Below are positions 1-64,000 of a DNA stretch of 64,000 bases, in pieces. Within the stretch, counting starts at the first letter, position 1; the number at the start of each line of letters is the position of its first letter. A model generated the notes under the pieces. That model was not told the origin of the DNA and searched no databases. It saw nothing but the letters and a program-made list of their open reading frames with translations. A program made the translations under genes and the position numbers. Origin of the DNA: Mantamonas sphyraenae STR306 (taxonomy: Eukaryota > Protista > CRuMs); contig JAPMXV010000029.1 in NCBI GenBank assembly GCA_026936335.1, forward strand, positions 434,001 to 498,000, in the 5' to 3' direction.

Positions 1-3000
1 CCTGGAGGATGACATGGATGAGGAAGAGGGCGAGGAGGAAGGCGAGGTGGAGCTGTACGAGGTGGAACTGCAGCGCATCTTGCGTCGCTCGGGCGCAAAC
101 TGGACGTCGTCGTTCAAGTTCAACGGGTCGGCAGTCACGCAGGACAAGTACGACAGCTACCTGCAATCCATCAATATCCTGGTGCAAGCCCGCAACTTTC
201 TGGTGTTCCAGGTCAGTGTAGCGTTGTACGGCGCCCGAAAAAGCGGGTGGCGCCCTTTTTTGGCGGGAAGCCTGACACCTGACACACAACCACCCCCCCC
301 ACCAACCCCGTACACACGCACAACACGCACACTTGACACAGGGTGATGTGCAAAGCGTCGTGTCCACAAACCCCATGGAAAAGACACGGCTGTTTGAAAC
401 CATCTCCGGCTCGGGAGCGCTGAAGGACGAGTACGAACGGCTCAAGGCGCAGGTGGACGATGCCAAGATGCAAACATTGGAGCTGCACAAGCTGGTCAAG
501 GACAACCGCACGGAGAAGAAGCAGTACCTGGAGCAGAAGCAGGAGGTGGAAGAGTACGAGGCGCTTCTGGAACAGCGTGTAAGTGTGTGCCTGACCCCAC
601 GCGCTGCAACGCCGGCGAAAAGCGAGTCCTGATCACTCTTTGCGTTTTTCCTGATCACCCACCCGCCCCACTAGACCGCGCGCCCTCCACCTGCCTATGC
701 ACCCCTTGCACGCACTGACACGGTAAGCGGTGGCATCCCACACGACACAGAACACCGTGAATCTGCAGCAGGCGTTGTGGGAGGTGTACCACATGAACCT
801 GGAGATTGGCGAGCTGCACGAGAGCGTGCGGCAGGTGCAGGCGGAGTTGGAGGAGAAGCGACACCAGTACAAGCTGGGCCAAGAGCAACTGAAGGAGCTG
901 CGTCAGGAGGAAGCACGATTCCAGCGCGAACTGAGCAACATCGAGCGCCGCCAGGTGACCCTCAAGGAAACCGCACAGAAGCAACGCTCCGAGCACGTTT
1001 ATGCCACACAGGAGGCCCAGATGCGCCAGGACAAGATCACACAGCTGGAAAAAAGTGTCAAGGCTCTGGAAGAGGCACAGGACAAGCACCAGCGCACCAT
1101 TGCCGACCTCGAGAAGCAGCTGGACATTCGCCAAGCGTGACCAGGCTCGCTTCGAACAACAGGTCGAGGAGAACGCCACCAGCCAGCAGGGGCTCAAGCT
1201 GGGTGAGCAGGAACTGCGCGAGTATCGCAAACTGTATGTTGTCACCGTTTGACCTGCATACACACACACACACACACTCAGAGCTGCACTCACACACACA
1301 CACACACACACCACGTGCCACTCACAGCAAGGCAGAGGTCAAGACACAGACAAGCACACAGCAAGCAGAACTGGACACACTGCAGCGACAGGCCAGGAAG
1401 GACAAGGACAAGATGGCGGATCTGGAGCGACGCATGGCGGAGCTTGAAGAAGCGCGCAAGACACACACGGAGACGCGACAGCTGTCTGCAAGCAACCGCG
1501 ACAAGCGTGAGCAGTCCATTGTGCAGTTTTCTGCATCGCTGAACCAGATCGACGCCGAGATGAAGCAGCTCAATGCAGAACTCGCAACCATGCGCTCGCA
1601 GAAGCTGGAAACCGAGGCCGAACTGGAGCAGGTCTCTCTGCGCCTCAGCGAGGCCAGCGCAGACCACAGTGAGTCGGAACGCGAGGCCAAACAGCGCGAG
1701 TGCGTCGATTTCCTGCGCAATGCCCTGGGCGACAACGTGTACGGGCAACTGGGCGAGCTGTGTGAACCCGTCGACGATCGCTTCCGCATGGCCCTCACAG
1801 TGGTCCTGGGCCAGCACATCGACTCGGTCATTGTCGAGGACATGCGCACAGCCAAGGAGTGTGTGCAGTTGATGAAGGAGAAGCAGTTTGCGTCCATGAC
1901 GTTCCTGCCACTGGACTCCATCCGAGGCTCTGCCGTGCCCGACCACCTGCGCCGCATCTCCCAGACCGCTCGTCCAATCATCGACGTCGTCTCCTTTGAC
2001 GCTCGTCTCACACGAGCCCTGCAGTTTGTATGCGGCCACACGTTGGTTGTCGACACGCTGAAGGAGGCTCGCCAGCTGTGCTACGGCAGCAAAGGAGGCA
2101 GCCGCTCCTACACGGCCGTCACCGTCGACGGCACCAAGATTTCGGCCAACGGGTTCATGACCGGCGGCAAGGGCAACCTGCTGCACAAGGCCAAGCGCTG
2201 GGAGAGCAAGCAGAGCTCAAAGTCGATGGACAGCCTGCGCTCCGAGCGCAACTCTCTGCTCAAGCGCCTCGAGAGCTTCGGCAGCATGTTCAAGAAGCAG
2301 CGCGAGCTGGAAGAGAAGCAAATCGAGTCGATGGGTCTGCACAATCGCATCCGCTTCACGCAGAGCGACAGGGACCAGATGGAGAAGGCTCTGGAGGCGA
2401 CAGAGAACACGCTCAAGGCAGTGGACACGCAGGTGCAGGCGCTGGAGGAGCAGATGGAAACCTTGCGCGAGTCCATGCAGGAGCGTCAAAAGACCATGGA
2501 GAGCCTGGAGGCGGAAATCCGCCAGGTGGAGGGTCAGGTGCTGGGCGACTTTTCCAAGTCCATCGGCCTGGACAACATCCGCGAGTATGAGCAGCAGCTG
2601 GAGCAAACGATGAAGGCAGAGGCAGACAAGCGGCTCAAGTACAGCGAGCTGCTGGCCAAAATCGAGGCCGAGCTGGAGTACCAGCGCTCGCGCGATACGG
2701 CGTCGCCCTTGCAGCGGGCGCATGGGGACCTGGAGGTGGAGAACAACGCACTGAACAACGTCAAGAAGCAGCAGGAGAGGCTGCGTGAACAGTACGATGC
2801 AACAAACGCCAAGGTGGCCAAGCAGGCTCGGGACGCAGAGAAGCATCGTCAAGCCAACGAGTCGGTGCTGGAAAAGGTGGCTGCGCTGAAGAAGCTCAAC
2901 AGCCAGCTGAACGCGGACATCGGCAAGTTGACGAAGCGATACAACGAGAAGGAGGTGCAGCTGAGCGACGTACGCCACAAGCGCCACCAGCTTTTCTGTG

Positions 3001-4133
3001 TGGTGAACGAGCAGAATCTGCAGCTGCCCGTGGTCACGGGCCAGTCTGTCCTGGACGTCAGCACAGGCAGCACGGCGAGTGCCGCAAGCAGCAGCAGCAG
3101 CAGCGGCAGCGACAGCGCGGGAGGCAGTGACCCCATGGACACACAATCGAGCCTGGACAGGTCGTCGTCGTCGGTGTCCGAGTCGACTCTGTCAAGCGAC
3201 GCAGCGGGTGCGTACGAGTTCTTGGGCAGCAAGAAAGACCTTGTGCGCGAAGACAAGATCGAGTTTGACTTTGACGCGATCGAGGAATGGATCGAAGGAG
3301 GCAGCGACTTCAAGACGGTGAGCGAGACGCTGGAGGCAAAGTTGACGGACCTGAACGCGCGCATGAAGGACATCTCGCCGAACCAGCATGCAGAAGATAA
3401 CCTGAACAGCGTGGCAAAGAGGCTGGCAGACAGGCAGAAGCAGTTCTCTCGCGCCAAGGCGCAGTCGAACAAGGCAACGAGCGAGTTTAAGCGCGTGCAG
3501 CAGAAGCGCAAGGAGCTGTTTGTGAGCGCTGTGCAGCACGTGGAGCGTGTCATCGACGACATCTACAAGGAGCTGACAAGCCATGCGGGCATGCAGGGCG
3601 GCGTGGCGTCGCTGACAATGGACGCCGGTGGAGACGAGCCGTACCTGGCCGGCATCCAGTATCAGGTCATGCCTGCCAACAAGCGCTTCCGCGCAATGAG
3701 CGAGCTGTCTGGTGGCGAGCAGACAATGGCAGCGCTGGCTCTGCTTTTTGCCATCCACAGCTACCAGCCCTCGCCTTTCTTTGTGCTGGACGAGGTGGAC
3801 GCCGCGCTTGATCTCGTCAACGTGCAGCTGTTCACCAACTACATTCGCAAGCAGAGTGCAAACATGCAGTGCATTGTCATTTCGCTCAAGGAGACGTTCT
3901 ACAGCACGGGAGACTCGCTCATCGGCGTGTACCGCCAAACGGACCACTCGCGCACACTGTCGCTGGATCTGCGGCCGTTTGAGATGGTCACGCAGCCGTT
4001 GCACGTGGCCACCGACAGCATCAACGTCAGCAGTAGCAGCAGCAGGAGCAGTAGGAGCAGCAGAAGCAGAAGCAATGGCCTGGACCTGGACGACGAGGAA
4101 GGTGAGTGGGAAGGGCAGATGGTGGCCGTGTAG
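1..4133 (+). CDS. SMC1: Cohesin subunit SMC1, 5'-truncated by the window; introns ~212-341, 579-750, 1234-1327; 1-nt frame break near 1127
   Basis: NILVQARNFLVFQ|GDV and LFETISGSG N-terminal motifs, hinge (VYGQLGELC, TFLPLD, AVTVDGT..GFMTGG), coiled coils, C-terminal LSGGEQTMAALALLFAIHSYQPSPFFVLDEVDAALD signature/Walker B typical of SMC1. Confidence 0.96.
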
Positions 4134-4255
4134 GTGACGGGAATGCAACACACACACGAATCACTACATTGTACACCGTGTTGCGGAATTCATTTCAATT
4201 TCTTCAATTTCTTCGACGCAGACACAGCTGGAAAGGACAAGGACGACGACGGAGG

Positions 4256-6058
4256 TCATGCGCCGACGTTGTCGAGAACGGTCGCCACGGTCTTGCGAAT
4301 CACGCGTGCGGCCTGGTCCAGATCCTGGTTGGTATGAGCCACACTGACAGCCAGGCGAATGGACGGGTTGGGCAGGTTGCGCTTGCGGGGGGCGTGCTTG
4401 GTGCGGGTCAGCAAGACGCCGCTTTCAAAGCAGCGCTCCACAACCTCCTGCAGAGCCATCTCCTCCAGGTTGCGGCTCTCTGGATGACGCTCCTCAAATT
4501 CCAGCACCACCAGGGGAACGATGTCGTCGCCGCGCACAATCATGCCGTCCATGTCCTTGAGGGCGTTGCGCAGGCGCATCGACTTTTCCCGCAGCGTGGT
4601 CAGGAGCTCGGGGTTCTTCTGCATCTTGCGGATGCTCTCAATGGTCATGGTGACCAGGAACGGAGGCAGCGAGGCGGAGAACACATAGCCCGAACCGTGC
4701 AGGCGCTGGTAGTCCACCACTTCCGGGGTGGAGCCCACAGTGAAGCCGCCCGTGGCGCCCAGCGAGCGATCCATGCCGCCAATGTAGATGTCCACATCCT
4801 TGGCAGCCTGCAGACCAAAGTGCTCCGGGGTGCCGCGGCCCGTGGGGCCCATGCAGCCAAAGCCCACCGAGTCGTCCAAGATGAGGCGCCACTTGAAGCG
4901 GTCCTTGAGCACCACAATGCGGTCCAGCGGTGCAATGTCGCCAGTGTCTGCAAACACACCCTCCGTCACCACGTAGCGGCGAGTCAGTTTGCGGCCCGTC
5001 TCCTTGTCCACCAGGGCCACTTCCTCCAGCAGCTGCTCCAGGTGCGCCACGTCGTTGTGGCGGAACTGCTTCACGATGCAGCGCGTCAGATCAATTGCCG
5101 TCTGGATGGCATAGTTGCACGCCTCGTCACTGTGGATGGCATACGCGGGAATGTGATGGGTTGTGTGTGAGTTGCACAGACGAGCTCCTTTGCGACACCC
5201 CACATGGCACATTCCCCATGCATGGAATGCAGGGGCATGAAATCACGGATGGCCCGTCTCGTGGCTACACCTACACAATGATCATGTCCACCTTCTTGGC
5301 AAAGGCCGGAATGGCCGAGATGACGGTGGTGAACGGCGACGCATACAGGATCGAGTCGTTGGTGCCGTACAGCTCGGCAAGAGTCTCCTCCAGCTCAAGG
5401 TGTACGTCTGTATGCCGGCGCGTGTGTGTCAAGTGGCGTGTGCGCAACAGGTGTCAGTCTCAAGAGTTGTCAGGCGGGCGCTGCTGCTGCGTTTCCTGGA
5501 GGGAAAACACTCGGCGCGCGAAATTTTTTTGGCGGCTCAGGAAATCCACGCACCAAAGGTCCCGTAGAAGCCGCGAGGCCCACAGCTGCCGACGCCGTAC
5601 TTGCGGATGGTGTTCTCGCCGACGCCAAGCACGCCCTGGTCCTGGAGGAAGCCCAGGTAGTTGTGGGTGGCCAGGTTGATGACCTGGTGGCCGCTGACCG
5701 AGACACGAGGGCCGGCCATGCCGTCGAGGACCGGGGCGCGCAGGTTGAGCTGGTCCAGCTCCGTCAGCGGCTTGTTCAGCAGCGGCTCGGGCTGCCACTC
5801 CTTGCACAGCTTGTTGATCTCCGCCTCGGTGAGCTTGCTGTCGTCCGTCTTGTCAAACGGCTTCATGCAGGCCAGAAGCAGAACGATGAACAGCACCAGC
5901 GCAATCTCAAAGAACACGTGGTACGGGTTTGCGTGCAACACCTCACGGATGTAGTCAAACGCAAGCCACGACACATGGGACGCAAAGTCCTTGGCGCTCT
6001 GCGGCACCAGGATGCTCAGTGCATCAAAGATGGACTTGTTGAAGAACGAATCGGACAT
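4256..6058 (-). CDS. LCB1: Serine palmitoyltransferase subunit 1 (LCB1/SPTLC1); 3 exons (introns ~5408-5553 and ~5130-5273)
   Basis: N-terminal TM, EWQPEPL, NLATHNYLG, KYGVGSCGPRGFYGTF|DVHLELEE, LILDDSVGFG..G.TGRG, GYVFSASLPP; lacks the PLP lysine (MDRSLG), as expected for LCB1. Confidence 0.93.
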
Positions 6059-6183
6059 CTGCTTGCTTGCCCCGCCGCGGCCATCGACCCCCTTCCATCC
6101 AGCCCCGCGCCACCGCCCCCCCCCTACCCCGGCCCACATCCCCGCGGCTGCTTTCTGCCCCCACACACCCTGTGTTTGCTCGC

Positions 6184-8299
6184 ATGTTTGCCAGGTCCGT
6201 CTCTCGGCCCGCAGGCACCTCTGCCAACCACGGGACGGCAGCCCTTTTGAACGCCCTCAACCTCGTGCGAGACGACGTCCACGCTACAGCCTCGGCTTCT
6301 GCGCTCTCCCTTGGCTCCGTTGCTTCCATTCACACACGCGCTGCCTCTCCTGCTCATTGCATGCAGAGCAAGCGCTCCAGCGACGTCTCGGTGGGCAACA
6401 ACGCCTCCACCCTCGACTACTACAACGTCGAGATGCCGCCCAAGGGCTATATCCAGCAGTACCTCATGGATCAGGCGCACGACACAAGCTTTGCCGCTCG
6501 CCAAGTCGCCACTCATCTGCGTGAATTCGAGGTGAGGCCCCTCTACCGGTCACCGCGTTCCTCTCTCCCTCCCAACTGCAGCTGCTCACCCACAAACACC
6601 CCACGTCGCCACCCACCCACACAACGCGCTTCTTCTTGCACAGGCCCGCAAGAAACACATCCGACACCTAGCACAGGCAAACATCTTGCCCATGGTGGAC
6701 CCCTATCGCGTGCACGCCAACAATGATGTCGAGTTCGTTTGCCCCAAGCTTTCCGTTCCTTCTCTGCCCCACACCCTGCCGTTTCCCCTGCAGCCCAACC
6801 CTGCCGACAAACCCACATGCAGCTTCCAGCCGTGTTGTTTTCCTCCAACTGTCACTCACACAGCCTGCCCGTGTCCTCTCCACGGCCACACCGGGCGGTC
6901 ACACGCACTTTGCAGCATGTCCCAAATCGAAATGATCGGCTTCGACTACGACTACACACTGGTGGACTACACCGAAGAGCTGGACCAGCTCATCTACGAG
7001 CTCGCCAAGGAGCACATGGTCGACGTGCTGGGCTACCCTCCCTCCCTCATGGACTGTAAATTCGACCCAACCTACGCCAGCCGCGGCCTGTACTACGATC
7101 GCAACACGGGCAACCTCATGAAGCTCGACTTTCTCAAACGCATGCAACCGGGCACTGTCTACTTTGGACGCCAGCCTCTGAGCCGCGAGCAGCTTGAGGC
7201 CACGTACGACAGCCTGCAGATCTCCCGGTTCTACTTTGCCGACCATCTGCGGCCCATGAACGACCTCTTCACCATCCCCGAGGCCTGTCTCATTTCCGAT
7301 ATCATCCAATCATTTGTCGAATCCAACATCGACTTTGCCCCATCCTACATTCTCGAGGACGTTCAGCAGGCCGTCGAGAGCATCCACTACACATCCCTCC
7401 ATAGCGAGATTGCAAAGGACATCAGCAAGTACGTGGTGCAAAACCAAGGCGTGGTCGACCTTCTCGTCCGCTGGAAGCGTGCGGGCAAGAAGCTGTTTCT
7501 CCTCACCAACAACAAGTTCCAGAACGTCAACGCCGGCATGAGCCACCTCACACGCAGCTTCCTCCCTCCCGAGTATGCCGACTGGCGTGAGTTGTTTGAC
7601 TACATCATGTGCAGTGCAGACAAGCCTGAGTGGTACCGTGGCAAGCGTCCCTTCCGCATGCTCGACCGCTACACAGGGCGCATCAACTGGCGCAAGATCG
7701 ATCGCCTCCAACAGGGCGAAGTCTATGTCCACGGCTCCCTGAGCTGGTTCCACAGCCTCGTCGGCGTCAACCCACGCAACATTTTGTACATTGGGGACAA
7801 CCTTGCCGCCGACCTCGAAGAGGCCACCGCCATCCTCGGCTGGAACACCTGCGTCATCATACGTGAAATGGAGCGCGAAATCCATGTGCAGAACACACCC
7901 CAGTATCGACAGATTCTCCTCTCATTCCTGGAAGCTCAAAAGATGCTCTCGCGCGTCGGCAAGCACATGAACAAGGACAGCGCCTTCTTTGGCAATTTGC
8001 AGAAGGAGCTTGCCTGGTACCGCCGCATGATCAAGGAGCTCATCAATCCGCACTTTGGCTCCATCTTTCGCACACACAACCACTCCACCATGCTTGCCTA
8101 CCACATCCAAGAGTATGCCGACGTGTACACCTCCTCACTGCAGAACTTTACAAAGTACTCGGACACCCATCTCTTTTATGCCCAGCGCAAGTATCTCCCG
8201 CATGAAGAGATCTTTGTCACTTTTGACTCCTCCATGGGTGCCCTCCTCGAGGAAGATGAGCTGCCCGACAACGACGAAAACCCCTTTGAGCGCGAATGA
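6184..8299 (+). CDS. HAD-superfamily cytosolic purine 5'-nucleotidase domain protein (NT5DC-like); introns in the 5' part, possible organellar targeting peptide
   Basis: GFDYDYTLVDY HAD motif I, GKKLFLLTN, WRELFDYI..A.KP, ILYIGDNL..D, NPHFGSIFRT, YADVYTS; the start codon is inferred. Confidence 0.88.
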
Positions 8300-8323
8300 A
8301 CGCATTTTTTGGCGGAGTCACGG

Positions 8324-10095
8324 TCACGGCTGCCTCAGCATCGCCAGTATCCGTTCCATCACCTCGTCTGGCAGCGTGACCCACCCTTCCCATCCTTTCT
8401 CTTCTGTGTACTCGTCCATGCCGCCGGCTTCAAACATTTCCTCCCTCTCCATCCCATTCATCACCAGCGCAGTTTCCAACTCCATGTCCAATTGATCCGA
8501 ACACAACCAGTGCCACGTGGGCGTCCACATGTGCACGACGAGCATCTGCCGTGCGTACTCGGCGCGTTCCGCTGGAGTCATCATCTCTCGCGCGCCATAC
8601 GCCGTCAGCACCTCTTCCATGGCTTTCCCCTGCCCGTTGAGCAGTGCCTTCATCACGGCTGGAGATCTCCACTGTTTCGTGTTTGCAGGCACACCTTGTT
8701 CCAACAGACTCGCGACCTTGTCAACCTCTCCGCGCTCGACTGCGTCATCAGATTGTTTGCATCCTCTTGATTCCGTGCAACCGATGAAAACCACGCTTCT
8801 GTCGAAGCGAGTCCCCTGTTCTCATCGGCCGCATCATTGATTGCGGCTCGCATCCGCTCAGTGCACTGTCCGACCGTCGACCACGGCCCTGAGCACTTGC
8901 GTACGGACTTGTTGCGCATTATCTCCACAATTGCGTCGTGGGTTTCATCGCTCCACGCAGGAAACTGTGAGACACGCAACGTGAAGAATTCCACCTCGGC
9001 CACGGTGGGGTGCTTCGCAAGGGCTCCTGCGATGATCTGCACGCTTTCGTCCCCCATGTCTTTCGAAACCAGACGAATGACCAACCTGCGCAGCTGATGC
9101 ATCTTTGACAATGCGGAGACGAGCACTTCAGCTGCAGGCACGGTCATTTCGAAAAGCGCAATCGGCAGGGACAACTCGTCCAGATTCGGTGTTCCATTCA
9201 GGGCCTGCAACAGCACCATGCCATCCATGCGGCGACGAGTGTTGTACACTGTGCTTTGCTCATGGACCAGGCCGGACAAGTCCAGACGGAGAAGGTTGGA
9301 GCCGTGGGAAGAAAGCACCTCGCTGAAGCTCTCCAGGTCATCTGCGTTCATGCCGCCCGACAGCTCCAACTTTTGCAAATGGCCTTCTTCCAACATACAG
9401 CGCACACCTGCACACGCATCCAGGCGGGAAGGTGTGAATCTGTTGCCTTCGCCCAACAGCAGTTCTTGCAGGTCGGTCTTGCATGCTGCCTCGCACAACC
9501 GTGTCAGACCTTCCCCCGTGAATCTTGTGCTAAGCACATTCAAACGCAGAATCTCTGGCTTTTGGCCCAAAAGATTCACCATGGCCTCTATGCTGGCGTC
9601 CGATATGGCTGTGCCAGCCAATTCGAGGTACTGCAGGCCAGGAATGCTGCCCAGGGCAGGAGCCACCACTTCGAAGCCAACATCATCGATAAAGACGCTG
9701 TGCGAAAAGTCGATGTACACGAGATTGTTCTTGGCGTGCTGCAAGGCGTGAGAGAAGCGTTGCATGCTCTTCATGGGCACTTTGTCTTCCAACCCGATGA
9801 TGAACAGCATCTCCAGCTCAGGCAGACCCATGAGCAAGTCTGCCAAGTGCTCGAAACACTTCCCAGGTGGGGTGAGTTCGCAATTGCTGAGCGCCAACAT
9901 GGACATTCGCGAACCCTTGGCCCCTTCGGCCAGAACCCTCATCCCAGCAGCCGACACTTCCTCACCCTCAAACCACGGTGTTGGATCATCAGCCAAAGCG
10001 CTCTGGACACCCTCCACGTCGCCATCCATGCAGCAGCGGATGATCTCTGACATTTGCAAAACTTGTTTCTTCTTCTGGGTGCCCCTGCGCGCCAT
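8324..10095 (-). CDS. RNI-like LRR protein with an ankyrin-like repeat and a C-terminal F-box-like motif; frame break at ~8746
   Basis: LxxLxL repeats in ORF 8653-10095; restoring one G gives LMDAVERGEVDKVASLLEQGVPAN (ANK) continuing in the 8324-8794 frame to WVTLPDEVMERILAMLR. Confidence 0.7.
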
Positions 10096-10122
10096 CGTCG
10101 CCCAACCTCATCCTCACACACC

Positions 10123-10387
10123 TCACTGCTCGTCCTCTCCTTCAGCGTCTTGGTCGTGGTCGAGCGAGTCACCGCTGTTGCTGGCCATGCTTGCCCCAAA
10201 GTCGACAACCGTCCCGTCAAACGGATTCACGGTCTGAATGACCCCCAGAGCATTCATGCGTTGGATCAAACCGGCCACGCGCTCGGCCTCGGCTTCAGCC
10301 TCCTCCTCTGTCCATCCTTCAGGGATGGCCGACGACCGAGTCTGTCCACTGCTGCTGCTGCCTCCAGCGCCCGTGCCGCTGCTCCCA

Positions 10388-10425
<38 letters not shown>

Positions 10426-12062
10426 TCCGCCACCTCCCGACGCCAGACTGGCACTCAAATCGTCTTCTTGGTCTGCTACGTCGTATCTCGTCTCATTCCA
10501 CTCGGTTGCTTTGATCTGTTTGCTGCCTGCACTGCCCAGCGCACCCCACAAGCCCTTGGCCGTCAGCAGGCCTGCAGCGTTGCCCAGTCCAGTGCGGTTT
10601 GTAAATTCTTTGGCGTCATTGTGGCACAGTTCGTACAGGAATTCCGTGGCTGCGCGGTTGACCATGTCCGTGCTGCACGTCAACAACGAAATCAGCTTGT
10701 CCTCCAACAGATCGGACTCGCGCAGCTCGCTTGGCTTCTTGCGGTCCACCACATCCGCGCCCTTGGGTTCCTCCCTACCTGAAAACACCATTGTATGCAG
10801 CCTCTCGTGCCATTCCTCGTTGCATCGTGCCACCACCATCAACGTCGACAACACCTGCGCCGCCTCACGCGTTGGCATGGTCCTGTCCTCGATTTCCACG
10901 TCCAACACCGCAAACAGGCCCCGAAGCAAGTGGTCCTTGTCATCGATGGTGTCGTGCACGTACAAGAAGACGTTGGACAACAGGTTGCACGCCCACCGCT
11001 GCACAGTGCGCACGTCGTCGTCCCTCGGATCCTCCTTCAGCGCCTGCACCAGCCATGCCGTCAACTGCACCAGTTCATCGTGCACGGCACTGTCCAGCGA
11101 CTCCACCGCTTCCATGCGTGCGTCGGCATTGTCCAGCGCTTGCGCCGAAAACGTGCCAAGTTCCATCGTTGCCTGAAACATCGCCAGACAAGCAAAGTCC
11201 AGCGCAGTCTCTGCGTAGGTGGATGTGGAGAGGAAGCGCTCGAGCACACGTGTCATGATGCCCACAATGTGACTGTTGTTCTCCAACAGGCTCGACGCGA
11301 GGTCCCCCTTTCCCGAGAACAACACGCACAGGAAGCGACACAGCCCCATGTATACACCTGTACTGTGATCTGTGTCTGTGTTGCTCGTCAGGTTCTGTGT
11401 GCGGGGTGTGGGCACTCGGTGTCAGCGTGGGAAGGGTGCGGGTAGCGGAAGCAGCGACAAATACTCACCGTTTCGATGCAGGTGAGGATGCTGGTGCATG
11501 TGTCCACAGTCAAAGCCCCCGACACAGACGAGAGGTACGATGGACGCATGATGGACATGTTGATGAGGAGCTTGAGCACGTTGGCCTGCAGCGCAACATC
11601 GTCAAGACCCACCTCCGGCGCTGCACACACCAGTGACGACGACGAGTTTGGCGTTATTCCACAAAGATGCAGGAGCACCTGCACAAAGTCTGGATGGTAC
11701 ACACAGGTGAACCCAGCTGCCAGCGGAGCCTGGTTCTTCAGGAAGAACACAAACGCGCTTTTGGCCTTTACGTTGTTCTCCAGCTCCCAGCTGCTGGTCA
11801 GCGCACATACAATGGGCATTACCAAACCTCGCAGTTGTGTCTCTTGGATGAGTGTGTGGTGTGCTGCAACGCCACGTGTGCGAGCTCGTGTCAGACGTGC
11901 GAGTCCTGGGGTCCTATCTGTTCATTTGCTCAACTCACGTGCTGTGGTCTCATTGTACGTCTGCACCGCATCCAGCCACGCTGCCGCCGTTGGTTGATCC
12001 AGCGTGTCAGCAGAGCTGGACTGGGCCAGCTGGGCAATGTTGTTCAGTGCTGTGGTGGCCAT
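10123..12062 (-). CDS. RIC8: Ric-8/synembryn G-alpha GEF/chaperone; 2 introns
   Basis: EFLYELCHNDAKEFTNRTGLGNAAGLLTAKGL and W/MTEEEAEAEAERVAGLIQRMNALGVIQ match the Ric8 C-terminal motifs; the start MATTALNN is inferred. Confidence 0.88.
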
Positions 12063-12096
12063 GGGCAAATCGTGCCTCCGCCGACGCAGCCACCGA

Positions 12097-13335
12097 ATGG
12101 CATCCTTCCAGACCCAATTCCACGGATACAACGTACGTTGCTGGTTGCACCGTTCCCCTCTCACCTTGCCGGCCCCTCCCTTTCTCCCCTTGCGCCCCAC
12201 GGTGGCTTGCATTGACACCAGGTTGCAACGGATGCAGGTTGCCTTCAGCCCCTACCTGGAGAACCGTCTTGCCGTGGCCTCGGCACAGCACTTTGGAATC
12301 GTCGGCAACGGCCAGCTGGTCGTCCTCGACTACTCCAGCGATGGCGTGGACGCAGAGTTGGCCGGCTCATCGTCGTCCTCGTCGTCGGAGAGTACTTTGT
12401 CTGGCGGAAGCGCAAGTGGCGGCGGCGGCGAGGCAGCGCTGTCCATTGTGCGTGTGTTTGACACCATGGACGGCCTATACGACTGCGCGTGGAGCGAACA
12501 GAACCAGGACCATGTGTTGGCTGCCTGTGCAGATGGTTCCATCAAGCTGTTTGATGTGGCAGACACCGGAAACACGCGGCCGCTTGCCGCCTGGACAGAA
12601 CACACCCAGGAAGCACACAGCGTCAACTGGAACCCTGTGTCACGCAACTCCTTTGCTACTGCCTCCTGGGACCAGAGCGTCAAGGTCTGGTCTCCCGAGT
12701 CGTCCAGCAGCGTGTGTTCCTGGACCGAGCACATGTACTCTGTGTACGAGGTCGCGTGGTCGCCCACAGATGATTGCCTTCTCGCCTCGGTTGCCGGTGA
12801 CCAGTATCTTAAGCTGTGGGACACGCGCAGCGACAAAAGTGTCCTCTCTGTACATGCACACGACTACGAGATCCTCACCTGCGACTTTCACAAGTATGAT
12901 CCCAACCTGCTCGTCACAGGATCTGTGGACACCTTTCTGCGCGTGTGGGACGTGCGAGCCCCGGAACAACCCATCTTTCAGCTCCAGGGCCACACCATGG
13001 GTGTCCGACGTGTACGCTGCTCGCCACACTCGGACACCGTCGTCGGCAGTGTTGCCTACGACATGACCTTCTGCCTCTGGGACCTCTCATCCAACAGTGT
13101 CACTGACCGCTATGCACACCACACCGAGTTTGTCGTCGGCCTCGACTTTAATATGTTCACCCAGGGCCGAGTGGCCACCTGCGGCTGGGACAACTCGCTC
13201 TTTGTCTTTCAGCAGGGCCAGGAGCCCCCTTCACACCCCAAGCACTCCACCATCAAGAAGCAGAACTCAGAACAAAAGCACCAAGACACCAGCGTGCACG
13301 AGGCAAGAGTCAATCTCAACAAACCAGGACTGTGA
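12097..13335 (+). CDS. PEX7: Peroxisomal PTS2 receptor PEX7 (WD40); intron ~12133-12237
   Basis: FQTQFHGYN|VAFSPYLENRLAVASAQHFGIVGNG, DGLYDCAWSE, AHDYEILTCDF.KY, HHTEFVVGLD. Confidence 0.95.
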   Translation: MASFQTQFHGYNVRCWLHRSPLTLPAPPFLPLRPTVACIDTRLQRMQVAFSPYLENRLAVASAQHFGIVGNGQLVVLDYSSDGVDAELAGSSSSSSSESTLSGGSASGGGGEAALSIVRVFDTMDGLYDCAWSEQNQDHVLAACADGSIKLFDVADTGNTRPLAAWTEHTQEAHSVNWNPVSRNSFATASWDQSVKVWSPESSSSVCSWTEHMYSVYEVAWSPTDDCLLASVAGDQYLKLWDTRSDKSVLSVHAHDYEILTCDFHKYDPNLLVTGSVDTFLRVWDVRAPEQPIFQLQGHTMGVRRVRCSPHSDTVVGSVAYDMTFCLWDLSSNSVTDRYAHHTEFVVGLDFNMFTQGRVATCGWDNSLFVFQQGQEPPSHPKHSTIKKQNSEQKHQDTSVHEARVNLNKPGL

Positions 13336-13351
13336 TTCCTTGTTTTTGTTG

Positions 13352-16300
13352 TTACTGTCCTCCGTACACCAATCGCTGCGTCACCACCCCTTGCAATCTT
13401 GCCAGCACCAGCGCCATGCGCTCCACTTGATCCTGAGGCATGCAGCTCACGGTCACCTCGTTCACCTGTGCCAGCACCTCCATGCAGTGGTTCATCTCTC
13501 CAATCATCTCATCCTCCATCTCCTCCACACCGACTCTGCCCTCTGTGCGCACCACATCTGCTACCACCGCCCAACGATCCACCACAGACGGGCGTCGTGC
13601 GCTCAAGTTGCCTCTGTACGCACGCAACCGGTTGCGCAGTGCCACGTCTGTGGACCTGCGCCCCACCGGTCCCAGTCCTGCGTACAACCCATCGCCTCCA
13701 TCTTCGCAGGCTGCGGGGACCATGCCTTGGGTTCCGTCTCCTCCTTCCTGTGGCTCACAAGGTGCCTCGTTGCCACGGTCTTCGCTCGCTCCAGCTCCAA
13801 AGTCTGACGGTTCCAGCTCCAGCTCATCGTCCTCGTCCAACGTGTACGCATCCACATGCTTCTTCTTCTTTTTCTTGCTCTTGTCCTTGTGGCTCCATCC
13901 GTGCAGAACGGCTGCCAGCCGGTGCGCAGTTTTTGGTCGCGGTTGCGCCTTCTCTGTTTCTCCCTTGGCCGTTTCGTCATCACCATCGTCGTCCCACCAC
14001 CACCCACCACCCACCTCTTCCTCCTCCTCCTCTTCTTCCTCCTCTCCTTCATCCTCTCGGCTCGAATTGCCGCTGTCATTGCTGCTGCTGTTGCGGATGC
14101 GGCCCAGTCTGTCCTCCTCTGTCTGTCCACTCGACGCAGGCGCCATGTACATGTTTGCCGAGTTGCCTGACTTGTCTGACGACGAAGACTCCTCCGCCCC
14201 GGCCTCGTCCTTCAACACCACGGATCCGTGCGAGGAGTCTCGGCTCATGCCCTTACCAACCTCTTTCTCCTCGCCCTCTCCATCCGACTCCACAACGGGC
14301 TGCAATCCGCTCCCGCTGCGTGAGTACGGATCACGTCCAAAGCGGCTGCGTGTTGGCGTGCGCGAGGGCGACGACACGCGCGAGTCCATCCACGATGTGC
14401 TTGAACCCATGCGCTTCTTGGCCCCCTGCATCAACCCTCGCCTCATTACTGATCCAGGGCGCTGGTTTATGCGCTCCTGTGTCTTGTTGTCGCCCTTGAG
14501 TCGCTCGCGGGCGATGCGCTCCATAGCCGCCGCCGATTTGGGATATGCAAGGAGCACAGCCTCCATGTCCGCCTTGGACAGTTCGAACAAATCGCAGAAC
14601 GTAATGGCTCGCACGGACTTGGTGCGTGTCGTTTGTGCAAGGAGTGCAATCTCGCCAAAGAACTTGCCGTCGCTCAACACCACGATGCGGTTGCCCTCCT
14701 TGTCCACAACCTCCACGTTGCCGCGCGAGATGAAGTACATCTCTTTGCCCATGTCACCCTGTCGGATGATGAAATCTCCCGGCGAGTAAATCTGCGGCTT
14801 AAGCAACATCACAATGCTCTTCAGGAAGCCCTCTTCGCAGTCGCGAAAGATCGACACCCGCGTCATGATCTCTCGGTTCAGGTACATGTACACCTCGGTG
14901 CGCAAGGGGCGAGGCAAGTCATCCAGAATATTCGAGTCGTTCAGACCCTTCTGCCGACTCCACAGGTAGTCGTAGTAGCCCTTGATGCGCCGTTGCAGAT
15001 TCGGCGGGAGGCGTCGGTACTGCATGTACTGTTTGATTGTGTCCATCTTCTGGTTGAATTCTGCCTGGTTTGCGTTGATGCTGGAGAGCACCGAGCCCAC
15101 GTTACCAATGATGATGGCCAGAAAGGTGACTCCCACAAAGACGGTGAAAATTGTAAAGGCAATCTGCAGCTTGGTACTCGCGTTACGACCATCACCAGAA
15201 CCTGTCATGATGGCCAACGACCACAAGATCGCTGTCATATACTTTGTGGTCTGGTCCACCTCGTTCATCTTGGCCGGAGGCAGCCAGGCGTTTGTGCCGA
15301 ATCCCTCTTCCTGACCAAACGTGAACCAGATGCAGCCTTCAAAGTGGGCCAGGAAAATCAATGCGAGCAACAGACGCAGCAATCGCACGAGCGCAGGGTA
15401 ACGTGTGTGCTTCTCCAGCGTTTGGAAAGCCGGAATCACGCGCACGAAACCCAGCAGGCGTGGCAGGCGCAGATAAACATGCACAAGCAGGTCGTTGAAG
15501 TTGAACAGATCCAAAGGCAGCGAATTGATCAAATCGAGCAGGAAGCGACCGCGCAGGTACCGTTTGCCAATCATGGCTGGATCTGTGATCATGATGCCGT
15601 TGAGCTGGTAGTGCGTGTTGAACATCAACAGGATGTCCAACCACAAGCAGGTGTCTGTCACGTAGTCGATGGTGTACCAGATTTCCAGGTACCTGTGGAA
15701 ACGGAAACCGATGCGGAATGGAATCAACAGGGCGTTGTACACCATGATGCAAATGATGAGGAAGTTCCATGTCGCGCGTGTGATGCTGTTTGGGTTGCGG
15801 ATCTCGTCCCACACGTTGTGTCGCTTCCTAGCACGCAAGCCTTCCCAGAACCCCCGCAGCGAGTCGCTCTCCCTCCACAATTCCATCAGCGACTGCTTGT
15901 CCTCCATGTAGTCCTTCTCTTCGGGCGACTGGATGATTTGTGGATGGTGGTTGTGTTCCTGCTGCTGCTGCTGCTGCGCTGGTGTCTGTTCGCCCTTGCC
16001 CTTGCCCTTGCCCTTTCCAGACCCTGACTCGCTCGACTCGGTGCTCGTCACCCTCTGCATCTGTTGCTTCTCAAACGCAGACATTACCACGGCCAACCGC
16101 TTGGCATCCTCTAGGTTGGCTCTCTGAGCAGCAACTACGCTGCTCTTCTCGGAGGATGAGTGTGGGCCCTCCCCTTCCTCGTCCGCTCCGCTCTCCTCCG
16201 CGCCACTGTCGCCCACAGAGCCCTTGTCTGTGTGCTGTCCTGTGTGCTTGTCCATGCTTCTTGTTTGTCGTACACCTTTGTCGTCCTCCTTGCGCTCACC

Positions 16301-17185
16301 GTCTCGTGGCTGCTCACCCATCATCGCCTCGCCTGAGGATGCTTCCACAAACGCATCCAGAGTGTCGAGCATCTCTCGGTCGCCGTTTGCATCGTCGTGA
16401 TAGTCGCCCTGCCTCTCCTGTGGCAAATCCGTGTCGTCTTCTGTGCCAGAGTCCACAGGTGCGTCCAGCATGTCTTCCAAAACCTGCTGGCGTGCTTCTT
16501 GGCGTTCGCTTTCCGTTGCAGCTTCGTTTTCGCGCAGCGTCGCCGTCAACTCTACTTCGGGCTGGACAAACAGAATCTCTGCGTTTCCATCCCTGTGTAC
16601 ACGTTCCTTATCTGCGTCCATATCTGTCATCACAATCACGTGTGCCTCTTGATCGTCTGCGTCGTCCTTGTCGTCGTCGAAAGGTGCGAAATTGCTGCCG
16701 GCTGCTGATTCTTCCATCTGTGTTTGCCCCTCTTGCTCGTCATCGCTTTCGTTTTCCTCCACCTGGCTTTCCGCACTTGATCCACTACGTTCGCGTTTGC
16801 TCTTATCCTTCTTTCGTCGCCTCTTCTTAACGTCCTTGCCCTCCTTGCGACGCTTCTTTTTGCGGTTCTTTTTCGCTTCTTCTTCCGCGGCTGCATTGTC
16901 CGCCGTTGTCTGGCCACTCGTCAGCGTGGGTAACGGCGCGGGCGACTCCTGCACGCCCCCAGGCAGCGACTCTATTTCTACATGGCCGTTCTGGGCTTCG
17001 ATGGGCTCACTGTGGCGTGCAAGGGCCTCCGCGAGCAGGTCGGCTCCCGACGATGCTTCGTCGGCGACTGTGTCTTGCTGATTGTTCAGCAGGGATCGAG
17101 GGGACGTTGAACGGGACTGAGAGAGACGGTTGGGTCGACCACGCACGGGGGCAAGAGCCCCCGAAGCATTGTCTGTTGTTCTCAT
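13352..17185 (-). CDS. Cyclic nucleotide-gated (CNG/HCN-like) 6TM cation channel with long low-complexity termini
   Basis: S1-S6, S4 LRLPRLLGFVR, C-linker (YMQYRRLPPNLQRRIKGYYDYLW), CNBD PGDFIIRQGDMGKEMYFISRG..FFGEIALL..RTKSVRA. Confidence 0.92.
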   Translation of the reverse strand: MRTTDNASGALAPVRGRPNRLSQSRSTSPRSLLNNQQDTVADEASSGADLLAEALARHSEPIEAQNGHVEIESLPGGVQESPAPLPTLTSGQTTADNAAAEEEAKKNRKKKRRKEGKDVKKRRRKKDKSKRERSGSSAESQVEENESDDEQEGQTQMEESAAGSNFAPFDDDKDDADDQEAHVIVMTDMDADKERVHRDGNAEILFVQPEVELTATLRENEAATESERQEARQQVLEDMLDAPVDSGTEDDTDLPQERQGDYHDDANGDREMLDTLDAFVEASSGEAMMGEQPRDGERKEDDKGVRQTRSMDKHTGQHTDKGSVGDSGAEESGADEEGEGPHSSSEKSSVVAAQRANLEDAKRLAVVMSAFEKQQMQRVTSTESSESGSGKGKGKGKGEQTPAQQQQQQEHNHHPQIIQSPEEKDYMEDKQSLMELWRESDSLRGFWEGLRARKRHNVWDEIRNPNSITRATWNFLIICIMVYNALLIPFRIGFRFHRYLEIWYTIDYVTDTCLWLDILLMFNTHYQLNGIMITDPAMIGKRYLRGRFLLDLINSLPLDLFNFNDLLVHVYLRLPRLLGFVRVIPAFQTLEKHTRYPALVRLLRLLLALIFLAHFEGCIWFTFGQEEGFGTNAWLPPAKMNEVDQTTKYMTAILWSLAIMTGSGDGRNASTKLQIAFTIFTVFVGVTFLAIIIGNVGSVLSSINANQAEFNQKMDTIKQYMQYRRLPPNLQRRIKGYYDYLWSRQKGLNDSNILDDLPRPLRTEVYMYLNREIMTRVSIFRDCEEGFLKSIVMLLKPQIYSPGDFIIRQGDMGKEMYFISRGNVEVVDKEGNRIVVLSDGKFFGEIALLAQTTRTKSVRAITFCDLFELSKADMEAVLLAYPKSAAAMERIARERLKGDNKTQERINQRPGSVMRRGLMQGAKKRMGSSTSWMDSRVSSPSRTPTRSRFGRDPYSRSGSGLQPVVESDGEGEEKEVGKGMSRDSSHGSVVLKDEAGAEESSSSDKSGNSANMYMAPASSGQTEEDRLGRIRNSSSNDSGNSSREDEGEEEEEEEEEEVGGGWWWDDDGDDETAKGETEKAQPRPKTAHRLAAVLHGWSHKDKSKKKKKKHVDAYTLDEDDELELEPSDFGAGASEDRGNEAPCEPQEGGDGTQGMVPAACEDGGDGLYAGLGPVGRRSTDVALRNRLRAYRGNLSARRPSVVDRWAVVADVVRTEGRVGVEEMEDEMIGEMNHCMEVLAQVNEVTVSCMPQDQVERMALVLARLQGVVTQRLVYGGQ

Positions 17186-17236
17186 GGAGCAGCGTTTTTG
17201 GAGGTGCCCTGCCGCAGCCAAAAACCAGCTGTGCGG

Positions 17237-20200
17237 ATGTCCTCCCACGACGACAAGGTGCTGTTCACGACCACCGCGTACTCGCCATCGGTGGGAACGA
17301 ACACGGGCGAGGTGCTTGCACGCACGGTGTCGGGCTCATCGTCCGGCAGCATGTCAGGGACGGGCCTCTTTCGCCTGGGATCGGCAGGACGCTCGCTGAG
17401 CACGGACTACGAAGCGTCAGACAGCATCACACACTTTGCACGCACCAAAAAGGGGGACAACTACGAGCGCAGTGGCTACGCGCTGTTTCTGGACGACGAA
17501 ACCGACGAGGACGAGGACGAGCAGGACGAGCCGTCCGTGGACGACGACGCAGACGTCCTCCACCTTCACAGTGCCGACTCGGAGGACGAGGAATTCCAAC
17601 AGAAGGACTGGAATGAGGAGGTGAGTGGCACACACGGGGCTTGGGCCAATAGGATATGTCCATGGGCACGACGCAGCGACCGGAGGTGGGAATTCACGCT
17701 GACGCCTTGCCCCATCCTGATGCCGAAAACAGTTCCAAACGCTGCATGAGGGCTTGGTGGGAGGGAAAAAGATTGAGAATATGGACAAAATCAGTATGTA
17801 CAACCACCTGAGCATGCTTGCACACGACTTTGTGTATGCTGCGCAGAGCTACGGCAAGATCATCATCAGCGAGTACTGCTTGCCACCGCACATGAAGACC
17901 ATCAAGCCTCTGGACGTCGGAGGTTCTGCAGGAGGCGCCAAATACCTTTGCTCGGGCATCCTGTTCAAGTTTGCCGTGGACACACACGGCTACTACGGCC
18001 GCGAGTGAGTTATCAGCGTGTGGTTGCAAGCGTCACAGTTCCTCCTCGTGCGTGGGCTGACACTTTTTCGCTTTCCATACCGTACACTCCATCCCCTTTG
18101 CGTGTGATCCCCTCTCACAACCTTTTGCTGTGTGTACTTTGAAGTGAATTTGCCATGAAGGCGGCCTCGCACGACCTGAAGGGCCTGATGAGTCTGTACC
18201 GATGCAACCTGGTGGGGATCCATGTACCGCTCATGGCCCTGATCGACTATCGCGGCTTCAGACTCATTGCCATGAGTCAACTGCCCATAGACTCGCAAAC
18301 GCTGGTGTATGGGTCGGAGAACGCAGGCGAGACGGTGTTGGACAAGAGCGCCGAGCTGAAGGCCAAGCTGAAAAAGGTGTGCGAGATGCTGAACCTGAAG
18401 GGTCATCGGGTGGCCAATGGCAGCGGGGATGGTGGCAGCGTGATGATGTATGGTCCTTGCGACATGGAGGGCCACGTGGGTCGGGATGGGCGCATGTATG
18501 TGTGCGACCTAGCCAGAGTGTTTCCACCCGAGACGCCATCGCGTCGCACACACGGCGGCCATCTGTACAGACTGTTGCGTCCTGAGCTGGTGCAACGCTT
18601 CGAGAGTGCGCTGAGTTCGGACGCGTTTACGAGGTTTGGGGAACTGGACAAGGAGGAGCATAATAGGGAGGTGCACGCTGCAACCCATTTCCTGGTGGAT
18701 ACAGTTGTGCCCCGCTTTGCCGGTTGGCTCAACACGCAACACTTTGGTCGGGAGATTGGCTCGTTGCGAAGGTTGACGGAACTCATGCACTTGGAGGGGA
18801 TCAACATGCGCTATCTGGGCCGCATCCGGGCCTTGGTGACGCAGCAGCACATGCGCAAGATGCTCCTTTTGGAGATTGTGTGTCGATGTGCAAAGAATGC
18901 GCTGCGCTCGAAGCAGCGCGAAGTGATGGCCCACGTGCGGACGCTGTCGCAAGAACCTTTCAGACAGGTCGTGGTTGACTACATGAACGTCTTTCTGGGC
19001 AACCTGGAGGAAGCGGATGAGTTCTGGGGCCACGTGATCAAGAAGCGCATCCAAACACGGTATGCAGGGGCATTGAACGAGGAGGAACTGCAGGACGACT
19101 ACGACCTGCGGACGGCCATCGACATGCACGCAGCCTTTGAACGCATTGCCCACTTTACAGGAATCCGCTTTGGCAGCGAGGCGATGCGAGAGCTTGCACG
19201 GCGGTCGGACAGCCTGTTTCTGGTTCTGAGCGACGTGGAGGAGATGGGCGCCGAGGTGCGGCACATGAACATCATCGCACACGCTGAAGGCACCGTATTG
19301 TACACTCAGAGCGTACGCAGGCAGGGACATGAGTCGGACCGCCTGCTCAATCTGGCACTGAAGAAGTTTGAAGAAACGACGCGGGACAACTTTATGACGC
19401 TGAACAATTGGGGGTCGGCACTGTACCACAAGGCCATCCGCACGCAACGGAGCAGGGAACGAGAACGGCTTTTCGACAGTTGCGAAAACAAGTACTTGAA
19501 TGCATTGCAGGTGTGGAGTGACTGCCACCAGGCGCTGTACAACTATGGCAATCTGCTGGTGACACGGGCCATGTATGCGTCACGCGAGGAGGCAGCTGAG
19601 ATGCTGGCGCTGGCCGGGAAGCAGTACAGGCGTGCATTGCACCTGCAACCGTCGTACCACCAGCTCATTGGGCTGCACGAGGTTGTGCACGAGCAAGATG
19701 ATGTCAGCGACAGTGATTTGGGCTGTCTGGTGAGCCTGGCCCAACGCTCGCCCAATCTGGAATCGTTGGATGTGGATCATCTGCCTCATCGACGTCTGAC
19801 CAAGTCGCTGTTGCAGTTGGTGGTCGAACGGAGTGCAGGGCAGCTCAAACGTCTGGCAGTGAGCCGCAGCGGCGTCGTGACTGACGAGGACGTGCAGATG
19901 CTGCAGGACGATCCGGAACTGTGTCCGCTGCTGGAGTATGTGGATCTGTCAGAGTGCAGTCGTTTGGGGGAGAGTGCATTGGTCAACCTTGGGGCGCCGA
20001 ACGTGTGGGTAGCCCTGCGGCACCTGCTCCTGAACGGCATCGCCGCCGTCACAGACTCGTGCATGCAGCGCGTGGCTCGTCGTTGTCCACAGTTGCGTAC
20101 GCTCGAACTGTCGCGCTGTCCCGTGTCCAACACCACGGTGAAGGCGGTGGCACGCCATTGCGTGGAATTGCGTGCGCTCAACCTGAACGAGTGCTCGTTG

Positions 20201-21400
20201 GTGGGCGGCGAGGGCGCGCTGACGCGTCTCGTGCAACGACTGACACAGCTGCAGAGATTGCAACTGCATGCTTGCAATGTGGAAGACGACACGGTGGATG
20301 CCATTGGGCAAAGCTTGCCCAATCTGGTGCAACTGGACATTGGACAATGCAAGCAGGTGGGCTCCGACAGCGTGGCCGGCATGCTGGCTTCCCTCCCTGA
20401 GCTGCGCCATCTCAACGTGGAAGGCCTGTCCAAACTGCGCGACAACTGCCTGGACGGGTGGGCGTGCAGCGAGCTGGAACATGTCAACCTAGGGCGATGC
20501 GTTCAGCTCAGCGACAACGCCGTGCTCGCCATGGTTGACCGATGCCATGATTCGCTCACAGAGTTGGATTTGACCTGGTGCTATGCCATCCAGGACGACG
20601 CTGTGATCCAGCTCAGCAGCATGGCGTGGGCGTTGCGCACCCTGTCGCTCAGCCGATGCGTGGAAATCACAGACGCAGCCGTGCTGGCCGTCGCTGCATG
20701 TTGTACACAGCTGGAAAGGGTGCACCTCGACGGGTGCACCTTGCTCACAGACACTTCTGTTGTCCGCCTGGCCAAGGGATGTCCAAACCTGGAATCGTTG
20801 CACGTCGCCGAGCTCGCGAATCTCACCGACAGTGCCGTGCTGGCACTCTCTCGCCATTGCCCCCTCATGCGTGACCTGGGTGCCCGGGGCCTGGCAAATC
20901 TCACCGACCAGAGCTTGCGCCAACTCTCGCTTGAGTGTGGCCATCTCGAACGCGTCGATCTTACAAAGTGTCACAACATCACCAGCACCACTGTCCACCA
21001 TCTCCTCACAAACTGCACTCGTCTCAACCACCTCAACGTGTCCGGTTGTGCCCACGTCGACACCCAGCTTGTCGCATCGCTGGCCCAGCAACAGCCGGAC
21101 GTCACTGTCGTTTACGACGGGGTGCAGCATGGAACAGCGACAGCCTCGGGCACTCACAACGAAGGTGAATCCTCTTCATCGACCCAACTGGCTTCTGGTA
21201 CTACCACGTCTGGTGCATCGACCTCTGCAGCCTCTGCCGCTGCGTCAAAGGGGGCGCGAGTCACGTTTGCACCGCAGTACAATCTTGGCGGGGACAAGAC
21301 AACAGGAAATGTCAACGTGCGGCGCAAAATTGCTTCCAACAAGCAGCAGCAGCAGTTCTTCACCAGCGCCGACTGGGCAAAGGAGTTGCGGAACCGCTGA
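17237..21400 (+). CDS. Clu-domain protein with TPR-like repeats and C-terminal AMN1/FBXL-type cysteine-containing LRRs; introns ~17621-17750 and ~18005-18143
   Basis: GILFKFA, AASHDLKG, PLMALIDYRGFRLIAMS.LPI, TLVYGS, LNLKGH, DMEGH.GRDGRMYVCDLARVFPP, LLRPELV (Clu core); about 14 LxxLxLxxCxxITD repeats. Confidence 0.88.
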
Positions 21401-21444
21401 GCCCAGCGTGCTGCAAAAAGGAAGTGCCCACATTCAAACAATTT

Positions 21445-23659
21445 TCAGTCCTCTTCGCCTTCCTCTTCAGCCAACTCCTCGGCCATGTACGCGCGCTCGG
21501 CTCCAAAGCGGATGCTGCTGATGCACTCGTTGCCCACATCTTCCAGGATGATGTTGTTGACCACCACGTCCTCGAGCTTGGGCATCACATACTCGTCCTC
21601 ATACAGGTACTTGGCATAGTCGTCCGAGTGGTAGGCCCAGTCGCGCAGAATGAACAGGACGGTGGTGAGAATGTTCAGGTCGGTGTCCTCGTCAAGCAGA
21701 GCGTCGAGCACGACGTCGAGAAACAGGTCGGCGACATCTTGTGCGTGAATGTCTGACGCACTCACCTTGGCGGCAATCTCAAACGCCCCCTGACGCAGGA
21801 TGATGTCTCGTTCCGTGCACAGCTGTACCAAGCGCGTACCTGCCTTTTTGTGGAACATAATGTCGTCCTGGATGTCCTCGTTGACGGAAATCAAGCGCAC
21901 AACCTTCATGGCCGCTCGCTGCACCTTTGCAGGCTTCTTCTTCTTCAGACACGAGTAAAGGCTGTCGAAAGGACGTGCGTTGGCAACCATGTCTACGTCT
22001 TCCGAGGCGATGTTGCCCAGAATGACGCAGGCGTTCTTCTGGATGCTTTCGCTCTTGCTGCTGAGCAGCTGCACGAGTACCTCGACGGCGTCATGCATGG
22101 TTGTGAGGCGCTGCAGACAGCTGAGTTCCTCGCTGAGATGTGCCAGGATGCGCGTGGTGATTTTGAGCAGATTGGACGAGTCGTGGTCGTGCAGGATGTT
22201 CACCAGGGCTTCGATGCCGTTCACATCAACCATCAGCCGCTTGTTCACATCCTTGGTAGTCAAAATGGAGATGGCATTGATGGCCACCGTCTGTACATCC
22301 TCGTGCTTGCTGTCCAGGTGGTCCACCACACCGCCGAGTCCTCCCGACTGCCCAATGGCCACCTTGAAGCCGTCGCTCTTTTTGGCCAGTCGTGCCAACG
22401 CCTTGAGTGCATGCAAGTGCAGCGAAGGTTGATGAGAGCGGATCAGATACAGCAGCGCCTCAATGCCTTCGCTCTGGGCAAGCGTGTGTTCCAGCTCGTC
22501 CTCCACACGGAACTCCAGCTGGCGCGACAGCTTCTTGGCGTGGTTGGCTGCATACAACGAGTACGCAATGGTCACAAAGTAGATCACCAGTGAGTAGACC
22601 CGCCAGCCGTTGGTGCAGTCTGCGAGCCCGCAGTTGTTGACCACCAGCAGAGCCGTCGCCATAGGTACGCAAGCCATGTGCAATCCGTAGAACTGGACAG
22701 GCATGTGTCGGTTGGGAGGTTTGGCATGCACAGGGTGCATTGCGCGGTGTCCAGTGTGCGTGCGGGGGTCAGTATGCGCTTTCCAAGATGGCTGGCGCTC
22801 TCTCGCCAAAACGGTTTGCTTACCGTTTGCACCCCCCGCGGCTTGTACTCGTCCTTGACAGCCCAGATGCCCACCAGTGCAGAGGCAGCATAGGGCAAGC
22901 AGGTCCACCAGTGGAGTGTGAGGCCCAGTGCAACGGCCAGAAACTGGTGTGGACGGCGCAAAAGGGGACGGGTGAGCGAGGTGGGAGAGAAACGGCGGCG
23001 ACACACAGTAAGGGCGTCACAACGCAGGCCCAGGCGAGCAGACACAGGCAGACACACAACATACGGCAGACACGACGGAAATAACTTTGAGACGGAAGGC
23101 CATTTCGGCACTCTCGCGCATGTGTTCGATCTCGCGGGCGACGGAGCTGCGCAGCTCCGAATCAAAGGCCACTGCAGGCGCCTTGTACTTGGCCAGGAAC
23201 TCGCTCTCGCTGAACTTTCCGTTCCCAGTGTCGTCCATGTCCTTGTTGGGGTTTTCCAATTCGTCCAGCAGCGATTCCTGGTCGCCAAGGATGGTGACGT
23301 TGCTTGCGGACGCCTCGGCGTCCTTGGCCACCACGGTGATGACGCTGCGGTCGGTAATGGAACAGTCACGCAGGGACAATGTGTCGGACAGCACCTTGCC
23401 ACGAAACACAAGCTGGAACTGCACGTCAAACTCATCTGCAGCAGCCAGAATGTGCAAGAATTTGGCTTTGACCGAGGAGATGAGTTCGTTGCGGTCCACC
23501 TTTTCGTCGCCGTGCGCGTGTGTGCGAGTGTGTGTCAGCCATGTCATCTTATTCCCTCTCCCTTTGTGTGTGACCGCCCCTCTTCCTGTGTATGAGCACA
23601 CTCACCAGCACCACAAAGGTCCTGCCACGCCACAACGGGCCCTTGATGTACACAAGCAT
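21445..23659 (-). CDS. Ubiquitin-like domain + ~3-4 TM segments + Armadillo-repeat protein (multi-exon; start approximate)
   Basis: Spliced MLVYIKGPLWRGRTFVVL|VDRNELISSVKAKF..QLVFRGKVLSDTLSLRDCSITDRSVITVV (UBL); hydrophobic helices; ARM repeats (GIEALLYLI, GGLGGVVDHL, IQKNACVILGNIA). Confidence 0.72.
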
Positions 23660-23818
23660 CGGTTTGGTAGCCGCGGCGCCCCCCCCACTCCCCCGTGCAT
23701 GTCACCCTTCATCTCCTTTGATCCCATGGGGAAGAATGGAGGTCAAGCATGCCGCTGGTGTGCGTGCGTGCGTGTTTGCCTGTGTTTGTGTGCATGCGCC
23801 GCAGGAGCCAAGAAGGAG

Positions 23819-26800
23819 ATGTCCAGTGGAGGCGGCGGGTTTGCAAACCGCGTCATCTTCATCATCGACACATCGGGGTCCATGAACAGGGTGACGTGTG
23901 ACGGCATGTCGTTGCTCGACTGTGCCAAGAGTGCAGTGGAGCAGTACGTGCACACGCGCCTGTACATGCCCAACAACGGCTGGGACCGCTTTCTGCTCAT
24001 GACCACAGCGGAAAAGGACCAGAGTTTCCTCAAGACGCCGTGGATGCACATCTCCAACCACCAGGAGTTTATGGACGAGGTCAAGAACCTGGAGGCCAAT
24101 GATCTCACCAATGTCCAGCTGGCAGTCAACCGCGCCTTTGAGTGTCTCCAGCTGGAAGAGGTCCAAACGGGCTCCGGCCGCCCCAGCTCCTACACTGTGG
24201 GTCGGTGGATGAACTGCATGCACGTAAGACCCACCCGCGTGGTCCTCCTTACCGACGACGGCGACCTCCGCTCCCTGTCCAACTCCAGCAGCAGTGCGGC
24301 TGGCGGAAGTGGCGGCGCAGGCGGAGGCTCATCCGCCACAGGCGCTTCAGGCTCGGCTTCGGGAAGCACGTTGGTTGTGGAACGCCTCGTGGCACCCAAA
24401 CCCCTTGGGCTACCCCTGGCCTTGCGTTCGGACTTTTTCAATTGGGACACCCGCTTCTTCAGCGTGACGCTGCGCATGTCGGGACGACGAACAAACGCCG
24501 GTCAGGCTGCGAGCAACAGTGTGTCCAACCTGCCTCAGGACCCACGCACACAGGCGTTGTGCGAGTCCACGGGTGCCTCCAGTGTGATTGCCTCGGGCAT
24601 GAAGCAGTTGCAGACGCTGATGAGTGACCTTCTTGCACGTGCCACCCCACGCGTGGTGGTCCACGTCAGCCCAGTGCCATCCAATCACTTCCTGCGTGCT
24701 GCACGCTCTTTCGGCCATTCCAACGACGTGCGTGCCCTGTGCACCACCGATGCACGCAACCAGGGCGTGTCCGTCAGCACCCAAAGCAGACCCACAGGCT
24801 TCAGCACATGGCCCATCCCAAACCCCTTTTACAGCCCCGACGTCCGTGCTTTCCACGCCTCCGCCGCTTTTGCTGGTGCCGGTGGCGGTCCTGGCCAAAG
24901 CATGCCCCAACAGCCAGGTGTGCCCACGCTTCACTACCTGGCCCTCAATTGCGACCTCCTGCCAATGCTCTCCCGCTACCACCTTCTCTCAGAGACCACC
25001 AATGCGCTGGAAATACCCGGCGTCACCCACGTCCTCACCCAACAGGAACCAAACACATGCTGGCCCGTGTTTGTACAAATGGCCAAATGGTCCACTTCCT
25101 CCTCTGCCTCCCAAGCCTCGTCGTCATCGTCGTCGTCATCATCGTCGTCGTCGTCGTCCTCCTCCTCCTCCTCCTCATCCAAGGGCTCTACAGAGGCCTC
25201 GGACCTTGTCCCGATGGCTGTGCTGCGTGTGATGGACGAGCATGGACAAAAGACGGCGCATCTGACGCTGCTCCCCTTCGACTTTGTGTTCCTCATCGAC
25301 CTGCTGGACCAGGCTCGTGCCCAACTCAGCCACCAAGGCCGTCTCAACTCGTCCTGGCTGGAGAAGTTTGCCAAGTACCAGGAGCGTCTGCCGTTGTATT
25401 ATTTCCATCCCACTTCCATTCTGCTGCAGTCCTTCCTTGGCGATGCTGCAGCCGAGATTTGCAAGCGTATGCACGCTTCGGTGCCCTCCAACTACATGGA
25501 GTTGCCAGAGGCTCTGATTGCAGAAGCAAACACGATTTTGTCCACGGCCAAATGGGCCAAGTTGCGAGACCACCATCATCACCATCACAGTGGCAAGCAT
25601 GGAAGCAATGGCCACAAAGCAAACAACGGCTCATCGTCATCTTTAGCTTCGTCCAGCACTCCTTTGGCTGGTGGACGTAGCGTAGCCAACCTCTTTGAGA
25701 GCACCACACAGTTCCGGCGCAAGCAGAGCGACGACGAAATCATGATGGCACACAACGCACACGCGCATGCAGCTGGGCATCAGAGTGTCATGGATAAGGA
25801 TAGCAGCGCGTGGGAGTCGCGTTCCACTGCGCTACATACGTCGGTGCTGAGCGGGCAGAGCGAAATCGAATCCGTGCGCACCCTGAGGCGCAAAGATCTC
25901 CTGAACAAGCTGGAGCAGCTTCGCTGCGAGGTATTTGACACCGAAGGAGCCACTTCACGGAGCCAGAGCGCTGTGGAGGAAGAGGAGCGTAAGCACAAGC
26001 TGCCCATTTCTCGGATGGGTGATTACCAGCCCGCCCTTGCACGCCGAACCGAACGAGCCCTTCGCTCCCTCGACCAGGATTCAAAGACCAGCACGCAATT
26101 GTTTGGCAATCCGTACCGCAGCGCAAAGTCACCCAAGTTGCGCAAGGACATGATGCAAACCGACGAGATGGACAATCTGCCCCCGCCCACTGTCGAACTT
26201 GATGCCATCGACATCGATGACGAGTTCCAGCCCGCGCCTCGACTCGACAAAGACAGCACACACGAAAGTGGACTCGTCCAGCCGCCGCGAACGTCTTCCA
26301 CTGGCCTCAAGCGCAAGCTCGACGATCTTCGGGAGGTCGGCGTTCCTTACGATGACAACGACAACGGCGTTGTGGATCCGCGTTTGCATCCCTCTTTGAA
26401 CCCAGTGGTTTCTGACGAGTTGACCAACAACGATCTGTTTCCAGGTGCCACCACTCCTGTGGCTACCTCGCCTGCCGCGTCGAGTTCCGCTTCGCCGCTG
26501 TTCCCCGGAGCCCTCTCGTCGCCGTCGACCCAGAAGGAATCTCATGGGCAGTCACAATCTACGGCAGGAAGCCTTGGAACGGACACACCCCCCAAGCAAG
26601 GGACGCAGAAGCTTCAGAGGCGCCGCAGTTCAAGCCCGCCGCTCACACCTCCTGTTCTCGACAACACGAACGGAAGTGACCCTCGCGAAGTCAGCCCACC
26701 CAAAAAGAAGCAACGGGTGGTTGCAGGGAACGCAACTGCGCATCCACATGAATCGCAGTCGGCTCTGTCATCGTCGTCCTCCCAAGTCAACAACCCGTCG

Positions 26801-26836
26801 ATGACCGCCAATTCTACGTCTCACAGCAACAGCAAT

Positions 26837-26877
<41 letters not shown>

Positions 26878-27219
26878 CACTACAAGGAGCAGCAGCACGT
26901 TACCTCCTCAGCCTCTGCTTCTGCGTCCTCGTCGACAAACGCCACAACGCCACCCAAGCCGACGCGGGCGACGGCTCACTCTCCTGGGGCTTCGCCTGCC
27001 TCCCCACAGTTCAGTGAACCTGTGCGAAAACTCAAGACAGAGCTGGGACGCGAAGTGAAAAAGGCAAGCAAGAACTACGACGCCATGCTGCAGAAGCTGG
27101 CCCCGGCAAACTTCCCTGGATCCAAGGAAGAGCGCGCCATCCTCATTAGCGATCTCATTCGCATGGCCTCCCGATTCAAAAAGGCATCTCTCATCACCAA
27201 ACTTGCAGAGATTCAATGA
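23819..27219 (+). CDS. INTS6: Integrator complex subunit 6 (VWA); frame break in the S/Q repeat at ~26836-26900
   Basis: VIFIIDTSGSMN..LLDCAKSAVE, FMDEVKNLEANDLT, HKLPISRMGDYQ, FGNPY; C-terminal LGREVKKASKNY..ASRFKK domain lies in a shifted frame (27022-27219). Confidence 0.88.
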
Positions 27220-27234
27220 ATTCAACGTGTGTTT

Positions 27235-30200
27235 TCATCCTTCGGCTTCCAGCTCCTCCTCCTCTTCGCCTTCTTCCTCCTCCACAGGCTTGGTCTGCTC
27301 CACCAGCGCCTGCACCAGACTATCGTTGCTCTTGATATTCTTCTCCACCTGTCCCAACCAGGTGCTGATCTTCTTCAGCTGGCCCATGACTGCGTTCAGG
27401 TCGCCCGTGTAGTCCGTCTTTTCCTTGGGCTTCTTGTTGGCCGCCGCACGCATGGCTTCCAGGCTCTTGCTGCGATTCACGGGGTAGAAGCTGTTGTCCT
27501 TCTTTTCGTACATCTGCAGCATCCAGTGCTCGTTGCCGTCCATCTCCTCGCCAGCGGCTGCCTTTTCGCGCACATAGCACAGAAAGTGCACATAGTGGAA
27601 CATCGAGTGCTCCTCCGTGATGTGCTTCTGGAAACCCGCTCCCTCGCGATCAAACACAGCGGCAGGCTGGTCGCACACAAAGCACTTGCTCGTCATGTCC
27701 CGCTTCTTCCAGTCGCGCTGTGTACGCAGCTCGGCAAACGTGTCCACGATGATACCAAACAGGATGTTGAGCAGAATGACGACCACAATGAAGAAGAACG
27801 AAAGCGAAAACACAAGCTCCCAGATGGGCCCACCCTCTGTCACGCCGCTGTTGGTCAGGCGCTCACGCAAAAAGTCACCGCCCGACGACAGCTGGCCCAG
27901 AATAGCTGCACCGCACGTTACAATCGACGTACACAGCACCTGGCTGTTCTCCTCCTCAATAGACTTGACAAACGCCTCCTTGAAGTACAGGAAGGCAAAG
28001 ATGGCGTAAAAGTAGATCACCACCAGACCCAACAGTGCCGTCAGCACCAGCTGGTCACCGTTCTTGGTCACACTGCGCAACACAGTCAGCAGAATGCTGC
28101 TCTTCATCACGAGTAGCAGGATGTGGAAGGCAAAGAAGTACTGATGCACAAACACACCCAGCACAGCCACAGCCACGCCCATCGTACGCAGCAACACCTC
28201 GCCGCTCCAGAACATGCGGAACTTGAGCACCTGCTTCTCAAACTCAGTCAGCTGCTCCTCGTAGTGCGGAATCTGCTTCTCCATCGTGCGAATGTGTGCA
28301 CGGTACCGCGAGTTGCGTGACAGCTCAAACTTGAGCAGGAACAATGCAATGTACAGCACACACAACACCACAAACAACACAACACCCATAATCTGGATGC
28401 TCTGCAGCAGCTCCGCGGCCACCTCTGGGAACGAACCTGACGCTACAATGCACAGGTTGATCAGCACAATCAGGAGCATCGAGAGACGTTCGAGCGAGGT
28501 CGTCACGCGATCGTTCGTCACAAACTTCTTCAGGTCCGACTTTGCCACCTGCGTGCGGTACACAAACGAGTGGTACAGGTCCTCCGCCTTGACTTGGAAG
28601 TCTTCGATCTTGTCCGTCACCGTGTTGCGCTTCACATTCCACAACACGTTGTGCTTGTCTTCGCTCGTGATGTGCTTGCGCGACAGCTCGGGTTTCTCAA
28701 ACATGATCTGCTCCAGGTGGTCGTTGCGCAACACCTCCACCGTACCCAGCGACGCCTCAAAGTGCTCCTCCATCTCCCGGTCGTCCACGGTGCGAATGCG
28801 CGTCGACAGCTGCCGGTCCTGTTCCAGCGTGCGCATCAGCACAAACAGACGCATGGCTTCGCTGAACATCTTTTGCGACAGCGACTTGAGTTTGACCTTG
28901 CCCATCACCTCGTGGTAGGACACAAGCTGCGTGTGCAGTGACTCCACCACGGGCTTCTTGTTCATCAGGCCGCGGTTCTTCTCCTTGTTTGCACCTTCCA
29001 GCAGCGCCAACAGGATATCCACAGCACTCTGAACCAGCGTGCGCTGCATGCGTGCGTCCACAGCGTTCACCTCGGCGCTCCAGTCCTGCGTGGCCCCCTC
29101 CCACACAAATTCGCGGTCCAGGATGTTGCTCAGTGTGTCCAGGGTAAGCGAGCCAATCACTTGCTCCTGGTTGCCAGCACATGGCCCTGTCACCACCGAA
29201 CGCAGCGTCTGAAGTGCCAGCAGGATCTCGGCAAACATTGCCTCCTTTTCAGCGTGGGTCGTTGTGCGTGCAAACAAAAAGTCCAGCTTCTCTGTGCTTG
29301 CAAGCGTGTCCACAAGCGTGCACAAACGCGCCACCAAGTTGTACTTGGATCCCGGCTTGTCGCCACGCATCAGCTCCTTGGCCTCCAGGTTCATGTTGGC
29401 GCACAGCAGCTTCACCGTCAACAGGACCTCGCTCGACAGCGACATGCGCAGCTCGTCCGCACGAGCCTTGTCTGCAAGGTCGCTTTCGTCCAGCTTCTTT
29501 TGCACGACACTCTCCAAGCTGCCCACGGCTCCGCTGTCCTCTTGGCCCTGCGACTCCATTTCCATCTGCAGACGCGCGGCAAGTGCTCGGTCCAGCTCGC
29601 CCACAAACGACCACTCGCCCGTCGATCCCTTCTGCTGGGCCTCCAGCTGCACTGCAACTTCCTTCAACACGGTCGCCTGCACGTCCTTGGCACCTCCCTT
29701 CAGCAGCAGGTTCAACGTGCGGAACGTCTCGACACGCAGTTGCGCATCGTTGGTCGACAACAGCGACAGCAGCCTGCTCGTGCCTCCCAGCCGGTTCACG
29801 CGACGCTGCTGCCTCGCCAACATCTCTGCTTGGCTCTCTGAGCTTCCACCCATGCCTACCTTGGCCGCCAGAGAGCGCACAGACGCAAGTTTCTGCGCCG
29901 CCGCTTCGGCCAGGTCTTCGGCCTCGTCCAGGATGTCGTACGCCAGCTCTTCCTTGCCCGAGCGCTGTTCAATCACAGTCTGCATCGATTGCAGCACAAA
30001 GAACAAAAAGTCGCGGTCCTTGTGCGGCTTCAGCGGGTACGGCGGCACCTCGGTGGCCTGTCGGATCAGCTTGCTCAACGCAGCGTCCTTCAGGTTGGCA
30101 AAGTCGGTCAGAATGGCGCTCTCCGTCGTCATGGGATCCTTGAAGAAGTCTTCAAAGCCCAGCTTGAACTCTTCAAACTTGCGCTGCTGCCATTTGCCCT

Positions 30201-33200
30201 CCTCCAACAAGTTGCCCTCCGAAGCTGGCGGAGGTGTCGAGTCTCCTCCGTTCAGGGTCTGCATGGCGATGGCTTCGCCCCCACTGCCACCAAGCAATGG
30301 AGCTGCGTCGTCCGCCTCTTCGTCTTCCTCGGCTTCGGGCACGTCCACAACCTCCACGTCTCCTCCGACGCCGCTTCCACTGTCGGTGCCTTCGGCTGCT
30401 CCTTGTTTCTTGCCGAAGCCACGGAAGCGCGACGCCAAAGATCGCAGCTTGTTCTTTGTGTTTGCGCCCAAGCTCTCCACCTCTTCACGCTCCTTCTTGG
30501 CTGCGCGCTGGTCCCACACAAAGCCCTGGTCGCGCAAGAACTTATCGACCGCCTTGACCGCCACAGAGGCCAGCGAATCCACGCGTGCACTCTTTTCAAG
30601 CCACAGACACGCTCGCAGCGCCTCTACACATCGGAGCATGGCCCCAATGTTGCTGTGTTCCACGTACGAGCTGGTCGAGCCGGGCGAGCGTTCCTCGATG
30701 CTCACCACGCTGCTCATCAGCGTCGACATGTTCATCAGCATGTTGCGCAGGTGCAGGGTCATCTGCTGCACCTTGCGGTCCACGTGGCTGTTGCCTGCCA
30801 GGTTCCCGCGTCGCCCTGCACTTCCCTGGGCCATGCCGCTTGCACCTCCACTCACAGTAGCACTGCGTGCGCGTGTACTGTGTCCTCGCATGCTCGCTTC
30901 TTCTCCCTGTTGCGCAGACGTGCGGTTGCTCGCGGCGTCCGCTCGCAGGCGGATGGACGGCGGAGGTACACCCTGCACGTACTCGTGCTTCAGCAGCGCC
31001 ATCACAAGCGGAATCACGGCCTGTTGCAACATTTGCATGTTCTCCTTGACCGCGTGCTCGCTCAGCACCAGATCCAGCGCGTCGCGCGTCACCTCTTCGA
31101 TGCCTCCCGAGCCTCCCTGGACCTTGGCGTGGTGCTCGATGGTCGTCTTGAGCGACTTGATGTACGTCGTGCTCAGGTACTCGTACACCTGACCCAGGCG
31201 CACAAAGCTGCTTTGCGGCTGCTTCACGTAGTCGGTCTCCACAAAGCACCGCGACAGCAGGCGGAAGTAGGCGCTGCGCACAAAGCACGGCAGCTCCTCA
31301 TCCATGACCACAAACTTGATTTCGTCCAGGCCAATCCACTTGGTCACAAGCAGGTACGACTGCGGGTTGCCGCCATACGAGATCTCGGCCAGAAAGTCTG
31401 CAAACGAGGCGCACTTGAGCAGGGACGGATGAGGCTCGGCCACATTCTGCACCAGCTGTTCCTTTTCGTGGCCGCCCAGTTCCGACAGGCGGATGGGAAG
31501 AATCGTACGCGGATCCTCCAGGGATTCCAAGTTGTACAACAGGAGATCTTGCTGCTCGGCCCGGTTGTTGCGAATCATAAGGGTGAGCAAGTCGTACACC
31601 TGCGAGGAATCCACCCCTCGGCGCACCAGCGACATAAACGCCTCCGTGTGGCGAGGCTCCAGGCCACGCACAAACTTGCGGTTGCTCATCAACTCGCCCA
31701 GGACTTTGTCGGCGCCGATCTGAACCGGCAAATGGCTGACCATCAGCGAGACCATGGGAAGCATCTGCATCTGGTTTTCCTTGTTGTCATGCACATAGTG
31801 GTAGATGGCCTTGTAGGCAGAGCGGAAGAGCTCGATGCGCTCGATGGCAAACTGCGCAAGCAGGTTGGTCATGATGTTGTAGAAGCGCAACTGGCGCATC
31901 ATCTGCCTGGAAATGTCCATGATGTGCAGGTCTTCGTCCGTCATCACCATTTCCACCTGCGGCTGCCCATCCTCGGGAGGGGGCAGTTCAAACAGGGTCA
32001 CGAGTTCGCCAATCAGGCGCTGCAGCTCCTCTGTCTGCGATTCGAGTCCCTCGTGCAGAATGTGGTTCATCTGCAGGACCACCATGGAGATATCGCGGTA
32101 CAATTCGATCATGCGCTCGCCAGGAAGGAAGCGGATCTGCTTCAACAGGGCCAGGGTACGTTCCCACTTGCGGTGGCGCTTGAAGATGGAGCGCAGCGAG
32201 TGGTAGTGGACGTTAAAGTCGTCTGAGGTGGCCAGCAAGTTGACGAGCAATGCGTCTTCCTCGCTTTCCTCCAAATCGCTCTTGATGTATCGCTTGAGCA
32301 TGATGGACGTCACCTCACCCTCGGCCAGCTTCTTGTTGGCCAGCACTTGGGTAAACACGCCCCACAGGTCGCTCAGGCGCGAATCCATGATGCGCATGTC
32401 GAGCATGTCCAGAACGCGGAACGTCACCATATGTACAGACGACATCACCTTGTCCAGGCGCCCCATGGCGTGAGGAGGGGAAGGGGGCAGGCGCAGGATG
32501 ACGTGCATGTTTTGCAGAAAGGTGCGCACTTCGTGATGCTGCAGGTCCTCAAAGAATTGGTTCACCTGCAACATCGAAAGCAAGCCCTTGAGCATGGAAA
32601 GCAACAGGTGGTACTGTCCGTCGGGAGCAGGCTTCAGCACCTTCTTGCGCCTGGGCCCCGTCGCCACCACGTCTTTGCCTCCCGTCTTGTTCGTCGCTGA
32701 GCTGCCGCCCTTGGGCGTCGCTTGGTCCTTGCCCTTGCCCTTGGAGGACGCCATACTCGCATCCGTGATTGCCGGGTCGTCGTCTTCGGCGCTGGTCTTG
32801 CTGGTCGGCGGCACGGACTGCAGGATGCGTTCTGCAATGCCCTCCACCTTTTCGCGCATGAGGCGGAACAGATGGTACATGTCAATGGACTCGAAGCCAT
32901 CGGGGACGTGCATGCCATCGCTCTCGTCAAAAAGCAGCTGTTCCTGGACATAGGGCACAGAGAAGCGCATGGTGGGGATCTCGTACGGCTGGTTCTGGGC
33001 CGTAAAGATGTACACCTGAGTGATAACCTGCATGATCTGGTTCTTCAGATCAATGGGGATGTCTTTCTGCTTGAGCAGGTAGATGAGCTGGAAAAGCTGG
33101 AAGTTCTCTTTGACCAGGATTTGATGGCGCACGTTGCGTCCTGCGCACAGGTCGGCCAGGAGCTGAAGCATGAGCCGGTGCATGTCGGTGATGGCCACGT

Positions 33201-36200
33201 CCTCCTCTTCAGTGGACTTGACCAGCTTGCGGATGTCTCGGTTGCCCTCCGGAGTGGCGAGCACGATGTTCATCTCCATGTCGGACTCGTATGCGCCGAC
33301 AAGGTGCTTGTGCGCCCCAAACAGCAGGTTACCAATCTTGTTTTGATTCTCCACCACGGGTTCGCCGTGCCAGTGGGTCAGAGCGTCGACGAGGTCGATG
33401 ATGGCAAATCGGTTGGCCTCGTTCTCCAGCTGGCACAGCTCGAGGAAGAAGTCCAGCAGCTCTGCGCTGACGTCTGAAAACAGCCGCTGGTTGGCCAAGA
33501 GGATGGCCTTGACGGCGGCGATGCAGTTGCTGGGCGTGCGACTGGCGTACTTTTTGAACAGCTCCATGAAGGGGAAGAGCCAAAAGGCCACTGCTGGGTT
33601 TGAGACGCTGCATGCTTCGATGATGATGAAGCAGTAGGTGACGACAGTGTGGTTGATCTCAATGTGCAGGTTCTGGTCCTGCATGCGTGTGAGCAGGTTG
33701 ACCACCACATCCAGGCCACCAAGCTGGGCAAAAAGCCTCTGGAACCACTCGCCCGTGGTGTTGACATAGACGGGCTTGCGGTTGAGGACCCAAGCGGCGT
33801 TGGTGTGGTCGGCAGTGAGAGCGGCGGTTTGTGCGTTGGGAAAGACGAGCTCCTGGATCTTGGCCAGATAGAACTGCACCGCATTGAGATCCATGGTGGT
33901 GTTTGTGCGCAAAGTGTCGCCCCCCTTGCTGTTGAGCTGCTCGTTGAGACCACGCAGGTAGAAGGAGCAGGCGTAGAGGGGCGCGAGCCACTTGCTGTCG
34001 ACACGGCGCAAATACCAGATGTCCTCCACAGCGCGGTAGGGCTGCAGGGTGACCTCGCGGTAGGGCGGGGTGCGATCGATCTGCTGCACGTACGAGTCGC
34101 CAGCGGTGGTGGAGGTGACTGCCTCTGCGTTGCTGGAGGAGGAGGAGGAGGATGAGGGGGAGCCGCCATCCTCTGCAAAACCAGCGCCAGCCGAGGAGCT
34201 GCCAGGGCCTGCGTTGTTCTCTTGGGCACTGGAGCGCTGAATGCCCGGCAAATCGATGCCCTCGTTGAGGTGTACAATGTATCCGGAGGCCTTGTGCTGG
34301 ATGACGACAATTTGGTCGAGCTGGACAGGGTCCTGCTTGGTGAGCGTGCGGTCGGTGGGCACAAATCGCCAATGGCAGGCCATGTGGTCGGGCTTGTCCG
34401 AGAGGAAGAGACGGACCGGGGGCGGCGGGGCGTCCTCGTCGTCTTCGTCGTCAGCATCTGCCTCTGCTTCGCCTTCGCGTACGTCCTGTCCACCCGCAGC
34501 AGCACGTTGGCTGCCTCCTGATCCCTGGCCCGAGCCCGGGTGCATGGAGTTTGTGCGCTTGGACATGGTGGTGCCACCGCGCGGCATGAAGGAGACGCTG
34601 CGCAGGCTGTCACTTGTTCCTTCGCCACCCACGCCGTCGCCAAAGTCGTCTTCCATGTCGCCTTGCTCCTCTGCGCCATCCATGTTTGCGTTTTCTTCCT
34701 CTCCGTCTTCGTCGCCTTCACGGCGCTTGCGTCGGCGTCGCTTGCGCTTTCGCTTCTTGCTCGACGAGAACATGCCCAGGACGCCCTTCTTGGCCAGGTT
34801 CTGTGTGACCAGTTGCCTGGTGGCCTCACCTGCAGCGCCGGCAAAGTTTGCAATGTCTGCAATGGCGTCTGCTGCGCCCTTGCCGATTTGGTCGAACTGC
34901 TCTGCGAACGCCTTTCCAACTTCCTCGCCGACCTTGGCCAGCTGATTGGAGTCGTCGTCCAGTTCGTCGAGATCGTAGTCGTCGTATTCGTCGTCGTTTT
35001 CCGAGGTTTGCACTGAGGGGGGGGGGGAGACAATGGGGTGCAGGTGAATCAGGTGTTAGCACGGAGTGAACGCGGGGTGTCCAAGTGCGTGCGTGTGCGT
35101 GTATGTGTGCTATCGTGGAGTGGGCATCATCACTTACGGTAGCGTCGCACAATGGCGACATCGTCTGGGTGGACGGCGAGGTAGAGACCGGTGAGAAGAT
35201 GCTTGATGCGCACGACCTCGTTCCAGTACACCTGGCCGCCGCCACCACGGAACTTTTCGACCTGCCAGTACTCTGTAGAACGGTTGTGCTTGTAGCGCAG
35301 GAGGTCGACAGCAGGGATGGTGCGGAAGAACGGGGCAGAGGGAAGCGCTCGCAGGTAATCGGTGGTGTCGAGGACCGAAAGAGAGGCGCCTGCGTGCTGA
35401 ATGATCTGGTCGACCAAGGACTGGTCGACGTCTTCCAACTCCATGGCTTCCATCATCTCTTGCATGTCTTCGCCAGAAAAGGCAGCGGTGCTCTTTTGCA
35501 CGAGTTTGCTGAGCCCTTTGCGGAAGCCGAACCGGCTCTTGGACGGGTCGAGGAGAGCACCGAGGCGCAAGGGGCTCATGCTGCCCTGTTGCACTTCCTT
35601 CTCCTTGTCCTTGTCTGCGTCAGCCTGGCCTTCTGCGTCCGTACTTGCTTCGGCGTCGGAGGAAGAGGAACCGTCTGTGCCTGTGCTAGGACTGCCAGCG
35701 GCCTCCGAGGTGCTGGGAGACAGGGTCGAGTCTTCTTCAGACAGAAAGGCTTGCATCTGTTGCTCTTCAGCCTCGCGCAACTTGCGCTCTTCTTCCTGAC
35801 GGCGGCGCTCGTCGGCGTTTGGATCAATGAGTGCCAACTGGGGCATGTCCTTGTCACTGCGCTGGTCTGGCTTGAGATCCAGCGAGAGAAGGCCGTCGTA
35901 CTCGCGGTGAGCTATGCTGATGATGTCGCTGACCTGCAGCACGGAATCCTTTGTGAAGAGGCCCGAGCGCTTGATCGCCCACAAGCACTTGTCTCGAGTG
36001 CTGGACACGACGAAGCGGTTGCCTGTGGTAATAAAGGGAAAGTCCAAACCCAGGTGGGCACCGACCATTTGTTGAGCGCGCACGCTGAGAAGCACAACGC
36101 TGTCCTCGACGTGGATATGCTCGCCTGTGCTCACACAAAGTACACGCAGCCGCGTTAGCAAACTGAGAATGGGACGCAGAGCATGCACAGAGCCATGTAG

Positions 36201-37187
36201 GGACAAGGACGTGGTGCACCTATATGTGTGTGTGTGGGGAGGAAGAGGGCGAGGCAGGCACAGGATGTGGTGTGGAGGGTGGGTTGGCAAAGCGGCAGGG
36301 AAGCCGGTGTTCACGGAAACACAAGGGGCAAGGAGGGTCGGCCTACCTTCTTTGCGAGCCTTGCTGCCGGGCATGATTTTGAAGTAGCAGTTGGTGTCAC
36401 CCGGATGGAGACCCAGAGAGGCGTTGGAGGAGGCGTTGCGGTCCATGGAAATGAACTTGTCGCCGATGATTTCACGGAGCTGAATCACCTGGCCGTACAC
36501 CACTTTCTCTCCCGCCAGTTTGGCAATGTACTCCTGGTTGTCGCGGTTCTCACGGGCAACTTCCTCGTACAGAGGGTCGTTCCACTTGATGTAGCGGCTG
36601 CCTTGCTCTTGCTGTGGTGGGCGGTGGTGGGGGTGTGAGCAAAGGTGGGCGGTGTCTGCATGGCGTGTCGTGCGGGGATGGGCAGGGAGCTCTGCAAGGG
36701 AAAAAACGCACCTCGAGACGCATCTGCTTGTCGTGCTTGAGACGCGGCAGCAATTTGAACATGTTTGAGGAACCTGGCAGAGACAAGTGGGTGTTGTGTG
36801 AGCATGGCGGGGCGGTGGAGCGTGCAGCGGGGCGTGTTTTGCGATCAAGGCGAGTGCGAGGGCTACACTGCGGCTGGAGGGGCGGGCAAACGGGATGGGC
36901 AGGGCCGAGGCAAGACGCAGCGCATGGGAAAGCTGGCCAAGAGAGGCAGCAATGGCGTGGGTGGGAATCGGGGAGGCAGGTGGACGCTGCAAGTGGCGAT
37001 GGAGGGGCAACTCGGAGGTGGGAACCAAGAACTCACTGGGCTCGTCAAGCTGGTCGGTCTGAAGACACACGCTGTCGGCCATGACGAGCAGCATGCCGTC
37101 CCCTAGGGCGTCGGTGGGATTGGCCGACGTCAGGGACATGTAGATGACATCCCCAAAGTGCAGGTGTGGTGTTTCCTGCTGGGACAT
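27235..37187 (-). CDS. Inositol 1,4,5-trisphosphate receptor / RyR-like Ca2+-release channel (~3000 aa, several 5' introns)
   Basis: N-terminal LHFGDVI, VVYGQVIQL, RIKHLLTGLYLA (beta-trefoil/MIR); VTGPCAGNQ (RIH-associated); C-terminal FFFIVVVILLNILFGIIVDTFAELR..CFVC..F.KHITEEHSMFHY. Confidence 0.92.
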
Positions 37188-37253
37188 GGTCTGCGGGATG
37201 CGCGGTTTGCCGTGGGGACGCGAGTGCGAGTGCGCGACCAAGAGTGAGGCGAC

Positions 37254-38123
37254 ATGAGCAACAGCTTCTACGAAACACAGCGGTTGCTGATTGTGTTTGA
37301 CTACGACAACACGCTGATTGGAGACAACTCGGACAAGCTGATTGTGCAGGCGCTGGAGTCGACCCTGTTCGAGACGGCCCTTGCAGACTATGCTCGGCGC
37401 AAGGAGGAGGAGGAAGGATTTGGTTGGACCCAGTTCATGGACGAAATGATGGGGGAACTGCATGCGCGAGGATACACGCAGGAAGATTTTGAGCGGGTGT
37501 TTGCGGAGACTGCGTTTGACACCGAGTTTGGCAAGGTGTTGTTGAAGCTTGCGACGACACAGGGAGTGGAGCTGGCGATTGTTTCGGATAGCAACACGGT
37601 GTTTATCGACATGATCAACAGGGCCAAGGGCATTCAGGATGCGTTTGGTTGCGTGGTGACCAACCCGGCGGAGTGGAACGAGGAGGGTCGGCTGGAGGTT
37701 CGTCCGCTGCAGCCGCTGGACACGCCCCACGGCTGCACACGGTGCAACGCAAACATCTGCAAGGGAAAGGAGGTGACTGCGCTGATCGAAGAGTCGGACA
37801 AGAATGGTCGGGTGGTGTATGTGGGAGACGGGCGCAACGACTTTCACGCAGCTGCGGCCCTGTTCCGAGGCGACATGGTCCTTGCTCGCACGGGATACCC
37901 GCTGGCAAAGCAGCTTCAAGAGGATGTTGCGAAGGAGAAGGTGGATCGGGAGGTGCGGGCGACGATTAGGCTGTGGGAAGACTGGGCGGATCTTGGTCAG
38001 CAACTGGAAGACGTGGTGGCCGAGTTCCAGGAGAGGGCCAAGGAGCAGCCGTCGGAACATGACCAAGAGAAGTTGCAGGAGGGTTTGGACAAGGTGCTGG
38101 AGGATTTGAAGAGGCCCTGGTGA
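37254..38123 (+). CDS. PHOSPHO1/PHOSPHO2/PECP-type HAD phosphatase
   Basis: VFDYDNTLIGDNSD, IVSDSNTVFI, VTNPAEW, HGC..C.ANICKG, VYVGDGRNDF. Confidence 0.9.
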   Translation: MSNSFYETQRLLIVFDYDNTLIGDNSDKLIVQALESTLFETALADYARRKEEEEGFGWTQFMDEMMGELHARGYTQEDFERVFAETAFDTEFGKVLLKLATTQGVELAIVSDSNTVFIDMINRAKGIQDAFGCVVTNPAEWNEEGRLEVRPLQPLDTPHGCTRCNANICKGKEVTALIEESDKNGRVVYVGDGRNDFHAAAALFRGDMVLARTGYPLAKQLQEDVAKEKVDREVRATIRLWEDWADLGQQLEDVVAEFQERAKEQPSEHDQEKLQEGLDKVLEDLKRPW

Positions 38124-38156
38124 GGAATGAAGAAGTGATCCATTGTTGCGGTCAAG

Positions 38157-40550
38157 TCAGTTTGCCACACCCTTTGCAGGAGGTTCCCATGCGAGGAGGT
38201 GCCGCTGGCCAATGAGAGAGGCACGGGTGAGCACAGAGCCGTGAACTGGAGAGGAAGATTGTGCGGCAAGGGAATCCGTGGAGGAATTCGTGGTCTCCAC
38301 GAGGGCGTGCGTCTGCTGCTGCCAGCGGTCGAGTTCAATGAGTCCCACGCCAAACTCGTTGTCCTTGTCGAGCATGGTGACCTCGCGTTTGTCGTTCCAC
38401 AGCCTGATGCCGAGATCGGCAAAGATCTGTGCCACGGCAAGGTAGAGGCGCGTGCGGATGTCAGTTCGGCGAGAGGTGAATTGCCAGCTGACGCTGATGC
38501 ACACATAGGCTTCCATGACGGCACGTGTGCCGTTCATTTCGAGGATAGCGACCTGGCAGCCCTCGTTTTGGTCGCAGTCTGCGGGATTGCGTCGGATCCA
38601 CTCTTGCAGACGGATCTCGACACCCTGGACTTGCTGGGCAGTGATGTTTGCGTCGACGTCAAAGTGGAGAGGGAGCCAGATGCGTCCTCCCTCGTTGCCG
38701 TTGTGGATTTTCATGCCGCGCAGCTGCTTGTTGCTGAGGCGGATGCCACGGCCATCCCATGTCTTGAACTCTGTGGTCTGCAGGCCAATGCGATACACAA
38801 TGGCATGGGGCCCGTTGTCAAAGTGCACGCGGTCGCCGACGACAAAGGGGCGCACGAGGAGCAGGAAAACGAGGTCCTCAAACAGGGTGCTGAGCATGTT
38901 GCCAAACACAAAGCTGAGGGAGAGGACGAGAGAGGAAAAGGCGACGAGCCAAGCACTGACGTCCTGGCCAAAGAGGACGGCTGCGATGAGGAGGACGGGA
39001 AACATGGCAAAGGTGCGGAGCATACGCTCGACGCTGAGAAAGATCGAGTCGTGGTTGGCGAGGGAGATGGCCAGGTCGCGACGTTGACGGTACATGGCAA
39101 CGACGGCTTGGCGAGTGACGGCGCGAGTGATGATGCCATCGTGATTGATGTCGAAAAGCTTGAAGGCCCTGTCGGCCATGGTTGTGTCGTCGCCATCTTT
39201 GAAGAGACGGGTGAACACCTTGCGGGGAATGACGATGGTGGTGTCGTTGGAGGAGCGCAAGCCTGCGAGACCCGAGCGCTGGCGCTCGAGCTGGGCGATG
39301 TCGGCTGGTTTCATGCCGAGGGTGCTTGCAGCCTTGCTGGAGAGGAAAGAGGCGCCACGCTTCTTGCCAAGGGAGCCCAGAGAGGCAGGGGTGGCCCCAA
39401 AGGCATCCTCCTGCTGCTTTGTGGCGAGGGAGGCAATGTCGTCGCTGCTGGACGACTTTTTTGTTTTCATCATCGGGGCCTTGCTGAGCTTGCTGGAGGA
39501 GCCAGCAGCAGCATGGGTGGAGGTTGTAGACGGAGGCACGGCGAGAGAGGACGAGGTGGTGGAGAAGGTAGAAGAGGAGGAGGAGGAGGAGGAGGAGGAG
39601 GAGGAGGAGGCGGAAGGTTGGGTTGAAACGGCAGTGCCACCGCTTGTGGCGCGCTTGTGCTTCTTGCGATTGCAGTACTGGTCGAAAATGCGGTTTGCAA
39701 GCTTGGCAGCCTCCTTGGAGGAGGTCACGTCGAGTTTGCCATCGTCGGCGGCGACCGTGAGCTGGCGGTTCTTGACGGAGCGCATGAGGTCCACAAAAGT
39801 TCCGGTTGTGCGGACCTGGTTGGCAAAGGTGCGGCCGCGTTGGAGGGTGCCAAGAACGGTCTGGACAAACACGGCGTCACGGACCTTTTCGTGGAACTGC
39901 TCTTCGTGGAAGCCCGCGGCAAAGTAGTGGACGGCAGTGCTTGTGAGGAGAAAGAGGAAGTTGGTGGCAAGGCCCAACACAAGGAGCGGAGAAACGAACC
40001 AGAAAATGGTGCCACGATAGTTGATGCTCCAGGTGACGATCATGGTGATGAAAGCGAGGAGGAGGGAGAGCTCAGAGTCAATAAAAAGCAGGGCAAAGCG
40101 GAGTTGGCTGTTGTCGGACGTCATGATGCTTGTGGTGACCTGGTTGATGGAGTGGACGGTGACCTTGTGCCAGAACGAGACTGAAAGGAGGAGGGACATG
40201 CCGATCCAGGTCCATCCGGTGGCCGTGGTCTTGTCCCACTTGCCGACAGGGTTGAGAAAGAGGACGAATAGCCCTGCGCACAAAAGTAGAATCCAGGTGA
40301 GACGTCTCCATTTGAACTTGCGTGTGGCGCGTGCATCAAAGTCGGCCTCGTCGATGTCGTCTTCGGGGTTGGGTTCCTTTTCGGCGCCGTTGGCGTCGGG
40401 CTGCTTGCCAGAGAGGCTGGCGACGGCTGCCGAAGCTGCCGACTGTAGATTTGCCAAGCTCTTGCGAGGGGCTCGTTTGGCCTCTGTGGGTGGATCCTCT
40501 GCCTTGACTGAGATGAGGGAGATCTCGTCGTCTGACTTTGGTTCACTCAT
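38157..40550 (-). CDS. MscS-like mechanosensitive channel (MSL/Msy type) with an EF-hand
   Basis: Multi-TM N-terminus; RAFKLFDINHDGIIT EF-hand; SFVFGN..FE..VFLLLVRPFVVGDRV..V.RIGLQTTEF..DG..SNKQL. Confidence 0.9.
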   Translation of the reverse strand: MSEPKSDDEISLISVKAEDPPTEAKRAPRKSLANLQSAASAAVASLSGKQPDANGAEKEPNPEDDIDEADFDARATRKFKWRRLTWILLLCAGLFVLFLNPVGKWDKTTATGWTWIGMSLLLSVSFWHKVTVHSINQVTTSIMTSDNSQLRFALLFIDSELSLLLAFITMIVTWSINYRGTIFWFVSPLLVLGLATNFLFLLTSTAVHYFAAGFHEEQFHEKVRDAVFVQTVLGTLQRGRTFANQVRTTGTFVDLMRSVKNRQLTVAADDGKLDVTSSKEAAKLANRIFDQYCNRKKHKRATSGGTAVSTQPSASSSSSSSSSSSSSTFSTTSSSLAVPPSTTSTHAAAGSSSKLSKAPMMKTKKSSSSDDIASLATKQQEDAFGATPASLGSLGKKRGASFLSSKAASTLGMKPADIAQLERQRSGLAGLRSSNDTTIVIPRKVFTRLFKDGDDTTMADRAFKLFDINHDGIITRAVTRQAVVAMYRQRRDLAISLANHDSIFLSVERMLRTFAMFPVLLIAAVLFGQDVSAWLVAFSSLVLSLSFVFGNMLSTLFEDLVFLLLVRPFVVGDRVHFDNGPHAIVYRIGLQTTEFKTWDGRGIRLSNKQLRGMKIHNGNEGGRIWLPLHFDVDANITAQQVQGVEIRLQEWIRRNPADCDQNEGCQVAILEMNGTRAVMEAYVCISVSWQFTSRRTDIRTRLYLAVAQIFADLGIRLWNDKREVTMLDKDNEFGVGLIELDRWQQQTHALVETTNSSTDSLAAQSSSPVHGSVLTRASLIGQRHLLAWEPPAKGVAN

Positions 40551-40627
40551 GGGGAAGGCAGCGCTTGGGGTTGGCGGCCAATGCGCGCGTGTCATGGCAC
40601 CGGAACTTTTTTCGTAGCAAGCAGATT

Positions 40628-41712
40628 ATGTCGCAGTACATTGGCAAGACCGCCCCTTCGTTCACCGCTGACGCCGTCATTGATGGCGACTTTGAGGAGT
40701 TCTCCCTGGAGGCCCACCGCGGTAGGTTTTGGTCGTTTGGAGAGGCGTGGAGAAGTGGAGCGGATCTTTTTCCGGTGCATGACACGGTGCGAGGAGCGCG
40801 GTTCAAAAAGAGGGAGGCGGAGGGATGGGACGGGGAAGCGGGGAAGGGATATGCATGAGTGGGAAGGGGGGTAAGGAGAATAAGTTGGGCCCAGGGAAAT
40901 AGGAAGCACGGAAGGCGAGGAGAGAAGAGGTCGGAGGAGTGGGAGGGAGAGAGAGGGAAGACGGAAAGCGGTGCGCAAGCTGACACGTCGGAATGGACAC
41001 GAACACTTGTATGCTCTGCGTGCGTGCGTGTGTGTGTGTGCGCGCGCGTGGTTATGTTTCACGTTCCACACAGGCAAGTACGTGGTGCTGTTCTTCTACC
41101 CGCTGGACTTCACGTTTGTGTGCCCGACGGAGATCTGCGCATTCAGCGACCGCGCTCAGGAGTTCAAGGAGCTGGGCTGCGAGCTGGCCGCCATCTCGGT
41201 CGACTCCAAGGTAAGTGAGGCGAAGAGGGATGTGGGGATGTGGGCGTGTGTGCGTAGAGGGTGCAGGTGCGAGAGGGCGAGGGAGGCGGAAAGAAGAGTC
41301 TGGAAGGGCGGAAGCTTTGGCGTTGACACGAAGGGGGTTTCGTGGCACGCAGTACACGCATCTGGCGTGGACCAACACGCCGCGCAAGGAAGGTGGCGTG
41401 GGCAACCTGCAGATCCCGCTTGTGAGCGATCTGAACAAGAAGATTGCCTCGGACTACGGTGTGCTGCTGGAGGAGGCCGGTGTTGCGTACCGCGGCCTGT
41501 TCATCATCGACCAGAAGGGCGACGTGCGCGTCATGATGGTCAACGACCTGCCCATTGGTCGCAGCGTGGACGAGACCCTGCGTCTGCTGCAGGCCATCCA
41601 GTTCAACGACGAGCACGGAGAGGTGTGCCCTGCCAACTGGACCCCTGGAGAGGCCACCATGAAGGACAACCCCAAGGACTCGCAGGAGTACTTCAAGACC
41701 CTGGAAGGCTAA
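40628..41712 (+). CDS. Typical 2-Cys peroxiredoxin (Prx1/TSA family); exons ~40628-40721, 41074-41210, 41353-41712
   Basis: [54 protein letters not shown]. Confidence 0.96.
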
Positions 41713-41761
41713 GCACCGAGCATGATCCGCACAAGCGAGCAAGTCCTCACGTGGAGCGTGA

Positions 41762-41792
<31 letters not shown>

Positions 41793-41850
41793 TGCGTGAA
41801 GGCCACCAAAACAAACACCCGGCACGTTCGCCCCCCCCCCGCCCGAAAGC

Positions 41851-43924
41851 ATGGAAAGTGGTGCGCGACGAGGGAGTGTGACATCGATGGGTGGACCCAG
41901 CACAGTGGGACGTACGAGTTCGCAGGTGTCGATGATGTCGATCAAAGAGGAACCCGTGAGCGAGTTGGCGCAGGCGCGTGTGTTGCTGTGCCACGTGTGC
42001 TGCAACCGCTTTGTGTGCTCGTCCATGAGACTGCACCCGGCCGTATGTCTGCGCAATCGCAAGGCGCAGCAACGCCAGCTGCCGGAGTACATGCGAACAG
42101 CCGCGCCAAAGAGCCCCACGGTGTCTGTGCCCGGGTTGCACGACGCGGCCGAGGCGTACGACGAGTACAATCGGCAGGCCAAAGCAGCGTACCTTGCGTC
42201 GCTGCCGCAGTGCAGTACGCCCTGTTCACGCCGCTGGATCAACTTGGAGAAGCTACGCATGCACAAGCAGGGTAAGTGGGGCAGGGTGGTGCGTAGGAGG
42301 CACGCTTTTGAGTTGGCTGACCACAAGGCGAGAGCAGACGAGTGTTCGGTGGCCATGACACACCAGGTGGCCAAGTATGGACGAGGCATGACCAAATATG
42401 ACCAAAACATGCAAAGTAGTGCACCCAGCAAGCGTCTGAATGGCACCATGAGCCTTTCACAGAGCCTCAGCGGGTCCAGGTCACAAAGGTACGTTGAAGC
42501 GCACCGGGGTGTTCAACTGGCGCCCACAACACCACATACACACACATACACACATCAATGTGCGCATGAGTGTACACGCACATGATCAAAGATGACACTG
42601 ACACAAGGAGGTGTGCGCTGGCGTGCGCGGATGAATGGCACAGGGGCAAGCAACAGATGCGAAGCCCGGGGAAACGGGAAAAGGTCACGCCGCTGGCCTA
42701 CCTGGCCATGAGGTAAGCCCCACACAAAAGCACACATAACACACAAACACAGGGTCCTTTCATGGTGTGTAGACTGACACACGCATACGCAATGCGCTCA
42801 GGGGCATCCAACTGGAGGCGGAGGACCTGGACGAGGAACCTGACGAGCTGCTGCCGTACAGCAAGACACGTGGGCGCAGCGGACGGGAGATGAAGCGCAC
42901 AGAGAGCACGTCTAGCTCAGGGTTTGGCAGTGAGACGACCGTGGCCACGTTGACCAAGTACGCAGGAGGCAATGACCCACAGGAGCTGTTTGCAGCCATC
43001 AAACGGCCGTCCAAGGCGCTGGAGCAGGGGGATGCAGAGCGAAGAAAACCGTCGCAATGGTATGGCGAGGGAGAGGACGAGGAAGATGAGGAGGATGGCC
43101 AAGGGGGGGAGGAGGATGACGAGGATGACGAGGAGGAGGAGGAGGAGGAGGCAGGGGAAGGCGGTGGCAGAAGGCAACGACGCGATGTGGACAAGAGCCA
43201 GGGGGGCCAAAAGAGAGGCAGCAGCAAGAAAAAGACGATGTACGATGAACACGGACGCAGGGTTCGTGCCGACGGAAGCCATGTACGTGGGCGGCCGCGC
43301 GTGTTGAACAAGCAGAAAGAGTACGAGGCGGCGGACCATCCGCTGTTTTCTGATGTGACCCTGTACAGCCAAAAGTACCTGCGCACGGTGTATCATGAGC
43401 GCACGCTGGAGAAGCTGAAGAAGCAGCAGCACGCAGAGAGGAAGCGGGCGCGGCGGTCGCGCAGGAGACGCAGGCGCACGTCGTCGTCGTCGGAGGCAGA
43501 GACGGGCTTTTGGAACGCAGCCGACCCGTTTGGAACGAGTGGCTTTGGTCAGAACGGCGACGAGGAAGGAGATGACGAGGAGGAGTTGTACAACAATGTG
43601 GGCGTCGGCCAGTCGCCGAGGAGGACTGAGCACGGGGCCGGTGTGGTGGTGATGGAGGATGTGGGCGGGGAGGAAGAGGATGAGGGAGCCCTTACGCTGG
43701 TGGAAAAGAGCATGTTTGTGACCCCTGTGGTGACAGAGGAGCAGAAGAAGAAGGAGCGGCAAGCCGCGGAGGAGGCTGCCAAGCGCCAGGAGCAGGAGGA
43801 TCGCTTTGGGTTTGCACCCACCAGTGTGAATGTGGATGCTCTTGAAGGAGGCACTGGCTCATCCGATCTGGGCGCAGACAACGAATTTGGCTATGTGCCG
43901 AACCTGGGATTTCTGCGGAAATGA
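41851..43924 (+). CDS. C2HC zinc-finger (ZNF474-like repeat) protein with an acidic/low-complexity C-terminus; multi-exon
   Basis: [41 protein letters not shown] spacing resembles the paired C2HC fingers of ZNF474; continues into ORF 42890-43924 via introns. Confidence 0.55.
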
Positions 43925-44016
43925 TGATGGATGGTGGTGGTGGTGCTATGAAATGAAACCAAGCAAGAACAAAAGAGGGAACGGAACCAGATTGCAGCAG
44001 CACTGAACCAGAACAT

Positions 44017-45837
44017 TCATTCCAGCCAAAACGGCGGCTGGGAGTTTCCGGTGACCGAGACGGCCTTGCATTGGCCGTATACACCAACTACGGGATACAT
44101 ATGTGCATCTAGAGGGCGTGACTGCGATGGGGTCACGTGAAGGTGGGACACCCGCATGCCTACGCGCGAATCGACCAGCTCCGATTCTTCCCGCTGGACC
44201 ACGGTGTAAAACACGGGCGAGGCTGCGTCTGTGGCGTCTGTGGGGTTGACACTGTCTGTGGCTGTCTGTACTCCTGCCTCGCCCTCCTGGACTTGTTCTT
44301 GTTGCTCTTGTTCGCCGAGCTGCGCTTCCACGTCAACGCCGATTGTCTCTGCAGCATCCATGCGATACAGATGGAAATGCTGGGTCCCCTGTGCGTCAAC
44401 TTCAAACCAAAGCCCAATGATCGTGCCTGTCTGAAGCATTGATGTGTCGAAGCCGCGAAGCAACTCCTGGTACTCGAGGTCGTCGTCCAGGTGCGCCAGA
44501 CTGTCGTGGATGCGCAGGGTTTCGTCGTGAAACTCCATGACATAAGCCAAGGGCACGGCGACGGCATTGGTCAATGACGACAAGTCTGGTCTGCCCTCCA
44601 GGTCAGCCAAGTCGCACAAGGTGACTCCAATTTCCAGCGACCCAGCCCAGTCTGCCGACACCGAACTGATTTCCACCTCAAAGTATGCACACTGGGGATC
44701 GAGACGACGCGACCCCACCACAATACAGCCCCCAAACGAAAAGGGCCGCTCCACAAACGTGCCGTGTGCGTTCACCTGCACATTCTTGCCGTGGTACTCC
44801 GTATCAAATGTAAACGCTGCACTGGACGCTCCCAGCGCGACCACATCGCTCATTCTGCTTGCTGCAACGCCTGCACTGCCCCCGCTGAATCCGATGTCGT
44901 TCGGGCTGGACGCGCGTGAGCTGGCGCCGCCCTGTGTCAGCTGCTCCGTCAGCATTTCCACATGATGACGCAACAGAACATTCTCGCTGCTCAGTGCCTC
45001 CACTTGTGCGTGAGTCTATCCATACTATCGCACTGTTCCAGCACCTGTGCCTGCAACAACTCAAGTTGCTTCTGCTGCGCCGTCAGAAACACGTTCAGCC
45101 GCTCAAACAGACAATCCTGCGCCACGTGCTCCTCAATCAACTCTCGCGTTTCTGATCATGGGCGGTTCTGGTCGTCAGCATCACATGGGCGACCCGGGCA
45201 CACCGCGAAAAGGGAAAACACGCGCACGATGCTCGGGGGCGCCCTTTGCCTTACCTCGCACGCGACAGCCTAGGCGGGCGTTAGGACATTCCACACTGCG
45301 CTGCAAACATCGTTCCTGAAGATGCGCAGGCAGTGAGGAGCGCTGTAGGACATGGGGTGGCCGTGTCGTGCGTCCGTGTGTGTCAGCCTGCGAAAACGGC
45401 CCGAAAAGGCTTCACAACACGCCACGCGCAGAGCGGAAACGAAAGAAGCATACCTCGCTGACCATGCCACAACCAGGCACGGGACACAGTACAGGCAAGC
45501 GGTCGATCATGCCTGTGATGAGTGGGTTGGCACGCTCTAGCGTGGCGTCGCCAAGGTTGCTGTTGCACAGCGGGCACACGGGTCGCTGCTCCATCGCCGT
45601 GCTGATGCATGCGTGACAGAACGTGTGCCTACACGGCGTCTCCACTGGTTCCACAAACACGTCTGTGCAAATGCTGCACAGCAGGTGTTCGTTCAGATCC
45701 TTGTCCTGGTACGCAAACTCGTGCACGCCTGGTTTGCGCGAGTCCTTCGTGTGTCCCTCGTGGCCACACAAGGCACACAGCACATTGTCACCCACGCCAA
45801 CCTGCCCAAATCCGGCCTGGGCGCTTGCACGTGACAT
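44017..45837 (-). CDS. RING + TRAF-type zinc fingers + coiled coil + Neuralized (NHR) domain; putative E3 ligase, 3 exons
   Basis: CSICTDVFVEPVETPCRHTFCHACI..CPLC RING; spliced CPVPGC..AHLQERC and CPNARLGC..EEHVAQDC; YHGKNVQV..F..IVVGSRRL..FEVEI..WAGSLEIGVT (NHR). Confidence 0.8.
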
Positions 45838-45904
45838 GGATGCTGCTGCTGCTGCTGTGTGAATGAAAAGGTGCCGGCGCCTGCGCAGCCACACCAAGCT
45901 CCCC

Positions 45905-47471
45905 ATGTCCGAGTCTGTTGCCAGCAGCAGTGCCTCCAGTCAGGTTGCATCGCAGGCTGCCCACTCAACAGCCTCGTCAGTGCACAGCGCTGCGGCCACG
46001 GCCGACCTGTGGCGCGTCCACCGCTCGCCGTGGTTCTTTGGCCTTTGCGCCGTGCCGCTTCTTCCGGCCCTGCTCCTCTTTGCACTCAACTACAAGGCTC
46101 TCACGCAACTGGGAATCCTGCAAGCCCTGGGGTACAATGTTCTCCTCTCGTCCCTGGGCCTCATCTTGACCGTCAAGCTCATTCCGGCCCTTATTCCGAA
46201 ACTGCTCGTGGACGCTGGCCTGTCGGGCATGGACCTCGCCAAACCAAACCAGAAACATCGCATGTACGTGTGCCACAGGCCTACCAACGCCCATCCATCC
46301 GAACCAGATGGACCCGGCAGTGTTTTGTACTCGTCCAATGTGCTCCCTCTGTGTCCACACCCACCCGCTCTGCCTTGCGCTGCGTGATGACGCGTGTCAT
46401 CGTCAACACTCACACCCCGGTCCCCTTCCCCTCCCCCCACAGTCCCGAATCAATGGGCATTGTGCCTGCCACGCTCTTTCTCATCTGCATCATCTTTTTC
46501 CAGCTGCAGAACTTTATGCCCACAGAGTACAACGCTGCCACAACCTCGGTCATCTTTATGATCTTCCTCGGCTTTGCCGACGACGTTCTCAATCTCCGCT
46601 GGCGATACAAGCTCGTCCTTCCCACCGTGGCTTCCTTGCCTCTTATTCTCTCCTATGCCGGAGGCACCACCGTCGTCGTGCCCAACATTCCGCTCCTGCG
46701 AGACACGTTTGGCAGCTCCGTTGACTTGGGTAAGTTTCGTCCTTGTCCCAAACGTGACGTGCACTTGCTCCTTCTCACACCCCACCCCTCCGCTCTGTCA
46801 CAGGCTGGATCTATCACATGTACATGCTGCTGCTGGCTGTGTTCTGCACAAACTCGATCAACATCTACGCTGGCATCAACGGCCTCGAGGTGGGTCAGTC
46901 CTACATCATTGCGTGCTCGCTGCTCATCCACAACCTGCTGCAGCTGTGCAATGTGATGGGTGTCGACACCCAGACGCGCAACTACCATCTGTTTTCCATG
47001 TTTCTCATTATTCCCTTTGCCGCAACCTCTCTGGGTCTCCTCTACTACAATTGGTATCCCAGCCGTGTCTTTGTCGGCGACACCTACACCTACTTTGCAG
47101 GCATGACCTTTGCGGTGGTTGGCATCCTTGGCCACTTCAGCAAGACCCTCCTCCTCTTCTTTCTGCCTCAAATCCTCAACTTTGTCGTGTCCATCCCACA
47201 GATCTTCCACCTCATCCCATGTCCTCGCCATCGCGTCCCTCGCTTTGACCGTGCCACTGGCAAGATGTACTGCGTGCGCACACACCACACCCTCCTCAAC
47301 CTCTACCTCTACATCTTTGGCCCCATGACTGAGGAGCAACTTTCACTCCTCGCCATGGCCGTCCAGCTCCTCTGCTCCCTTTTTGCCTTTTACATCCGCT
47401 ACTTTGTTGCCGCCCAGCTCTACGGCGACGCGTTCCCTACCCTCAACCTGCCTCTCAAGTCTGAACTGTGA
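45905..47471 (+). CDS. ALG7: UDP-GlcNAc:dolichyl-phosphate GlcNAc-1-P transferase; 2 introns
   Basis: [70 protein letters not shown]. Confidence 0.96.
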
Positions 47472-47505
47472 TCTGCGAGCAATAGACTTGAGTTCATGTT
47501 CATCT

Positions 47506-49047
47506 TCATTCCTGCTTCTCGCCTTCCTCCTGTGCCTCGCTGCTCGCAGTGCTCTCGCTGTTGCTGCTCGTGGTGGTGGTGGTGGTGTTTGCGGCAGCTG
47601 CAGCCTCTGTCGTCAGCTTCAGCGCCTCCATGCTCTTGGCCAGCTCGTCCGTGTTGTCCAGATTCGCCATCACATCCTTGGAGCTGTCGAACACAGACTT
47701 GAAATTCTGTGCAACCTCCACCGTCTGGAAGCGGCATGCCAGTGTGTCTCGCGTCATCTCCTCGTCCGCAAAGTCCTGCGCAATCCAGTTCCACGTCTTC
47801 TCCGAACCGGCGTTCGGCGTGAGCTTGTACTTGGGGCTCACTGCGATACGCGGGCAGCCACAGGGTCAGCAACACGCACACCCACACACTGGGCCTCGAC
47901 ACACATCATGCATCAAAGCGGGGGAAACGCGGGGCACAGGGGCGCGCGCCGGGAGGGTGTGCCAGCTCGGGCGCGGACTGAACGGCTGCGGAATGCGCAC
48001 CAGCAGTCCAGCGCCGTGAAGCAGGATGCAGGGACCCCAGAAAAGCGATTCAGACGTGTTGAGCAAGATCTCTTCAAGCTGCCAGTGAGTTGTGATGCGG
48101 GCGACAGCGGACCAGAGAGATGCAAGGCGCAAGACACGACGTCGCGCGCCAAAATGGAGCAACGGACTCGAGGCCTGCGCCTTTCTGCTCTGTTGCATGC
48201 CTCGCTGTCCCTCTGCACAGCCAGGCAGGTTGCTCAACGTATGTATGCATGCGGGAAGCATGCTTGGCTGCCTGTGCGGTTGTGCGCGAGCACACAACCG
48301 CAGAGTTTTCTGGCGCTGCCCGGAAAGCGCATTCCGAGCCTCGCGTGCAGAAAGCCCGCCGTGCAGAGAAAAACCTCGCTGTCAACCCGTGCATTAAGAC
48401 ATATGCTTGTCTTGTTTGCGTAATTGTCTCATCATCATCGTCCCGGCGCAGGTGGGATGGGCATGCCTTGTTCACATCTCTCGACGCCCACTTACCGTAG
48501 TGGTTCGCGCAGATCTTGTAGGTTTTGTCGCGGCGCATCAGCACGCGGATGCGCTTGCTCTCCTTGTGCTGCAGCAGCTTCATCGTTCCCGTGCCGCGCT
48601 CCTTCCATTGCTTTGAGATGCTGTCCAGACGGTACAGGCGTGCGCGTCTGTAGTGTCCAGGCGGAGTCAGCAACACGCACGGTGCACATGCCGCCACGCT
48701 GATCACACCCGCACACAAAACGGAAAAAAACCTTCTCGCCTCACGTACGCCTCAAACAGCACGTCCTCGTCCTTTTCCAGCGAGTCCACATCCTGCGGCG
48801 TCAGCTCTGCCTTCTCTGTCTCCGTGTTGCTGGTCTCCTCCTTGCTGTTGCTGCTCTCCTGCGGCTTCTCGCCCTTGCTCACGCTTTGGAACGTGAACTT
48901 GCGGCGGCCGCCGCCAAACCGTCCCTTCTTCTCCTCGCCCTCGGCGCCCTCGGCTCCCTCTTCTGTCTTTGTCTCCTCAACCTTCTGCTCCTCCTGCGTC
49001 TGCGGCTGCTCCTCCGTCGTGGTGGTGGTCTGTTCGGGCTCACTCAT
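47506..49047 (-). CDS. RANBP1: Ran-binding protein 1; exons 49047-48749, 48647-48496, 47840-47506
   Basis: [10 protein letters not shown]|[36 protein letters not shown]|..[10 protein letters not shown]...DFAD..RF. Confidence 0.93.
48046..48440 (-). ncRNA. Intronic box C/D snoRNA, U27/snR74-type (18S Am28, yeast numbering), unusually long (~395 nt)
   Basis: C box AUGAUGA (48435-48429); 13-nt antisense to the 18S 5' end, AGACAAGCAUAUG (48412-48400), before D' CUUA; C'-like UUGAAGA (48077-48071); D box CUGA (48053-48050); terminal stem CGAU/AUCG; same strand as the host gene. Confidence 0.8.
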
Positions 49048-49110
49048 TGCTTTGGGGGGTTTCCGTGCCACAGTACGCGCAGCGCGGACGCAAGAACCAC
49101 AACAGCCTGA

Positions 49111-51909
49111 ATGCAGCGCACTCCTCGCAAGGCCTCCCTCAACCCAAAGCGCAAGAAGCCCGACTATGGCGACGGCAGCGACGACGACGACGACTTGATC
49201 GGCCAGGACAGCGGCGACGAGTTTGTCCTGGACGACGTCGCTGCCGACGACCTTGACGACGACGACGACGACGACTTTTCCGACGACGACATGTGGGTGT
49301 CCTCGTCCTCGTCGTCCAAGTCCAGGGCCAAAGGCAAGGCAAAGGCCAAGGCAAGCAGGCGTTCGCCCTCCAAACAGCCTAGCAAGAAGCGCCAGCGTGT
49401 CGAGAGCACGCGCCTCCGCGCACGAAACCCTGCTCAGTTCTTTAAAGAGTACGGCCTCTCTGCTGTTGCCCACCTCCCGCATGCCGTCTCTCACACTCGT
49501 TCCTCATCCTCCCCTCCCCCCAAATTTGCTTGTTCAGGAACAAGGGCATTGCTGGCTTTGACAATGTGGGTGCTTTTGTGGCCGAACCGCGCTGATCGCT
49601 CACCTTTTGCTGACACGCGCCTTCCCTTGCGGTATCGCCACCTGCAGCCCGGCAAGTCACTGTACACCACCGTGCGCGAGTTTGTGGAAAACTCTCTTGA
49701 CGCCGCAGAGACCATTGGCCAGCTGCCGGACATCGAGCTGAGCATGTGCGTTTGTGTGACACGGTGCTTGAGTGACGGCCGCCTCTCCCTCCTCCTCCTC
49801 GCACCTTGTGCACAATTAGACACTCACACCTTGCGTCCCTGCATGGCCAATACGGGTTAATGCGCGCACACACGTCACCACAGCATTCAGCTCACCGCCA
49901 AGGAAGAGAAGGAACGTCTCGCAAGCGCACGCGTTCGCCAGAAAGATCTCTCTCTGTACAAGACCGAGCTGGTGGCCGGCGACGACACGCAAGATAACGC
50001 ATCCGAGACACCCGACGCCGAATCGTCCGATGCAAACGCCTCCTCAAGCAGCAAAGGCAGCAGCAAACGAAACACAACGGGACGCGAGGCAAACGAGCGC
50101 TTCTTCATTGTGCGCTGCAAGGACAATGGTGTGGGCATGCCGCACGACCAAATCCCAGAAATGCTCGGTGTCGTGCTCAGCGGCACAAAGTATGGCCTGC
50201 GGCAGACACGGGGCAAGTTTGGACTGGGTGCAAAGATGGCCCTTATCTGGAGCAAGATGTCCACCCGGCTGCCCATTGAGGTCACGTCTGCCCAGGTGGG
50301 TTCAAAAACCATCAGCTACTGCAAACTGGACATGGACATTGCCAACAACAGGCCGCTGGTCATCGAACACACGCAAACGCCCAATCCCGACCGCTGGCAC
50401 GGCACATGCATCGAAGTCACCATCAAGGGCAACTACAAATCCTACCAACACTACATCAAAACCTACATGCGCCAGCTGGCTGTCATTACGCCCTACGCAC
50501 GCTTCGACTATCGCTTCTACACGTCGGCCAAGCCGGATGCCGAGCCGCGACAGCATACGCGCTTCCACAGGCGCACAGACAACATGCCCGACCCGCCCAC
50601 TGACGCAAAGTACCACCCCAGCTGCCTACTCAAGGATGAGCTCCTGCTCTCTCAGCTCATGCGGCAGCACATTGAACTTGACCTCGATCCCGAGCTCCAG
50701 GGCTTCCTGCAGGAGCAATTTTGCAGCATCAATCGCGACAAAGCTCGCAAGATCGTCAAGGAACTGCGGCTGAACGAGGACGTGCTCCTCGACGAGCTCA
50801 GTGACAGCGACAAGGAAAAGCTGGCGAACCTGCTCAAGGACAGCCACTTTGCACAGGCGCCTTCTGAGCCTCTCAGCCCCGCAGGCGAGTACAACCTGCG
50901 CCTGGGCATCATGAAAGAACTCAACCCGGACTGGGTGGCCACACACACGAGCCGCTGCCGCATGTTTGACGGCCATCCGTTTATTGTCGAGGCAGCGGTC
51001 TCGCTTGGGGGCAACGAGACAAAGCCTGGCATTAAGCTCTACCGCTTCGCAAACCGCATTCCATTGCTCTTTGAAGGCGGCAACGACGTGGCGCAGCGCG
51101 TGGCAAACGACATCTCATGGGGATTGTACAAGATCAAGCAGGCATCGGACAAGGTGGGCGTGTTTGTGTCCATTGTGTCCACCAAGATCCCGTTCAAAGG
51201 GACGGGCAAGGAATACATCGGCAGCGACAGCAAGGAGATTGCAGACGAGGTGGAGCGATGCATCAAGACCTGCTGCAAACAGCTCAAGGAGAAGCTGAGC
51301 CGCAAGGAGGCCATGGAGAAACAGCGCAAGCGCAAAGCAGACCTTACCAAGCATGTGCGCAGTGTGAGCTCCTCCATGCACGCTGTGCTCACAGCCATGG
51401 CCACCCGGCATGCAGAGGCTCCCCAGGAGGCTGCCGACGAGGCACCGTTCCTGACGCAGCTTGTGGCTGCTGATCCAACGCAACAAAAGAGCACCATGGA
51501 CATCCCCAAGGAACTGCGCGACAAGAAGGCGCTGGAGCTGGCGCGGCAAGTGGAGCAGCGCCTGATCACAACCAAAGTGCTGGCCACGCAGCTGAAGGAC
51601 TACGTGGAGCGGATCGACGTGGAGGAAATGATGACGTTTACCTCAGGCAAGCGCAACGCCCAGAACACACTGGCCATCTTTGTGCCAGCTCGCGTGGAGG
51701 ACGAAGAAGAGGGCAACGGGCGTGTTCGGGACGACGCGACGGGCACCGACGACGGGCACAACAAGGACGACGAGGAGGATGACGAGGAGGATGACGAGGC
51801 AAAGGGACTGGATGCAGTGAAGAGAGAGCGTGCAAAGCAATACGAGGCAGCAGTGGCGCACCCGCTGGGCGTGGTGCAGCTGCGCAGGTGGGCACAAACC
51901 ACGGAATAG
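49111..51909 (+). CDS. TOP6B: DNA topoisomerase VI subunit B (archaeal/plant type); introns ~49450-49647 and ~49747-49883
   Basis: PAQFFKE|..GKSLYTTVREFVENSLDAAE, CKDNGVGMPH..VLSGTKYGLRQTRGKFGLGAKMALIWSKMST (GHKL), LSPAGEYNLRLG, RFANRIPLLFEGG.DV, VSTKIPFKGTGKEYI. Confidence 0.95.
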
Positions 51910-51929
51910 AGCCCGTTTTTTCGACACAG

Positions 51930-54914
51930 ATGTTTGGAGTGGGTGGCACGTATGCCAACTATGCAGGCGGCAAAACCACAGGCTTTGCTGCTTCCAAAGA
52001 GGTGCGTTAACCACACACGGCGCCCGGCTGGATGGATTTGTGTTTCCATCCCAACTTCAGCCTGGGCATGCCCTGCATACCATTCGCACGCATGCAGATG
52101 ACACCACAGGGAGTAAACCCGTGTGCGCATGCAGTTTGACCAGCTTGTGGAGCCACTGCGTGTGCATGGCCCAAACACGAGGGTGTTGGCGCCCTTTTTT
52201 CCACGGCGAGCTGCAACGCGCGTCCTGACAAGGTCCCCTCCACACACGCACGCAGAACGGAAACGCCTCGGACGACGAGGATGACTTGTACAAGTGAGTG
52301 ATGCAACGTTCATGCAAGTGGGATGGGCGAGACAAGGGCTGGGTGGCCTGTCCTGCGGCGTGGCTTTGCCACAGCCGAACCGTTACGCGCGCTCAGCCCG
52401 ATCGCGTTCCATGGCTTTCCACGCGCCTGGGGACTGCCGATGCACACAGGTGCACTGACACCAACCTCACCGCACCCGAAACACGTTCTTGCACCCATGA
52501 CCACTGTCTGTCTAGCTTCCAATCTGTGCCCGCGGGATCTATGAGCTCGTCGATGGCGGCAAACGGCTCGAGCGACGCACAGGTTCCGCACGGCCCCGGC
52601 ATGGGTGGCATGGGCGGCATGGGCGGTATGGGCATGGGCATGGGCATGGGTATGGGATCGGTTTATGCACAACGCATGGGCACAGCACAGCGTATGGGAA
52701 CAGCACAGCGCATGGGAACAGGGCGCGTGAGCACAGCGGTGGCTTCGGACGGAAACATGGCACGTCCCATGACGGCCAACCGAGCCATGGGCTACTCGTC
52801 GCAAATGTTTGACCCGCTCAACCAGGGAGCAGGCGGCCAGGCGGTGTTGAAGAAAGCAGAGGTGACAAGCGAGGACCAAGCCAGGCAGATGGAAGCAAAG
52901 GTGAACCTGCTGATTGAACAAAGCGCCGAAGCCAAGGTCAAGGGCGAGCTGGGTACGTTTGAGAAAGCGAAAGAGAGAGAGAGAGAGAGAGAGAGGCAGA
53001 AGAGCTGACGTTTGTTGACACTTCCGCAACGGCCGCACAGCCAAGGCCTTGGACAAGGCCAAGGAAGCAGCCAAGTTGGAGCGAGTGCTGCAGAAGCACA
53101 GGGAGAAGCACCACCTGGAGGAGCAAAGCAACATTGACCTGACCTATTCAGTACGCTTCACCATGGCCAACATGCTGCACGCCAACAAGATGTACGACGA
53201 CGCGTTGGAAACGTACAGCGACATTGTGCGCAACAAGAACTACGCGAGCGCAGGGCGACTGCGGGTCAACATGGGCAACATTTACTACGAGCAAGAACAA
53301 TACGACAAAGCCATCAAGATGTACCACATGGCCCTGGACCAGATCCCCAACACGGGACGTGAAATCCGCTACATGATTCTGCGCAACGTTGGCAACGCCT
53401 ACGTCCGCCTGGGCGACTTTCAGGAGGCCATCCTGCAGTATGAGGGCATCATGGACGGCAGCCCTGACATTCGCACGGGATTTAACTTGATCATCTGCTA
53501 CTACGCCCTGGGCGATGCGCAGAAGATGTCGTATGCGTTTGAGCGGCTGCTTGAGGTTCGCCTGACCGGATCGGACAACTTTGAGGAGGAGGAGGAGCTG
53601 GGGGACGCGGAGGACACACACAACGACGCCTTGCACAAGGAGATGCGTGAGAGGCGCGAGGAGGCAGCGCAGATGGTGGTGCAATCGGCCAAGCTCATTG
53701 CGCCTGTGTTGGGACGCACAATTGCCGAGGGCTTTGACTTTGTCATCCAATGCGTGCGCCAGTCGTCCATGTACGAGGACATTGTGCACGAGTTGGAAAT
53801 CCTCAAGGCCATCACGTTTCTGAAAAAGAAGAAGTATCAGGACGCCATCGAAACGCTCAAGTCCTTTGAGAAACAGGACACGCGACTGCAGGCCATTGCG
53901 TCCACGAACCTGTCCTTCCTCTACTTCCTGGAGGGCGATCACAAGAACGCAACACGCCACGCCGAAACCGCAGTGGCGTCGAACCGGTACAACGCCAAGG
54001 CGCTGGTGAACCGAGGCAACTGCTACATGGTGGCCAAGAACTACGAGCTGGCTCGTGAGATGTACACCAACGCCATCAGCGTGGATGCAGAGTGCATGGA
54101 GGCGTTCTACAACCTGGGTCTGGCCTGCAAGAAGCTAGCCATGTACGAGGACGCGCTGGCTGCGTTTGACAAGCTCAACAGCATCCATCCCAACAATGCC
54201 GAGGTGCTGCACCAGATTGCCACGCTGCACGACATGATGGGCGACGTGCAGTCTGCGCTGGAGGTGTTTACCATCCTGATTTCGCTGGTGCCCACAGATC
54301 CGCAGGTGCTGGCACGCGTGGGCGAGCTGTACAACAAGATTGGTGAGGAGTCGCTGGCCCTGCAGTTTTACCTGGAGTCGCACCGGTACTATCCAGTCGA
54401 CATCGAGGTCATCTCCTTCCTGGGTTCGTACTATCTGCAATGCGGCGTGTTTGAAAAGGCTATTGGGTTCTTTGAGCAGGCAGCACAAATTCAGCCCGAG
54501 AAGGTGGTGTGGCCGTTGCGCATTGCAAAGTGCCAGACGCAGCACAAGGACAGGCAGGGGGCACTGCGCACACTGGAGCGGGCAAACGGCAAGTTCCCAA
54601 ACAACGCCGACTGCCTGCTGCAACTGATCAAGGTCTGCGAGTCGTTGAGTCTGAACGAAAAGGCACGCGAGTACAAGCAGCAGTGGCAGCAGATCGACCG
54701 TCGTGGAGGCGGATCAGGCAGCATGGGCGACACCGACGACGGCATGGGCTTTGGCAGCAAGGTGAACAGCTCGTTTGGCCAGGGCAGCAGCGGTGGAAAC
54801 CGCACCTCGCAGTCGGCCACGTACTCGCCCGGCTCAAGGCATGGCAGTGGTGGGAGCAGCAGTGGCTTTGGCAGCTTGGCAGCCGGATCGTCGTCGTCGT
54901 CGTCGACGATCACC

Positions 54915-54952
<38 letters not shown>

Positions 54953-55256
54953 CATCCGCAGTTCGCCGTCGGATTCGTTCAAGGTCGATACGGTCAAGGC
55001 CCCGTCGTCATCGTACAGCATGGGCGAGTCGTCCACGTCGTCGGGAAGCAATGGCTATTCCAACAGTGGGACGAGTAGCAGTGGAAGCGGAGGAATGGGC
55101 ATGCGCTCATCGCCAATCGAGCGCAAAACCAACAAGTACGGCGCAAGCAACGGAAGCAAGATGGGCAACAGCATGGCTCCACCGCCCGAGGAGGAAGACG
55201 ATGACGACGATGGTCTCTTTGATGACGACGACGTTGATGGAATGTTGGACTTTTGA
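51930..55256 (+). CDS. IFT88: Intraflagellar transport protein 88; exons 51930-52001, 52256-52293, 52516-52952, 53041-55256
   Basis: DDEDDLY N-terminal motif, ARPMTANRAMGYSS..FDPLNQ, ALDKAKEA, GRLRVNMGNIY, YNAKALVNRGN, TPR array; exon 1 is inferred from in-phase splice sites. Confidence 0.93.
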
Positions 55257-55340
55257 TGAAATGAACGGAGCAAACAAGAAAGAGAGAGAGAGGGAGAGAG
55301 AGAGAGAGAGTGTGTGTGTGTCCAATCTCTTGTGCATTCT

Positions 55341-56601
55341 TTACACAATGGTGCTCGACGAGCTGGCAATCTTGGGCCACAGCTCAGCGCACTCCTTGGC
55401 CACCGGACCGTTCACCACAGAGCCCTTCATCTCGCCCTTGTTGTTCACGATCACACCAGCGTTGTCTGTGCGTCACATCCCATCCCATCAAACATCCATT
55501 TCCAACCCAAACTGCGTCAGCACTCTGCCACTCTACACACCACACACACAGCTGCCACACCTGCCCGCCTTCATGCACAGCCCTCAAAAACCATCTCTCA
55601 CACCCGCCCCATTTCACCACCGCCACGTGCACATTCAACACGGCACACCGCCTCTTCCATGTGTGCTTTCCAACACACGCACCACCCGTCCCGTCCACCA
55701 CTGGGTCTCCACGCTGGTTGTGGCTCAGCCCCGAAAGATGATTGTGTTTTGGGGTTCTCAATCACGCTTTGGCGGGTCTGGACAAACAGCCCAGGAAAAA
55801 CCCTCAGTCACGCTGTTCTAATCATCGCCCGCCAGCAGAGACCCCATCCACACACCATCTGCACCCAATCCACCCATCCACCCCATCCCATGCACTCCTG
55901 TCCCCTTCACTCGCCTCCTTCCCTTCGTTTCCCTCTTCCTCCCCGCCGCCGCCATGCACTTTGCTCCCACGCCCAAACTCACCCTCAAAGTAAAGGTACA
56001 CGCCGTCCTTGCGGCGCCATGCCTTGCGCTGGCGCACAACCACTGCAGGCCACACTGTGTACACACTCCATGTGTCAGGTTTCTCTCCTCCGTCTTCTTT
56101 CCTCTGCCCTTTCCTCTCCCGTCTCTCGCCCTCGCATGCAAAAAACACGCCCCTCCACAAACACCCCTCCCACCCTTCTCCCTGGCCTCCGTCTCCCTCC
56201 CACGTCTCCACACCACATCCCACATACCCTTCTTCCTCAGGTCGGGCTTGCCCTTCTTCACCGTAGCCATCACCAGGTCCCCAGCCGCAGCAGAAGGCAT
56301 GCGGTTCAGGCGGCCCTTCACGCCGACCACAGCAATGATGTACAGGTTCTTGGCACCGCTGTTGTCAGCGCAGTTGATCAGGGCTGCGTTGGGCAGACCC
56401 AGAGTCATGCGGAATTTGTGTCCGGTGGCACCACCACGTCCTCGCTTGCTCACTGCAAATTTCCAAAACCCCGCTTCCGCGTCAGCGTTTCCCACTCTTT
56501 GCCCTCCCTACTGTGCGCTGTATCATTGCACGTGCTGCTCAACACGACTGGGCGTGTATGTGTGTGCGTGTGTGTGTGCGTGTGTGGACATGCAACGTAC
56601 T
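55341..56601 (-). CDS. RPL23: 60S ribosomal protein L23 (uL14), copy 1; 4 exons, ATG split by intron 1
   Basis: [55 protein letters not shown]|[14 protein letters not shown]|[16 protein letters not shown]. Confidence 0.96.
55721..55834 (-). ncRNA. Intronic box C/D snoRNA, snR39B/SNORD2-type, copy 1
   Basis: Mirror copy of 61414-61527; guide AAUCAUCUUUCGGG before D box CUGA. Confidence 0.8.
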
Positions 56602-56790
56602 GTTTTTGCTACTGTTGAGTTTTTGGTTGGGTACGGGGTGGCAGAGGTGGGCGTGCGGGAATGTGTGCGTGGATGGGAGAATGGAGTGGCGGGGAGGGAG
56701 GAGAACATGACCAAGAAGGGAGTTGGGTAATGTGGGGTGCCGTGGTTGTTCACGTTGATGCAGGAATCAGTGCTGTTGTTTCTTCCTCGG

Positions 56791-58367
56791 TCACTCTCGC
56801 TTCAGCAGGTTTGTGGACGTCCTTTGACTCTTGAGCTTGCGTTCTTCAATGTCCCGTAGGTTGGGCAGCTTCTTGCCCTTGCTGTTGAGCTGTTTGGCGC
56901 GTTCTCTTCGCGAGCGCGCTACACCGTACCACAACTGCAGGATGTAAATGATGAAAGAGAGGATGACGAGAGCAGACATGGCCATATCCATGTAAAACGA
57001 GAGTTCTGGGTTGTTCCAGACGCGAGTGATCCAGTTGGAAAGGACGTTCTCGACGCCACCGATGAAAAGCAGCAGCATGGTCAGGTACAGGTAGTGGTCC
57101 ACGATGGTCGTGTAGCTGATCTTTGGCAAGTGATCCGCTATAACGAATTTGAATGCAATGGATGCCAGAAACAGAGTGAGAATGATGACCATGCGGTCGG
57201 CGAGGAGGTTCGCGTCGACAAAGTACGTTGTTGCGCTGAGGACGGTGATCATGGCGTTGATACCACCCACATTCCACAGATAGTATTGGGGTTTGCGTGT
57301 GGCAGGCACCAGGATGCGGTATTTGATGTACACGTTGCCAGAGCCCGAAGTCTTCGGGTCCGAAGTGTGGATGGTACGCCTGGGTTTCTCCAGAATCCAG
57401 TCTGGGATGAAAAAGTCCTTGCGCATGGCACTCACACGGATCTTGCTGTCCACGAGGTTGACGGTTGTGGTTTTGCCCTGCCACAGGGTAGTGCTGGCGC
57501 CCGAGTTCTTTCCCGCTGTGTAGGGCCAACGCGAAGCGATGACGATGGGCAGGTCGTGTGCGTCGAAAGGAAACTGCTTGAGGTCAAAGTGAAGGTACAG
57601 AAGGCCACGAAAGCGCATGTTGTACGTGACGTTGCCCTGTTTGGTCATGCCGTGCACACGAAGCGGCTGATGGACAAAGTCGAGCATCTTCAGGTCGATG
57701 GCGTTGTCGATCTTCAGCTGAGGCGTCCACACCTGGTCCCAGTCCACCTCTTCCGTGGATTTGCCCTCCAGGGTGTCGTCTCGCCAGGTTGCGGAGATGA
57801 AAAAGTCGCAGTTGAACGTTTGCGTGGCCACATTGACGTCGCTGATGCGGTTGATGAGGAAGGAGATGGCCACTTTGGTGCGCTCCTCCTCTGCTGCCGC
57901 CATCTCAGCGTAGTCAGTGGGAGCCCTGCGTGTGCTGCCACGGCCGTAGCGATATTTCAGCGTCCCGGACGTTGCGCATTGTTTTTGGCCTTGCGTGCGC
58001 TGTTGGAGTCTGCAGAGGCATTGGATGCGTCGCTGCCCCTGCGCAAGGTCCCGTAGCCGTTGTCCAGCGTGTCGAGCTCGTCGGTCTCTTGGATCAGCTC
58101 TGGTTGCGAGTCGGTGGACGGCAGGCGCCCTGTGCGAGTCGTGCCCACGCTCAGCTGCGGCAGTTCCCCGAGCGTGTCGGACGACTCTGTGTCGTCGTCG
58201 CCGTTTTCGTCCTCTTCGTCGTTGCCTTCACGGCTGCTGTCATCGTTATCGTCGTCGTCATCATCCACTCGGAGGCTGACGCTCTGCAGGGCAACGTTGT
58301 CGCCCGAGTCCCCTTCTTCTTCTTCCGGAGGAGGCGGCGGCGGCACTGCTTCGTCTGTGTCTGACAT
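56791..58367 (-). CDS. Cys-less pentameric ligand-gated ion channel (GLIC/ELIC-like); acidic N-terminal extension joined across a 1-nt frame break at ~57975
   Basis: I..ISDVN...QTFNCDF....WRD, WTPQL.IDN, FDLKQFPFD.H (Pro-loop without cysteines), pre-M1 RKPQYYLWN, 4 TM helices, LPKISY.T..D.Y. Confidence 0.88.
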
Positions 58368-58599
58368 CAACGATTGGGTGTGCTCCACGCAGTGTGCTGG
58401 AGTGTGGGTCAGAGCACAAGGCTTTGTTGGACACAATGATTGCATGCCCCGGTGCAATCACCCCAATCCACCAAAAAAACCACAGGTGTGTCGTCCCTTG
58501 TGTCCGTTTGGCCGATTTGCTCCGCATTCCATGCTGACTCTGTTCCCCACCTTGTGCCAAACCGTTTCCTGCATTGCCTTTGCCCGTCCCACAGAAAGA

Positions 58600-59605
58600 A
58601 TGTCTGTCACTCAGCTTCGCTCCTCCCTGTTCCGCACCGCCACCCGCGGCGTTTCTTCGTCAGGTGAGTTTCCGAAATCCTTCCAGTCATGGTGCCCCCT
58701 CGCATCAAGCCACACCCTCCTCCCCACAGCGCTCGCACTGCGCGCGTCCTTTGCTTGCCCCTGCTTCCATAGCAGGTTGCCGAATCCATTGTGCTTGCCC
58801 GGCTGTGGCGTCCGGAGACCTCCGGCTTGGCTTCGCGCCTCCACCGGCCGAATTTTCCCTCCCGTTTGCCGGGCCTGTGCACCGCCATGTAGTCTTGTTG
58901 AGACGATTGTCACGGCACCACCCGTGTTGCATGTTGTCTGTCGGCATGTAATTCCCCTATGCGACCGTGGCAGGTCATGGTGCAGGCGAGAGACGCAGAA
59001 ACGTCGCTGTTGTGAGGCCTTGCATGCCTTGGCGCGTTGGGCCGCGCCTACGTCGCGCAGGGGAATCATGCGGGTCCATGCTCATGGTTTCCGTCAGGAA
59101 AGCTGGCAAGACTGTGCATTGGTCCAGGTGCAGGTGTGGGAGACGGCCTCGATGGAGCATGGGGAGGCTCTGCGGAGTTTTTGGCGGGTCGGTCCGGACG
59201 AAGTTTCCGGAAAGGACGACGCTCAAACGCGACACAGACACAAACTGACACCAACGGGCACTGGGGTTTGTGTGGCACACAGCTTCCGTGATGTCGACTG
59301 TGGGCACTGCTGGTGACCACCCGTCCAACGACACGCAGGCCACCGGTATCGAGAAGCTCGAACTGGACGCCGAGAAGAAAGGCACCGAACTGTTCGATAT
59401 GGGTCTGCTGCGCGCTCCCTTTGGAACCGCAGAGGATCCGGTCAAGGTCCAATCTATTTACAACTCGCGCATTGTGGGCTGCACGGGCGGCAGCGGCGAC
59501 GCGGCGCACGACATCCTGTGGTTCGATCTCAAGAAGGGCTCCGACTTCTCCTGCCCCGAGTGCAGCCAGGTGTTTACGCTGACGCCCATGGACGAGGAGA
59601 TGTAA
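58600..59605 (+). CDS. COX5B: Cytochrome c oxidase subunit 5B (yeast Cox4-like); intron 58664-59282
   Basis: Basic/Ser-rich presequence; QATGIEKLEL, PFGTAEDPV.V.S...RIVGCTGG..HDILWF..CPECSQVF. Confidence 0.92.
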
Positions 59606-59641
59606 ATGTAAGAGCTGGGTCTTATTATCTCATCCGCGGGC

Positions 59642-60433
59642 TCATTCCTCGCCTTCATCTCGTCGTGCTGTTGAGTTGCCGATGGCCAGCGACCGCAGAG
59701 AGCCCGATCCACGCCGCTTGCCGTACACGTGGCCGGTGTCCTCAGCCGAAAGGTCCAAACCAGGCGTGTCTGCCTGCAGGGGTGCTTTGCGCATCACCAC
59801 AGGCGACTGCTGCTCGGCCTTGAGGCTGACTCGCGAGGTCACTGTCTTTGCCGAACGTTTCCTTGCCAGGCGCATGCTGTTCGGGTCAAAGTAGACCTGA
59901 AAGTGGGCCAACACGTTGTTTTGACGTTGTATGTACATCGATGGCGCATCCAAATGTTGGATCAACGACCCTTGCGTCGTCCAAGCAATCAGCACCGTCC
60001 AGCTTGCACTTAGACTCCAGCCAGCCCAGTCCCCAAAGAATGCATGCTGACGCCGCACATACCATCCCATCCAACGTGTCAGTCTCATCTTGCCACCTTG
60101 TGGACCGTAACGGACGTGTGGTTGTCCGCGAGGGAGGACGGGCAGGGAAATGGACGCGCGCAGCAGGCGCGGGATTCGCACGCCGTCCAGACCCACGCGC
60201 CGGCTTTACGGGGCGGCAACGCATGCAAGTGCTGCAGGGGGTGGAGGGGAATGTGCAGGACAGACACTCACAATGCTGACCAGAGTGGTGTGGTAGCGGG
60301 AGAGCACGGAATAGGCCGAGGCTGCGATCCACACCACGAGAACAGCAAGCACACGTTGATACACACGCTGTGCTTGTTTTAGTTCCATGTAAGTGAACTT
60401 GATGGCCTGTTCAACCACTGCCAAGTCGTCCAT
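59642..60433 (-). CDS. CNEP1R1/TMEM188/Spo7-like nuclear envelope phosphatase regulatory subunit; 1 intron
   Basis: DDLAVVEQAI..Y.EL, two TM helices, then APSMYIQRQNNVLAHFQVYFD resembling the TMEM188 APSII..R.R.VL..YN...D pattern. Confidence 0.6.
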
Positions 60434-60643
60434 CCTCGTTTGGTGATGACGTGGCGACTTGGACTGGCCCGAGAGGCGCTTGAGTCCACACAGGTTCACT
60501 CACGGCACCCCACATTTCCCAACTCCCTTCTTGGTCATGTTCTCCTCCCTCCCCGCCCCTCCATTCTCCCATCCACGCACACATTCCCGCACGCCCACCT
60601 CTGCCACCCCGTACCCAACCAAAAACTCAACAGTAGCAAAAAC

Positions 60644-61898
60644 AGTACGTTGCATGTCCACACACGCACACACACACGCACACACATACACGCTCAGTCG
60701 TGTTGAGCAGCACGTGCAATGATACAGCGCACAGTAGGGAGGGCAAAGAGTGGGAAACGCTGACGCGGAAGCGGGGTTTTGGAAATTTGCAGTGAGCAAG
60801 CGAGGACGTGGTGGTGCCACCGGACACAAATTCCGCATGACTCTGGGTCTGCCCAACGCAGCCCTGATCAACTGCGCTGACAACAGCGGTGCCAAGAACC
60901 TGTACATCATTGCTGTGGTCGGCGTGAAGGGCCGCCTGAACCGCATGCCTTCTGCTGCGGCTGGGGACCTGGTGATGGCTACGGTGAAGAAGGGCAAGCC
61001 CGACCTGAGGAAGAAGGGTATGTGGGATGTGGTGTGGAGACGTGGGAGGGAGACGGAGGCCAGGGGGAAGGGTGGGAGGGGTGTTTGTGGCGGAGCGTGT
61101 TTTTTGCATGCGAGGGCGAGAGACGGGAGAGGAAAGGGCAGAGGAAAGAAGACGGAGGAGAGAAAACTGACACATGGAGGGTGTACACAGTGTGGCCTGC
61201 AGTGGTTGTGCGCCAGCGCAAGGCATGGCGCCGCAAGGACGGCGTGTACCTTTACTTTGAGGGTGAGTTTGGGCGTGGGAGCAAAGTGCATGGCGGCGGC
61301 GGCGGGGAGGAAGAGGGAAACGAAGGGAAGGAGGCGAGTGAAGGGGACAGGAGTGCATGGGATGGGGTGGATGGGTGGATTGGGTGCAGATGGTGTGTGG
61401 ATGGGGTCTCTGCTGGCGGGCGATGATTAGAACAGCGTGACTGAGGGTTTTTCCTGGGCTGTTTGTCCAGACCCGCCAAAGCGTGATTGAGAACCCCAAA
61501 ACACAATCATCTTTCGGGGCTGAGCCACAACCAGCGTGGAGACCCAGTGGTGGAAGGGACGGGTGGTGCGTGTGTTGGAAAGCACACATGGAAGAGGCGG
61601 TGTGCCGTGTTGCATGTGCACGTGGCGGTGGTGAAATGGGGCGGGTGTGAGAGATGGTTTTTGGGGGCTGTGCATGAAGGCGGGCCCGTGTGGCAGCTGT
61701 GTGTGTGGTGTGTTGGGGTTTTAAGTGGCAGAGTGCTGACGCAGTTTGGGTTGGAAATGGATGTGACGCACAGACAACGCTGGTGTGATCGTGAACAACA
61801 AGGGCGAGATGAAGGGCTCTGTGGTGAACGGTCCGGTGGCCAAGGAGTGCGCTGAGCTGTGGCCCAAGATTGCCAGCTCGTCGAGCACGATTGTGTAA
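60644..61898 (+). CDS. RPL23: 60S ribosomal protein L23 (uL14), copy 2; coding exons 60644, 60793-61017, 61191-61262, 61774-61898
   Basis: Same protein as copy 1; GT-AG junctions in phase. Confidence 0.96.
61414..61527 (+). ncRNA. Intronic box C/D snoRNA, snR39B/SNORD2-type (LSU Gm805, yeast numbering), copy 2
   Basis: UGGC/GCCA terminal stem, C-like CGAUGA, D' CUGA at 61441, C'-like GUGAUU, guide AUCAUCUUUCGGG antisense to the conserved LSU CCCGAAAGAUGGU, D box CUGA at 61520-61523. Confidence 0.82.
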
Positions 61899-62012
61899 AG
61901 AATGCACAAGAGATTGGACACACACACACACACTCTCTCTCCCTCTCTATTCTTGTTTGTGACCTGCTGTTGGCAGTGTTCCGTTCATTTCGTCCAACAC
62001 AATTCGAATTGT

Positions 62013-63983
62013 TTACGTCCAGTGCAGAGAGCCCTCCAGGACAGCCACAATGACCAGAGAGAGGGGGTAGCACAGGGAGACCGGGATGCACCACCACATG
62101 TTAAAGGTGCGGCGGGACATGCCGATGGCGCCCATGATCCATGTAATGATGAGGATGCACAGGGTCTCTGCACTGAAGGTCCATGCGAGGCCACGGAAGC
62201 AGATGAGGGCAAAGAAGATGGCCAGACACAGTGTGTTGTTCATGATGGCGGCGCCGTACAGTGCGCTGTAGGTCATGCCTGTGATGCGCTTCTTCTTGGC
62301 CTTGGCCAGGAGGATGGAGGAGATGAGTTCGGAAGCGTTGGAGCAGAACGGAGTCACGATGAAGGAGATGTAGAACAGCGGGATCTTGACGGTGTTGCCA
62401 AACTCTGTGATGACATCGACCATGGGGTCGGAGAAGACAGCAACGAGGGCTGTGCCGGCCACCAGCAGGTACGTGGACTGCATGGCAATCTGCTTGGCGT
62501 TCAGTTCGGGCTCCTCGTCTTCCTGCACGTCAGCCTCGGCAGCGTTGACGTTGGTGGCGGACGCAGACTTGGCCTTGGCCTTCCAGCGGTTGCCAAACTT
62601 GAGGGCGGCGCCCACGTTGGGTTCGTCGCTGGCCTTGCTGAGCAGGGGCGAGGCAGCAGTGGCACTGTCCATCATGCGGGAGGACACTCGCTTGAGCATG
62701 TGCTGGATGGCCGTCTGGGCGATGGCTCGTCGCTTGGCCTCCTTCATGCGCTTCTCCTGCAGCTGCGGGTTCATCAGCTGGAAGATGCTGTAACCAACCA
62801 GAGCCACGCAGCAGACAATGAAACCGGCAAGGGCATAGCCGCTCTCGGCCTTCTTGGCCGTCTCCGAGTCTGGGTTGCCCAGGTACGTAAACGCGACGCC
62901 CTGCACAATGAGGTAGGACAACGACGTGGCAATCATGATCTTGGAGTTGAGGGCCGTGTCATCGTCCACAGTCACACCCGTGCGCGACCAGCTCGTGGAC
63001 GACAGCGTCTCATCCACCGTCTCGCCGTTGACAATGTCGCAGCGCGCCGCAAACAGCACCGCCACCCACGGCACCGTCAGCAGCATGACTGTGGAGCCTG
63101 CCAGCGTGCCCACGCCCACAGCAAGCTGCTCCTGCGCCTCGGCCACAGTGCCACCGGCTCCAGAAACAACAATAATCGCCGCGTCGGGAACAGCGCCCAA
63201 AACGGGCAGCAGCAAGGCGCCAATGACACCGGGATCCAGGATCTGTGAGCCACAGCGGGGTGAGGTCAGTACAATGCGCACACATGCACGGGTTGTGCGG
63301 CTTCGTTTTGTGCCCACCGTTCACGGTGCAGCATCTTGGGATCGCCGAGGGGAGTGGGGGAAGGGCCGCACGCGAAAAAGTGCCCATGAATTTGCGCGCA
63401 TGGAAAACACTCACCTCCAGCAGCAGTTCGCACCCGTCAGAGATCAACTTTGCGCCTGTGCGAGCACCACGAATGCGGATGGGTAAGGGAGCGGGCGGGC
63501 CGGAGAGATGGGGCGTGGGTGTGTTAGGTTCGCCGGCGTGTTGGGAAGGAAATGAGGCCTCGCGGTGACACGAGCCGCGTGGACGCAAAAGACGGCGGTG
63601 GCCGGTGCACAAGGCACCCCTATGCGGAGGCAGGACGAGAGGGGAAGAGTAAGCGTACCGACGGCCAGGATGACGCCGTAGATGAGCATGAGAAAGATTT
63701 GGCCAACGACGTTGTTGGAGCAAGGGAAGAGGCCAAAGGTGTCGCAGGGCGGTGTGCAGATATCCTTGCAGGCATTGCCCTGGCAGATGCCAGAGGCACA
63801 GGTGAAGGAAGCGTTGGCCACGGCAGCAGGGGCCATGCAGCTGCTGGATGAGTCACACCACACACAGTGGGAGTCCTTGAGCGAGGAGCAGTCACCGCAG
63901 CTCTTTTGCGCCGCACAATCGGCCATCGCCGTGGCTGCCAGACACGACAGCACCACAATCAACACAATGGATCGCATCATCAT
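62013..63983 (-). CDS. NCL-type Na+/Ca2+ exchanger-like protein (CaCA superfamily) with a signal peptide and a PSI-like Cys-rich domain; 2 introns
   Basis: CDTFGLFPCSNNVVGQIFLMLIYG, ISDGCELLLE|ILDPG.IG.LLLP.LGA.PDA, AQEQ..VG.G.LAGSTVMLLT, FSDPMVD, PFCSNASE, LYGAAIMNNTLCL. Confidence 0.9.
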
Positions 63984-64000
63984 CTTCGTAGCGAGTGGGT

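Follow-up and report, generated by a model that had tools for sequence, protein, structure and literature searches.

The window, by which we mean the whole 64-kb stretch of DNA that was analyzed, comes from a small flagellate of the CRuMs, a group of deep-branching eukaryotes, and carries a RanBP1-like gene on its minus strand. One intron of this gene holds the candidate snoRNA that is the subject of this analysis (Table 1); its length, as given in an earlier note on this DNA, was confirmed, its borders are GT..AG, and the boxes, guide, accessory element and stem named in that note all lie where it had placed them on the minus strand. The sequence and its open reading frames show that the intron separates the codons for 'ICANHY' and 'VSPKYKL' of the RanBP1 domain, a site across which RanBP1 homologues read uninterrupted, and the exon upstream matches the Pfam family Ran_BP1 (E 7e-20). 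The exons were searched one by one, with no joined gene model. The best match of exon 2 is a transcriptome ORF (P0001, 88% identity) whose frame continues through the introns on either side and for which no contig is on record, and no protein from the Mantamonas sphyraenae genome itself was among the exon 2 matches; the search with exon 3 gave no match. Mantamonas vickermani and M. plastica share the position of the intron. RNA-seq has been published for the matching genome, from poly(A)-selected RNA.

Table 1. The intron of the RanBP1-like gene and the elements of the candidate snoRNA, in transcript order, with positions in the window
Feature	Position	Strand	Remarks
Host intron	47841..48495	-	655 nt, GT..AG; RanBP1-like gene
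Terminal stem, 5' strand CGAU	48437..48440	-	pairs with AUCG 48049-48046
C box AUGAUGA	48429..48435	-	aligns with C box of Rfam SNORD27
D' guide AGACAAGCAUAUG	48400..48412	-	13 nt fully complementary to own 18S nt 25-37; A28 is the predicted target
D' box CUUA, degenerate	48395..48398	-	1-nt spacer from guide; aligns with CUGA of SNORD27 consensus, equal spacing
Structured insert	48087..48394	-	308 nt, between D' and accessory element/C'; MFE -150.9 kcal/mol
Direct repeat copy 1, exact 10-nt GACAGCGAGG	48374..48383	-	first 7 nt pair with 48109-48103, closing the insert
Insert domain A	48208..48371	-	three-way junction, 14-bp closing helix; pair probabilities 0.90-0.99; inverted repeats I2, I3
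Direct repeat copy 2, 10-nt GACAGCGAGG	48200..48209	-	alternative partner of 48109-48103
Insert domain B	48113..48192	-	long irregular hairpin; inverted repeat I1
Accessory element ACUGGCAG	48079..48086	-	complementary over 8 nt to 18S nt 14-21; ends 1 nt before C'
C'-like box UUGAAGA	48071..48077	-	one mismatch to UGAUGA
D-guide region	48054..48070	-	17 nt; without found target; contains UUGCUCAAC
D box CUGA	48050..48053	-	only CUGA between D' and branch-site region
Terminal stem, 3' strand AUCG	48046..48049	-	pairs with CGAU 48440-48437

Two box modules at the ends of the candidate RNA

The candidate has the terminal boxes of a C/D RNA, a RUGAUGA motif near the 5' end (AUGAUGA) and a CUGA motif near the 3' end. 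Between the CGAU stem strand and the C box lies a single unpaired nucleotide, the spacing of a canonical k-turn, and the guide AGACAAGCAUAUG starts 16 nt past the perfect C box and ends 1 nt before the D'-like box, an arrangement similar to that of SNORD27. In the guide duplex, A28 of the 18S rRNA sits opposite the fifth nucleotide upstream of D' (D'+5), in agreement with the claim of the earlier note that the D+5 rule leads to A28; an antisense element of at least 10 nt beside a D or D' box and a known methylated position at box+5, the hallmarks of a box C/D guide, are both present. Allowing up to one mismatch, this guide is the sole match in the window for the 18S-complementary 13-mer, and in 11-mer searches an A28 guide joined to a C box is found at a single locus in the 25-Mb genome. 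The guide 11-mer has four further genomic sites, which are chance occurrences, and none of the four has a C box. Because this is the sole C-box-linked copy in the 25-Mb genome, the A28 guide is presumably under selection.

The Rfam model of SNORD27 (RF00086) aligns with the 5' module box for box, through the C box, guide, 1-nt spacer and D'; the score of 20.2 bits (E 0.79) is far below the gathering score of 52, which weighs against the snoRNA reading, and only the 5' module aligns. This alignment of the 5' part supports the assignment to a U27/snR74-type guide in the earlier note. In the Rfam scan suggested there, no family matched at its gathering score anywhere in the 64-kb window, and at E <=1 the only match between 40 and 56 kb was an unrelated, miRNA-like one, so that the insert is without an Rfam family.

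At the 3' end, four Watson-Crick pairs form the terminal stem in exact k-turn register, with 0 nt between the D box and the stem. A stem of a mere 4 bp weighs against the snoRNA reading, as do the internal boxes, which are both degenerate (D' = CUUA, C' = UGAAGA), and the 205 nt that lie between the 3' end of the candidate and the 3' splice site, a long way for an intronic snoRNA. D' and D are separated by 341 nt, and no other CUGA or good alternative D box occurs before index 388. We evaluated the 3' module against dinucleotide shuffles of the downstream intron, using criteria that were fixed after seeing the sequence. A CUGA with a 4-nt terminal stem in register is found in 2.0% of the shuffles; when a C'-like box 10-21 nt upstream is added to these criteria the fraction falls to 0.075%, and when the accessory 8-mer at most 22 nt from C' is added as well it falls to 0.005%. 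The 8-mer alone is present at some position of the intron in 23% of the shuffles and for that reason counts solely through the adjoining C'. The distant 3' module is statistically tied to the 5' module, and its chance origin is unlikely.

These observations bear on two alternatives. The first, that no snoRNA exists here and that a GC-rich intron prone to hairpins matches the motifs by coincidence, we regard as very remote. It would accord with the absence of any match at the Rfam gathering score and with the recurrence of the guide 11-mer at four more genomic sites; however, those sites have no C box, the 13-mer has the same placement between its C box and D'-like box as in SNORD27, the shuffle statistics of the 3' module speak against coincidence, and the ordinary snoRNA at 61414-61527 also escapes Rfam. 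The second alternative, which we consider highly unlikely, is that only a short RNA of ~75-80 nt is produced, with GCGA (48379-48376) serving as a non-canonical D box beside a wobble-only stem, and that the distant 3' module is coincidental. The SNORD27 model does end its alignment near 48383, and GCGA is followed by GUUUU, which is pairable with GGGAC upstream of an alternative C-box register. Yet GCGA departs from CUGA at the C and the U, the stem would be composed of four G.U pairs and one A-U pair, and the distant CUGA, the Watson-Crick stem in register, the C'-like box and the adjacent 18S antisense are found jointly in 0.075-0.005% of shuffles.

The region upstream of the D box is an orphan guide: no target was found for it in the organism's own 18S, 5.8S, 28S, ITS, U1, U2, U4 or partial U6 sequences (U5 was not found), and its best rRNA match, 8 bp in 28S, is at chance level. 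There is likewise no convincing D-guide duplex with U1, U2, U4 or the partial U6, such as a scaRNA guiding modification of a spliceosomal snRNA would form.

Fold, origin and possible functions of the insert

The insert that separates the two modules folds far better than expected. None of 100 shuffles folds as well as the insert (MFE z = -4.76), which thereby passes the comparison with shuffled controls proposed in the earlier note, and the same is true of the whole ~395-nt RNA (z = -4.2, 0/100; opposite strand z = -2.7); in a GC-regressed ranking of MFE, the insert region is first of 159 windows across the 64 kb. Domain A includes a 12-bp hairpin at 48302-48275 and the GCAUGC hairpin, and every hairpin named previously is also predicted here, at pair probabilities of 0.9-0.99; the predicted insert helices with P >=0.9 include several G.U pairs. 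In domain B, the lower and middle helices have pair probabilities of 0.85-0.98 and the short apical helices 0.42-0.74. The long-range closing helix that had been described was recovered in part only: GGG + GACAGCG / CGCUGUC + CCC is in the centroid structure with a probability of ~0.56, and a competing pairing of its 3' strand has a probability of 0.43. The 10-nt duplication GACAGCGAGG is a trivial explanation for these two alternative closing pairings. Neither strand of the insert has an ORF with a Pfam family. A nested intron inside the candidate snoRNA was also considered and rejected, with no usable GU donor seen past D'.

The repeats suggest how part of the insert originated. The segment forming domain A has the exact 10-nt direct repeat outside and is closed by an 11-nt inverted repeat (91%), which is the arrangement of a target-site duplication around terminal inverted repeats seen in MITE-like elements; multiple copies are absent, and a DNA search together with a TIR-gap-TIR pattern search found one locus in the genome. 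Judging by the direct repeat on both sides of this inverted-repeat-closed segment, we posit that domain A, which makes up at least half of the insert, probably arrived as a single insertion, and this direct-repeat-flanked half provides a concrete picture of snoRNA growth by insertion. Domain B has no direct-repeat/inverted-repeat bracket of this type. The exact direct repeat could also be a sign of a recent, gene-inactivating insertion and, as such, count against a functional snoRNA. According to this alternative, a conventional U27-type snoRNA was recently broken by one or more insertions between D' and C', the long RNA neither assembles nor accumulates, and the boxes are too young to have decayed. 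We judge it to be unlikely. A broken gene would be consistent with the 10-nt direct repeat and 11-nt inverted repeat, which look like a target-site duplication around terminal inverted repeats, with the degeneracy of D' and C' and with a length far beyond the range of the family (PMC5824354); but the genome contains no second A28 guide as a replacement, the inserted segment is single-copy with no active element family visible, domain B is without such repeats, large internal RNAs are tolerated by C/D cores in experiments (PMC4041459), and a fold stability above that of every other window is unexpected of neutral junk.

A different alternative accepts that the long RNA is made and regards the insert as a selected functional domain carried by an rRNA guide, either for scaRNA-like localisation or protein binding or as a chaperone of the 18S 5' domain and central pseudoknot. 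The earlier note, too, inferred a large additional RNA domain, as a composite snoRNA, scaffold or second function; we consider a second functional module distinctly unlikely. The predicted structure is very strong and well defined, the closing strand has two alternative partners (0.56 and 0.43), and the internal hairpins of long C/D scaRNAs provide a functional precedent (PMC4041459). In addition, the segment before the D box, UUGCUCAAC (48066-48058), is, as had been described, a perfect 9-nt complement of 48238-48230, so that the orphan D guide could pair with an apical loop region of the insert; the associated p value of ~0.014 is marginal because the feature was chosen after reading the sequence. 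A pseudoknot or switch, or a self-target, had been suggested for this pairing: the 9-mer exists, but the D+5 position lies at the edge of the internal duplex and self-methylation is therefore unlikely. That the 9-nt pairing acts as a pseudoknot or switch and, with the two alternative closing helices, controls access to the orphan D guide is an equally doubtful part of the same alternative.

Against a second module stand the searches for one. The hairpin-H box-hairpin-ACA layout of a U85-type composite C/D-H/ACA RNA is not found inside the C/D frame; a heuristic scan located one H/ACA-spaced pair, which was rejected on account of a branched 3' element, no 5' hairpin and a paired H box. No G.U/U.G wobble stem was seen in the candidate RNA and, as reported above, there is neither an Rfam family nor an snRNA target. 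Between the insert and pre-rRNA we observed 11 complementary nine-mers, compared with ~15 estimated for these lengths, and complementarity of the insert to rRNA and snRNA was not above chance. The 10-nt duplication trivially accounts for the alternative pairing. A second function of the insert is, on this evidence, unsupported. If the insert were nonetheless functional, it would represent a composite snoRNA class outside animals.

A proposed enlarged U27/snR74-type guide

From the alignment of the 5' module to SNORD27, the linked 3' module, the lack of a nearer canonical D box and the fold of the insert, we think it rather likely that the RanBP1 intron encodes one ~395-nt box C/D snoRNA, the equivalent of U27/snR74, with an enlarged D'-C' spacer. 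The snoRNA would be released from the spliced intron, and its C box, D box and 4-bp terminal stem could form the terminal k-turn. Its D' guide would pair with 18S nt 25-37 and place A28 for 2'-O-methylation, and the 8-nt element by C' could pair with the neighbouring 18S nt 14-21. We further posit that the D'-C' spacer, for which ordinary family members have 5-40 nt, has expanded to 308 nt, that the insert may fold independently into a closed two-domain structure, and that its basal helix would rejoin the degenerate D' and C', so that an internal RNP could still assemble. We would liken the insert to an expansion segment of rRNA, an addition tolerated within structural constraints.

The candidate has in common with SNORD27 (U27) and yeast snR74 the C box, the antisense core GACAAGCAUAUG, the 1-nt spacer, a D' guide directed to 18S A27/A28 (the Am27/Am28 target) and an intronic location. 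In contrast, these RNAs are compact, at ~70-100 nt, whereas the candidate at ~395 nt is about four times the usual size; D' and D lie within ~60 nt of each other in the family and 341 nt apart here, with CUUA as D' and UGAAGA as C'. Of 59 environmental 5' modules of the U27 type, 45 have their first CUGA 15-59 nt past D'; a search of metagenomes for exact occurrences of the CUUA variant of the U27-type module gave no match, and none of the surveyed environmental U27-type homologues was seen to have the accessory pairing with 18S nt 14-21. Fungal snR74 members have a small hairpin exactly at the position of the insert. A number of yeast snoRNAs, including snR70, snR75 and snR76, have a short second rRNA antisense beside a box, pairing directly next to the methylation target, and a stem that parts D' from C', as in the candidate (PMC3116282), although their D'-C' stems comprise tens of nucleotides rather than ~300. 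Methylation is stimulated by additional base-pairing beside guides, and C'/D' motifs can be active although divergent (PMC3116282, PMC5389607).

With respect to size, a C/D core alone is enough for a large internal RNA to be processed and kept stable, and vertebrates are known to have C/D scaRNAs of 330-420 nt (PMC4041459). The term 'giant' used in the earlier note is a relative one. Oversized C/D RNAs are already known, and what we describe here is a variation on a known kind. The vertebrate long C/D scaRNAs (U90, mgU2-47, mgU2-19/30; 189-420 nt) and the composite U85 are intron-encoded with a terminal C/D core around a hairpin-rich interior, like the candidate (PMC4041459); however, they have snRNA targets and either a G.U/U.G wobble stem or an H/ACA domain with CAB boxes, whereas the only clear target of the candidate is 18S. 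Guide snoRNAs can also grow several-fold with their target kept, as exemplified by the Neurospora crassa C/D RNA Nc_CD_53, which is 200-300 nt, and by the H/ACA RNA snR86, which is ~1 kb in Saccharomycetes and ~180 nt in N. crassa (PMC5824354); both belong to other families and lineages and are likened to the RanBP1-intron RNA by enlargement alone.

Accumulation of the 395-nt RNA would mean that a ~300-nt spacer can be held by an ordinary rRNA methylation guide with its core intact. An architecture documented so far mainly for vertebrate scaRNAs would then be found in an rRNA guide, and in a deep-branching protist. Length-limited snoRNA finders and covariance models overlook such genes, as illustrated here by the lack of a match at the Rfam gathering score, and a lineage could therefore wrongly seem to be without the conserved A28 guide. 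We did not find a second oversized case in the COX5B intron (58740-59185), which has no visible C/D boxes. The normal-sized snoRNA at 61414-61527 of the same window, likewise missed by Rfam, has a hairpin in its D'-C' spacer.

The RanBP1 intron and the modules of the candidate snoRNA

The candidate snoRNA lies within a 655-nt minus-strand intron (48495–47841, GT..AG borders), which separates ..KICANHY at the end of the upstream exon from VSPKYKL.. in the downstream one. In the upstream exon, Pfam recognises a Ran_BP1 domain (E 7e-20). Because of this domain and because homologues are contiguous across the exon junction, both the RanBP1 host gene and its intron are real. For Mantamonas sphyraenae, the published FALCON assembly comprises 25.06 Mb in 78 contigs with a GC content of 59.2%, and the RNA-seq published with it is poly(A)-selected (PMC10492846). 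The sequence GUUGCUGAC is present in both RanBP1 introns (windows 47850–47875 and 48650–48680, minus strand), ~20–30 nt before the 3' CAG, and probably represents this organism's branch-site consensus.

The features that the earlier note had described in this intron (boxes, a 13-nt 18S antisense, a D'+5 position at A28, and an 8-mer) are confirmed. The k-turn geometry is canonical, with a stem, a three-nucleotide bulge ending in RU and then GA, and the stem resumes directly after CUGA. From D' as far as the branch-site region no further CUGA occurs, the second CUGA of the intron being due to the branch-site-like GUUGCUGAC; at the alternative D-like sites, boxes are non-canonical and stems mostly wobble.

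Features of the candidate snoRNA, 5' to 3', and predicted domains of its insert
Feature	Position	Strand	Basis or description
Terminal stem, 5' strand CGAU (one unpaired G next)	48440–48437	minus	sequence
C box AUGAUGA	48435–48429	minus	sequence
Linker, 16 nt, A-rich	between C box and guide	minus	sequence
Guide AGACAAGCAUAUG, then U	48412–48400	minus	sequence
D' position, CUUA	48398–48395	minus	sequence
Insert, 308 nt	48394–48087	minus	sequence
Domain A	48371–48208	minus	predicted three-way junction; 14-bp closing helix, 12-bp hairpin and GCAUGC hairpin (P 0.90–0.99)
Domain B	48192–48113	minus	predicted long irregular hairpin; lower and middle helices P 0.85–0.98, short apical helices 0.42–0.74
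Accessory 8-mer ACUGGCAG, then C	48086–48079	minus	sequence
C'-like box UUGAAGA	48077–48071	minus	sequence
D-guide region, 17 nt	48070–48054	minus	sequence
D box CUGA	48053–48050	minus	sequence
Terminal stem, 3' strand AUCG	48049–48046	minus	sequence

A permissive Rfam scan aligned 48440–48383 position by position to SNORD27, through the C box, the A-rich linker, GACAAGCAUAUG, one spacer nucleotide, and then CUGAAU in the model versus CUUAAU here. This 5' half scores 20.2 bits (E 0.79) against a gathering score of 52, a wide shortfall due to the absence of the model's 3' half at that distance. The link between the two halves was assessed by shuffling. Among 20,000 dinucleotide-preserving shuffles of the intron sequence after D' (554 nt), a CUGA with a directly adjoining 4-nt complement of the C-box flank arose in 2.0%, the same with a C'-like box (at most one mismatch) 10–21 nt upstream in 0.075%, and all of these with an 8-mer antisense to flanking 18S within 22 nt of the C'-like box in 0.005%, percentages that are generous given that the criteria were chosen after inspection of the sequence. 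Such an 8-mer alone is found anywhere in the intron in 23% of shuffles, so it is its place beside C' that matters. In order of magnitude, these values are convincing for a non-chance link of the distant 3' module to the 5' half. The best-supported explanation is a single oversized U27/snR74-type C/D snoRNA, which we hold with moderate confidence; an oversized snoRNA of this type is rather likely when one also counts the version in which the insert is functional.

Predicted targets of the guides

With the organism's own rDNA as reference and the 18S limits set with Rfam, the 13-mer guide perfectly complements 18S nt 25–37, the longest complementarity of the 395-nt RNA to the whole rDNA unit. 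Given the one-nucleotide spacer, A28 is opposite the fifth position upstream of CUUA. The accessory 8-mer pairs with 18S nt 14–21; this site is colinear with the guide target and only three nucleotides away from it. Across the genome (25,061,354 bases, 78 contigs), the 11-mer ACAAGCATATG occurs 10 times: five sites are rDNA, one is the RanBP1 intron locus, and four others have no nearby C box. Given that these four lack a C box and that a guide shifted toward nt 20–31 is absent from the genome outside rDNA, the RanBP1 intron locus is the sole candidate guide found there for the A28 methylation, which yeast and human share; this argues that selection maintains its intact guide and boxes. The rDNA units recur every ~10.7 kb on contig 78 of the assembly (G000 C78:10284, 21001, 31713), and additional 18S starts are located at C39:229676 and C40:5408.

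For the 17-nt D guide, we found no convincing target in rRNA, spacers, U1, U2, U4, and a partial U6; no U5 was found. A self-target for the segment before the D box had been suggested, and 48066–48058 does have a 9-nt perfect complement within the insert at 48238–48230 (p ~0.014 in shuffles). The D+5 nucleotide is at the edge of this duplex, making self-methylation unlikely; a tertiary contact is possible. The U2 and U4 snRNA genes each form an inverted pair 7–8 kb apart with identical scores (C43:49603–49805(−)/56479–56681(+) and C34:139342–139484(−)/147255–147397(+)), and two U6-like matches lie in direct orientation, 11 kb from each other (C69:263289–263345(−) and 274489–274545(−)).

Predicted fold and probable origin of the insert

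The insert is predicted to fold far more stably than its shuffled controls (MFE −150.9 kcal/mol, z −4.76; 0 of 100 shuffles as stable), as is the whole RNA (−170.2, z −4.2; opposite strand −160.5, z −2.7), and of the 159 395-nt segments into which the 64-kb window was tiled, none has a lower GC-adjusted MFE than that of the candidate snoRNA. The partition function predicts two well-defined domains, A and B. The long-range helix proposed to close the insert is present in part in the predicted fold and has a competitor: the strand CGCUGUC (48109–48103) pairs with GACAGCG at 48383–48377, closing the entire insert (P 0.56), or with GACAGCG at 48209–48203, lengthening domain B (P 0.43). Beyond this strong fold, nothing supported the proposal of a second functional module in the insert. 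The insert matches no Rfam family, its ORFs on both strands contain no Pfam families, no nested C or D boxes were seen in it, and 9-mer complementarities between it and the rDNA unit total 11, versus ~15 estimated for these lengths. An H/ACA composite was rejected, there being no hairpin-H-hairpin-ACA arrangement in the insert.

The two partners of CGCUGUC result from an exact 10-nt direct repeat (48383–48374 and 48209–48200) that brackets domain A, a 164-nt segment whose closing helix is an 11-nt inverted repeat (91%; 48211–48221/48358–48368). The arrangement resembles terminal inverted repeats flanked by a target-site duplication, so a single insertion event probably brought in domain A. Neither a DNA search nor a TIR-gap-TIR pattern found a second copy of the segment in the genome, so domain A can be assigned to no element family. 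The main rival explanation, recent disruption of the gene by an insertion, would accommodate the same repeats, and we consider it improbable. With domain A removed, the spacer would be one long hairpin directly behind D'; fungal snR74 has a hairpin at this place too, in a small form.

Comparison with other snoRNAs and with relatives

Among fungal C/D snoRNAs, 90% measure 80–135 nt and only one family reaches 200–300 nt (PMC5824354). The U85 C/D core was shown to support a large foreign internal RNA in both processing and stability (PMC4041459), and yeast has accessory rRNA pairing beside guides and highly divergent yet active C'/D' motifs (PMC3116282, PMC5389607); the architecture in the RanBP1 intron is thus a variation of a known kind and not a new one. 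The locus is clearly unusual and open to testing, it belongs to a lineage that matters phylogenetically, and snoRNA finders with length limits can miss genes of this kind.

Normal-sized snoRNAs also occur in this genome, as shown by a C/D snoRNA of ~112 nt at 61414–61527 (plus strand) with canonical D' and D, variant C/C', an antisense to 28S ahead of the D box, and a D'–C' spacer that contains a hairpin. The Rfam gathering scan of the window misses it, and Rfam negatives are therefore weak evidence for snoRNAs of this lineage. The COX5B intron at 58740–59185 (plus strand), considered as a second oversized C/D snoRNA, shows no C/D boxes by eye and does not resemble one.

The only close RanBP1 homologue found is a relative's transcriptome ORF (P0001; EukProt Trinity ORF, 135 aa), whose transcript retains both introns flanking exon 2 at the same positions. 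The intron position after ..ANHY (before G) is common to both; the P0001 intron there is AT-rich, with no C box or guide in its first 120 nt, as read from the translated frame. Searches for relatives used RanBP1 exons individually, and exon 3 gave no matches; a specific metagenome pattern for this snoRNA variant likewise had none. A pattern scan of metagenomes yielded 67 contigs with 59 distinct U27-type 5' modules. The distance from D' to the first CUGA is 15–59 nt in 45 of the 59, compared with 341 nt in the RanBP1 intron, and the outliers are mostly chance non-snoRNA matches or D-box variants. In each of five environmental contigs (L019, L030, L058, L066, L076), two U27-type 5' modules lie within a few hundred bases of each other and are thus eukaryotic copies in tandem or in a cluster.
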